Shown: one piece after another, positions 1-64,000 of the stretch
Layout of the letters: each line of letters opens with the position of its first letter
Numbering within the stretch: position 1 is the first letter of the stretch
Assembly: GCA_004431415.1 (NCBI GenBank)
Contig: QPMI01000638.1
Span: 62,001-126,000 of the forward strand
Direction: 5' to 3'
DNA from: Cyanophora paradoxa CCMP329
Taxonomy: Eukaryota; Plantae; Glaucophyta
DNA length: 64,000 bases
Made by a program: the position numbers and the translations under genes
The notes under the pieces: model-generated
Seen by the model: only the letters and a program-made list of their open reading frames with translations
The model's database searches: none
Told to the model about the DNA's origin: nothing

Positions 1-288
1 GAAAAGAGTCGGGCACGGGATAGAGGACTGGCTGAGGTTGGCGGTGGTTGCGGCCGCTGCCATGTCGACAAAGATGAAGTTCTCTTCCCCGGCGGCCTCG
101 GCGATTCGCCGTTCCTCGTCCGGGGAAAGGAGTTTCCTCGAGCGCAAGGCATGCACGGCGGAGGCAGACACGACAACAATGAGCAGAACGATATATTGTT
201 GATATTGCGGCCTCCGCTTCCGCCGACTGTGAAATGCTGCGCCGCTCTTCCTTAGACGAAACTGCGCCGACTTTCGCCTATCGGCCAT
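1..288 (-). CDS. 5' end of a putative type II membrane/secretory protein (runs off the window)
   Basis: ATG at 288 opens a stop-free frame to the window edge: MADRRKSAQFRLRKSGAAFHSRRKRRPQYQQYIVLLIVVVSASAVHALRS... (basic N-terminus followed by a hydrophobic span). No family recognised. Confidence 0.45.
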   Translation of the reverse strand, partial: MADRRKSAQFRLRKSGAAFHSRRKRRPQYQQYIVLLIVVVSASAVHALRSRKLLSPDEERRIAEAAGEENFIFVDMAAAATTANLSQSSIPCPTLF

Positions 289-884
289 CTCGCCTATTGC
301 CTCAGTACTAACTGGATCTTGTCTTGTCGATCTAGTGCTCGGTAGTGCTCGGCCGCTCATCCTTAGACGACTAGTGCTCGGTCTAGACGACCAGCCGCTT
401 TTGTGCCGAGCCTTGGTGCATTGCCACGCCGATCGCCCTAGCCCTAATAGCCTTTTCGCCGACTTGAGAACTAGCGAATTCGCGCCGAGTACTCGTTGTT
501 TTGGCTGCGGTCCATTCGGCCGGCACGCACTTCAAATAGCGGGTCAGCGCCTCCGGAACCGCAGCAATGCCGCGATCTAGCTAGTCCGCCGGCGCGATGC
601 GTCTTTCAACGGCGTACCCTGGCCAGAGGTACTTGCCTCCTAGGTACTTGCCAAGATTTAACTATGATGATAGTTTTAGGGCTCCATACTTGCAATTGCA
701 CAAATGATCATGAAGGTTTATCGTATGCATACGATGCATATGGCCAGATGTACATGTTGGCCACATCGAAGGCCAGTCCCAATCCAAAATCGGAATCATC
801 ACGAAAAGGCAGTGCAGCATTCATAATTTCTGGCAGACTGGATCTGAACTGTTAATGCATGTGCAAACCGCACTGCAGTGATTG

Positions 885-2830
885 CTACGACAGCTCTCGC
901 CTATCAAAGACACCCTCGTCTACGAACTGTACCATCACGAGGTTCCCACCGAACTGATGATGAATTAAGAAAAAAAGCAGGCGAACAGGGAAATGATTCA
1001 CACACCTTCCGGCCTGCCAGTGCTCCCGTTGCCTTCTGTGCATCCTCGACCGTCGCGTACTTGACGTAAATCTATGTGCGTATGAAGAAAAGTGAGGCTG
1101 ATAATGCAAGGAGAAATCGATTGCACCTTGCCACATCCTGGTTGGCCTGGCCTCGGAATAACAACCTCAAGGAGGGACCCGTGCTTCGAGCACTCCGTTT
1201 GGATGTCTTCCATGAGCTGCAGAAAGATTGGCATTTTACAAGAGAAGTGCACACGGCAGGGCTCACGTCCAGGTAGTCCTGCTCATCCAACAGCTCCTCC
1301 GGTTTGACCATATTCGCCAGAGAGATGACCTTGCTTGTGGGACCCGTCGATGCTGGAGGCGTCGCGGCTGCCAAGCCAGGTCCGCCAGGTGTGGGAAGAA
1401 TGGGTACGTTGGCGGCCGGTGCGTTAGCGCCACCCATGAGCGCAAGCACTTGAGCGGCGCCAGGAATGCCTGGCTGCGAGTCACCAGGCAAAAGCACATG
1501 GTAAGGCCAGGGGGCAAACCAGCTGCAGCCATTGCTTGAGCAGAGGGAACGCCGCCGTTCGCGATGACATCATGCACCCCCGGAATGAAATCTGAGCGGC
1601 GTTCAGGGATCGCTTTTAATGGAAGGAGGGATGTGCACCTTTCGGGCGCCCCACACGTATTTGCCTTGCGTGCAGGGTGGCTCCGTCCTGAGGGGGCAGA
1701 GTGAGGCTGAAAGCCGCTCGGGCCCGAGAGTCGGGCGATAAGCACCAGGAGTAGGCAGTTCTGCGCATCAGGAGGGGTGCGGAGCTCGACAAAGCCGAAC
1801 TTGCCCTCGGTGGAGAGCCAGACCGAAGCAACGGGGGGCACGGTCGCGAGGCCAGCGGCAATCATTGCTTGGTTGAAGAACTCAGTGAGCGATGCCTGTG
1901 AAGTATTAGCAAAAAGGAAGAGGGAGGGGCAACTCGATACAGCACACCTCCGTCAGGCCGACGCCCGTGGGGAGGTTTCCTGAGGAAGAGGGGGTAACCC
2001 GGCGAAAAGCTCAAGAAAACAATCAAAAAAGAAGGCGCTCACCGATGTAGATTCTCCTGGCTTGCCTTGAAGACGCGGCCTGCTGGGCCACGGCGATTTG
2101 TTGCAGTAGCGTCTGGGGGTCCACACTGCTGTTGGCAGGAATGGCGACGCCAGCGGAGGGCAGGGCCACCGGAGCGACCACGCCCGGAATGGTTGGGGGA
2201 ACGGCTACGCCCGCGATGGCAGGGAGTAGCCCGGGGAGGACTGCCGCGCCCACGGCCCCAAGCGGAAGGGGACCTGGGAGCGTCGGGGGCGCGGGTTGGC
2301 CGGTCGGAGGCTGGTCCCAGTTCCCCTTCTTTGAACTGAGACACGCGCAAAGCGTCTCAGGCATTTGGGGGCGCCGAAATGCGGGCAACTCACTGAGACG
2401 AGCTCGAAGAGCGCGAGCGGCTTCTCCGCCGGGATCGGCTCCGCGAGCGCCGCCTCCGATGCGAACGATCTCTACTGCGGGAGCGACTCCGCCGCGAACC
2501 TACATGGGCCGATCAGCGGGCATGATGCTGACCAGCGACCGGTGGCTCACGGCGCGAGCGGTCCCTGCTCCGCGAACGGCTACGTGAGCGCGAACCGCGA
2601 CTACGTTTCCGTCTGCTGCGGTCCCTGCTGCGACTGCGCTTTCGCCTGCTACGGTCCCTGCTGCGACTGCGTTTCTCACGCGACCTGCTGCGGGACTTTT
2701 CGTCGTCGCTGGTGTCGCGCTTTCGGTACTTTCGACTCTTCCGCTTCTCCTCCTTTTGCTTCGGCTCCTTCGGTTCGACACTGCGTCGCTCGTCGCTGGC
2801 CTGCTTTGGGGAGTCCTCCTCGCCCGCCAT
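885..2830 (-). CDS. U2AF2: U2 snRNP auxiliary factor large subunit-like (U2AF65), multi-exon
   Basis: RS domain (RSRSRDRSRRK repeats), ULM-like KKGNWDQPP, RRM1 (RQARRIYIG/NLP...KFGFVELRT...IRVGRP) and C-terminal UHM (KVISLANMVKPEELLDEQDY...ECSKHG...VVIPRP...GKIYVKY...AGRKFGG). Stop at 885. Confidence 0.85.
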
Positions 2831-3126
2831 GACCAGCGCGGCTAACTCGCGGCTCACCGAATTCTTTGGCTGAGGCTGGCGCGCGGACTCGACTCTCTGA
2901 GGCTCAGGGGGGTACGCTGAAACACCACCCTGCTCGCTCAACTCATTGCGCTTGATGCGCATGCAGCTGTCCGGCCAGAGTGTTTACTTTCTCGAGCTCA
3001 TTAAGTGCCCTAAGAATAACATTCATCTAGTCTTCATTTGCAATTGATAAAAAAATGTGGCTCCAGAAAGTGGTCATTGAAACTGTCACCGAGCTAAAAA
3101 AACTGCAAAAGCTGTGCGTCAGGGAC

Positions 3127-5239
3127 TTAGCAATCAGACCAATCAGCATGGAACCACTGGTCCTGAGGCTTGTCAGTGCGCTGGTAGGTGTGTGCTCCAA
3201 AGTAGTCACGCTGGGCCTGGATGAGGTTCGCAGGAAGGCGGGCACGGCGGTACGAGTCGAAGTAGGCAAGGGAGGCAGAGAACGCGGGAGCCGTGATGCC
3301 GGCCTGAATCGAGAGGGAGACAATACGACGCCAGGCCTCGGAGCGCTCACTAAGCTCCTTGGCAAACTCCTTGTCGACAAGGAGTGAAGGCAGTGCCGCA
3401 TCACGGTCGTAGGCCTGCTTGATGCGGTCCAAGAAGACGGCACGGATGATGCAGCCACCCTTCCAGATGCGCGCAATTGCACCAAGGTCAAGGTTCCAGC
3501 CGTTGACGTCTGAGGCCGCCTTGATAAGGTTCATTCCTTGCGCGTAGCTGCAGATCTTGGATGCATACAATGCCTTCCGCACATCGTCAATGAGCTTTGC
3601 CTTGTCCACTGGGCTAAGGGACTGGCAGAAAAATTAGATAAAAGCCTGAGAATGACGGATGGCTCACGGCGCACGGTTGCGGAGGCAAGCACAGAAGAGG
3701 CTGCAATGCGCTCATCTTTGAGCGAGGAAATGTAACGCGAATCAAGGGCAGCGGCCATCGTCGGTGCTGCGATGCCAAGCTCCGCAGCTTGCTGAATTGT
3801 CCACTTGCCCGTGCCTTTTGAGCCGGTCCTGTCCACGATTTTGTCAACCAAGTCGCCCTCGGCGAGGTCGTCCTTCTTGCCGAATATCTTGGTAGTAATC
3901 TCGACCAGGAAGCTCTGGAGCTCGCCCTTGTTCCAATCCTCGAAGACCGCCTTAAGTTCCGCGTTGCTCAATCTGCAATACGCGAATCAGAAAAGCGCAT
4001 CAGATCCTGGAGGACATTTCCGCACCCGCCAACCGTCTTCAGGATGTCGTAAGCCTCGCCAATGAGCTGCATATCGCCGTACTCGATACCATTGTGAATC
4101 TGCGGCGGCTCAGCAGCTGTGCACGTTTGTATCGAACCAGCAGCGCACCATCTTGACGTAGTTACCCGCGCCGCCGGGCCCGATGTACGTGACACACGGA
4201 CCGTCGTCGACCTGGGCCGCGACCTGCCGAGCGTGAAGTCAGCCGGGGATGTCGGATGAGGAATGCGCGTGGATTCGTTTGCCTTGTCCAAGATTGGCTT
4301 AATGCGATCGTAAGCATCTTTCGGGCCGCCAGGCATGAGGGACGGGCCGTTGCGAGCGCCTGCGATTAGCGATTTAATCTTCGCGTTCAAGCGGACAGGG
4401 AAACGAAAGGCTTACCCTCTTCGCCGCCAGAGACACCCATGCCCATGTAGTTGATCCCACGCTTGGCGCACTCGGCAGCGCGCCTCTCAGTGTTCTCGTA
4501 CCACTCGTTGCCCCCGTCGATGATCAGGTCGCCCTGCGACGGGCTTAAGGAAAGCGCAACCACATCGTAAGATGAATGCGCACCTCCTCAAGGTGCTCGG
4601 AGAGGGCCGAGATAGTCGCATCGACCGGGGCGCCGGCCTTCACAAGGATAATGATCGAGCGGGGCTTCTCGATCGAATCGACAAACTCCTTCACGTTCTT
4701 GAAGCCAGTCTGTATCCGCAGCCGTACGCGCGTCAGCGGCGCTAAGTATCGCCGGGGTCGCGGCCGTTGCGCACCAGAGGAAGGTTGCCCTCGCGTGCAG
4801 CGCGAGCGACGGTGTCGTCGACCTTGTCCGGCGAGCGGTTGAAGACAGAGATGGGGAGCCCTTCCTCGGCAATGTTGAGGGCGAGGTTCTGCCCCATCAC
4901 GGCCAGGCCGACCAAGCCGATCTTCGACTTCGCTGCGCTTGCCTGCGGAGCTCGATAAGACGAGAAATTACGTACTTCGGGAGGGAAGGGGCGTGCCTGA
5001 ATCGAGAAGCCGGTTAGCGCAACTGCACGAGTCTGCTGTGCAAGAGTCGCGCGGCTCCCGGCGAAGAACGCGCGGCGAGCTGTGGATGTCCAGCTCAGCG
5101 GCCTAGCGAACGAACCGCGGATCTTTTCCGCGGCACGCCCCGGCCGGGCCGCGGTCGCGGGACTCGCGGCGGGAACCGCAAGTCGAACAGGTCCCGCCGA
5201 ACGCGAACCGGCCACCGGCGACGGGGAGACGAACGCCAT
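3127..5239 (-). CDS. gnd: 6-phosphogluconate dehydrogenase, decarboxylating, plastid-targeted
   Basis: [80 protein letters not shown]-terminal Ser/Ala/Arg-rich extension starting MAFVS. Confidence 0.96.
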
Positions 5240-5492
5240 CGCTGAGCGGCTAGACTTGTCCTACGGACTCGAGAGCTGCTCTGCGCGCTCTCTCAGAGGC
5301 TCTCTGTCGAAGGGGTAAGACGTCGACCGAGTCGATTTCCGGGCCTTGTATCCCTGCCCTGTCCCTCGGCTAAGGGAGGGTCACGAGAAGAGAAGGGATC
5401 CGCACGAGGGAGCTTGAAAGCAAGCTCGCTCGTCTTCCCAACTGTCTCGAGTGCAGCAGTTCTAGCTGGCCCGTTCGCAACCCAGTACGAAA
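5240..5492. promoter_or_regulatory. Putative bidirectional promoter shared by 6PGD and G6PD
   Basis: Only ~250 bp separates the two divergent start codons (5239 on minus, 5493 on plus). Confidence 0.6.
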
Positions 5493-7920
5493 ATGTTCTG
5501 TACGGCGGCCGTCGTTGCTTGGCCGGAGCATGCACGATCGTTCGGAACCCAGCCCGTCGCCGCACGCGCGCAGTCGCTCGCCGGTGCCATCCCGCCTTCC
5601 GAGAGGGGCAACGGCACAACTCATCTCCTCTGCAGGGACGGCCCTCCTGGCCCGCGCAACCGGCAGGAAGGGAAATGAGTCGCTGCGTCGGTTCCGCTTT
5701 CGCGTCGCGCCGGAGTTTCAGCTTCGCCAGGTGCGCACGACGTCGCAGCCAGCTCGTAACCGCTTGCGGCGGTCCGACAGTCGCTCGTAGGAGGCGGGCT
5801 TGAGCGTCGAACGCTTCTCACAGTCGCTGCGGCGGCGTTTCCTCCGTGTTCTTGCCACAAGCTTGCGTACGTGGATCCTGACCTTTCGATCTGCATCGCG
5901 ACTGATGCTCGCTATCAGCTCCAACGTCGTCTGCTTCTACAGCACAAAGCTCACCGGATTCTGTGTCCCCTGCGAAGCCAGCGGCCGCGCCGGCGCCGGC
6001 AGCGCCAACCACGTCCCGCAAGCCCGCACCGCTGACCATATGCGTGTTCGGCGCCTCTGGCGACCTCGCCGCAAAGAAAGTACGAAAGGCTGCGGCGCGA
6101 ACTGTATCGCATTCGCTGACGATGGGTTTCTTTCAGATCTTCCCGGCGCTTTTCGCTCTCTATTATCAGGGACAGCTGCCTGAGGACGTGTCCATCTTCG
6201 GCTACGCTCGAACAAACATGACTGACGAGGAGTTTCGCGAGAAGATTACCGAGCGTCTCTCCTGCCGCCTGGACTTCACGTGCGACGCTAGCGCACTTGC
6301 GTGTTTCGGCAATCTGATTGTAGCTGCTGTGCAGGACGGACTGTGGTGATAAAATGGACAAGTTCCTGGACCAGTGCTACTATTTCTCCGGCGGGTACGG
6401 TGACGAGGACGCGATGCGTGGACTCAGCAAGAAGATGGCCATGTACGTGTTTCTAGAACCTTTTTGTTCCTTTTTTAGTTCTTTGCTTTTTGAAGTATGC
6501 ATTATATTTCGTAGGCACGAGGCCCCCGACGCGAACCGCGTCTTCTACATGTCGCTCCCACCATCGGCTTTCATTTCCACGGCCAAGGGCATTAAGGCTG
6601 GTGCAATGAGCCCAAAGGGTTGGACCCGTGTGATCGTGGAGAAACCTTTTGGTCGTGATTCCGAGTCCTCGAAGGCGCTTTCGGACGGACTTGCAGCATC
6701 ACTGGAAGAGGACCAGATCTACCGCATCGACCACTATCTTGCCAAAGAGCTCGTCCAGAACATTCTCGTCATGCGCTTTGCAAACTTGATTTTTGAGCCG
6801 GTGTGGAACAATCACCACATTGAGTCCGTCCAGATCATTTTCAAGGCGAGCTTTGCTGATTGTGACATTCCTCTTTCTTCTTTAAAGAGCAGCTGCAGGA
6901 GGATTTTGGAACCGAGGGCCGTGGTGGCTACTTTGACCAGTATGGCATCATCCGTGACATCATTCAGAACCATCTCCTCCAGGTTTTTCGCGATACAGCA
7001 GGTCTCTCAACGGGCGCTGATTCAATCATTCCGTGTAGATTCTTACCCTCATTGCGATGGAGCAGCCTGTCTCCCTAGAATCCGAGGATGTCCGCAATGA
7101 GAAAGTCAAGGTGTGGCATTCGTCCCTCTGCCATAAATCTGATTTAATGACACGACCCAGGTCCTAAGGTGCATCAAGCCAATCGACATTCAGGACACTG
7201 TTATTGGACAGTACACAGGCAAGAAGGGCAGTGCTGGGAAGGTCCCAGGGTACAAGGATGATGCAACTGTTGCACCGGATTCCATCACACCGACCTTCGC
7301 TGCAATGGCAATGTACGTCCGAAACCGTCGGTGGGATGGCGTCCCCTTCCTCATCAAGGCTGGTAAAGCTCTTGATGAACGCTTGGTCTGCTCTGCCTGC
7401 CTTATTTTTGTTGCTACATGCTGCTGAGTTCGCTGCAGACGGAAGTTCGCATCAAGTTCAGGCATGTTCCTGGAAACCTTTTTGGCAAGTCGTACAGCGT
7501 GGAGATTCCCCGCAACGAGCTGGTTATCCGTGTGCAGCCTGATGAGCGCATCAAGCTCCGCATCCTCTCCAAGGTCCCTGGCCTCAAGCTCAAGTATGAG
7601 GAGACCGATCTGGATCTTTCCTTCAAGAGCCGCTTCCAGGCATGCTTGCTTGTTCTTTGTCTTTGCTCCCAGCTGAGTCTCTGCTGCAGGTGGACGAAAT
7701 CCCTGACGCATATGAGCGCCTCATTCTCGATGTGTGCAAGGGTGACCGTTCCCTCTTCATTCGTTCGGATGAGTTGCAGGCTGCGTGGGACATTTTTACA
7801 CCCGTCCTGAACCTCATGGAGGAGGAGCAGATTGTGCCCCGGGATTACCCCTTCGGCAGCACAGGGCCTGCAGAAGCTGCATACCTTGCCGCCAAGCATG
7901 ATACAGCCTGGGCGGACTAA
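5493..7920 (+). CDS. G6PD: Glucose-6-phosphate 1-dehydrogenase, plastid type
   Basis: Spliced N-terminus MFCTAAVV...[11 protein letters not shown] (transit-peptide-like), then [57 protein letters not shown]. Contains the Cys pair SCRLDFTTDCGDKM. Confidence 0.96.
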
Positions 7921-8628
7921 GCTCAGATTGTGGCTGGCCATTCCACTTTTTGATAGCAGTCCTGTACAGCACTCAAGAATCATGCAAATGACCCATGGCG
8001 CCCAGTAGATCGAGACAGACTGCATGCATCGATATCCTATGATCACTATATATTTACAGCCTGGCAGCGAGCTCCACCAAGGACTACTACTAGCCTAGGC
8101 TAGCCTGCGCATACAGCTGCGCATGCATGCACAGCTGCAGCCAGCCGCGGTGCCGGCGCCGGCATGCATGCGCAGGCTCATATATATAGTATAGCTACGT
8201 ATACAGCTGGCACGTGCACGCAGTGTTAACGTTGCATTACTCCCCTATAGCTACAAGGCTACAGCTAGGCCCCACGGCCTGGCCTCATGATCAATTGCAA
8301 GAGGGCAACGCAGGGTCAGGCACCGGCGCTGGCGCCGGCTGGGCCGGCTGTCAAGATTGGCTGGGCCTGCTGCCACGGCAGCTGCAGTGTCAACCCCACA
8401 CTTGTCGCAAGTCAATTCAATGTGGACACGAGTTCAAACGCAGTCATGTATGTAGCCCGGACTTTGCGGCAACCCGGACTTCGCGTTTGAATTCACGCCC
8501 AAATGTTCAAAATTCGCGCCCAGATGTTCAGAGTTCCTCACGCCCAAATTCGCATTCGAGTACCTCGCGAGGCTGCACGCAGCATTTTGCAAAATGAAGC
8601 AAATAAGGACCGCCAACAACTAATAGCT

Positions 8629-10151
8629 CTACGCCTTCTTCTGCGCCTTCAGCATCGCGAGCTGGAGGGGGGTCAGGGTCTCCTCAGACGTGGGCTCAAT
8701 GTAGTTGCCGCGGGGGCCGGTGTTCTTCGGCATGTCATCGTCATCGTCGTCTCTCCGGCGAGCGCGGCGCTCGCGGGGCGCGTTCTCTGCATTCGCCCTG
8801 GCGGCCGCCTCCTGGCCGGGCATGCGCACGCGCTGCGAAAAGTATCAAAAGATCGGTCTCAGGTGTGATTAGAGGAAGCACGCGGACCATCATCGGGTTC
8901 ACTGGCTGAGAGCGCTCGCCGCGCTCGCCGCGCGGGCGACGCTCGCCCTTCGGGCGGTTCTGGCGCTGCTCCTCGGTGAGCATGGTGAGAGAAATCTTGC
9001 TCTTCTCCAAGTCCACCGCGACAACGCGCTGCGGCAGGCAAATCAGAGGTGGGAGGTGGGCGATTCTGAAGCGCCACGCACCACAGTGACGTCCTGGCCG
9101 ATCTGAAGGGCATCCTCTATCTTCGCGATGCGCTCGGTGGACACCTCCGAGATGTGGAGGAGGCCGTCCTTGACCGCGCCGATGTCGACGAAAGCGCCGA
9201 ACTCGGAGATCGAGGCGACCTTGCCGGTCATCTCAGCACCGACGACAAGCTCCGCGAGCTTGGTCTTCCCAGTAAGATCGCGGGGAGCGCGCTTGGTGCG
9301 GGGCGCCTTCTTGGCCTCCTCCTGCAGGGCGAAACAAGCTTCAGTCAGACGTCTGCCCCAGCGCAAGCCTGGAGATGGACACAAGCCTGGTGATGGACAC
9401 AGACGAAGGAGAGCACGGAACAGGTCACGCTAACACTTTTAGATTCTAAGAGTCCAGGTGGGGAGGCATTGGGGCAACGCACGCGAGCAGCAACTTCCTC
9501 CGCGGTCATCTTGGTCAGCGCAACCTGCGGGAGGGGCGTGAGAAACAGCGACGCGTTCAAAAAGAACACTGGACGCGCCTTCTTGTTCTCGATATCGACG
9601 TCCTTCACGAAGGCAGTCACTTCGTCGCCGACCTTGAGGATCTCCTCGACGTTCTTGATGAAGCCAGCGCTGATCTGGCTGATGTGGAGCAGGCCATCGA
9701 CATCGGAGCCGATATCGACGAACGCGCCTGTGAGGGACGGGTCAGGGGTTGGCAGGACGCGGCACGCAAAAATCTTCGGCGGGATCGGGAGCGAACCGTA
9801 GGGCTGAACAGCCACGACCTTGCCAGTGACCTCCTGACCCTGCTGAAGAGTTCCGATCGGGCAGGTCACGTTGCGCTCGCGCTGCTGCTTCTTGGGCTTG
9901 CTGGACTCGCCCTCGACAGTCTCGGCCTCCGCGACGGGGGTCGACATACGAACGACGCCCTCATTCGAAGCCCAGCGCCGGGACACGAATTGCACGCGCG
10001 AGGCAGGGACGGAGCTGTGGAACGAGATGCTGGACTGGACGCGCGCACGCGCGGAGCCGATCTGGGCGGTCTGCACGCAGACAGCTGCCGTGTTGACGAG
10101 CTGCGAGCTCTGAGCCTGGACGGCTGGGAGGGCGGTGGCGAACGCTGCCAT
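8629..10151 (-). CDS. Plastid-targeted tandem S1-domain RNA-binding protein (PSRP-7/PETs N-terminal-like)
   Basis: Transit peptide MAAFATALP..., then two S1 domains ([58 protein letters not shown]) and a short charged tail ending at 8629. Confidence 0.8.
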
Positions 10152-10343
10152 TTCGGCGGATTTGTCACCGGAACAATGACCTACCCCCCTGCGCGCGAAA
10201 ATTCAGCTACCCGTATCGCGCTCTGTCCGAGTCGTTGCGGGCGGCAGCCTGCTAGCTGCAGCTGAGTCGCGTGCTCCGAGAAGAGAGGGGGGGCGATCTC
10301 CTCTACCCGTGCTCGAGCTTTGGTGCTCCCCGATCCGTACACG

Positions 10344-12513
10344 ATGAGTGCCCCGGAAGAGGAGGAGGAGGAGGCCCCGCGCTCCATCATCAAGGGCCTG
10401 ATATCGCAGCTCCGCGTGGGCATGGGTGCGGGCGCTCGGCGCCGTCTAGCTTTCCGCAGTTGACCCCGCCGCAGACTTGACGAAGGTCCAGTTGCCAGTG
10501 TTCGTGCTCGAGCCCCGGAGCTTTCTGGAGAAGCTCACGGACTTCTTCTCGCATAGCAAGCTACTCCTCAGGTGCGCCGAAAGCGCCCCGCTTGGGAGTC
10601 GGAGCGCTCATGGCCTGGCAGCATCCCGGACGCAAGCACCCCGCTGGACCGCATGCTAGCTGTCGCTCGCTGGTATGTATCTGGCTTCCACATTCGCGTC
10701 AAGGTCCGCGCACTATTCTGCCTCTGGCACTTTTGCCGCTCACCCTGCGATGTCGAGCGCAGGGCGTGAAGAAGCCGTACAACCCGCTTCTGGGCGAGAT
10801 ATTTCGGTGTAAAATCGAGAGCGCGGATGGGCACATCACGAACTACATTGCAGAACAGACCAGCCATCACCCGCCCATCTCGTCTTTCTACTTGGAGAAC
10901 ACTGCCAAGAAGCTATCTGTCGGGGGCTCGATCCGTCCGAGATCAAAGTTTCTCGGCAACTCCGCAGCCAGTATTATGGAGGGTGCAACTAGATTCCCCC
11001 TCCGTTTCGCGGCTTTTCTCACGGGTCTTGTGGCAGGCGAGGGCGTGATGACATTACACGGGCATAGCGGCGAGGAGTATGTAATCCAGTGGCCAAATTA
11101 TTTCGTGAGGCACATTATAGTCGGGTCGATGTTCATGGAGACTGGAGGGAGTACCGAGATCCGATGCAAACAGACAGGATATAGGTTCGAGTTTGAGTTT
11201 AAGACCAAGGTTGGCACCTCTATGCAATTTCAAATCGCAGTCTTTTCGATCTTCTCACTGGATTCGTTGCCCAGGGTGCCTTCAACTCGAATGATTTGAA
11301 TCGGGTCATTGGATCCTTGAAGAAGGGCAAGGAGATCCTGTACACACTTGAAGGCTACTGGGACAACCAGATTTCCCTTACTAACTGTAGAACCAAGGTG
11401 ATTGGCGCATCCCTACTCGCTTTTCTCTGGTATCCATATGCTCTTCGGCAGGCACAAGAGCTCTTCTTCGATGCAAATGCAGAGCCGCGAGACAAACTGC
11501 ACCTTCCTGTCGAGGAAGAACAGGGCGAGTACGAAGCGCGAAAGTAAGCCCTTCAAATCCCGTACTCGTAGGTTGCAGTTTTCATTTCGCGGCAGACTCT
11601 GGCGGAAGGTCACAGCGGCTTTGAAGGCAAAGGACATGGACAAGGCACAGGTTGAGAAAAACATTCTGGACGAGAAGCAGAGGAGCAGGGTGGGTTGTGG
11701 ACTGATCGCTTTCAGTTTTTACCATTGAAATATCGAAATGCAGAGAAAAGAGCTGGAGGATAAGCGCCAGGAGTGGGTTCCAGAACTCTTCCGGCTGCCC
11801 CAGGATGGCATGATCTGGCAGTACATTCCCGAAAAGGGTGAGAAGATGAAGATTTTTGAATGGAGTGGCGGTCCAAATGGTGTGCCTCATTATTCTTCAA
11901 TGTGCAATGCATATGCTCACAGGCAGTGCCTTCAGCACGCTGGCAATCGGCCACTGGCAATGATCCAGATTTGTTCAAGCTTCCCACAAAAGATGGCAAG
12001 GATGGTGGTGGCACGGAGACGATATATGACACGACGCACATTGGCCCGGATCCTTCCTTCAGGAGGACTCTTTCCAAGGCAGTTTCCGGCGACAAGCTCT
12101 CCTCAGGAAAAGTTCCCATGCTCATGCTGCCCGGAGAACCAGAACCCGTCAAGCCTGGCAAGGACATTGGCCATCTGTGGGAGGGTGCAGAAGAACCAGC
12201 AGAGTCCTTGGACCAGCCAGAGAAGCAGGATGGACCGACTAACCTGTTTGAGATTGTGAAGACACCGAGGAAACGTGGGACAATCCCACGCGGTACAGCA
12301 ATTGGAGGCAAGGTGGTTGCCGATCAGCCGTCCGTTGCGCCAGTCAGTGCTGGGACGCAAGGACCAGGCCAACCCCACGATGAGGCGAATGTTCAAGCGC
12401 ATTGGAGGAGAAGAGGCAAGACAAGAACAGTTCTGCGGCGCATGAAAGCCTGGCTTCTGAGGAAGGCAAAGAACTTGAGGGGCAAGTATGACGTAGTTCT
12501 CATTACAAACTGA
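10344..12513 (+). CDS. Oxysterol-binding protein-related (short ORP/Osh type)
   Basis: [59 protein letters not shown], OSBP signature EQTSHHPPIS, SKFLGNS. The C-terminal extent is uncertain. Confidence 0.88.
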
Positions 12514-13927
12514 TCTTCAGCCTTAGTTCAACCTTTAGGCTTGTATTAGCCTGTAGCTAATAGCTCTGACAGCTTCAGATGTGATGCAGAAATGAAGCGT
12601 TCCGGGAACCTATCAAGACTGGTTATGACAACCGAGTTCGAGCCTTGAATTTAAAGTTTCCAGTCTCAAGCTACAGTGAGTCAAGTTGAGCTGTAGCTAT
12701 AGCTATATATAGCTAGCGCTAGCGTGCGGGCTAGTCACCGAGTCCTGGTACGCGTGTACAGGACACTAGTACTGTCACGTGCGCGTACGTATACGTACAC
12801 GTATACACATACACTGCAGCGTATACGAATACTACTGCAGCTGCAGCGCTAGCTGCAGGCGCCCGGCCCTGGAGTTTTTCACGAATTCGAACGGGGGGAA
12901 AGCTCTCAGGCGGGTACCCTGCCGTCCCACCGGAGCGTTGGCTGCAGCTCCTGGCTGCCGGCGGCTTCGCCAGCGGGATGGAGCCGCTGCAGAATGCTTT
13001 GCAGATGGTTCAGCTCAGCCGGCGGCAAGGCGCAGCCGGAGGTGTGTTTCGCCTGGCGTGGTCGAAGGCCACTGGGTCGTGAAGCAAATCCGGAGCTAGT
13101 TCGACTCGCGCTGACGACTGACTTCGCTGCCCGGGCGTACGCAGACCTGGCCGAGCCGACTGTTGTTCCAAGGCCGTCCCCGGACAGCCCTCGGCAGATC
13201 AACCGTGGAAAGTGAGTTCGATTAGAAAAGCTTGCTGCGTGTTTCCGTTTCCGTCTTGGTCCGACTGGCCGGGCTCTGTTGTCCAGCCGCGTCGGGTTGG
13301 GGCGAGCTCGCCAAACCCCGTCGTTTAGCTGATTTTTAGATTCTGCTCGCTAGCTAGCTATTGGTTCACTGCTCCTCCAGATCGCAGCCTATTGGCATGC
13401 GAGCTGCTCACTGCTCCTCCAGATCGAAGCTACCTGCCCATGGACGTGCGGGCTTGCCAGGTCAGTTCAGGAGATCTGACACATTTTCTTTCGCGCTGAG
13501 CCCTGCTACCAGACTCGATTGGAATCGGTCTTGTGCTTGAATCTGCCGAGGTATGACCTTTAATATGCAGTTCGAGGTTGAGTTCGTTTTAGAGTTCTGA
13601 CAGGACCGCGAACTGTTCGGAGATTTGTCGATGCTTCTCATCGGTGATTTTGCCCTCTGATGCCGAGCTCTGATGTTGCGCGCTCATGTGTCGGCGTTTA
13701 CTTTGGCAGGAGTCATTATGCGGGAGAAAATGGTGCGTCTAGATCTGAGCTGATGCGGCCATATCGCGAGTTTGACGCGCGCTCAGATCTTCGAGCTGAC
13801 TCAGGCCTGCAGTACTTGGTGATTCGGGCCTCGATTGTCTGTGCTGATGCGCGGTTCGGTTAGATCGAGGAAGAGCTTGGATCTCGAATCAGCAGGCGGA
13901 GCTCCGGCTCCGTCCACGGCTCCACCG

Positions 13928-16900
13928 ATGCTCTCACCGCGAGCTCGCAATCTTCCCGGCCAAGTGGTCAGGGGCGCGCCCTGAGCTTACTTCCGGGAGC
14001 CGCGCCCCTGTCGACGCGGTCGGCATCCATCTCGCCTCGATTTGGCTCGCCCCGCCTGGATCGACGGGCCGGCGCAGGTCGCTGGGCGATCGACCGCTGG
14101 GCGGCAGCCTGGGACGGGAGACGGGCCGCGAGGTGGCGCAGGAGCTGGCGCGCAGGGAGGCGGCGCGGGACATCGCCCGCCTCTCTGTTAAGCAGGAGGA
14201 CCTCAGCGACAATGTCCTCCAGCTGCGACAGGAGCAGACGCAGGCGAGCCCCCCCCCCCCCCCCCCCCCAACACACACACACACGCGCGCGCGCCTCGGG
14301 GCAAGCTTGAGACCTCTCGCAGGACCTGAACGAGATCCTCTCGCTGTGGGCGCGCATGCGCAAGGAGAAGGACCGGACGCAGGCGGCGCTCGACAGGGTC
14401 CTCGCGAACAATGCGGCCTCTGCAGAGCGCGTTCGTCAAGCGATCATGCAGATCCGCGCCCTGCAGCAGGAGAAGGCCGACGCCCGGCACATGCTTGAGG
14501 CGACTCTGGCAAGCGTGGACAGCATCCGGAAAGAGGCGAGCGGGTCGCCCTTCCCTTCGTCCGGGGTGCCGTCGACCTGGGCGCGCAGATGGAGCGGACG
14601 CGGTCGGTGCACGCGAGTGAGGCGGGCGACCTGCGGGCCCTGGTGGAAGAGCTCCGCAGGGAGCTGCAGAGGAAGACCGACGCCGCCCGCGACGCCGCCG
14701 TCCTGCGCGAGGTGCGCCGAGTCCCCTCCGGCCCGCCCGCTCGGCCGCCCACATCGCCAACCCCGCCGTGCAGTCCTGGCGGCAGTGGCGGGAGAGCCTG
14801 CGGGCGAAGCGCTCGCTGCGGCGCGTCGTGGCCCGCTGGCGGGACGCCGGCCTCCGCGTCTACTTTGCGCACTGGCAGAGGAACGCGCGGCTCGAGCGGG
14901 GGGAGCGGGAGGAGGAGGAGCGCGCGGCGGCGCTGGCGCTGGAGCGCGAGAGGGCGCGGGCGCTGCAGGCGGAGCGCGACCAGGCGGCGTCGGGGGCGGA
15001 GGAGCTGCGGGCGCGGCTGGAGGGCATCCTCGGGGAGAAGGAGGCGGGGATGCAGAGCCTGCGGGAGCGCGTGCTGGAGGAGCGGCGGAAGGCGGCGGCC
15101 AAGCTGCTGCAGTCATCCCTCTCCCGCTGGCTCGGCAAGGGCAAGTCCGCCGCATGGAACGCCTGGCGGCAGTACGTCGCAGAGCAGCGGAGCCGCCGCG
15201 CCGTCCTCCGCCGCTTCACGCGCCTCTGGCAGCAGCGGTGCGCTCGGCGCCGCGCTCCTCGGCCCCCTTCGCGGGGGCCGTCTGACGGGCGCGAGCGAGC
15301 AGGTGGCTGCGGGCCTCGTGGCGGCACTGGCGGGAGTTCGTGGACGACGCCCGCAAAGAGAAGGACGAGCAGAGGCGGGAGGCGGAGCTCGCGGAGCTGC
15401 GCGCCTCGGCCGTGAAGCAGGCGGCGGCGCTCGAGGCCGCCGCCAAGGAGCGTGCCGGCCTCGAGAAGCGCCTGGAGGCGGAGCGGGCGGAGCGGGCGTC
15501 GCTGGAGCGGGAGCTGGCGGCGTCGAAGGCGCGGGGCTTGGAGGTGGAGCAGGAGGCGGGCGAGCAGCAGAGGAGGGGCGCCACGCAGGCCAAGCAGCTC
15601 GCCGAGGCGGCGCGGGCCCACGAGGCGCTCCAGCGCGAGCTCGAGGCGGCGCGCGCCCAGGCGGAGAAGGACCGGGCCGCCCTGCAGCACGCGCTCGACG
15701 CGGCCCGGGAGCAGGCGGAGGAGGAGCGGGCAAGCCTAGAAAAGGCGCTTGGCGCGGCGCAGCGGCGCGCGCAGGAGGCGGAGCTGGAGTGCAGCGTGCA
15801 GGCGGCCCAGCTGGCGGAGGCGGCGCGGCAGTTCGCGGCCTCCCAGCGCGAGCTGGAGGCCTCGCGCGGGGCGGCGGCGGCCGGCTCAGCCGACGCCCAG
15901 CGCCTCACGGCCCGCGTCGCCGAGCTCGAGGCCGAGCTCGGCGCCGCCGCCGCGCAGAAGGAACGCGCGGTCGCCTCGGTCGGCCGCACCCGCGCCCTTT
16001 CCGGGGCCTGGCGGGTGCGTCCGCCGCGCCCAGGGGCCGGCGGCGGCCGTCTGACTCGCGCGCAGGCGTGGCGGGACTACGTGGCGCGGGAGCGGGAGGC
16101 GCACCAGGGCGAGGAGGCGGCGCGCGTGCTGGGCGACCTCGAGGAGGCGCGGCGGGCGCTGGAGGAGGCCCGCGCGGCGCTCGCCGGCGCCGACGAGACC
16201 AAGCGGGGCCTCGAGTCGGCCTCCGTGGACCTCACCGGCAAGCTGCAGGCGGCCCTCGACCGGCACCGGAGCGACCGCGAGGGCGCCCAGCGCCGCCTCC
16301 TCCTTTCCGTCTTCCAGCGCTGGGCGCGCCGCGACCTCGCCGCCGCCTTCCTCCCCTGGCGCCAGTACGCCGCCGAGAAGCGGGCGCGGCGCAAGGCCTC
16401 GGCGCGGGCCGCCGAGCGCCTGCGGCTGCGGTCCATGACCGACGCGTTCGGCGTCTGGCGGCGCGAGGCGCACCTCCAGAGCCAGCTGCGGGCCGTGGAC
16501 GCGCGCGGCCGCCTCGAGGCGGACGCGGAGCAGCTGCGGCGGCAGCTCTCGGTCGCGCAGGGGCGCGTGGCGGAGCTGGAGCAGGCGCTCGCGGCGGTGC
16601 AGGAGCTGACCGAGTCCTCGAGGACGGCGATGGAGAGCGAGCGCGCCGCGGTGGAGGAGGAGCGCCTCCGGGTGAAGGAGCGCGTGATGCGGCGGGTCGT
16701 GGAGCGCTGGTCCCGCGCCTCGCTGCGCGGCTGTTTCATGGGCTGGCGGGAGGCCATCGCGGAGGCGCGGCGGAAGCAGGAGCTCCTCCGGCGCGTCGTC
16801 GCCCGCCTGCAGCACCGCTCCGTCTACGCAGCCTTTGCCGAGTGGCGCGAGGCGGCCCGCGAGCGGCGCCACCAGCGCGGCGCCGCCGACGTCGCCGCCA

Positions 16901-19900
16901 GCGTCGCCGCCATGCAGTCCGACCTCCTCGCCTCGCAGTCCGCCCTTCGCGAGAGCCAGGCGGCGCGCGCCGCGCTGGAGGCGGAGCTGACGCGCCTTGG
17001 CGCCGACGTCGTCTCCTTCCGCGACAAGTACGAGCGGGCGCGCGAGGACAACCGCACCCGCGTCCTCGGCCGCGTCATCATGCGCATGCAGAAGTACGGC
17101 GCCCCTGCGTCCCGCTCCCCGCGGGCCGACCCCGCCGCTCTGAGCGCGGCGCAGGAGGGAGGCTGCCGTTGCGTTCGGCACGTGGCGGGAGTTCGCGGCG
17201 GACAGGGCCCGCAAGCGCAGCATCGTCACGCGACTCGTGGCCCGCATGCGCCACCGGACCGCCTTCCTGGCGTTCGACGCGTGGAAGCAGGAGCTGGCCG
17301 CCTCCAAGGCCGCCCGCGGCGAGCGGACGCTCCAGGAGGAGCTCGCCGGCGCGCAGGAGTCCTCCGCGAAGCTGCAGGCGGCGCTGCGCGAGAGTGAGGC
17401 GGCACGGGCGGCGCTGGAGGCCGAGCTGACGCGGCTCGGCGCCGACGCGACCCTGTTCCGCGAGAAGTTCGAGAAGGCGCGGGAAGAGGGCCGCACCAGG
17501 ATCCTCACCCGCGTCATCCTTAAGATGCAGAAGCGGGATCTCTCGTCGGCTTTTGGCACGTGGAGGGAGTACGCAGCGGACAGCGCGCGCAAGCGGAAGA
17601 TCGTGACGCGCTTCGTGGCCCGCATCCGCAACCGTGCCGTGCTCATGACCTTCGACGTGCGCGCCGCCGAGCCGAGCGCCGGCGCGCTGCATCGCTCATG
17701 CGCGTCTGCAGGCATGGAAGCAGGAGCTGGCGGTTTCCAAGGCAGCCCGCGGCGAGCGCTCGCTCCAGCAGCAGCTCGCCGATGCGCAGGAGGCGTCCTC
17801 CAAAGCGCAGGCGGCGCTCAGGGAGGCGGAGGCGGCACGGGCGGCGCTGGAGGCCGAGCTGACGCGGCTCGGCGCCGACGCGTCGGCCTTCCGCGAGAAG
17901 TTCGATAGGGAGCGCGAGGCGAGCCGCACCAAGATCCTCAACCGCGTCATTCTCAAGATGCAGAAGAGGGATCTCTCGTCGGCTTTCGGCACCTGGCGGG
18001 AGTACGCCTCCGAGTCGGCCCAGAAGCGGAGAATCGTGACGCGCTTCGTGGCCCGCATCCGCAACCGCGCCGTGCTCATGACCTTCGACGTGCGCGCCGC
18101 CGAGCCCACCGCTGGCGCGCTGCGTTGCTCATGCGCGTCTGCAGGCGTGGAAGCAGGAGCTGGCGGTTTCCAAGGCAGCCCGCGGCGAGCGTTCACTCCA
18201 GCAGCAGCTCGCCGATGCGCAGGAGGCGTCCGGCAAGGCGCAGGCGGCGCTCAGGGAGGCGGAGGCGGCACGGGCGGCGCTGGAGGCCGAGCTGACGCGG
18301 CTCGGCGCCGACGCGAACCTGTTCCGCGAGAAGTTTGAGAAGGCGCGGGAGGAGGGCCGCACCAAGATCCTCACCCGCGTCATCCTTAAGATGCAGAAGC
18401 GGGATCTCTCGTCGGCTTTTGGTACGTGGAGGGAGTACGCAGCGGACAGCGCGCGCAAGCGGAAGATCGTGACGCGCTTCGTGGCCCGCATCCGCAACCG
18501 TGCCGTGCTCATGACCTTCGACGTGCGCGCCGCCGAGCGGAGCTCCTTCGCATGTCCCTGAGACCTCCGGCAGGCGTGGAAGCAGGAGCTGGCGGCGCAG
18601 AAGGCGACCCGCGGGGAGCTGTCCCTGCAGCAGCGCCTGGCGGCCGCGCAGGGCGAGATCGAGGACCTGCGCCAGCGGCTCGCGCTGGGCGAGAAGGAAG
18701 AGGAGGAGCGCCGCGCCACGCTCGCCCGCCGTGCCCTCGTCGACGCCGAGCGGCGCCGCCGGAAGCTCGAGAACGTCATCGGCAAGGTGCCGAGCCCAGC
18801 GCGCCTCCTGGCCCGCCCGACTGCGCCGCGCCCGACGCCGGCGCAGTGGCAGAGGCAGGAGCTGTCACGGCCGTGGTGCGCGTGGCGGGAGCACGTGCTG
18901 CAGGCGCGGCAGATGCGGACGGCGATGCGCAAGGTCGTCGCGCGCATGCAGAACCGCACCCTGGAGCTCGCCTTCTTCGAGTGGGCCGGCGCCTTCAAGG
19001 CCGCGCGGGCGGAGCGGCGGGAGGCGGAGCTCGCGGCGGCGCGCGAGGCGCTGGCGGCGCAGGAGCGGGCCCTCGAGACGGCGCGCCTCTCGGGGGACGG
19101 CCTTTCCAGCGAGCTGCAGCTCGCCTCGAGCGAGCTGGCGGACCTGAAGAGGCGGCAGGAGGCGGAGCGCGAGGCGGCGCGGGCGCGCGTCATGACCGCC
19201 GTCGTGCGGCGCATGCGCGGCTTCACCGTCGCCGGCGCCTGGTCGGCCTGGCGCGAGTTCGTCGCCGAGCGGCGCCGGCAGCGGGCGGTCGCGCGGCGCG
19301 TCGTCGCGCGGCTCCAGCAGCGGAGCCTCGCCGTCGCCTTCGCGGGGTGGCGCGAGGAGGTGGAGGAGCAGCGGGCGGCGCGCGAGAAGGGCGGCCTGGC
19401 GGCGTCGCTGGAGGAGGCGGGGCGGCGGCTGCAGGAGGCCGAGGGGCGCGCCTCGGGGCTCGAGGAGGAGAAGGCGCGCCTCGAGGGCGAGCTCCTGCGC
19501 CTCCGCGCCGGCCTCGAGACGGTCTCCGGCTCCCGCGACCTCGCCCGCGCCGCCGCCCTCCGCACCATCCTCCTCCGCTGGCAGCGGTGCGCGCCCCGCT
19601 GCCCGCCCCGCCCCCGCCCCCGCCCCGTCTCACATCGCCCCCGGCCCCAGGCGCGACCTCTGGACGGCGATGCGGGCGTGGACGCAGTACACGGCGAGCG
19701 CGGCGCGCACCCGCGTCGCCGCCCGGCGCGCCGTCGCCATGCTCCAGAACCGCGCCCTCGCGACCGCCTTTTCGGTGCGACCCGCCGCCGTCTCCCGGCC
19801 CCGCCCCGCCTGACCCGCTGCAGGGCTGGTCGCAAGCGCTGCGGGAGGCGAAGGAAGAGCGCCGGGAGGCGGACTTGCGCGCCGCCCGCGATCGCATCGC

Positions 19901-22900
19901 CGCCCTCGAGGCCCGCGCCGGCCCCTCCCCGCCCCCTCCGCCTCGCCTCGCCGCGCCGCTGAGGGGCGCGCAGAGCAAGGCCGGGGAGCTCGAGACGGCG
20001 ACGAGCGAGCTGGCGGACCTGAAGAGGCGGCAGGAGGCGGAGCGCGAGGCGGCGCGGGCGCGCGTCATGACCGCCGTCGTGCGGCGCATGCGCGGCTTCA
20101 CCGTCGCCGGCGCCTGGTCGGCCTGGCGCGAGTTCGTCGCCGAGCGGCGCCGGCAGCGGGCGCTGCTGCGGCGGGTGGCGGGCCGCCTGCAGAACGCGAA
20201 GCTCGCGTCGGCGTGGTCCAAGTGGCGCCAGTTCGTCGACGAGGCCGTCGACGAGCGGCGGCAGGCGACGGCGGCCGCCGAGGCGGCGGAGCTGCGCCAG
20301 CGCTCCGGCGAGCTCGAGCGCGCGCTGCACACCGCGCGGGACGAGCTCGCCGTCGCCAAGGCCGAGATGCAGCGGCAGGGCCTCAGCCTCGACTCGGCGC
20401 TGCAGCGGGCGGCGGCGGAGCGCGAGGCGGCGCGCGGGCGCCTCCTGCGGGCCGTCGTGCAGCGGTGGCAGCGGCGGGACCTCGCCCTGCCCTTCCAGGC
20501 GTGGCGCGAGTGGGCCGAGTCGCAGCGGCGCGCCAAGTCGGTCCTCACGCGCGCCGTCGGCCGCTGGCGCTTCGGGGCCCTCTCGATGGCCTTCAGCGGC
20601 TGGGCGGCGGCGCTGAAGCAGGCGAAGGTGGAGCGGCTTGCGCAGCTGAACGCCGCCGTCGCCGCCGAGCTGCAGGCGACGCGGGAACGGCTCGAGGAGC
20701 AGGCGCGCGCCGCGCGCTCCAGCGGCAGCCGCGTCGACGAGCTCGCCGTTGAGCTGCAGGCGGCGGCCGCGCGGCTCGAGGCGGCGCAGGCGGCGCGGCA
20801 GGAGGCGTGCCTGCAACGCATGGCGGCCGTCCTCAAGCGCTGGACGCGGCGCTCGACGGCGACAATGTTCGGGGCGTGGCGCGCGTGGGCCGCCGAGGAG
20901 GCCCGCCGCCGCCGCCTCATGAAGCAGGTCGCCGCGCGCCTCGTGCACCGCGGCGCCGCCCTCGCCCTCGCCGCCTGGCGCGAGGAGCTGCGCTCCCGCA
21001 AGCACGAGCGCGACGTCGTGGCGGTCCGCTCCGCACTCGGCGACGCGCAGGCGAGCGCCCGCGAGCTGGCGGCCGAGCTCGAGCGCGAGCGGTACCGCGC
21101 GGCGGTCGCCGAGGAGCAGCTCGCGCGCCTCTCGGCCTCGTCGGAGGCGGCCCGGGCCCGCCTCGACGCCGAGCGGGAGGAGCGCAAGCGGCGCGTCATG
21201 CTCGCCATCGTGCAGCGCTGGGGCCGCCGCGAGACCTCCACCATCTTCGCCGCCTGGCGCAAGTGGGCGGCCGACGAGGCCCGCCTGCGGCGCGTGCAGC
21301 GCTCGGTGGTGGCGCGGCTGCGCGGGAGCCTCGCGGCAACGGCCTTCAACAGCTGGCTCGCCGCCCTCGCGCAGGCCCGCCGCGAGCGCGAGGCGGCCGC
21401 CCTCGCCGCCGCCGAGCGCGCCCAGGCGGCCGCCGAGGCGGCCGCGCAGGAGGCCGAGCGGGCGCGGGGGCGGGTGGCGGAGCAGGAGGCGGCGCGGGGG
21501 CGCGAGCAGGCGGCGCTGCAGCTGGAGCGGCAGCGGCTGGAGGAGCAGCGGCAGGAGGAGCGCGAGCGGGCCAAGGCGTTCGTCGTCGGGCGCCTCCTCG
21601 CGCGCTGGTCGAAGCAGCGCGTGCTCGCCGCCTGGAACGCGTGGCGGGTGATGGCGGCGGAGGGGGCCCGCCGGCGCGCCCTCCAGCGCAGCGTCGTGCA
21701 GCGCCTGAGGCGGCGCCTCGAGAGCGTCGCCTTCGCCGCATGGTGGCAGGAGCTTCAGGAGCGCAAGGCCGCCCGCGAGCGCGAGGCCTCCGAGTCGGCC
21801 CGGCGCGCCCTCGAGCAGCAGCTCGCCGAGACGGCTGCCCGGCTCGAGCGGGAGCAGCGGGAGCGGGCGGCGCTGATGGGCGCGGCGACGGCGGCGGGGA
21901 GCGCGCTCGAGGCCTTCGAGCAGCGGCGGCTGGCGGAGCAGGAGCGGCACCGCGAGCGCGTCCTCGCCTCCGTCCTGCGCCGCTGGCAGCGCCGCGAGGT
22001 CGCCCCGGCCTTCGCCGCCTGGGTCGAGTTCGCCCGCGAGTCGGCGCGCCGGCGGCGCCTCCTCGACCGCGTGGCGCGGGCGTGGAAGGCGCGGCGCCTG
22101 GCCGGCGCCTGGCGCTCCTGGGTCGACTTCGCGGTCGGCAGCCGCGAGGAGGCGCGGCGGCGGGAGAGCACGCTGACGGCGATCGTGGTCCGCTGGCGGG
22201 GGCGGAGCGCGCGGGAGGTCTTCGGGGCGTGGCGCCGCTTCGTGCTGCAGACGCGGCTGGAGCGGGCGCAGCAGTCGGGGAGAGCCTGGCGGCGCAGCTC
22301 GAGGTGGCCCGCAAGCTCGCCGCCGACCGCGCCGCCGACGCCGAGGCCCTCGCCTCCCGCCGCGCCGCCCTCGAGTCGCACCTCTCCGCCGACCGTGCCC
22401 GCCTCCAGCGCCTCCTCGCCCGCGGCGTCCTCGGCCGCCTCCTCTGCCGCCCCGCCCGCCGCGTCGCCGCCGACTGCTTCGGCAACTGGCGCGAGTACGC
22501 CCAGGAGCGCGCCGCCCGCCGCACGCAGCTGCGCTCGGCGCGGGCGCGCATCGGGCGGTGGCGCGCGGCGGCGCTGCTCGCCGAGTGGCGGCGGACGTCG
22601 GCGCGCAAGCGGGTGGAGGCAGCGGAGGCGCGCGTGGCGACGCTCGAGGGGGCGCTGCAGCAGACGCGGGAGCGCTTCACGGAGCAGTCGGCGGCGGTGA
22701 CCTCGCTGGATGCCACGCGGGAGCAGCTGCTCGCGCACCTCCGCGCCCTCGAGGAGCAGCGCGAGGCCGCCGCGCAGCGCGCCAGCCTCGACCTCAAGCG
22801 CGGGCGGGAGGCGCTCCTCCGCGCCGCCGCCGCCCGCTTCGACAGCCGCCTCGCCACCCAAGTCCTCACCGGTGCGTGCGCCCCCGCTCGTGCCGCCGCC

Positions 22901-24747
22901 AGCCGACCGACGGCCGGCGCCGGCGCAGCGTGGCGGGGCTGGAGCCACCGGAACCGCCTGCTGAAGCGCCTGGGCGACGTCGCGCGCGTCCGCAACGACG
23001 TGCGCCCCGCCCCGCCCCGGCCCGCCGCTGTGCGCGCGCTCTGACCGCCCCGCGCCCCCGCAGCGGGCGGCGGTGGAGCGGGTGTGGGCGGAGTGGCGCG
23101 GCTCGGCGCGGGCCAAGCGGGAGGGCCGCGCGCAGATCGAGGCGGCGCGCGCCGACCTGAAGAGCGTCCACGCCGAGCTCGAGAAGGCCCGCAAGGCCCT
23201 CGACGTGCGCCGCGGACCCGCACTCTTTGGCCCCCCAGCGGAGGGAGCCCCTCGCTCACGCCCCCGGCAGGTGGCGTCGGCGGAGAGCACGGAGTACAAG
23301 CGGCAGCTGACGGAGACGCTCGTCGTTCTGCGGCGGACAGAGGCGGCGGTGGCGGAGACGGGCGGCGAGGGCGAGCGGGCGCGGCGCGACCAGGCCGCCC
23401 TCCACCAGCAGCTCAAGGAGGCCCGCGCCGCCCTCGAGGACTCCACCCGCCAGTCCGAGGCGCGCCCCGCGGGGCCCCCCGCCCCTGCACCCCCTCGCCC
23501 CGCCGCTGACCCCGCCCGGCGCCCCTGCGAAGGCGTACCGCCGGGAGGCGAACAGCTTCCGGGCGCAGCTGGCGCAGGCCATGGTGCAGGTGCTCTCCCG
23601 AGGGGGCGGGCGCCGGGGAGGGGAGGCTCACGGGGGGGCGGCGGGCAGGTGGAGCAGGGGCGGTCGGCGGCGCAGGAGCGGCGGGTGGCGTCGGACGAGG
23701 TGGCGCAGCTGCGGGCGCAGGCGGAGGCGGCGGTCGCCGAGAAGCGCGAGGCCGAGCGGCACGCCGACCAGATGCGCGACGAGCTCGCCCGCTACATGGC
23801 CGAGGTCCCGCGCCCCGGCCCCGCGCCGCCCCCGCCGGCCACCCCTGAGGCGCCGCGGCAGATGGAGCGGAGCCGGCGGGACCTGCAGGAGAGCCTGACG
23901 CGGTCGGAGAGCTACCGGCGCCTCCTCGCCTCGTCCCTCGAGCAGCTCAACACGGCGCGCATGTCCACGCACCAGCTCGACGGCTTCCGCGCGCTGCTCA
24001 CCAGTGCGCGGCGCCCCCGCCGCCCCCGCGCTGCCCCCCCCCGCCTCCTTACCCCCCGCGCGCTCGCTCGCGCAGGCTACGTCGACGAGTGCGCGGCCCC
24101 ACTCCTCGCGTCGCGGCCCTCGGCGCCGGCTGACGCCCCGCGGCGCGCAGGCTCGAGCGCTCGATCTCCTCCGCCTCGGCCGGCGCGCTGGGCCCCGTTC
24201 CGGGCGGAGCCTCGGGCGCCCACGCCCCCGCGGCCGGCTCTTCCGGCGCCGGCGGCCGCACTTCCACGGTGCGTGCTGCTTGCGCCTCCGGCCCCTGTGG
24301 CACTGCACGCGTCGCCGACTCCGCGCGTCTCCGGCAGGCGCGGGCGGCGGCGGCAGCGCTGATGCAGCAGATCGGGGGCCCCGCGTCGCGGCAGGAGGCG
24401 GAGGAGGAGATGGGCCGCTTCCGCCCCCCGACAGTGGCCTTCTCGGGCACGGCCGCCGCCTCCGCCGCAGCCACGCAGCCGCCCCTCTCCTACCGCTCCA
24501 CCGCGAGCCGCGAGCCGGCGCCGCAGGGCCCCCAGCAAGTGTACGCCCGCTCGCCTCGTCCGAGCCCTGCCTCTCGTCGCCCTCCTCACGCGCCCCTCTC
24601 CGCGGCAGGATCATCCGAGCGCGGGAGACGGCGCGGGCCCTGGACTCGATGGGGCCCGTCATGGTCGACCTCTCATTGCCGCAGGACCCGCCGACGCAGC
24701 CGCCGCGGGGCCTCACCAGTAGCGTCCGCCGCGCCATCAACCACTAG
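13928..24747 (+). CDS. Giant coiled-coil protein with many Sfi1-like (centrin-binding) repeats
   Basis: Recurring motif 'xxVVxRxxxRxLxxAFxxWRE(Y/F)' (e.g. LSSAFGTWREY, LALPFQAWREW, VAPAFAAWVEF) alternates with heptad coiled coils over ~10.8 kb. The start codon is uncertain, and there is a probable 1-nt assembly frameshift near 22280. Confidence 0.7.
16940..18590 (+). repeat. Intragenic tandem duplication of ~430-bp exon+intron units in the Sfi1-like gene
   Basis: The block 'gcggcgctggaggccgagctgacgcggctcggcgccgacg...atgcagaag' recurs four times. The last three copies also share a similar intron after 'accttcgac' (~17657, ~18089, ~18523). Confidence 0.9.
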
Positions 24748-25672
24748 TAGCCGCAACCACCAAATCTTCCTGAAATTGAATTGTAGATCTAGATGTTATT
24801 CGATGGTTCGCAGAGTCATGTTAGAATTCTTTGTGTTGTCTCTCAAAATCAAACTTGAACATGGAGCTTGGAAAAAGAACCTTCGATTTCCGAGAGGGTA
24901 ACCTCGCTTTGTGGCCCTGATCATGATCCTTGCAGGCCCGGGGGCCTAGGCCTGAGTCTGATTTCAGATTCTGAGAGTCTACTAGGCTATCAAACCTTGA
25001 AGATCATGAGATTAACCGTTTAACGGTCCTCGGCTTTCACGTTTTTTTGACTCATGATCGTGATTCGGTGATCAGCCTAGCCGCCGGCCGCTGAGCAGCC
25101 TGGGCGGGCAGCCGCTGAGCTGCCGGCAGTGAGTCGGAGACTCAACGGTTAACCTTTCCTGCGAGCACCCGGCCCCGGGCCCCCGAAGTCGCTGCGAGCC
25201 GCAAATCATGCCATGATGAGCCGCTCAGCGGCTGAGCCTCTAAGCCCCCGGACTCGAGCTCGGAGCTCGCCGGGCTGGCCGAGTCGAGGAGTCTGACGGT
25301 AGGAAGACTTCTAAAGGCTTGAAGCCCCTGAGGCTTAGCTTGCTTAGCCTACAGGCTACTGCAGCTGGCTACTAGGCCCTGAGCTTCGGAGGCTAGTACT
25401 GCCTCGCTGGACGCGTCAGCGGACCGATGATCATTAGGAAAAGACTCATTTGGGCCAGCCTGCCAAAGTCTAACTTTGCCTCCTTCGGCAAACGCAGCCA
25501 TCCGACGCTCTAGATCCACACAAAAAACCAAAATCCCAAGGTCAATTTTCGAATTCGGGGATTGCGGACGGGCAAGGGGGCAGTCGGGGGCAACGAAGGG
25601 AGGGAAGTGGGGCGGGGGCGGGGTGGGAGTAGAGCAGAGAGCGTACAGGGGGACGGGGCGAGGTCTTCACGC

Positions 25673-28600
25673 TCACGGGCCCGTGATGTTCGAGGGGTCG
25701 CCTGCAGCGGAGAGCGCGTGAGGGGAGGGGCGGGGGCGAGGGGGCGCGCGGCGGGAAGGGCACCGGGGATGAGGTACATGGAGAGGTGCTTGGCGTTCTG
25801 GCGCAGGTGCCTCAGCAGCGCCTCCTCCACCACCTGCGCCCCGCCGTGAGGGGCGGCGCCGCGGGGCCCGGGCCGGGGGTCGGGGCCGGGGGGCGGGGGC
25901 GGGCCTTGCGGGAGGCCTTGGGGAGGGAGGCGGTAAAGTCGGCGCGGCGCTGCGCGGAGAGGTGCCCCGCGGCGTCGAGCTCCGCCGCCACGTCCTTGCG
26001 CAGCGCGTGCATGTCCTGCCCCCGCCGGCGGCCCTCGGAGGGGGCCCCCGCCGGGGCGCGGGGCGGGGGCGGGGGCGGGGCGGACGGGCTCGGCGGCGAG
26101 CTCCTCCTGGACGCGGCGGCGGAACTCGCCCCAGCGGTCGTGGTACTGCCCGAACGACCACGTCTCCCGCAGGAAGCTGCCCCCCGCACTCAGCGCCGCG
26201 CGGGGCGGGCCGGGCGGGGCGGGGCGGGGCGGGGGCGCGCTGTATGAAGTCGGGGATGAGGCCCTCGTCGTAGCGCTGCTCCACCCGGTTCAGGTAGCCG
26301 GCTGCCGAGGTGTGAGGGGCCGGGCCGGGGCGGGGCGGGGCGGAGGGGGCCGGACCGGGGATGCCGTAGAGGGAGAGGAGGTTCTGGAACTCGACCGGCT
26401 CGCGCCCTGTGTACGTGATCGACTCCACGCACCCGTACTGCCCGCCCCGTCAGCCCCCCGGGGCGGGCCCCGGGGGCAGGCGGGGCGGGCGCGCCTGGTC
26501 GACGTGCATGCGGAAGTAGTCGACGCCGTCGACGTCCGTCACGAGGTCCCGCCCCTGCGCCCGCCTCGCGCCGGGCGGCGGGGCGGGGCCGGGGCGGGGG
26601 CCCGGGGGCGCACGTAGGACTTGTCGGCCTGGGCCTCGACGAGGGGCCGCGGGCGCTCGGGCGACTCGAAGTGGAAGTAGTGGAGGGCGCCTGCGCGCCG
26701 CTCGAGGCCGCCTCGGCCGGCGCGGGCGGGGGGCGCGGGGGGCGCACCGGGGAGGACGCCGCCGGAGGCCTTGGGCTCCGAGAAGACCGGCAGCTCCATG
26801 AACTCGTCCCCCGTCACCTGCCGCCCCGCCCGCCCCGCCCCCGTCAGCCGCGGCCGCCGAGGGGCCGGCGGGGGCCCGCGCACGACGGCCGAGGCCTCGG
26901 AGAGGGGCGCCGGGGGCGCCCCCTCCTCGCCCGACTCCGGGTCGAGCAGCGAGAGCACGATCCCCGCCAGCTGCGCCCCGCCCGCTCGCCGCCTCCCCCG
27001 CGAACGAGAGCGCGGGGCCGCACGTGGGTCCCGACGTGGCGCGAGTTCGCGTACTGCAGCGGGTGCTTCGCGCGGTACTTACGCGCGAACTGCGCGGCGC
27101 GTGAGACGGCGGGAGACGGGGGCCGGGGCCGGGGGCGCGGGCCTTGACGCCGGGCCCGGCGGCGAAGATGGCGGGGTCGTTGGTGAGGAACTTGTGGGTG
27201 ACCACGAGCCGCCCGTCGTACACCAGGCTGCGCGCGCCCCGCCCGCTGCGGCCGGCGCGACCTGGCGGGGCGGCGGGGCGGGGGCACCTGTTCTCGTTGA
27301 GGGCGGCGAAGATGTCGGGGTCCACGTCCGGCGTGTCGCAGCAGACCAGCAGCCGGCACGCCACCCACTGCCAGGCCCCGCGCTCAGCTGGGGCGAGGCG
27401 GCGGGCCGGCGGGGGGAGGGGCGGGGGCCGAGGGGACCTGCATCTCGCCCTCGGCGTCGGGCGGGCTCCCCTCGGGGGGCGCCGCGCGCAGGACGAGGGC
27501 GGAGAGGGCGCCGTCCTCGCCCCCCTCGACGTTCGCCAGCGTGAAGTTGTCGTGCACCTGCCCCGCCCCCCGCTCCAGCGCGGCCGGCCAGGCGCCCCGC
27601 CGGCCCCGCGCACCTGGATCCCCTCCCCCTCGAGGGCGGCCGCCACCTGGGCCTCCACCCGCGGGTTGTTGAAGCAGCTCGCCCGCTGGTCCGCCGGCCG
27701 CGGGGGCCGCACCTGGGGGCGGGTGAGGGGGAGGGCGGGGGCCGGGGCGGGGGCGACGCGGGGGCGCGCCAGGACGATGCGGGAGGGGGCGACGCCGGAG
27801 GCCATGAGGCCCTCGACGGCGCAGTAGGCCGAGAGCGTCGCCCCGTACACCACCGCCATCCCCCACCTGCCCGCCCCCCGCCTCAGCGGCCGCCGGGCGG
27901 GGCGGGGGCGGGGCGGGGAGGCGGGCCCGCGGAGGAAGTGGGCGGGGAGGTGCTCGCGCAGCGCCCGCACGGAGCGCTCGTTCGAGAGGGAGAAGACGCC
28001 GCGCATCGCCCCCGCCCCCGCCTGCCCCGGCCTCAGCGCCTCGCGCCCCGCGCGGGCCGCGCTCGCCGCTCGGGTCGGACCTCGGGGGCGAGGCGGGCGA
28101 GGGACTGGTCCTGGAGGCCCGTGGTGACGACGAGGTAGTCGTAGGGGAGGAGGAAGCCCGAGGAGAGGGCGAGGGTCCGCCGCCCCCGGTCCATGTCCAC
28201 CACCTTCCCGTCGAACACCCGCACCTGCCGCCCCCGCCCCCCTTCAGGGCCCCCCCGCAGCGCCGGCCGAGAGAGCGCGCGCGCGCACCTTGGACTCGAG
28301 GGCGAGCTGCGCGTACTCGAGGCGCGTGAAGCAGTGCGACGTCGAGACGAACGACGGCTGCCCGCCCCGCCCCCGCCCCCTCGGCCCGGGCGGCCCGGCG
28401 CGGCGCGGGCGGGGCGGGGGCCGGCGGACCTCGCCGGGGGCCGGCCCTCGGGAGCCCGCCCGGGAGACCAGCGTGAGGCTCGTGAAGCGCAGGTAGGGCA
28501 CGAAGCTCTGCCCGCCGGCGCGGCGGCGGGGCGGGGGCGCGCGTGGGCGGGGGGCGCGTGGGACGGGCAGGCGGGGCGGGCGGGGCCGGACGAGGGACTC

Positions 28601-31600
28601 GAGGAAGGAGACGCCGGTGTCGGAGGCGCCGACGACGACGAGCCGCGCGTTCACCGCCGTCTTCCGCTCCGTCACCTGCCCCCCGGGGCCTCAGCGCGCG
28701 GGTCGGGGCGGGGCCGGGGCGGGGCGGGGCGGGCCATCTTGCGGGTGAGGAAGTGGAGGGCAAAGGCCTCCCCCTCGGCCTGCCCCGGGACCTGCACCCT
28801 GCCCCGCGCGCCTCAGCGGGGCCGGGGAGGGGCGGGCGCGGGGCCGCGCACTGGCGGCGGGGCCGGACTTGGATGAGCTGGGGGAGGACGCTGGGGTTCG
28901 TCGCCCCGGGGTGCTCCTTGTAGTAGAGCGCCGACTTGCGGCTCTTGCGGAAGATCTCCTTGAAGAAGGCCCGCGAGTGGGCCGGCCCCGAGAAGAGCGG
29001 GTTGAAGAGGGAGCTCGCCAGGTAGGCGTGGTTCGCCGCCACGTACTGCGCCCCGGGCCCGTCAGCCAGCCGAACCCGCACCCGCCCCATCCCAGCCTCT
29101 TCGGAGCCTGTAAGAGTGCTCGACCCCGATTTGCACGTCCTATCTATCAGCTCGCCGGCGGGGCGGGCAGGGCCGGGGCCGGGGCTCGCGGGGGCGGGGC
29201 GGGGCGGGGGAGCGGCGGACCTGGCGGAAGTCGATGAAGCGCTGGAGCTCGTAGCGGCCCTTGAGCTCCTCCACGTCGCGCCCCGCCTCGGCGTCCAGCA
29301 CGGCGAGGGCCACCACCTGGCCCCGCGAGAGCCCCAACCACGCCGTCCGCGCCCCGCCCGCCTGCCCCACCGCCCCCTCCACTGCCCCCTCCACCGCCTC
29401 CCGCTCCTCGTCCTGCGCCCCCCTCAGCAGCCGCCCTCGTGCGGCCGCCTAGCTGAAGACGATCTCTTCGACGGCGCTGCCTCTTGTGGGACGAGAGGCG
29501 GTGGTTCTGGGTGGGCGGGGCGGGGGCGGGGCGGGGCGCACGTCGAGGCCGAGGGCGAGGCGGCGGACGCCCTCGATGTCGGCGGCGGCCGCCTGCCGCA
29601 CCTCCTCCATCGGCCGCAGCGCCTGCCGGCTCGCCAGGTACAGCACGTGCCTGCTCGGCAGCGTCGCGCCGCGCCGGGCCGCCCCGGGCCGGCGCCGGCG
29701 GGGCGGAGGCGCACGCGAAGGTGGAGGAGACGCGGGGCTCGACGGGGTCGAGGTGGAGCAGCAAGGGGAACTCCGCCGAGGCGTGCGGCAGCGTCAGCAC
29801 CATGTAGTCGCGGCCGCCGTACAGCCCGAATGCCGCCTGCGGGGGCCCCGCCGCCGGGTCAGCCACAGGCCGGGAGGCGGCGCGGGGGCGGCCCGGGGCG
29901 GGCGGGGGCGCCTGGATGAACTCGGCGGAGCGGGACTCGTAGCGCGCGTCGATGCAGAAGAGGGTCACCCGGAAGGCGTTCCCCTCCCCCAGCACCTGGC
30001 CCCCCGCCCCGTCACCCCCCGCCGCCCCCGCCACCCGAGCCGGCCCCCCGCGGCGGGTGCGCACGACGTGCACGGTTGGGTCCTCGAAGGTCACGCCCTG
30101 CGCGCTGACCCCCAGCGAGCGCTCCAGCTCCGCCTCCGCCTCCTCCTCCTCCTCCTCCTCCGCAGCCACCGCCTCCGCGCCATCGCCCTCGGCCGCCGGG
30201 GCGCCCTCCGGGTGCGCCTCAGCCGGAGCCGGCGCGGCGTCGGCCGGCGCGGCGGCGGAGGCCTCCTCGCCCTTGCCGGAGCGGGAAGAGCGGGCGGAGC
30301 GGTCGGCGGCGAGCTTCTCCTGGGCGGCCTTCTCGAGGGCAGCGAGGCGGGCGGCCTTGGCGGCGAGGCGCTCCCTGCGGCGCCGGCGGCGCTCGGCGCG
30401 GTCGCGGAAGGCGGCGAGGGCCTCCTCCCGCTGCGCCTCCGTCAGCTTCACCAGCGAGTCGTACGGCTCCAGCACGAAGCCCTGCTGCAGCAGCTGCACG
30501 TCGAGCTGCGCGCCCCCGCCTCAGCGCGCGCCACGGGGGGGCGGCGGGGCGGGGGCGGGGGCCTGGGAGGTGAGGGCCATGAGGCCGACGGCGCGGCCGT
30601 TGACCTCGGCGACGAGCGCGCGGTTCTCCTCGTCCTGGCTCTCGATGAGCGACGCCAGGAAAAACTCCCCGTACCTGCCCCGTCTCAGAGGCCTGTGCGC
30701 CCCGCGCGTCGCGGGGCCGGCGGGGCGGCGCGGCGGCGCCCACCGCTCCGTGAGGACCTCGCTCTGCGAGTTGAAGATGGGCACCAGGTCGTCGTGGTCC
30801 TCCACTCGCGCCGTCCGGATCTTCACCGGCGCCACGAAGTACTGGGGCAGAAGGGGTCACCGGCTGGCGTCGCGTGCCCCGCGCGCCCGGCGGGGGGTGC
30901 GCCCACCGAGCTGCGGATGTCGAAGACGGAGTAGACGGCGCCGTCCTCCCCGGCCTTGTCGCTCGCCGGCACCTCCTCCGCCATCTTCTGCGGGGGACTC
31001 AGGGGGCGCGGCGGGGGTGCCGGGTCGCGCGGCGGGCCTCGAAGGGGTAGAAGGGCATCTGCTGGTACCGCGTCAAGACCAGGCAGTGGGCCACGTCCGT
31101 GAGGGTCGTGAAGAGGGTGCGGAGGACGAGGTCGCCCGCCGCCGGCTCCACGCTCACGTCCGCCACGAAGTAGGCGAGCCACATGGAGTTGTGGACCTGC
31201 CGCCGGCGGCGCGGCTCGGGCAGGGCGCAGCACAGGACGCTGGCGCGCTGGCCGGGGCGCACATTGATCTCCGGCTGGCCGAAGACGCGGCCGAACCAAG
31301 TCTCCCACTCGGGCCCGCTTGTGACCGCCTCCGCGACAGCGAGGCCCGGGTAGTCCGTGAAGGCAGCGAACGCGCACACGTTACCGTTCATATCCAGGAC
31401 CGTGAGGGAGAGCAGCGCATTCTCGCTGCGCACGGCGGCGAGGCGCTCGTTAAGCAGTTCAAGACGAGCAGGCTGCTGGCGGCTGTAGCTAACGGCTCCG
31501 TGAGTGCAGATGGGCTCACATGAGGTAGCCTAGGTTCTCTACGCCGTAGCGCGACTTGAGCACGATGGCATCGTCCGCCACGAGGGAGGCGACGGATGCC

Positions 31601-31653
31601 TCGTCCTCGACCTCGGCCCGCCGCACAGTGAGGCCGCTCCCTTCGGCGGCCAT
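25673..31653 (-). CDS. CFAP61: Cilia- and flagella-associated protein 61
   Basis: N-terminus ENALLSLTVLD...AFAAFTDYP, IRTARVEDHDDLVPIFNSQSE...YGEFFLASLIE, NAFRVTLFCIDARYESRS, Rossmann-like NARLVVVGASDTGVSFLESL, LVYDGRLVV...TNDPAIFAAG, YLNRVEQRYDEGLIPDF. Confidence 0.88.
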
Positions 31654-31752
31654 CGCTAGGCGCTTGCTTGCTGCGACTTCCTTGTTGCGGCCGGCTTTAA
31701 AACAAATAACGTACTCCCCTTAGCGCGCCGGCCGCCTCCGCCAATCTTCAGG

Positions 31753-33713
31753 ATGGCGTGGCTGTTCAACAGCACCAGCGAGTCGGATAACTTGAAAGTG
31801 AGCATCCCCGCATGCCGGCGCCCTAGCTGCCATTTTCATACAATCCGGCACACGCCGCTGCGTCGCCGTCCGCGGACCCTGAGTACTAGGCTAATCTCTC
31901 GCAGTAATTGGATTCGAATAGCGCGTATAGCGCGCAGAACCCACACACGCGTATAGCGCGTGGAACCCAGACGCGCGCTCGCAGACTGCGCGCTCGATGG
32001 TGGAGAAGCTGATTCAGGAGAATGAGGCTCTTAAGCAACAAATAGCGGATCTGCAGGCCAAGGCGAAAAGCGCGGAAGCGGCGTCGTCCGCCCTTGCTGA
32101 GAAGGACAAGGAGATCGCACGGCTTAGGCAGGAAAAAAAGGATTCCGAGCTAAGCTTCTTAGACGCAAGTAAAACAAGTAAGCTCTACGCGAGCCACGCC
32201 ACGCACGCCTCACCGCGCCCAGCTGACGCCGGACTGCCGCAGAAAATGCTCAGATTGTAGGACTGAAGAAGAAGTTGCGCGCAGCGCGCGACGTGATGGA
32301 CGTCGATGAAGAGATCAAGATTGTCTTGGAGAAAGTTAGCTCGCTGCGTTGCCAATCGCCGCCCGCTCCTCAGCGTCGCCGCGTCCGCAGCTTCACGCCG
32401 CACGGAAGTACGTCTCCGACGACGGGCCGTCACGCCCGCTGGTGATTGCGGGTCCCTCGGTGCGTCCCCATCCCAGTACTCATGTGCGTCTTGCTGAATC
32501 CATTCTCCTTTTACTAGGGCGTCGGCAAGGTTGGTCTCCTGGGCGTGGGGAATGGGTGCGAGCGGGGGATGACTCGCGCTACCCCCCCCCCCCCCCCCCG
32601 TCTCCCTCCCCCCCGGCGCCCCCCTTCACAGGGCACTCTCATCGATAAGCTCATGAAGGCCGATCCCGACGTTCGCATGCCTTTCCCTGCGCCTCGCGTA
32701 CCACTCTAATGTGGCGCCGGGCTGGTGCAGCGCTTTGGCTTCTCTGTTTCGCACACCACGCGGCAGCCACGGCAGGGCGAGCAGGTGCACATTCTCTGCT
32801 CTTCCAGCCCGCCCCCCGCATCCTGCGGCCCCAACATTCTCGAAACCGTAGCACGGGGTCAACTACTTTTTCGTTTCCAAAGACGACTTTGAGCGCGTGC
32901 GCCTCAGCCCGAGCGGGTCACCCGGACCGCACACTGCCCCCCCCTTCCTGCTAACCGGGGCCTCACCGCAGCAAAAGCCGGAAATGGTGGAGTGCGCGCC
33001 GTCATTCGCTCGCTTCGCTGGCCAATTTATAGCACTTCTTTCCATGCTCAAGCGCTGGCTATGCGCAGGTGGGCGGAGGTTCACGGGCGACTCTACGGCA
33101 CCAGCGTCCAGGCCGTCAAGGTGTGGGGCCCGCGGAAACCATTGGAGAGGGCGTAATCCATGCGCGCTGCAGGATGTGCTAGCGCAGGGCCGCGTGTGCA
33201 TCCTGGATATAGGTCCGAGCTCCACACGCGTTCCTTTCGGGCACTGAGACTCGAGTCCCCCGCAGACGTACAGGGGGCCGAGTCTGTGCGGCGCTCGGGG
33301 CTTGACCCCTGCACCGTCTTCATCGCACCGCCCTCGATGGCAGAGCTCGAGCGCCGGCTTCGCGGCCGGTGTGGCCTGCCCGGTGTGCCAGTCGCGTGCT
33401 CTAACGCCCCACAGGGGCACCGAGACGGAAGATCAGGTCCGAGAGAGGCTCGAGAATGCCGCAAAAGAGATGGAGGTGCCTCCTCGCTCCCTCACGAGGG
33501 ACTCTTTGTGCCGCTAGTGCGATCCCCCCGTCGCAGGCATCACAACGCCCCGGACTCTTCGACCATATCGTCGTCAACGACAAGTGAGTTCTTGCGCCAT
33601 CTACATGTTTTCTCGCAGCTCTATCTCGGTCTGTCGCCTGACACTGCGATTCCGCGCCGCGTAGCCTGGAGGACACCCTCCGGCAGCTGAAGGCCATCGC
33701 ATCGTCCTTGTGA
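31753..33713 (+). CDS. GUK1: Guanylate kinase with N-terminal coiled coil
   Basis: RPLVIAGPS|GVGK|GTLI, FGFSVSHTTRQPR, AEVHGRLYGTS, CILDIDVQG, VFIAPPSMAELERRLRGRGTE, FDHIVVND. The first exon MAWLFNSTSESDNLK is inferred; an alternative start is 31997. Confidence 0.9.
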
Positions 33714-34350
33714 GCGCCAGCGTCGCTAGGCTCGCCTGCGCAGACACACGCATACGCGAGCCGCTGATTTGCGTGAATTCGATCTATCGATTATGAAGCT
33801 TGCGCTTGATAACACAGGCAGAGATTACGCAAGAGCTAGCTGCGCAATGCCATAGCTACCCTCCGGGACGATGTGTGAGTGCGAGCCGCTGAGCCACTGG
33901 TCCTGGGCCAGATCTAGACTCTGAGAGAGGAGTGAGAGGGACCCCGGGCCAGGATCGATATTATCACATGTATCTCAGAGTCTGGGGGACCTCGATCGAC
34001 TCGGCGAGGGCCCGCGGCCCGCGGGGCCTTGGGGAGCTACTATGGCTAGAGGCGTCAATTGCAGCGCCACGTACGCACACACACGTACAGCCACACGTAC
34101 GCGTGCACGGTCAGCGGCTGGGCCAGGATGGCCGTGGTGCCCGAACAGCGGTCACACACGCGTACGCGCGCGCACATGCAGAGACATGTATGCATGCGCA
34201 TGCGCAGGGCGTGCCGCCCCGGCAGCCGCCGCCGAGGGGGGGTATGCAGTGGGGGGTATACAGTCCCCTGATCGAAGGAGCGGCTTGAGCAAGCGGCCCC
34301 GCGGGCGGGCAAAACAGTGTGTGTGTGGGGCTCTGCCCCTGTCTGGGGCT

Positions 34351-35752
34351 ATGGTCGAGGGCGGCGGGTTCGGTCTCTCAGTCGCTCAACCGGGACCCAG
34401 CCAGAGCGGCAGCGTCTTAGAACCGCTCGACCCGGAATCGGAGGCGAAGCTGATTCCGTTGCTTTCTAACATCCTTGAACGCATCATAGCAAGGAACGAC
34501 AAGGTGCCCCGCCCACCAGCCGCTCGCCGCGCGCGGCCGGTTGACACCACGGTCTCGGTCCGTTGGCGGGCGTGGCGGCGGGTGTGCGCAGCTTGCAGTT
34601 CATACGAAGCTTACAGCGTTCCATGCCAAATTCACCCCCAACATCGGCGTCCAGGTGAGGATCATCTCGGGCGGCTAGCAATCCGCGTGGCTGCGGGGCG
34701 GCTCGCTGGATAGTTTCGTGCGGTCGTAACGACTCACATATTCGCTGTCGATGTCGTGCGCAGGCATATCTGGAGCGTATCGCGAAATATGCATCATGCA
34801 GTTCGGCTTGCTTCATTATGGCGCTTATCTACATCGATCGAATCATGCAACGAGAGAAAACGTTCATTATAACGAGCCTCAACGTGCACAGGCTAATTGT
34901 GACCGCTGTGAGTCACATGTGCCGCCCCTTCTTGCGCAGCGTCCTGATTGTGCGCTTTGCAGGTGATGGTTGCGGCAAAGTTCATGGACGATCTATATTA
35001 CAATAACAACTATTGTAAGTCCTGGATCGGAACCTGTCTTTCGTTTTGGCTAGCGTGCGGATCTTGGGGCCTTGGCCGGTCTCTGCTGGCGACCTGCGCA
35101 GCATAGCAAAGGATACGTGCCGATTCTTTTCTCACCTTCTTGATCGACGCAGGGAGCAAGATCGGTGGCGTTTCCTGCGCCGAATTGAACTCCTTGGAAC
35201 TAGATTTCCTTTTTATGGTTGATTTTGAATTAAACGTCCAGCCGGAGGTTCGGGATTCCCTGAGCATTTATTTGGTCGCCCTTGTCTAAGCAATGTTTCG
35301 TGCAGGTCTTCCGGGAATATGTCCGGTGAGCTGCGCATCGGCGGGGTGTGTGGGGGGGCCACCAGCACACATCCGCTAGCGCCCGCAGCCATTTGCCGCC
35401 GTCAACCTCGCCCGTTGCATCCGCTATTGTCTTGCGGAGTGAAAGCGCGTTACCAGTGGTTTCCGCCAGCTTCACTATCTGTCAAATCTCCTACCTGTTG
35501 CACGGCCAACTAGCCCCTCTTCACGGAATATCATTCTGCGCTTTGCCGCCCCCACCTGCTGTGTCGCTTCCGTCCTCATCGTACGAAGTCTCTGATCGCT
35601 GCTCGTCCCGCAGAGCTGTTTTCTCGGAGTCCGGAGACGGGCAAAGGCAAGGCGCCTACGCCCCATCAGGGTTGAAGCAGAACCCTGTCCTCGGCTACGC
35701 GGCAAGTCCAAAATCAGCGCAGAATGGCGATGATCACATGGTCTGCGCCTAG
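34351..35752 (+). CDS. PHO80/P-type (cyclin U) cyclin
   Basis: [27 protein letters not shown]...[11 protein letters not shown]|[15 protein letters not shown]...[19 protein letters not shown]. Confidence 0.9.
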
Positions 35753-36144
35753 TCTTGCGCGCCGCCATCGCTCCCTAGACCTCGTCTGGCCCCCTCCAGC
35801 GCCCTGCCCCGGCGGCAGGTCGCGGGCTGCTTTTCCTTCCGTTTTTCCCGCATTTCTGTCGTGTAGGTATGCTAGAGTTTTGTGTACGCAGGTGCCAATT
35901 CAATAACTTTAAAATGCTGCAAATCATGGGAGGATTCGCTTCTGAAATATCAATCTTCCCTAGAAGCCCATTAGCAAAGCATTTTGCTGATCATAATGAC
36001 ATATTGTTATGGTACGGATACGTGTGAACATACGTAGCTCCTAACAGTCGGGGTGGGGGATGAGAGCCTCGGAGCCGAATTCATAACGTTGTGGGAGGGC
36101 AGGGATTGGAAGAAAGAGAGGGCGGGGCAGCGGGGCACGGAGGC

Positions 36145-38222
36145 CTACGTCCGGGCGGCGATGGGCGGCTCGCTCTTTAGGTACCTGAAGCAGAGGCCGC
36201 TCAACGCCGGGGCGGGCGGGGGCCCTACAGAGCTCAAGGGCGCACCGCAGGCCAAACGAGAGGAGGCGCTTGTTGTCGAGGGCGCGGCCGTATTCCGTGG
36301 GGGCGCCGAGGGTCACGGAGACAAGGCGCACGCCGCCCTGCTCCGCGGAGGCGGCGAGGCAGAAGCCGGCCGCGTTCGTGAAGCCAGTCTTGATACCGTC
36401 CGCGTTCAGCGAGCGCGTGTACAGCATCGGGTTGCGATTCGTCTGCAACACTGTCAGGAGCAGAGCCTCTCGGGGGATGGAGGGGTCGGGTGCGCCTGCG
36501 TGATGCCGTTCCACGTGAAGATTCGCACGGAGCAGAGCTTGTACGTGTTCGGGTACCGGTAGATGAGGGCGCGCGCCTGCAGCCCGGTCAGCAGCGCGCG
36601 GCCTCTGGATGGGGCAGGGCGGGGCGCGCCAGGACGGCCATGTCACGGGCGGTGGTGTAGTGGTTGTCGACTGGAAGGCCGTGCACGTTGGAGAAGTGCG
36701 TCCGCCGCATCCCCTGCGGTCCCCCGCCCATCAGCATCCGAGGCATTCGGCCCCGAGGAATCAGGCGGGCGCACCAGCTTAGCGGCCTCCTGGTTCATCA
36801 TCTGCACGAAGTTTTCCTCGCTGCCGCCGATGTGCTCCGCCATTGCCACGCATGCATCGTTCGCCGAGACCTGCCGCACCTCCCCTCAGCGCCCGCCCGC
36901 CCGCTCGTCCGCCCGCCCGCCCGCAGGACGGCGCCGGCACCGCCATGATGCCGGTGAGGAGGTCCTTGACGGGGACGAGCTCGCCCAGGCCCAGGAACAT
37001 TTTCGAGCCGCCCATCGTCCAGGCCTTCTGGCTCACCTGCGCCCGCGCCTCGTCTGGGCGGCCCGGGCGGAGGGGGTGGGGGAGGGGGAGAGAGAGGGGG
37101 GGGGGGGGGAAGAGTGTGTGTGTGTGTTGGGGAGGGGGGGGGGGAGGAGGAAGGGTGCGAAGGGAGGGGTGGGGGTGGGTGGAGGAGGAGGAGGGGAAGG
37201 GGGTGGGGGGAGGGGAGAGGTGGGTGGACGGATGGGCGGCGGCGGGGCGCACCGTGACGAGGTCGTTCAGCTTCAACGTGCCGTCCGCCAGCTTCGTCGA
37301 GATGACGTACGCCGTCATCATCTTCGTGAGGCTGCGGCCGCGCTGAGGCGGAGGCGGAGACCACCGAGGCGGGCGGCTGCGGCGGGGGGCACCTTGCCGG
37401 TTCCATCCGCACGTGCGGATTGATCTTTATGAGAAGCTTCCCCGTCTTACAATCCATGAGCACGATGCCGCGGCTGCGCGGCAATCAACAAGCAGGGTCA
37501 GAGCATGGGCGGGGTAGGGGCGGCGGAAGTGGAGATGGGGCAAAAGGGATGGAACTGGGACGCTTCACGGGGTGGGTGGGTGGGTGACGGGCATGCCATC
37601 CAATGCACACCTGGCGATAGGAACATCTGGCAAGCCGATCTTGCCGCGTGTCATAGTTAGGGCGCGCGCGGAGCACTGGTCACGCAGCGACAGCCGAACC
37701 TCGAGCTCTTTCTCCATCGCTGGAATTGCCGTCGCCGCGGCACCGCCTGCACGCCACCTGCTTCCGTTGTTCCGGTTCTTTGCGAAGGGCCCGATAAATG
37801 CGGCGCGCTGGAGGGGGCGTGGGATCAGACGCAGGACGGGCGCAGCGCTGCTTCTGCACAAAACGGAGTCGATGCACCTCCAGCGCAGCTCCACTGCTCC
37901 CAGAAGCGGCGCATGCTGTTCGCAGGGAGCGGTGAGCAGACTCCTGCAACCGATCGATAACGGGGTCCCCCGAAGGCGCACGTTCTTTTATCCGATCGCT
38001 CGCCTGCTGTGAGATGCACTGCCCCGCGGCGCTCTTCGTGGAGGCGTGCGCTGGCCGCATCGGAGCTACGCTCGACATGAGGGAGATGAGAGGGACGACC
38101 GCTCGCATGACGGAAAGCTTCGCCCGCGTGCTCGCGCTGTCAGGGCTCGGCCGCTCGAAGCGCTCTGGGTCGCCGACGGTGAACGCGAGCGGCGTGACTT
38201 GATGCGGGCGGTGCACCGTCAT
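36145..38222 (-). CDS. dacA: D-alanyl-D-alanine carboxypeptidase (peptidase S11, PBP5/DacA family), intron-containing
   Basis: SxxK (EPAS|LTKMMTAYV, with the Ser codon split by an intron), SxN (VSANDACVAMAEHIGGSE), HFSNVHGL, TTARDMA and KTG (DGIKTGFTNAAGFCL). The spliced end FGLRYLKSEPPIAART* is at 36145. It has a long N-terminal extension and the start is uncertain. Confidence 0.92.
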
Positions 38223-38338
38223 CTCGAGCGGAGCAAATGAACACAGGTGCCTCAGTCACTCTCTCGCGACTGTCGTTCACTCTCCGGACCGGCGCCGAGT
38301 CGTGCAGAAACGAAGAGCGCAGGCGGAGAGTGACCGGG

Positions 38339-40183
38339 ATGTCGGGCTGGACTGGTGACATAACCGCACCAACGAAGCAGGCGCCCGCGACCTCCATCGA
38401 CTTCCCGCGAAAACCGATGTGCGTACCCCCTTCGTGTAATCCGGCGAGCGGTAGCGAGCTGTCCGGCGAGCGGTATAGATAGAAAACGTAGCGCAGCTTC
38501 CTCTCTCTTACCAGCCCGGCCAACCACGCTGGTCTTGTGCTAGCCTGGAGACTATAGACCGTAGATTGCAGTAGCGATAAGAGACCAAGGTGTAGCACAA
38601 GAGTGCTTGCAGCTGTGCGCGAGCTTTAGCGAGCTATTGAGCTCCTGATGTCCACTAATCGACGGCTGAGGATGCGTCAGCGCTGCGCCTGACAGCGGAG
38701 ATGCCGCCCGATATGGCTCAGAACAATGGGCCGTCGTGGTCAGCCGACAATGCTTCCATAGGGAAGCTGAAGGTCGAAGGTCGGCCTTACCAGTATCTAG
38801 CACGCATTGCGCAAATGCTTGTGCGCAGTTTGCGGGGCGCGCGAGCTGAAGAAACCAGCGCTTAGCGGTACAACACCCCGCCCCGCGCTAGACCTGTACA
38901 TGCCGGACCCTGCAGGCCTGCGCATGCGGCCTGGCAGGGGCTGGCCCGTGTTGACCCCCTCTCAGGCGTCAGCGAGATCTTCGTGCAGGTCTCAACCCCG
39001 GACGGCTTTCAGTTCCGAACACCTGCATGGAAGGAGAATGATGCAGGGGAGATCTCGTGGAACGAGGGCTTCTCTATTGAAGTCAAGGCGTCCTCAATAC
39101 AGCACTTCGAAGTTAGGGTTCTGAGTACGTCTATCAGGACGGCCGGGTGGGCAAACGTCTAACTAAAGTGACGTCTAACTTAATGACCTTGCAGGTAAAA
39201 GCTGGAACGGGGTTGTCCTGGTGCATTCTGTATAATCACTTAAACTTTTGAATTTTTTTTAAAAAATATTTTAACAACAGATTGGGCGCTGTATTGTCGA
39301 CTTTAGCAAGATGGTCACCGAAAAAAGGTGGTCGGTCGATTCGTGGCTGAGTCTGCGCTCTCGGGATTTCAAGCAGAGGTGATTTTTTTGCTGGTCTCTG
39401 CGCTCTCCAGATCGGGCCAGACCCCTCGCGAGCAGCGGCCAAGTGCGGCTGAAGGTGATGTACGAGAGGCACTCCCAGCAAGTGGCGGCCGAGCGTGAGC
39501 GGGACAGGGGGCGCCCGTCTGTGTGAGGCCTCCTTACCATGCTTCCCGCGGTGTGCGCGCGCTCGTGCTGATGGTATGCAGCGCGGACACTGACGGCAAC
39601 GGAGATGCGGACGGGGGCGGGGAGGGCAATAGTAGGAGGTGTTGCAGCTTTGTCATTGGCCCGCGTGTGGCCTCGACTGAGGGGAGGCCACAGGCGAAGG
39701 AAAGGGAAGCACAGGCAGGACGGAAGCGAGGAGCAGCTCCTGCCATATGGCGAGCGTAGGGTCAGCCGGCATTACGATGAGGAACGTTCCCCAATGCGGG
39801 GTGGCCGTGTCGAGGAGGAGCGGTCACCAATGCGCGGGCGGGCCACTGGGCCGGCTCCGCTAGAACGAAGCCCTGGACTCCCCCAGATGGTGAGACGCCA
39901 TCGCCCTTAGCTCTCATGGACGCACTCAGCGGCTCCACAGAACTCTCCATCCCCCCAACCGATTGGCAACGGACGCCTTCCGATGAAGCCCCGTGTCCTC
40001 CCCCCAATTGAGTCATCCAAATCTCTTCCCCCGGTGAGCTTCTCTGTTCGGGCGTGGCCTCACATCCTTACGGCTTTGAGCGCAGCTGTCTCCCTCCGCG
40101 GGAAGGTCGTTTGTCGACGTGGGGCCCCCTGCCCTTGCAGGCCGCCACACCCACGGTGGCCACAGCCCCTCCCCTATCCCTGA
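38339..40183 (+). CDS. C2-domain protein (largely missed by the ORF track)
   Basis: Splicing at GT-AG sites gives IGKLKVEVCGARELKKPALSGVSEIFVQVSTPDGFQFRTPAWKENDAGEISWNEGFSIEV...FEVRVLSKSWNGVVLIGRCIVDFSKM...DSWLSLR...GQVRLKVMYER, a complete C2 fold pattern. Both termini are approximate. Confidence 0.72.
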
Positions 40184-41415
40184 GCCGCCCGCTCGGGCCC
40201 CCTTCCAGCCTGCCCAGCTCAAGGGTGGTCTGCGTAACCCGGCAGCCCTCCCGGCCCTTTAGTGTATGGGCACTGGCACTGGCTAAACGTTGCGTGTGGT
40301 ATGCATAATGGAAACTCCGCAAATCCTCAATTCTTCGAAGCTCTCTAACTGATTGTGCGGCGACGTCAATCTAGAACGACATACTGTCAACGTTAGGGGT
40401 GGGGCTTGATCAAATTTCGGCTTCAGCCAAGTCCAAGCCTGGGCTTTCGAGCTCGAGTCCAAGCCAAGCCAGCAGCCGGAGGACCTGCCCAAGGCTTGCT
40501 GGGGCGAGGCCTGGCAAGGGCTTGAGAGGGGGGGGGGGGGGGGTTTACTGAAGTCCAGCGCTAGCCCCTTTTGCCGTGCGAAATTGCGGCTATAGCTACC
40601 GTGTAAGACTTCCCCCGCTGTGCCCCTTTCCCCCCGTGTAAGACTGTGCCGCTAAGACGCGTTACCCCCCCCCCCCCCCCCCCCGGGGCCCCCCCCTCCT
40701 TCCCCCCCTTCCCGGCCCAGACTTGCCAAGTTGCAATTGCGAGCCCTTTGGATCGGAATTCCGGATCCAAGTCCAAGCCATGCGGGGCAAGGGCTTGACT
40801 TAGTGAGCAGCGAGGCGGACTTCAAGGCTTAAGATTGAGGCCTTGGCTTAATTAAGGGTTTGATCATGACCACAAGCCCCATGCCACCCTGGGCCCCGCG
40901 GCCCTATATATATAGCTAGCTATATATAGTCAATGTTCAACGGTTGACGGCCTGAGAGATGAACTTAAGCTTCGAATTCCGAATTCGAAGTTCGGAAATC
41001 TGACTCAGTGAGATAGCAACTATCAAGCTATAGATATATATATATATATACGCGATAGCTGAGAGTTGGAGAAAGAGCACTAGTGCACGTGGCCATGGTG
41101 CCTCGCCGCCGAGTCGCCGGGCCGGGGGGGCCGGGCATGCGCAGCTAGCGCGCGCTCGCCGATATCGATCCGGCCGCGGGCCGAGTTGCCGGCCTGCAGC
41201 TGACGCAGCGCGGCGCTAGCGCCCCTACCGTACCCCCACCGGTACCCCAGCGCAGCCGCCGCGGCGGCGCAGCCTAAGAACCGCAGAACTCGAGCTTGGA
41301 GACCGCTGCAGCAGCAATTACAGCCGAGCTTTGTGCATCTCAGTGGGCGGTGTCGCAGTGCGTGACTGAGCGTCGACTAGCGGCCGCGCGAGCGGCCGCG
41401 GCATCTGCGGCTCAT

Positions 41416-43250
41416 ATGCAATCTCTCCTCGAGCTCTGCATAGCTGCTGCGGCGGATGGGATCGATCGCCGGTGTGTGTGGAGCCGCCTGCATACTCTGC
41501 CCGAGGTGCACTCGCGCCCCTCATATGCACAGCGAGCCGCACTCCTTGGCGCCCTTATAGCACCGAGAGAATGATGCGTACCTGCAGGAGCTAAAGGATG
41601 CGGTGTTTGAGCTGGTTAAGAGCAAGGGCAAGCTGAGCGACTCGAACATCTTCCTCTTCTGCGGCACTGGGCGCCGGGCGCTCAATCTCAAGGGCTGTGG
41701 AAACCTCAGACGATCTCAGCTGTCACAGGTTCGATCGTCCGCTCGCGCACTCGTTCCCGCTGCGGAGTCGCGACAGTCCCGCGTTCGTGCAGATCGCGTA
41801 CAGGTGCCCCAACCTGAAGTCGGTGCACATGTGTACTGGAGACATTGAAAGCGCGCAATCTTACGATCCTGTGCAGATCAACTTCGAGGACTGCCCCCAG
41901 ATCACGAACGGGATCGTCCAGCAGATCATTCAGTCGTGCCCAAACCTTAAGAGGTGCGCCTACGCGGCTCGGTGACCTTGTGCAGCGCTCTGACTCATGT
42001 CGCAAGCCTCAAGCTTGCCGGGTGTAACCGCGTGACCGACGCGGCATTTCAGCAAGTGCCGTTCCAGGTGATGAACGGCTGCCTGCGGCTTCAGACCGTC
42101 AATCTCTCCCGCTGCAGGTGAGCCTCTCTTCTCTCTTTGATACGATGATGCGCAACTGCAGAGCTCTTATACCGCGCTTTTGTCCAAAGTCAAATTACAG
42201 ACGTGGTCGTTGAGCACCTCGTCAAGTTCTGTCCAGAGCTGAAGCGGCTGTTTCTCGCGAACTGCAAGAACATTACAGACGCATCTGTACAACTCATCAC
42301 TTCTTGCTGCCGCGATCTCCAGGTACGGGCCTTCCGTCTTGATTCCTCCTGTCAAGCTTGACCCCTGTCACTCTGACATTGTTCAAAACAGCGGCTGGAC
42401 CTGTCTTTCTGCGACAAGATTACGGACGCCGGATTCACTGAGCTTGCAAGAGGCTGCCCGTCCCTTGCGAACCTTCATGCGAAACGCTGCCGCATTGGGG
42501 ATGCTACACTTCTGTCCATTGCTGCTGGCTGCCCCAATTTGGCATCACTGTCAGTTCGGTGGTGCCTTAACGTTACAACTGCTGGAGTGACAGTTTTGGC
42601 GGAACAGTGCCCGAAGATCGCGGATCTTGACCTCAGCAGCACGGATATCGGTGACAAGGCCCTTGCTTCGCTTGCACCCTTGCCCCTGAAGCACCTTGAT
42701 GTTTCATGGGACCCGACTCTTACTGACCATGGCGTGCTGGCTTTGCTCTCCAAGTGCACAACCCTGGAGTCTCTTGATTTATCCTTTTGCGAGAGCATAT
42801 CGGATGCCAGCGTTATGACACTCTGCCAGCGCTGCCCAAGGCTGTGGAGCTTGAAGCTGGTCAAGTGTGGTAGGATTACCGATGAATCGCTTCACAGCAT
42901 GGGCCAGTTTCTGAACCGAAGGCTGCGTGTGCTCAACCTCCGGTGGTGTCACCGTTTGACATCCAATGTCAGCACCCCCTGCAACCTTTTCTCACAAGCA
43001 CCCTCAGTGATCATCTGACTCTGTATCTCAGGGCGTTTCCAGACTCTTGCAATCTTGTAGTCAGCTAGAAACAGTCAGCCTGACCGAGTGCAACCACATT
43101 GTCAGTGGACCTTGGGTGAAGCCATTTGTGGAAATATCTCGCTGTGGGTGGGCACACAATAATTCTCTTTTTCTTGTTTCTCTGCTAATTTGGCTTCCTC
43201 AGGTATTGCCATCCTGTAGAAAGCTCAAGCGAAGGCCAAACAGGCCCTAG
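41416..43250 (+). CDS. Cysteine-containing LRR protein (AMN1/FBXL-like)
   Basis: N-terminal MQSLLELC (BC-box-like), then >12 LRR_CC repeats (LESLDLSFCESISDASV, LKRLFLANCKNITDASV, LRVLNLRWCHRLT). Confidence 0.8.
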
Positions 43251-43459
43251 CGACAACAATTTATGAGCAACGACATTTCGCATTCCCTTTTCCCCGGGCC
43301 CCTTTCTTTGCTTTCGTTTTTTTTTTTGAGAGCAGGGGTTGATTGGCTTTGAGAAGAATATATGGGCGTAGTGTACAGGGGATGAGCATTTGGACGCGAA
43401 CTGAATCGCAACATCCGAGGCAGGAGTCCCAGGGGACGAGGCAAGGAGGGAAATCCGGT

Positions 43460-45465
43460 CTAGTTGTAAACCTGCACGTCCATTTGAGATGCAATACACG
43501 CTGGAGATGCAAGTCAGCAGCGCAGACCATGTACTTGGGGGTCGCGCTGAATTTCGCGTAGGCCTTGATGACCTTGTTGATTGCCTCGAGAAAGTCCTTC
43601 TCAGACACAGTCTGTGTGCAGAAACTGAGCGTGTGCTGCAAATGTGCTTCCGTTGCTACTGACCTTTTTCCGAGCTCTGATAGCAAACATTCCTGCCTCT
43701 GTGCACACACTACGGATATCCGCTCCTTGACGTGTCGATGTCAGCCGACCCATTACAGCACAGGGGTACATGATGCACCTGTTGCGTTGGGGCACAACCG
43801 CGCGAGAAGCTCATAGCGGATGTTGCGCTCACAGTTCATCGTTCTGGTGTGAATTTTGAAGATTCCCGTCCGTCCCTACAGATAACGTCAAAACAACGCA
43901 ATTGACAAGGGAGCCACCAAGGTACCTCCAAGTCAGGAAGCCCGAACTCGACCTTCCTGTCCAGACGCCCTGGCCTCAACAGGGCCGGATCTAACGTATC
44001 TGGCCTGCGCGGGAATTTGAAACCAATCGCTGAGCAGCAAAACTGCTCCACACGAACCTGTTGGTCGCCATGAGCACTTTCACGTTTCCACGAGCGTCGA
44101 ATCCATCTAGCTGGTTGACAATCTCGAGCATTGTTCGCTGGACCTCGTTGTCGCCTCCAGCGCCATCGTCAAAGCGAGCACCTGAAGATCGAGGGCGCGG
44201 AAACGATGAAAAAGAGATCAAGCAGTGGGAACTGGAAGCGAACCGCCGATGGCATCGACCTCATCGAAGAAAACTATACACGCTTTCTTCGACCGCGCCA
44301 TTTGGAACAGCTCGCGCACCATTCTCGCACCCTCGCCGACGTATCTTTTTGCGAGCATAAGAAAACGGAGCAGTCGAAAGCTGGGCTGCACGCACTTTTG
44401 AACCAGTTCACTTCCGATGACACGAATGAAGCACGCGTCCGTCCGATTGGCCACGGCACGGGCGATCAACGTCTTGCCTGTTCCGGGAGGACCGTAAAGT
44501 AGGACGCCCTTTGGGGGGTCAATTCCAAGGGCAACGAAGCGCTCGGGCTGAAACTCCGGTCAGCATAACAGGTACGCGAGCGAGGGCCCCGCGCACGTGA
44601 AGGAGAGGAAGCTCCACAACTTCACGCAGCTTCTCGATTTGCTCCTTCTGACCGCCGACGTCGTTGTATGTCACATCGGGTTTCTCTTCGACGGTCATCA
44701 TTGTCACAGTAGGATCGATTTTGGGCGGCAGCGGGATCTGGATCTGGTATTTGTTCCGGTCCACGCTGCAATACAAGGTCAGCGAAACAGCAGCATGCCG
44801 CGTGCGGTCTGAAGTGAGGTGTGGTCTTGCGGACCCGACCCGCATGCCCTCCTCGACATCGCTGGGAGCCACGCGCTCGCCGAGAGCGACCACGAACTTC
44901 GCAATCTGCTTTACATTAATGACGTATTTCGCCTCCTCGGTCCCGGGGCTGATGATCTTGGTGCAGCGCGCCACCTGTGCCCCGTAGAGTGAATTAAGCG
45001 CCGAGGCACGGGGCTTCATGTTAGGGCGCCTGCAGCGGCTGCTCTTCCTGCATCATCTGCTTGTCCGCAACCAAATCCCACTGACTGGGAGCGCACAGGC
45101 CGGTGTCAGACTCCTTGATGCCTGCGGGTCCCATTTCGCGGAGCGCATCGCGTGCGCGGTACATGCACGTGTACGCACCACACATTTCATTCACATGCTT
45201 CGAAATCTTCTTGATGTCAGCCTCGACGGTCTTGATGAGCTTCGCATACGGACCGCTCCCCTGCGCAGCGTGAGAGCGGTTCGCAGGGATTTCACCGCTT
45301 ATGCTCACGTATGTCTTCAGGAGGGCAATGTCATCTGAAATGGCAGCGCGCGGTCAGGCTGCACGTCGGCGCGTAGAACCACAGGCAGGCCTCACCGTCG
45401 TCGAGGGGCTTGATGTTGTCCTCATTCTTCTCGAGGTCCTCGAGCTTCTCCTTCGCAGACCCCAT
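43460..45465 (-). CDS. PSMC2: 26S proteasome regulatory ATPase subunit 7 (RPT1)
   Basis: [50 protein letters not shown], Walker [20 protein letters not shown]-terminal [11 protein letters not shown]. Confidence 0.97.
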
Positions 45466-45665
45466 CACGCCCGTCTGAAGTCGACCTTTTTCTCGGCAGC
45501 TGGGGTACAGTTGTCCCACGCGCGTCCCAGCGGGTCGCGCGAGCACAAGCAAGTTTCAGAACGTCGCGCGAGCACAGCGCGCTCACACCAGGCAAGCTCC
45601 CCGCTAGTTTTCACTCCGAAATCGACGTGCTGTTTTTGAAGTGCATCCGCCGCGCAGCGCCTTCA

Positions 45666-47314
45666 ATGGAGGACTACGAGCCCAAGGTTGTGCTGTGCGT
45701 GGTTTCTGTTTTGCTAACTTCTCGCCTCGCCGCGCGCCGTTGGCGGTAACCGCAACCCGGGTAACTCAAACGACTTCGCGCAGCATCACGGGCGGCGCCG
45801 GCTTCATCGGCTCGCATGTCGTGATGCGCCTCGTGAACAAGTATCCGGATGTCCGCGTCATCAACTTCGACAAGCTGGATTACTGCTCGTGCCTCAAGAA
45901 CCTGGACAGCATCAAGGACAAGCCGAACTACATGTTTGTTAAGGTTCGCCAGCGCTTTCAGCGGCTCTCCTGCTTCGGCACTCACGATAACCGCGCAGGG
46001 CGACATCTGCAACCTGGAGTTCGTCCGTTTCATTCTCGAGTCCGAGAAGGTCGACACGATCATGCACTTCGCGGCTCAGACCCATGTTGGTATGTACCAT
46101 GCTTCTATGATCGCGCGTCCGCAACAGCTCATGGCAGCACAGACAACTCTTTTGGCAACTCCATCATCTTTTCGGAGACGAACGTCCTCGGCACCCACGT
46201 GCTGCTGGAGGCCTCCCGCGAGCTGAAGAAGCAGATCCGCCGCTTCATCCATGTCAGCTCGGACGAAGTGTACGGCGAGATCAGCGAGCATCTTGTGCGA
46301 GGCCCCCCCCCCCCCCCCCCCCCCGCCCCCCAAGCCCCATTGCCCACCCCACCCCCACCCTCACCCTTCAATGCAAATCTGCCGGCTTATTCTGCTCACA
46401 GCCTTCCGTCGATGAGACTGCGCCATTCGTCCCAACGCAGCCGTACTCTGCTACCAAGGCTGCCGCTGAGCTTGTCGTCCAGGTTCTCGCCTTTCTATTT
46501 TGCAGACCAGCTCAAGTCTCTGAACCCGAAAACAGGCCTATCAGAAATCATTCAACCTTCCCATCATCGTCACCCGTGGTAACAATGTCTACGGCCCACA
46601 CCAGTACCCGGAGAAGGTGTGCCACACTGCAAAATTCTTGTTCACCCTCGCGATGGACCTTGAGCAGAGTCTTCTTGCAGGTCGTGCCGAAGTTCATCAA
46701 CTTGATCATGCGCGGCAGGAAGATGTGTGTGCACGGCGATGGCCGCAGCGTCCGCAGCTTCCTCTACGCCGATGATGTTGCCGACGCCTTTGAGATCATT
46801 CTTTTCAAGGGCAAGACTGGTACGTGACATGTATGGATTGTACGCCATACTCCCGGTGATCTCGAAGGCAGGCGAGGTCTACAACATCGGCACAGACTTC
46901 GAGATGAACATGCTTCAGCTCGCCAAAGAGCTCCTTAAGATTTTCGGCTTCCAAGAGAAGGAATCCGGTGCGCTCAATCAAGTCTCTGCAGACGATCCCG
47001 CAAACCCCTCGGCGTTCACTTTACACTGCTTCAGAGATGCTAGAGTTTGTCGAGGATCGCGCTTTCAACGATTGCCGTTACGCCATTGTGTCCACCAAGC
47101 TGCACAACCTGGGTTGGAAGCCAAAGACTTCCTTTGAAGATGGCATTCGAATGACTGGTGCAGTTCTTTCCGTTGCCCTTGGGGAACTTGATGATCACAC
47201 TAAGTCTTGTTTGCAGTCGAGTGGTACAAGAACAACTTCAAGAACTGGGGCAATGTGGAGGCTGCATTGACTCCGCATCCACGTGCTCATCTGGGCCCTG
47301 TTGCCTCATCATAA
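45666..47314 (+). CDS. dTDP/UDP-glucose 4,6-dehydratase (RmlB/RHM N-terminal-like)
   Basis: ITGGAGFIGSH, DKLDYC, HFAAQTHVDNSFGNS, FIHVSSDEVYGE, PYSATKAAAE, RGNNVYGPHQYPEK, DRAFNDCRY. Confidence 0.93.
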
Positions 47315-47759
47315 TGACCCATCTATCGCAAAGTGTCAGTGATCCTCGTGTTCGGTCAACTGTATTTGTCTGACATGTTGCGTCTGTCAGATTTTCCAAA
47401 AAGGATCCCCAGCGCTTGATCTTTGCTGTGGCTGCTCCCCGAAGGCTGCTCTTGCTAGATCAAGTTGGTTGCTTTGCTTGACTGGACGCGAGTAAAATAT
47501 ACCAAACAACACTTGCATTTCTGCTCTGCTACTCTCCAATTCTTGCTCTGAACTCACCGACTTCTGTGCATGGCGGGGATTGGTAAGATTTCGGTGTGGA
47601 CGCAGCTGCTGATGGCAGGACTCCTCTGCAACTCCTCCGTGACTAGTACTTGCCGCCAAGTCACTAATACCCCGTGCTGGGTTGACCTGACAGCTGAGGA
47701 GCTGTTTGCAGCCTTGTGTTATATATGTACATGTTTACGGTCCAACCACCAGTACCGAG

Positions 47760-49310
47760 GCGGTGAACTTGGGGTCCGACGGTCCACTCCAGTGTCAGAC
47801 TTCCAAGGGCTCTAGTAGCCCCTCTCACTCGTTTCTTGCCGCGGTCAGCAATAGTAGCTCCCGCATGGCCTTTTCCTTTTGCCTTAGAACTTCGGAAGGC
47901 AACACCACACCATTCTACCTTCCTCGAGTGCCCTTGACAAAGCAAACTGTCTAGATCTTTCTGTCAGTTGCTCTAGACAGGCTGCGAAGGAAGTATGACG
48001 TCGACGCCGTGACGGCTGACAGAGCGCCAGTCCTTCAGTGTTTACGCCACGGGCTCATGAACCAGTGGTGGGTAAGGGGGGACTGGGCGGGGTGGGGACG
48101 GGGGTGGCTGGAGGCGGAGGGAGGCGGAGGGGGGGCTTGGTGCCCTGAGGCGTGCCGGCATAATCCTGCCAGAGTCGGCGGCTCCAATGGGGGCCGACGG
48201 CGTGCGCATCAAGCTTCCCCTTTCTCCCTCTCAACTCAGCCCTTCTACCTCACCCTCTCGCCCTTCATTGCCAAAGCTAGCCCTAGTTATAGATGATAGT
48301 ATAACTAGGCCGTTTGTGTAAGTCGTTAGGTATTCAGTATAAGTAGCACAACCTCGCAACCAATCGTAGACAGAGCACAGCACTCGACGGTCCCCAGTGT
48401 TATTTAGTCGGAGAGATAAGCTGAGCGATGTGAAACTCCTTGTAGTTGTTGTTGTGTGCTAATGCAAATCCGACCCCCACGTCAGACTTCCAAGGGCTTT
48501 GGCCCAGTGGGGTGGCCTCCTACATTCAACGGTTACTGCAGCTGGGCCTGGGGCTCACTTGCCGTGACTGTCACTGAGGTTCACTCTCACGGTCTTTTGT
48601 ACACTGTCCGAGGCGATGACACTTCACTGGTGTATCGCTCGCGCGAGGTTCTCATGCACGTTGATCTCATGATCGCTTTTCACGAGCGTCCTGCCAATGT
48701 TCTCGCTCCCCGCAAAGCCGGTCGCCCTCGCAAGGCCCCCGTGCCTGTGCCGCCCGATCATGAGGTCCCCGTGCCTCCGCCACCTGCCGTTGATCCCGAT
48801 TCACTTTCCGATGATGACACGACGGATGACGAGTCTTGAATCACAGCCCGTACTGCGGTTTACCGGATTCACTTCCGTTGTCGATGACGTGCCCTTCACT
48901 GGGATGTGGCTTGCGAGTTTCGGGAATTCTCTCTTGGCGCTGGGTCAGCGGCTGATCACTGCTGCCTGGTTTGCCCTCAACCAAATGCGCAGCTCTACAT
49001 CTCTTCTGATCCAGCCGCGTGGAAGCGTCTGTGAGGACCTGGAGAGCTGTTGCCGATAGGGTTTCCTAGCCGTTAGTGCTTCGTTTGCACTTCGTTCGCA
49101 GTAGTACCGTGACTTGACCCGCGGCTTCTCGCGATTTCCTGAGTCACTGTACCCCTGTACGAAGATGCGACCCTAGCTACTTTTTCTGACTCTAGCTTGG
49201 TACTTTCCGGTAGCCGTGTCCTAGGGTACACAGTAGTCTGTGATTAGCAGCTTTCTCTTGCAACGTGACAGCCTGCTCGCCTGCTGCTGGTACGCTACGG
49301 GAAGGTTGCT
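47760..49310 (+). mobile_element. Degenerate retroelement remnant (Ty3/gypsy integrase C-terminus-like ORF with AT-hook-like motif)
   Basis: The intronless ORF 48456-48839 reads ...VTEVHSHGLLYTVR...VLMHVDLMIAFHERP followed by RKAGRPRK, a Pro-rich stretch and an acidic tail. An 18-bp direct repeat lies at 47794 and 48481. No RT or integrase core is visible. Confidence 0.35.
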
Positions 49311-49729
49311 AAGGTCTACTGGGACGTATAAAACCTCATAAAACACGATATCGGATCGGTGTAACATCCGCCGCGCCGGGCCGATCTCAGAGTCTGTTTG
49401 AACCGTTCACGTTGAACTGCCAACGTACCATACATGATGCCCCGCAACCAAAATGCGTTCATGGTTTGATTTGAAGCTTCGAACTCAAGTTGAAACGCGA
49501 AATCGGGAAACAGCGTACAGCTAGCTCTGCACATGTAAACACAGCTGATCAATGAGGTAGACTGGGATGGGATACATGATTCGAATTCGGGCACTCGGCC
49601 AGGCGCTCTGGCGTCAATCCTAGGGTCGACTACAGCTGATGGACGAACATGAAGATGAGTTCTAAAAAGGAATCCGAAAAACCGATGCATCGCCGCGGGA
49701 GCGAGCGGAGGTGGGGAGGGGGCCGGGGG

Positions 49730-52700
49730 TCACCAGCCGAGCCAGAGCATGTGGATGTAGTTGACGGAGACGAGGAGGGCCGTCACGATGACCGTGAAGG
49801 GGATCCCTGTCTTCACGTAGTCCTTCACCCGCAGGTACGGCACGCCCCCGTCGTCCTGCGCCCCGCGGAGGCGCGGTCGGCGGCGGGTCGGGCCGGGGCC
49901 GGGGCGGGGGCCGGGGGCCGGGGGCGGACCTCGACCTGGGAGGAGTTGATGTTGGGGAAGGAGGAGACGGGGAGGCCCATGGCCCCCGAGCACATGAAGG
50001 CCGCGCTCATCACCATCAGCCGCGGGTGCCCGATCTTGAGGCCCACCTGGGCCACGATCTGCCGCTCTCTCGTCAGACCCCGCGGCGCGGCGCGGCGGGG
50101 GGCGGGGCGGGGCGGGGCGGGGGCGGACGGGGAGGACGATGAGGGAGGCGGCGGTGTGGGAGATGAAGGTCGTCACGACCATCACGAACGAGTCGAAGGC
50201 CTGCGCGCGTCAGGCGGGGCGGGCCGGGCGGGCCGGGCGGGGGCGGGCGGGCGCACGACGAGGATGAGCCAGGGGGAGAGGCCGCGGACGAGGAGCTGGA
50301 GCTGGCTGGTGACGATGTCGAGGAGGTGGGAGCTCTGGACGGCGGTGCCGAGGGCGATGCCGCCGCCGACGAGGAAGACGACGTTCCAGGGGAGGTTGTT
50401 GAAGTCCTCCTTGGGGAGGACCCCCGTCCCAAAGAAGAGCACCACGGGGATCATCGCGATGACGCCGACGCCGCCGAAGACGCGCTCGACGACGGGGCCC
50501 ATGAACCAGAGGCCGATGGTGGTGAAGGTGACGGCGAGGGTGAAGTAGCCCTGGCCCGTGATCTTCTCCTCGCTGTGGTGGATCGCCGGCACCTCGTCCA
50601 GCTCTGGCACCCTCGTCGGTGGGCGCGCCGCCGGACGGGGGGCTGGCGGGGCGGCGGGGCGCACTGGGGCGGTAGACGGCGAGGAGGAGGAAGTGGCAGA
50701 CGACGGTGAGGATGACGGCGAAGGGCACGGCGACCACCATCCACTGCGGGGCGTCACGCGGGGCGGGCGCGGGGCTTTCGGCGGGGGGCGCACGGCGAGG
50801 AAGGTGATGGGCGGGGCGCCGACGGCGCTGAGCGCCTGCAGCGCGACCGCGTTCTGCGGCGAGGCGATGGGCGTCTGCCGCGGGGTCAGCGGGGTGCACG
50901 GGGCGGGGCGGGGCGGGGGCGGGGCGGGGGCGGGGGCGGGGCGGGGCGGACCACCATGCCGCCGATGTTGCAGGCGTAGGCGATGCCCAGGAGGAGGGCC
51001 TTGAGGTAGGGGCTCTTGCGGGGCAGGTCCGAGAGGATCGGCTGGATGAGGGAGACGCACAGCACCGGCGCCGCCACGTTCGAGATCCTGCGCACGCGTC
51101 GCCGGCGCGGGGCGCGGAGGCGCGGAGGCGGGGAGGCGGGGGCGGGGGGCGGACCACATGGAGAGGAAGACGGCGAGCATCATGATGGTGAACATGACGG
51201 TGCTGGGGTTGGTGCCGGCGCGGTCGAGGACGACGTGCGCGAGGCGCTTGTCGAGGTGGTGCTTCGAGAGGGCCGACGCGATCGTGAAGCCGCCCAGCAC
51301 CAGCATCACCACGGGGTCCATCATCCGCGCCAGGATCGTCTTCGCCGCCACCGCCACCTCCAGCTGCTCCCCGCCCGGGCCCAGCAGCACGCCGGAGAGC
51401 ACCACCAGCACCGGCACCGCGATCGCTGCCCCCCGCAGGCGTCACCCCGGCGAGGGGCGGGGCGGGGCGGGGGGGGCGGACAGGTGACGTAGAGGGGCAT
51501 GGCCTCGAGGGCCCAGAGGGAGGAGACGAGGACGAGGAGGGCGAGGCAGCGGTGCGCCTGCGGGGCCCCCGGCAGCAGCGGCGCCGCGAAGATCGCCCCC
51601 GCCAGCACGAACGAGAGCGCCACCGCCCAGAGCTTCATCGCCCGCGCCTTCCCCGCGTCCCCCGCCACCACGTCCTGCACTGCCCCGCCTGTCGGCCCCG
51701 CCCCGCGAGCCGCCGCGCCGCGGGGCGGGCCGTGGCGGACCCTTGCGCTCGCGGGAGAGCATGTCACGCCAGACGGTGTTGCGCTTCCACTGCATGAGCT
51801 GCGTGAGGTGCTCCGAGAGGGCGTTGCGGGCCTGCGGGGCGTCGGAGGCGGCGGGGCGGGCGGGCGGGGCGGGGCGGGGAGGGGCGGGGAGGGGCGGACG
51901 GCCTCGCGGTCGTTGCCCTCGAAGAGGCGGGCGTACATGTCCTCGAGGTCGGCGGACATCTCCCGCACCGCCGGCGACCGGTGGAAGTACGCGTCCTCCA
52001 CCTGAGGCAGGAACCAGTTCTTCGTCTGCCGCCCGCTCACCTTGTCGTGCTTCTTCAGGATCTGCCGCCCGCCTCGCCCCGCGCCCCGCGCGCGGGGGTG
52101 GGCGCAGGGGGCGCGCGCCTTCTCGAAGCCCGAGTGGTTGAGCTCGCAGTACTTCTGGAGCTCGTTCAGGTCGTGGTAGAGCTCGCTGATCTGGTCCTTC
52201 AGTGGGTGGAACGCCGGCGCCGGCGCGCTCGTCGAGAGGGTCGGGGCCGAGGGCGCCGCCCCCATCGACGTCCGCCGCGCCGAGTTCGCTGACCCCAGCA
52301 CCGGCGTCGGCGGCTTGAACAGCTGCCCTGGGAGATCAGCCGCTGTCGGGGGGAGGGCCCGGGGGGCGCCGGCGCGCCTCGGAGGAGAAGAATTTGATGC
52401 GCTGGTTGAACTCGCGCTCCTTAGCGGTGTAGAAGGCGTTGATCTTCGTGAGCTCGTCCTCCAGCATCTTGAAGAACTGCACCTCCTCGTCCGGCAGCTG
52501 GTCCAGCAGCGGAGTCCGCTCCGTCGCGCCCCGCTCCAGATCTGCGAGCTTACCGTCACAGGCAAGTAGATGCAACTCAGGCATCGAGGACGGCGAACCA
52601 CGAGCGCGTGCGGCGTTCTGCTTGTTTTCCTTCATCTTCTTCGAGATGCGCTTGAGCTGCTTCTTGGCTCCGCTGTAGTTCAAGTATTGCGTGCGCCATT

Positions 52701-52915
52701 CCGGCACCGCGTTGTACTGCGAAGGGAGAAAGGCGAAAGCGATACGCATGCGTCAGAATAGGTATGTACGAGACGTTCGAGGCGATCGGCAGCGAGGGAG
52801 CGGCCGGCTGACCAAGATCTGCTTCGCGAACTGGTGGGGGGGCAAGAGTCAGGGACCATCCCGTCACATGCGCGTACAAGTACATAGGCCGTGTTTGTTA
52901 AATGCACACCTTCAT
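49730..52915 (-). CDS. SPX-domain SLC13/CitMHS phosphate transporter (Pho87/90/91-like)
   Basis: MK|FAKQIL|YNAVPEWRTQYLNYSGAKK, ELTKINAFY, YCELNHSGFEKILKKHDK (SPX domain). The transporter domain shows LWALEAMPLYVT, MWISNVAAPVLC, NIGGM.TPIASPQN, FISHTAASLI, MGLPVSSFPN. Confidence 0.93.
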
Positions 52916-53439
52916 GTTTGGCTGATTGACCCCGAGCTCTAGTTACTCAGCTTCGTTCAGGCGGAAGGCCGATCCGGTGAATAGAGTCCCGACCGATCGC
53001 GGACGCGATGCTAAGCTGTAGTTTCGGCGATCGATTTACGCGCCACAGGCGAGGCCCTGGATGCGGCCGTCAAGGCCACGAGCCAGAAAGATGGGGTATA
53101 CGCCCATCTTTCGCCGCAGGCAACTTTCGCGCGCGCTCACGCCGCCCTCCGAAATGCTCGACTTCCGATAGCAGCGCGACTTCGGAAGACGCGCAGCGAC
53201 TACCGAAACATCTTCAGCCTCGTAGCTGGGCGGCAGTTACCTAGCAACAGTTTCGGAACTTCGGTTTCCAGCCCGGCAGCGCGGCGGGATGATTGAGCAT
53301 AAAGTAACGCACGTGCGTGTCCAAGCCTGCTAAGACAGCGCCGCACCTCGCGCATGTCGCCATGTGTCGAATCAATGGCGCCCTAGTCGGAGCGCGGGCG
53401 TAGCTGGCTGCCGAGCCCTGGATCAGTCCGGAATGTGGG

Positions 53440-55350
53440 GTTGAGAAGAGGCTCGGGCGGGGACATGGGGCCCGCCGCGCAGCTGCTAGCACGTGCAACC
53501 ACCGGGCAGGAGCTCCGTGAGAGTGCGCCCGCGCGTACTGACGGCCGCTCTCTGAAATAGGTTTACCAACACGAGTGGGACGTGGTCTGCGATGCATTCA
53601 TGCGGTTCGCGCTCCGTGCTGCCGGCGCCCAGGCTCGGCGGCCGACGCCCCTGCTGCAGGCGCTTCCCGACGAATAGGCACATGCCGTTCCTGCTGGGCA
53701 CGGAGGTGCTGGAGCAGCGCGTGGACCCCGAGAGGGGCGTCGAGATCCTCGTCCAGTACGTGAGGATTGACATCCAGGCGCCCATGTGGATCAAGCGGTG
53801 CGCGCCCCCCGGGCCGCTGCGCCGCGCGCGGGGGCGGCGGGCCGAGGGGGCGGCAGGATGCTGCACACGTACTCCTTCGTGTTCCACATGACCATCGAGC
53901 GGGACAACGCGAGGCGGGTCATGCGGACGGTCTCCAAGGCGCGCGGGGCGGGGGGCGGGGCCGGGTGGGGCTGGGGCGGGGCGTGAGGGGGCGGGGTTGG
54001 GCGCAGAACGCGACGTTCCCCGGGGCGATGGTGGTGCACGAGGAGACGGTGTTCACGCAGGACGCGGCGAACCCCGCGCACACGCACCTCTCCCAGCGCG
54101 GCTCCCTCGAGGTCCTCAAGCTCCCCGGCGTCGGTCCGCCCCGCCCCGCCCCGCCCCGCCCCGCCGGCCGCGCCCCGAGGCGTGGCGGCGGGGCAGGGCA
54201 CGTGATCGAGAAGTACAGCATGAAGAGCTACACGAAGAACTCGGTCCGCGCCCGCCAGATCGACGAGCTCTTCATCGCCGTCCGCCCCCGCCCCGCCCCG
54301 CCCCGCCCCGCCCCCGCCGCCCCCGCTGCCCCGGCTGCCCGCCGACCCCGACCCCGCAGGAAGTGTACGAGGAGCGGCGGAAGCGGGGCCTGCCGGCGCC
54401 CGAGGGGGCGCGGGCCTCGCCGCAGGCGGCGCTGGCGCTCTCGCGGGACACGTCGCACTACAGCTTCGCGGACCTGGGGCCGGACGCGTCGGCCTCGGCC
54501 GGCCTGCGGGAGATCCCGCACCCGCACCACGCGCACCACGAGGAGATCGAGCCGCCGCACTCGGCCCGCGGCCGCCACGAGCCGGCCGCGCCCATGGTCC
54601 CGGGGGCCCACCCCGGGGGCCGCATGCCGCGGGCGCGGAGCGTGTCCGACCTGCCGGCGGCGGAGGCGGCGCGGGGCGGCGCGGAGACGCTCCTCCCGAG
54701 CAGCAGCGGCAGCGAGCTCTCCGACGGGGCCGCCCCCGGGCGCCCCGGGCGCGAGTCGCCCACCCACAAGCGCCGGCCGAGCACGCCCCAGCGAAGTCCC
54801 TGGATGGCGGGGCGGCCCGGCCCCGCCCCCTCCCTCATCGACCCCATGGGCCGCGAGAGCCTCGAGCTGCCCCCTCCCCTCCACATCTCCCTCCACCCGC
54901 CCTCTCGCGTACGCCGCCCCGCCCCCGCCCCGCCCCCGCGCCTCACGCCGGGCAGGACTCCCCCGTCCGGGCCCTCCCCCGCATCCAAACGCCGACCGGT
55001 CGGAGCCGAGCAGAGGGCCCGTGCGTGGCGCAGCAGCCGGTGTGCGGCTCGTGGGATGCGGTGCGTGACGGGCGCGGCGCAGGGTGCCGGAGAACGTGTT
55101 TGTGAGCCGGCCGTACGTCTTCCGGACGGGGAAGTACCACCTGGAGAAGACCTGCCCCGCCGCCCGACGCGCCAGGTCCAAGCCCGCTGACGTTATTGCC
55201 GCCAAGGCCCGCCCTGCCCCGCCCCGCCCCGCCCCGCCCGCCCAGCCCCGCCCCGCCTGATGGGCGGCGCAGAGCCTGTCGCCGTGCCCCCAGTGCGCCG
55301 GGCACCTCGCTGCCGAGCTCGACGACGCCGTCGTGTATTCTACCCACTGA
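53440..55350 (+). CDS. PRELI/MSF1-domain protein with C-terminal Cys/His motif
   Basis: SSVR|VYQHEWDVVCDAFMR|RFPT...IQAPMWIKR...NATF...VHEETVFTQDAANPAHT...IEKY. The C-terminus reads GKYHLEKTC...SPCPQCA. The start is uncertain. Confidence 0.72.
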
Positions 55351-57613
55351 GCACGCCCCCTCCGCTGCATTCCGCGCCCTCTCCCCGCCCCACCTTACCT
55401 AGCCTTCGATTGCATGGCTTCCCAGTCCCTCGCCCGCATTACTTAACTGACGATAGCTATTGGTTGGGGAAGGACCCCCTTCCCCTTCCCCCACTTGGGG
55501 GTGTTCGGGTGCCCACCCTAGGCCAAAATGAAATGTCCCGACCTCCCAAAACCCGGGTTTTCTCGCCGGATCCTAGGAAGGCATGTCTCTAGGAGTCCGG
55601 AAACATGTTCCGGGAGATCCGGGTCCCGTCGGGTCGACCAGGAATGGGCAATAACACATTTTCACAAAATGCGATCTAGCGCCTCACCAAGTGGCGATAT
55701 ATCTGCCGGACCGAGTGCGCCTGAATGCGCCTGATACGCCCGACGATTCATGTCATACATGCCGAGACCGGAGGGGCAAAGGGTGGTCCGCTAGGCCGCC
55801 TCAAGTACCTGTTGTACCGGACGCCGAAAAAACGCGCTCCTGAGAGTTTCGGCCTATCGTGTTGTAGTACCCGTGCTTTAAGCCGGCAAGCTAGCCGACA
55901 GGCTTGCTAGCTGGCCAACTAGCTGAGCTCCGGCTGTAGGCTTGCTGCAGCTGGCATGGACTTCAGCCGCACGACATCAAGCGCGTGGCGTCCGTCGACA
56001 TCGTACCGGCCGCGGCACGTGCGAATGCGTCTGCGCCCGCCGAGTGCGCGCCGAGGTTCTGCTCTGCTGCATGGATCGTTCGCCCGGGCCGGGCCGCTCG
56101 AGCCTCACTCGCTCGTGCGCGCGCGCCGCGCGCCAGGTACGAACTCGTGCGCTCGCCCCGCGCGCCACCTCCGCCGCGCCGCCCTCTCACTTCCCTTACA
56201 CTTCGAATTCCTCTCGAGCTCACTTCCTCTCACTTCTCACTTCCTCTCGAGCTCACTTGCAGCAGGCGAGACGCAACATCGCATCTGCAGCTGTTCCATC
56301 GGTGCGCATGCTGCACAGCTGTGCTCGTCCGACGGTCGCTTCCTCTGCCGCAGGGGAAGGGTCCGGTACCGGTTGCAATTGCACGACCCATGCTTGCCAC
56401 CCTCAGTCTTGCACCCGCATGCAATCGACCGGGTCGAGCCGCTAGCAAGCATCACACCGCCTCCAATTGCAAGACCTCGGCCTCCGCCTCCGTTGACGGC
56501 GCCGGCGCGCCCGTCCGCCCGCGCGCCTTGCTGCGCTCCTCGTCCGCGCTAATATAAGCGCCTGCCGCTGCGCCTCCGCCCGCGCCAACGCCGGCCGGCA
56601 GCGCGGCCGCCGGGCTCCTCCCGCTCCTCGGGGGCGGAGGCGCAGCGGACGGCAGCGCGGCTCGCCTGGCGGGGCGGAGGCGCGGCGGGCGGCGCGCGGC
56701 GCAGCTCGCCGGGTGGGACGGGAGGCGCTGCGGGCGGCGGAGTGGCTATCCGGGCGGGGCGGAGGCGCGGCGGGCGGCGGCGCGGCGGGCGGCGGCGCGT
56801 CTCGACGGGCAGGGCGGAGGCGCGTTCGCGATCGGGGGCGACGCGGCTCGCAGGGCGGGCGGCTCGCAGGGCGGGGCGCCGCGGCGGAGGCGCGGCGGAC
56901 GGTGGCGCTTCTCAAGATCTAGTCCTCCGCTGAGCTAGATCTAGATCTTGTCCTCCCCCCACCCCCCCCCCCCCCCCCCATGATCGAGCTGCTATCAGAG
57001 TCCACACTATCTCGGCTCAAAGATAACGTGACCAGCTGCAGGGGTGAACTTTCCTGCTCATGATCAACCTTTAGAGGTCCTTCCCCTCCAACAGGGGCAG
57101 TGCAACTGCAGTGTCCCTGTTCCGTTCATATTACTAGTGTGCCTACCGTATTATTCGAATTCGAGCGTGCATACATGCGCGCTGCGCATGCCCGGCCCGT
57201 ATACGTACGAACGACCGGAAGAGGCCGAAGAGCTGAAGAGGGTTCGCGCTCGGGCCATTTTCAGCAGATTCGATCAATCGTTCATGACCTGCCTTGCAGG
57301 ACGTCCAGCGTGCCAAGGCAGACCTTCGACGGAAGAGTCTCGTGCTCGATTGATCGTGTTCTGCCGGCGTGCTTTTTCCGCAAGCTCGTTATCCCTTCTG
57401 TCGTGTAGTAGTATTTAAAAAAACAGAGCAGCTGCAGTCGTTGCGTTGAGCCCAGTGCCCACCCACATTGAACGTGGCTCGGCTAGCTACGGCTTGAGCG
57501 CTAGTGCTAGCTACATGCATAGCTATAGCTATAGCTGCCAAATATATTGTGCATATCATAGTGAACATACAAAGCACAAAACTGCCATTTACTTGCAGGG
57601 GAGCGGTGGTCCC

Positions 57614-57889
57614 GAATCAGAGTTGCGATTACGATCGGAATCAGAGTTGCGATTACGATCGGAATCAGAGTTGCGATTACGATCGGAATCAGAGTTGCGA
57701 TTACGATCGGAATCAGAGTTGCGATTACGATCGGAATCAGAGTTGCGATTACGATCGGAATCAGAGTTGCGATTACGATCGGAATCAGAGTTGCGATTAC
57801 GATCGGAATCAGAGTTGCGATTACGATCGGAATCAGAGTTGCGATTACGATCGGAATCAGAGTTGCGATTACGATCGGAATCAGAGTTG
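57614..57889 (+). repeat. Perfect 24-bp tandem array (GAATCAGAGTTGCGATTACGATCG) x11 plus a 12-nt partial copy
   Basis: Identical units start every 24 nt from 57614 to 57878, with no spacers. Confidence 0.98.
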
Positions 57890-57915
57890 AGAATTCCGCT
57901 CACTTTCCCCTGCAG

Positions 57916-58459
57916 GTCGCCCGCAAGGGGCGGGCGATGCTCCCGTGGGTGGCGCGTCAGGCTCTCGACTGCCGCCACTACGAGTACGCTGGTCTTGCGT
58001 TTCGACCCCCTCTGCCACGCGGTCTTGATGCTTATTTTGCGCAGGTTCCGGCAGCTCATGCAGCACGCCGTCCGGCGGCACCCCAAGGACGAGGACCCGC
58101 CGTGCACGCTCCAGCTCGTCTGCGAGGCCTGGACCTCGAAGACGTGCGGGGTGTGCGGCAAGATCAACTACGGGCTCGGCTCGAAGAGGGTCTTCGAGTG
58201 CCGCCCCGGGTGCGGCTTCCGGGCGGACCGCGACGGCGGCGCCGCGCGGTGCGTGTTGTGTCTATACACGCCTATACACAATCGCTGCTCCCCCCGCCTA
58301 GTCCCGACACGGCCTAGCCACGGCATAATTTTCCGTCTAGGCCTAGGGCCGGCTCGCCCTCCCAGCGCCGCCCGATCGCAATCGTAATCGTACTCTTGCA
58401 GGAGCATCTTCATCCGCTACGGCACCGGCGTGGACGCGAAGCGCCTGCTCGGCTCGTAG
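57916..58459 (+). mobile_element. Fanzor/TnpB-family nuclease, C-terminal half, split by two spliceosomal introns
   Basis: Exons 57916-57983, 58045-58248 and 58402-58459 splice in frame to VARKGRAMLPWVARQALDCRHYEFRQLMQHAVRR...LQLVCEAWTSKTCGVCGKINYGLGSKRVFECRPGCGFRADRDGGAARSIFIRY...*. This contains HYxFR, ExxTSKTCxxC, the second Zn pair and the RuvC-III DRD..AAR.I motif. Confidence 0.82.
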
Positions 58460-58469
58460 CTATAGCTAG

Positions 58470-58715
58470 CGCTAGGCTCCGATCCCCTTTTCTCCATCAG
58501 GGCACCAGTCCCTGCGGGTTACGCTCTCATCCCTAACAGCACGGGTACAGTTAAAGCGCTGAGGTAGGAGGTCCGGCCGCGCCCGTAGCTTAGAAAGAGA
58601 ATTCGAGTCGGTTCGACGGAATTGTCGCGAGAAGTCGAGATCTAGAGGGGTAGTGGCGCAGGCGTGCTTAACCCCAAAGTCCGCCGGAGCTTGAAGCGCG
58701 CGGATCGGAGCAGCT
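58470..58715 (+). ncRNA. Candidate Fanzor omega-RNA scaffold / element right end
   Basis: Lies immediately 3' of the nuclease stop. A 10-bp closing stem GCTCCGATCC (58476-85) / GGATCGGAGC (58702-11) encloses CAGGG/CCCTG, GGGTTACGC/GCGT..AACCC and ACGGG/CCCGT helices. Confidence 0.4.
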
Positions 58716-58879
58716 GCGACGATCGATCAGCCAGCGTGCGTACGCGTGCACCGAGGCTCGAGGAGCAGACCTAGAGGCGCGACGCGTACAATCAGGCACC
58801 GGCACAGGGCGCGATTTTCGCTACGTCACGTCGATGCTACCGTCTTCCTAGAGCCCGTAGAGCGCTTTCGAGCGTCGAG

Positions 58880-61800
58880 ATGCAGTCGGGGACCGAAACC
58901 TCAGCTGCCAGCGCCGGCGACTCGCGGCTTGGACCCCTGACAATGGAAGTGCGTACGAGGCTGGGCAGAGCTGCGGGGGCTGTCCTAATATACCGCGATG
59001 CCCACAGGTCGTGCACATGCACACGGCGATCCGCTCAGAGCTGGCAGCACTGCAGGAGCTCGCCGCGGGCTTGGAGGAGGGCACGTTCGACCAGGACAGG
59101 ATGCGGGCCCTCGACGCTCGCTTCTCATTTCTGTGGGCCATGCAGAGGCATCACAGCAAGGTACGCCCGCATCCTGCACCGCGCCAGCGCTCCTCAGCCT
59201 CGGTGCCGCGGCGCGCAGGCGGAGGACGACGTCATTTTCCCGTCGATCACCGCGAGGCTCAAGCTCCTAGCAAAGACGGACACACCGCACACGGATTCCG
59301 CGCCTTCCGCCGCGTCGTGCACGGGGATCTGTGGGCAGGTGCCGCGGGGCTGCGGGGAGGCGCGGGAGCAGCACGGGGTGTCGGCGCCGTACAGCTGCGA
59401 CCACGAGAACGAGGACCGCTTCTTCTGTGCGATCGACGAGCTGCTGTGGAGCGTGCTGGCGACGCAGGAGCTGAGCGTGCGGGCGCCGCTGGTGGCGCAG
59501 GCGGTGCACAAGCTGACCGTCCTCGACACGAACCTCGGCTTCCACCTGAGCCGCGAGGAGCGCGAGCTGCTGCCGCTCATGCGCGAGCTCTTCACCCCCG
59601 AGGAGCAGCTGGAGCTCGCGCGGGCGCTGCGCCCCGAGGGGGCCCCTCCGGGGGAGGCCACGGAGGGGGCGGCGATGGTCGTCGAGGCGCACGAGGCGAT
59701 TCGGCGCGAGTTCCGCGAGATCGAGCTCGCCTCCCGCCGCCTCGACCCCGCCTCCGACGCCCAGGCCCGCCCCCCGCCCGCCCGCCCGCGCGCGCGGGGC
59801 GAGCGGGGCGCAGGTGGAGGCGCTGGCGCGGCGCTTCCGGGCGCTGTGGGCGGAGGTCAAGGGGCACGCCGACCGCGAGGACCGGGTCTTCTTCCCCGCC
59901 CTCGAGGCGCGCCTGCAGCAGCGGGGCGAGGCGGCCGTCTCGAAGAGCTTCGGCATGGAGCACGACTGCGGCCTCCTCCTCTTCAACGAGCTCGCGCGCC
60001 CCGCCGCCCCGCTCCGGCGCCCCGCACGCCGGCCTGACGCCCGTCCAGCACGAGCTGCTGCAGGCGGCGCTGGCGGGCCCGCCGGCGGGGGAGCGCTCGG
60101 CGCTGCTCGCCGACATCCGGGTGCGGCTGTCGACGCTGACGGAGAGCCTGGCGCTGCACCTCGTCAAGGAGGAGCGCGAGATCCTACCCCAGCTCCGCTC
60201 CCTCTTCTCCCAGGACGAGCAGGAGGCCCGCCCCGCCCCCGCCCCGTCCCCGGGCGCCGCGCCCCCAGGCGCCGCTGACGCTGCGCAGGCGCTGATGGGG
60301 CGGATCATCGGGCAGCGGCCGTCGGCGATGCTGCAGGAGATGCTCCCGTGGGTCATGCAGCGTCTCAGCGCCTCCGAGGGCCGCAACATGATGCACCACA
60401 TCCGGAAGGCCCGCCCGCTGTTGCCCGCCCGCCGGCGGCCCGGGGCGGGGCGAGCGGGGCGGGCGCAGGTGACGAACGGCACCATGTTCGAGAAGTGGCT
60501 CTCGTGCTGGTGGGTCTTCCCGGAGGACGAGGCGGGCACGGGGCGGCCCGCCGCCACCCTGCGCGACGGCACCGGCATCGGGGCCGGGGCGGGGGCGGGG
60601 GGCGAGGGGGCGATGGAGGAGGAGGGGCCTGGGAGCGCGGAGGACGTCGAGGCTGCGATCCGGGCGGTGGCGCGGGACCCGGGCATCGACGTGCAGGCCA
60701 AGACGGCCCGCATCCAGGCGCTGATGACCCGCCGCTGGCGCCTCAAGCACGGGCGCGGGGGCAGCCCCGAGCGGGGCCAGCCGCAGCAGCACATGCACCT
60801 CAAGGGCCAGTGCGAGGCCTCCTCGCCCGACCCCTGCCCCCTCCACGCCGCAAACCCCGCCGACCTCAACCCCACCTACCACGTCCGCCCCTTGGCCCCC
60901 CTGCCGAGCGGGGCGCCTCCGCTGAGGGGCGGGCAGAGCGGGGAGCGGGGCGTGCTGGGGTGCGCGCACTACCAGAGGTCGTGCAAGTTGCGAGCGGCGT
61001 GCTGCGGGCGCTTCTTCACGTGCCGCGTGTGCCACGACGACGCCTCGGACCACACCATGGACCGGTGCGCCCGCCCCCTCCCGCTCCCCCGCCGTGCCCG
61101 CTTGACGGCCCTCCAGCTACGCCACCCGCGAGATGCTCTGCATGCGCTGCAGTACCGTGCAGCCCATCGGGCCCACCTGCCGCTCCCCCGTCTGCTGCGG
61201 CCGGCCCCTCGCCCGCTACTACTGCCACATTTGTCCGCACCCAGCACCCGCCCGGCGGGGCCTGCTCATCGCCGCTGACGGGGCGGGGCAGGCAAGTTCT
61301 TCGACGACGACGGGACGAAGAGCATCTACCACTGCCCGTTCTGCAACATCTGCCGGATGGGGCGGGGCCTGGGGATCGACTTCTTCCACTGCATGCGCTG
61401 CAACGCGTGCATGGCGATGTCCCTGCGGGAGCACCGCTGCCTCCAGAACTCCCTCGAGTCGAACTGCCCCATCTGCAGCCAGTACATGTTCACCTCCACC
61501 GCCTACGTGCGCCCCCGGCCGCCGGCGCCGGCGCCCCGCGCAGGGCGCGACGCCGGGGCGGGCAGGTGAAGCTGCTGCGGTGCGGGCACCTGATGCACAC
61601 GGAGTGCTACCGGGCGTACATTCGGAGCCAGTACACGTGCCCCATCTGCTGCAAGTCCCTCCACGACATGTCCGCCCTCTTCGCCCAGCTCGTCCGCCCC
61701 TCCCCGCCCGCCCCCGCCCCCCCGGCCCCCGCCGGCGCCGACCGCGCGGCAGGAGGCGCTGGTGGCGAACGACGTGCTGCCGCCCGAGTACGCGGGGCGC

Positions 61801-61908
61801 ACCTCCAACATCTACTGCAACGACTGCGAGCAGAAGAGCACCGTCCGCTTCCACTTCCTCTACCACCGCTGCGCCCACTGCGCCTCCTTCAACACCCGCG
61901 TCACCTGA
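58880..61908 (+). CDS. Hemerythrin + CHY zinc finger + RING E3 ligase (BRUTUS/HRZ-like iron sensor)
   Basis: HHE motifs MHTAIRSEL, HHSK|AEDDVIFP, HLSREERELLP, AHEAIRREF, HADREDRVFFP, HLVKEEREILP. Also CHY GCAHYQRSCKLRAACCGRFFTCRVCHD, CTCHY, RING CPICSQYMF...CGHLMHTEC...CPIC and a C-terminal zinc ribbon. Confidence 0.92.
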
Positions 61909-62526
61909 CACCCAGTCCCGTCCCGGAGAGGGCGACTCGGCGAGCTCCCTTCCTGCGCATGCATCTCTAGCTATTCAAAAAAAGTATTGATAGTTTATTC
62001 AAATTTTATTGAAACCAAACCTGGGCCACTTTTTTCATGATCAGCCTCAGACATGTACAGCTGCAGGTACCGGTTACCGTACGAAACGAATCATGATCAG
62101 TGATGCCATGATGGTGCCACGGTGCGCATGCCACGGTGCACATTGGTCGATGTGAAAGCCGACTCTGGTCATCTCGCAATCGCCGAGTCGATTCGCACGG
62201 CGCGAGCGAATATATATCAATCCAACAAAAATCGAAAAGCTAAACGGTGCAACGACTCGATAGGTATTCAATGATTGTACGAGTGCACGTCCGACGGTCG
62301 GCAGTGAATTCGAAGTCGACTCTGCTGATCATGATTTCGATTTGCAAGCAAACAAAAATCGCAAGCAAACAAAAATCGAAAAACTAAACGACTCGGCGAA
62401 ATAAACGAAGAATTGCGGGCAAGGTCCAGGCGCAATTATGAAGGGGGGGGGAATCAAATAAGAGAATGCTGGGCCGCGGGGCGAGGGGGACGGCGGGTGC
62501 TAGAGGAGCCCGGGCGCGGGGCGGGG

Positions 62527-64000
62527 TCAGGAGGAGGCGTCGCGGTCGGACTCGGAGCCGGCGGAGCTGCGGGAGGCTGGGGAGCCGCGCAGCGAGTTCA
62601 CGCTCTCCGCGTACGCCGCCCCCCGCAGCAGGCTCTCCATCGTCCGCTGCGCCTGCCCCGCCCGCCCCTCCGCCTCCCGCGCCTGCCCCCGCCCCCCGTC
62701 GGCCTCGACGGGCGGCGCCAGCAGCGGGGCCGGGCGGGGGGGGCGGGCGGTGGCGGACCCTGCGCTCGGCGGCGGCGAGGGCCTCGCGCAGGGAGGCCGT
62801 CTCTTTTGCATGGCCCTCCCGCACCTTGCCCGGCCGCGGCCCGCGTCAGGCGCCCCCCGGGCCCAGCGCAGCCGAGGGCGGCTGTGTACCTCGAGCAGCA
62901 GGCGGTCGATGTCGTCGCTCGTCAGCTCCGGCACCTTCTTGGGCGGCCCGCTCTGCGCACGCTTCGCACGCGCCGGCGGGGTGGGGCGGGCGGGGAGGGC
63001 TGGCGGGCCCTGACGCGGAGCACGCGGAGCTCGGCTTCGAGCGCGGCGACCTGCCCGTGCGGAGCGTTCGGGTTGCGAGCGGCGGGCGCCCGCCTCCGAG
63101 GCTCGGGGGCGGCGAGCCGGCCAACGGACCCGCTGCTGCAAGTCCTTCTCCGCGGACATGAACGCCTTCGCCCTCGCATCGATCGTCTCCGCCGCCCGCC
63201 GCTCCGACTCCGAGACGAGCGTCGTGAGGAGGCGCACCTGTCGAGAGCTGTTGATGGCACGTCGACGCGCGCAAGCGGGCCTGTTGATTGGCGCACCTCC
63301 TGCGTCAGCTGGCCGTTTATAGCAATGATGTATTTCTCTGTACGGAACAGGTTTCATCGCGACGCGAGCGGCTGAGACAGCGCGCTGATGCGAACCTCTT
63401 TCCTTGCATGCGCGCTCCTGGTTCATCGCTTCCTCAGACTTCGCCTCCAGCTGTTTCACCCTCAGGCGCAGCTGCGAGTTGACCTGCTGTTCCCGGCGTA
63501 TCACCTTGCGGGGGGCGGGGCGCGTTAATGACAGTGGGCTGGTTCGAAAGCGCTGCGGCGCGGCTGCGGCCGCATGGTGCGCGGCTCTCACCTCCAGCGT
63601 CCCCGAAAGCTGCATCGTAAGCGCCTTGTTGATCTGGCGGCTTGTCTCAGGAATGCGCTTCGCAGCCGCAGTGGGTCAGCCGCACCTCCACCGCCTCCCG
63701 CCCAATCAGCTGCGGATCCGGGGCGGCCGCGCGCCCACCCGAGCTTGTGCGCGGCATCTGTGGCGCGATCGCCTCATCAGCTGAGCGCTGTTGCGGCGCT
63801 CGGCGTCGCTAGCCAGGGAGCACTGGCTCGGAGGAACGCGCGGCGCGGCGCGGGGCGCGGAACTTGGTTTTCGAGCGCGGCGTCGCAGCGCATGCGCAGC
63901 GCAACAAAGACAATCAAAAATGGAAGGCCCGCACCGCGTCCGGAATGGAGGAATGTGCGATGCCGACGCGCCCGATTCCGCCGGAGAGCAGCGCAGGGGG
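62527..64000 (-). CDS. Coiled-coil protein of unknown function (probably continues beyond the window)
   Basis: Spliceable exons encode VIRREQQVNSQLRLRVKQLEAKSEEAMNQE, VRLLTTLVSESERRAAETIDARAKAFMSAEKDLQQR and AREAEGRAGQAQRTMESLL. Stop at 62527. Confidence 0.55.

Follow-up and report, generated by a model that had tools for sequence, protein, structure and literature searches.

The three Fanzor-like exons near the end of a 64,000-nt stretch of the Cyanophora paradoxa CCMP329 genome (contig QPMI01000638.1; hereafter the window) raise the question of whether they encode a small protein of their own or are the remains of a larger transposon-borne nuclease, and, if the latter, how the rest was lost. 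Taken together, our results make it very probable that the locus is a copy, truncated at its 5' end and dead as a nuclease, from a young Fanzor2-like transposon family of C. paradoxa whose genes contain introns. A literature search including supplements returned no paper naming Fanzors in Cyanophora; introns in Fanzors as such have already been described (PMC10530073).

The three exons and two GT-AG introns proposed by a first-pass annotation of the DNA proved to be real. On the forward strand, exon A (57916..57983, with an in-frame ATG at 57937) is followed by an intron of 61 nt (57984..58044), exon B (58045..58248), an intron of 153 nt that lies within the RuvC-III helix (58249..58401) and the coding portion of exon C up to a TAG stop (58402..58459). 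By frame reading and sequence match, the exon peptides are identical residue for residue to residues 979-1087 of P0157 (tig00000342_g24202), a predicted gene model of 1087 aa referred to here as the parent, exon A corresponding to residues 979-1001 and exon B to residues 1001-1069. Both introns run from GT to CAG with the reading frame kept across them, and both were skipped in contigs of the RNA-like runs X15, X16 and X19, which come from three studies, and in no contig of the DNA run X1; the RNA status of the three runs was a guessed assignment that the splicing itself supports. Since the exons are common to many copies, this splicing is shown for the family and is not assignable to this locus. 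The first-exon peptide, as originally read, belongs to a genuine exon but began ten codons too late, the true start being 57916 behind an acceptor AG at 57914-57915. Immediately upstream, 57891..57915 (forward strand) is the 3' remnant of a further Fanzor intron carrying this acceptor: matches to multi-copy DNA contigs start at 57891 and RNA contigs enter at 57915/57916.

Exon B carries the rearranged RuvC-II glutamate, the C4 zinc finger and the RuvC-III aspartate. In searches of the spliced model, which were run exon by exon, it matched PF07282 (C-terminal TSxxC4-zinc-finger-RD motif) with an E value of 1.9e-9, above the cut-off, and its best solved relative was the mimivirus Fanzor2 (PDB 9B0L). 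The glutamate (codon 58124-58126), which aligns with E467 of ApmFz2, the aspartate of DRD (codon 58232-58234) and the four zinc-binding cysteines are intact, as had been claimed. A profile search gave 9B0L with an E value of 1.6e-75 and no Fanzor1 chain among the matches listed, and a fold search placed 9B0L at rank 1 and SpuFz1/GtFz1 at rank 42 or lower. The original assignment to Fanzors therefore stands and narrows: the family is Fanzor2-like, closer to ApmFz2/IS607 TnpB than to Fanzor1, as judged by profile and fold ranks rather than by a labelled tree. The AlphaFold model of the parent (pLDDT 61, pTM 0.53) was used just for this fold ranking and is reliable for the C-terminal part only, because the alignment misplaced RuvC-I.

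The parent possesses a complete catalytic triad (D613, E1028 and D1064), and a profile built from 64 relatives resolved its layout as a WED-like region, RuvC-I with D613, a long insertion and then the C-terminal half. When applied to the six frames of the window, the same profile found the exon B region only. The RuvC-I aspartate is absent from the entire 64 kb, whether sought with the profile, with tblastn, with exact 7-mers or by reading all six frames, and residues 1-978 of the parent, including WED/REC, gave neither 7-mer runs nor tblastn matches in the window beyond scattered low-complexity words; the first-pass failure to find an upstream exon for RuvC-I or WED/REC is thereby borne out. 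Upstream ORFs between 55528 and 57415 had no Pfam match, and in all about 90% of the parent protein is absent at the locus. As mutation of RuvC-I in the mimivirus Fanzor2 ApmFz2, with loss of its aspartate, abolishes cleavage (PMC10530073), the locus product cannot be a nuclease; with two of the three catalytic acids and neither WED nor REC, a 102-aa peptide initiated at the 57937 ATG would be incapable of DNA cleavage.

Related copies, whose existence had been left for genome searches to decide, are numerous. A search with exon B alone retrieved near-identical EukProt proteins labelled Cyanophora paradoxa, and 17 EukProt models (P0157 and 16 others) match the parent from staggered residues onward, starting at residues 1, 853, 967, 978, 986, 994, 998-1002, 1024, 1036 and 1038, three of these classes of start point falling inside exon B. 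One of the models, P0152 (102 aa), is identical to the peptide from the ATG at 57937. No second copy of the element was found inside the window, and a metagenome scan for DNA of the parent or sister copies yielded distant relatives only, 42-70% identical over short stretches. The RuvC-III motif of the family reads DRD-G-G-AARS, with glycine and serine (58232-58249 and 58403-58405) at two positions that are asparagine in 75% and 94% of 127 other matches; sister families in the genome keep these usually conserved asparagines. Fanzor2-like models of C. paradoxa can be very long (P0157, 1087 aa; P0169, 1449 aa; P0070, 1839 aa), with long insertions after RuvC-I in P0157 and P0169 and UCH/USP and zf-CW domains in front in P0070. 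Furthermore, P0159, P0168 and P0004 are host-gene models, one of them AATF/Che-1, that end in Fanzor tail exons and may represent exon capture or prediction artefacts.

The abundance of the family in genomic DNA rises steeply towards its 3' end. Relative to the unique flank, depth was about 6-fold and 14-fold over exon A, 24- to 42-fold over exon B and intron 2 and 200- to 315-fold over 58376-58600, and it fell to single copy from 58619; these values are summed contig depths of DNA run X1 from 57890 on and are rough, being taken at 82% likeness. Loose contig ends place the right end of the family at approximately 58599-58602. The segment 58396..58599 (forward strand; its 5' limit is approximate) is thus a high-copy right end present in about 200-300 copies, at the position expected for an omega-RNA scaffold. 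The consensus ends of five other copies read GCAA, whereas the copy at this locus lacks the C or else the last three bases. Depth and gene-model starts together describe a family with a fixed 3' end, variable 5' loss, 3' over-abundance and retained introns.

At the 5' junction, the perfect repeat array noted previously was recovered at 57614..57889 (276 nt, no strand) as 11.5 copies of a 24-nt unit with zero mismatches. Elsewhere in the window the unit has no 11-nt match and two 10-nt matches, but its translation recurs directly before P0002, a copy broken inside exon B, which suggests a link between the unit and either the element or its 5' junctions, be it as left end, target or expansion at the time of insertion. 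One of the two 10-nt matches is inverted: the reverse complement of the unit (57614-57637) has this word in common with the terminal part of intron 2 on its 3' side (58374-58394). An 8-nt direct repeat marks both junctions, with a left copy at 57889..57896 and a right copy at 58597..58604 that overlaps the element end (both forward strand), and the word occurs nowhere else on the forward strand of the window. Such a match is expected by chance in 1.3% of random intergenic 26-mers; because the repeat overlaps element sequence at both ends, it is a candidate target duplication or junction microhomology rather than a proven one. No target duplication of at least 10 nt was present at the locus.

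The proposal of a structured 3' RNA at 58460 to about 58760 was not supported. This region folds worse than its shuffles (z +1.16), no sub-window of the tail folded better (z -0.3 to +1.0), the z-score never fell below -1.0 in 11 windows across the 3' region, and Rfam returned chance matches only. Moreover, 58600-58750 is unique flank, beyond the element end at about 58599. With respect to an omega-RNA, the right-end tail is conserved and high-copy and its folding z-scores are not significant. The terminal bases of the family have possible pairing partners, near chance level, at 58396-58399 (about 205 nt upstream) and 58446-58450 (about 155 nt upstream); the former sits within the intron 2 acceptor, and splicing and omega-RNA formation would compete if the pairing were real.

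With regard to transcription, the depth in the first bin of X15 and X16 is fully explained by contigs that enter at the exon A acceptor. In one X16 contig of 1865 nt, exon A is preceded by about 1658 nt (about 553 codons) from outside the read stretch that begins at 57890, which fits the mRNA of the long gene while leaving some room for a local origin; spliced Fanzor RNA would accordingly come mainly from a longer copy. RNA specific to the locus was found as a 724-nt spliced contig (58570-59410, in X15 and X16) leading from within the right end through the single-copy flank 58600..58879 and on into the initial exons of the gene that follows. The depth of the contig crossing the right end was 5-10, small beside that of the family, and a contig is not proof of one molecule. 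The element end may hence be part of the 5' leader of the neighbouring host gene (58880..61909, forward strand; domain search and RNA contig), which lies outside the element and encodes hemerythrin, CHY and RING domains. This domain order is that of the plant BRUTUS/HRZ iron sensors. On its other side the locus is preceded by a PRELI-like gene (53600-55330), just past which a short G/C hairpin after TT (55465-55490) resembles a Helitron2 5' hairpin. The interval 55400-57600 has no Pfam match and may hold another mobile element. In the PRELI-like region and the BRUTUS-like gene, several host introns are rich in CCGCC repeats and seem to have GC as their first two bases, and a 433-nt tandem repeat of 2.9 copies lies at 17282-18543 within a very long coiled-coil-like gene.

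Several other explanations of the locus have to be weighed against 5' truncation. The first-pass annotation offered an internally deleted copy of an active family, of which the incompleteness stood, as did the existence of a relative with an identical tail, the 1087-aa parent; the internal deletion is less well founded, and 5' truncation is preferred because neither a left end nor any N-terminal exon was found at the locus. If the array and the upstream DNA, perhaps from 57166, were nevertheless the left part of the element, the copy would still lack nuclease activity, although it could be mobilised in trans. Internal deletions do occur in the CRe elements of Chlamydomonas reinhardtii (PMC3627910), the translated array unit abuts P0002 although that copy is broken at a different point, and in P0166 an N-terminus resembling that of the long Fanzor P0169 is linked to these same C-terminal exons (83% over 41 aa). 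However, no N-terminal peptide of P0157, P0166, P0169 or P0070 was found upstream, and a 9-nt word shared between 57157-57165 and the right flank, which would suit this explanation, is near chance over 2.5 kb, so that this explanation keeps a minor share of the probability. The assembly might also have placed the end of a full-length gene beside a flank that does not belong to it, given that the junction lies at a perfect repeat and that reads cover 57890 onward only. Yet the array is just 276 nt long, the right junction is supported by DNA and RNA reads, many other truncated copies exist and a similar junction is seen at the P0002 locus, which makes such an artefact very improbable. An origin by retro-copying of mRNA is ruled out by the presence of both introns.

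The alternative that the remnant is a repurposed mini-Fanzor, a 102-aa peptide of RuvC-II, zinc finger and RuvC-III serving a role of its own, could draw on the spliced frame that is open from the ATG at 57937 and on the identical model P0152. It is extremely unlikely, however: RuvC-I is missing, the peptide shows zero divergence from the parent tail, breakpoints in the family are staggered and in part inside exon B, RNA contigs enter exon A at the 57916 acceptor and not near 57937, and the RuvC fold would be incomplete, without its central strands (RuvC anatomy, PMC11423790). That the right end of a copy with a dead protein is processed into a guide RNA for a full-length Fanzor2 in trans, with the single-copy flank supplying the guide (58600-58620), is unlikely, although ghost omega-RNAs act in this way for SpuFz1 (PMC10432273), the tail of about 200 nt resembles the ApmFz2 scaffold in length (PMC11832414) and locus-specific RNA spans the right end. 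The possible pseudoknot partners of the GCAA end at 58396 and 58446 would escape minimum-energy folding, but pairings of 4-5 nt are near chance, no folding signal was obtained, the locus copy lacks the terminal GCAA seen on five other ends, and the RNA over the end is the leader of an mRNA, long and spliced.

For the preferred reading of a 5'-truncated copy, we propose that copies are made at the DNA level, because introns are kept, and that copying begins from the fixed right end and breaks off at differing positions. By analogy with the Helitron2-mobilised CRe-1/2/3, a transposase acting in trans might achieve this by one-ended rolling-circle copying; the route is drawn by analogy because neither a transposase nor Helitron2 ends (3' hairpin, asymmetric repeats) were identified for the family, with no clear Helitron2 3' terminal hairpin near 58560-58600 in the locus copy and no IS607-type serine-recombinase TnpA among the window ORFs. 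It is quite improbable that Fanzor2 itself drives the 3'-anchored copying, a staggered cut giving the short duplication, copying proceeding from the omega-RNA end and the tails forming a library of trans-acting guides. Were this true, hundreds of tails, some of them in host-gene leaders (here that of the BRUTUS-like iron-sensor gene), would guide an unusually large Fanzor2. Taken by itself the locus is dead, a fragment of ordinary transposon debris; its value is as a pointer to the family, whose 1087-aa parent is worth assaying. Whether the Fanzor protein causes duplications was left open in 2013 for Fanzor1/Helitron2 elements (PMC3627910); this can be tested with the present family, which is young and has hundreds of ends in an alga that grows in culture.

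Among known systems, the best sequence, profile and fold match is Fanzor2 as represented by ApmFz2 (ApmFNuc, mimivirus L79, PDB 9B0L), with which the family has in common the rearranged RuvC-II glutamate before the C4 zinc finger, the DRD motif and a conserved right end of about 200 nt. In contrast to ApmFz2, the copy at the locus lacks RuvC-I, WED and REC, while the parent has a gene rich in introns, is roughly double the length and has an insertion of approximately 250 aa after RuvC-I, and it carries glycine and serine where relatives mostly have asparagine in DRDxNxARN. The abundance of copies that have lost the protein but retain the omega-RNA region recalls the ghost Fanzor loci of Spizellomyces punctatus, but those have both inverted-repeat ends and give working omega-RNAs (PMC10432273), whereas at the present locus no left end was found, the terminal bases differ from those of other copies and the RNA crossing the right end is a long spliced contig. 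The closest parallel in genomic behaviour is provided by the Fanzor1 elements CRe-1/2/3 of C. reinhardtii, which are 3'-biased, retain introns and show duplications of 7-19 bp on truncated copies, a pattern attributed by Bao and Jurka (2013) to one-ended rolling-circle copying with mobilisation by Helitron2 (PMC3627910). Those elements have verified Helitron2 ends and encode Fanzor1, whereas the present family encodes a Fanzor2-like protein and such ends were not found; both comprise multi-exon Fanzors that retain their introns, keep the 3' end intact, are often truncated at the 5' end and are over-represented towards the 3' end, and the 8-nt repeat is a candidate counterpart of the short variable duplications of the CRe elements (PMC3627910; PMC10530073). 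In the C. paradoxa family it is a Fanzor2 that displays this 3'-anchored pattern of truncation, known since 2013 from Fanzor1/Helitron2 elements.
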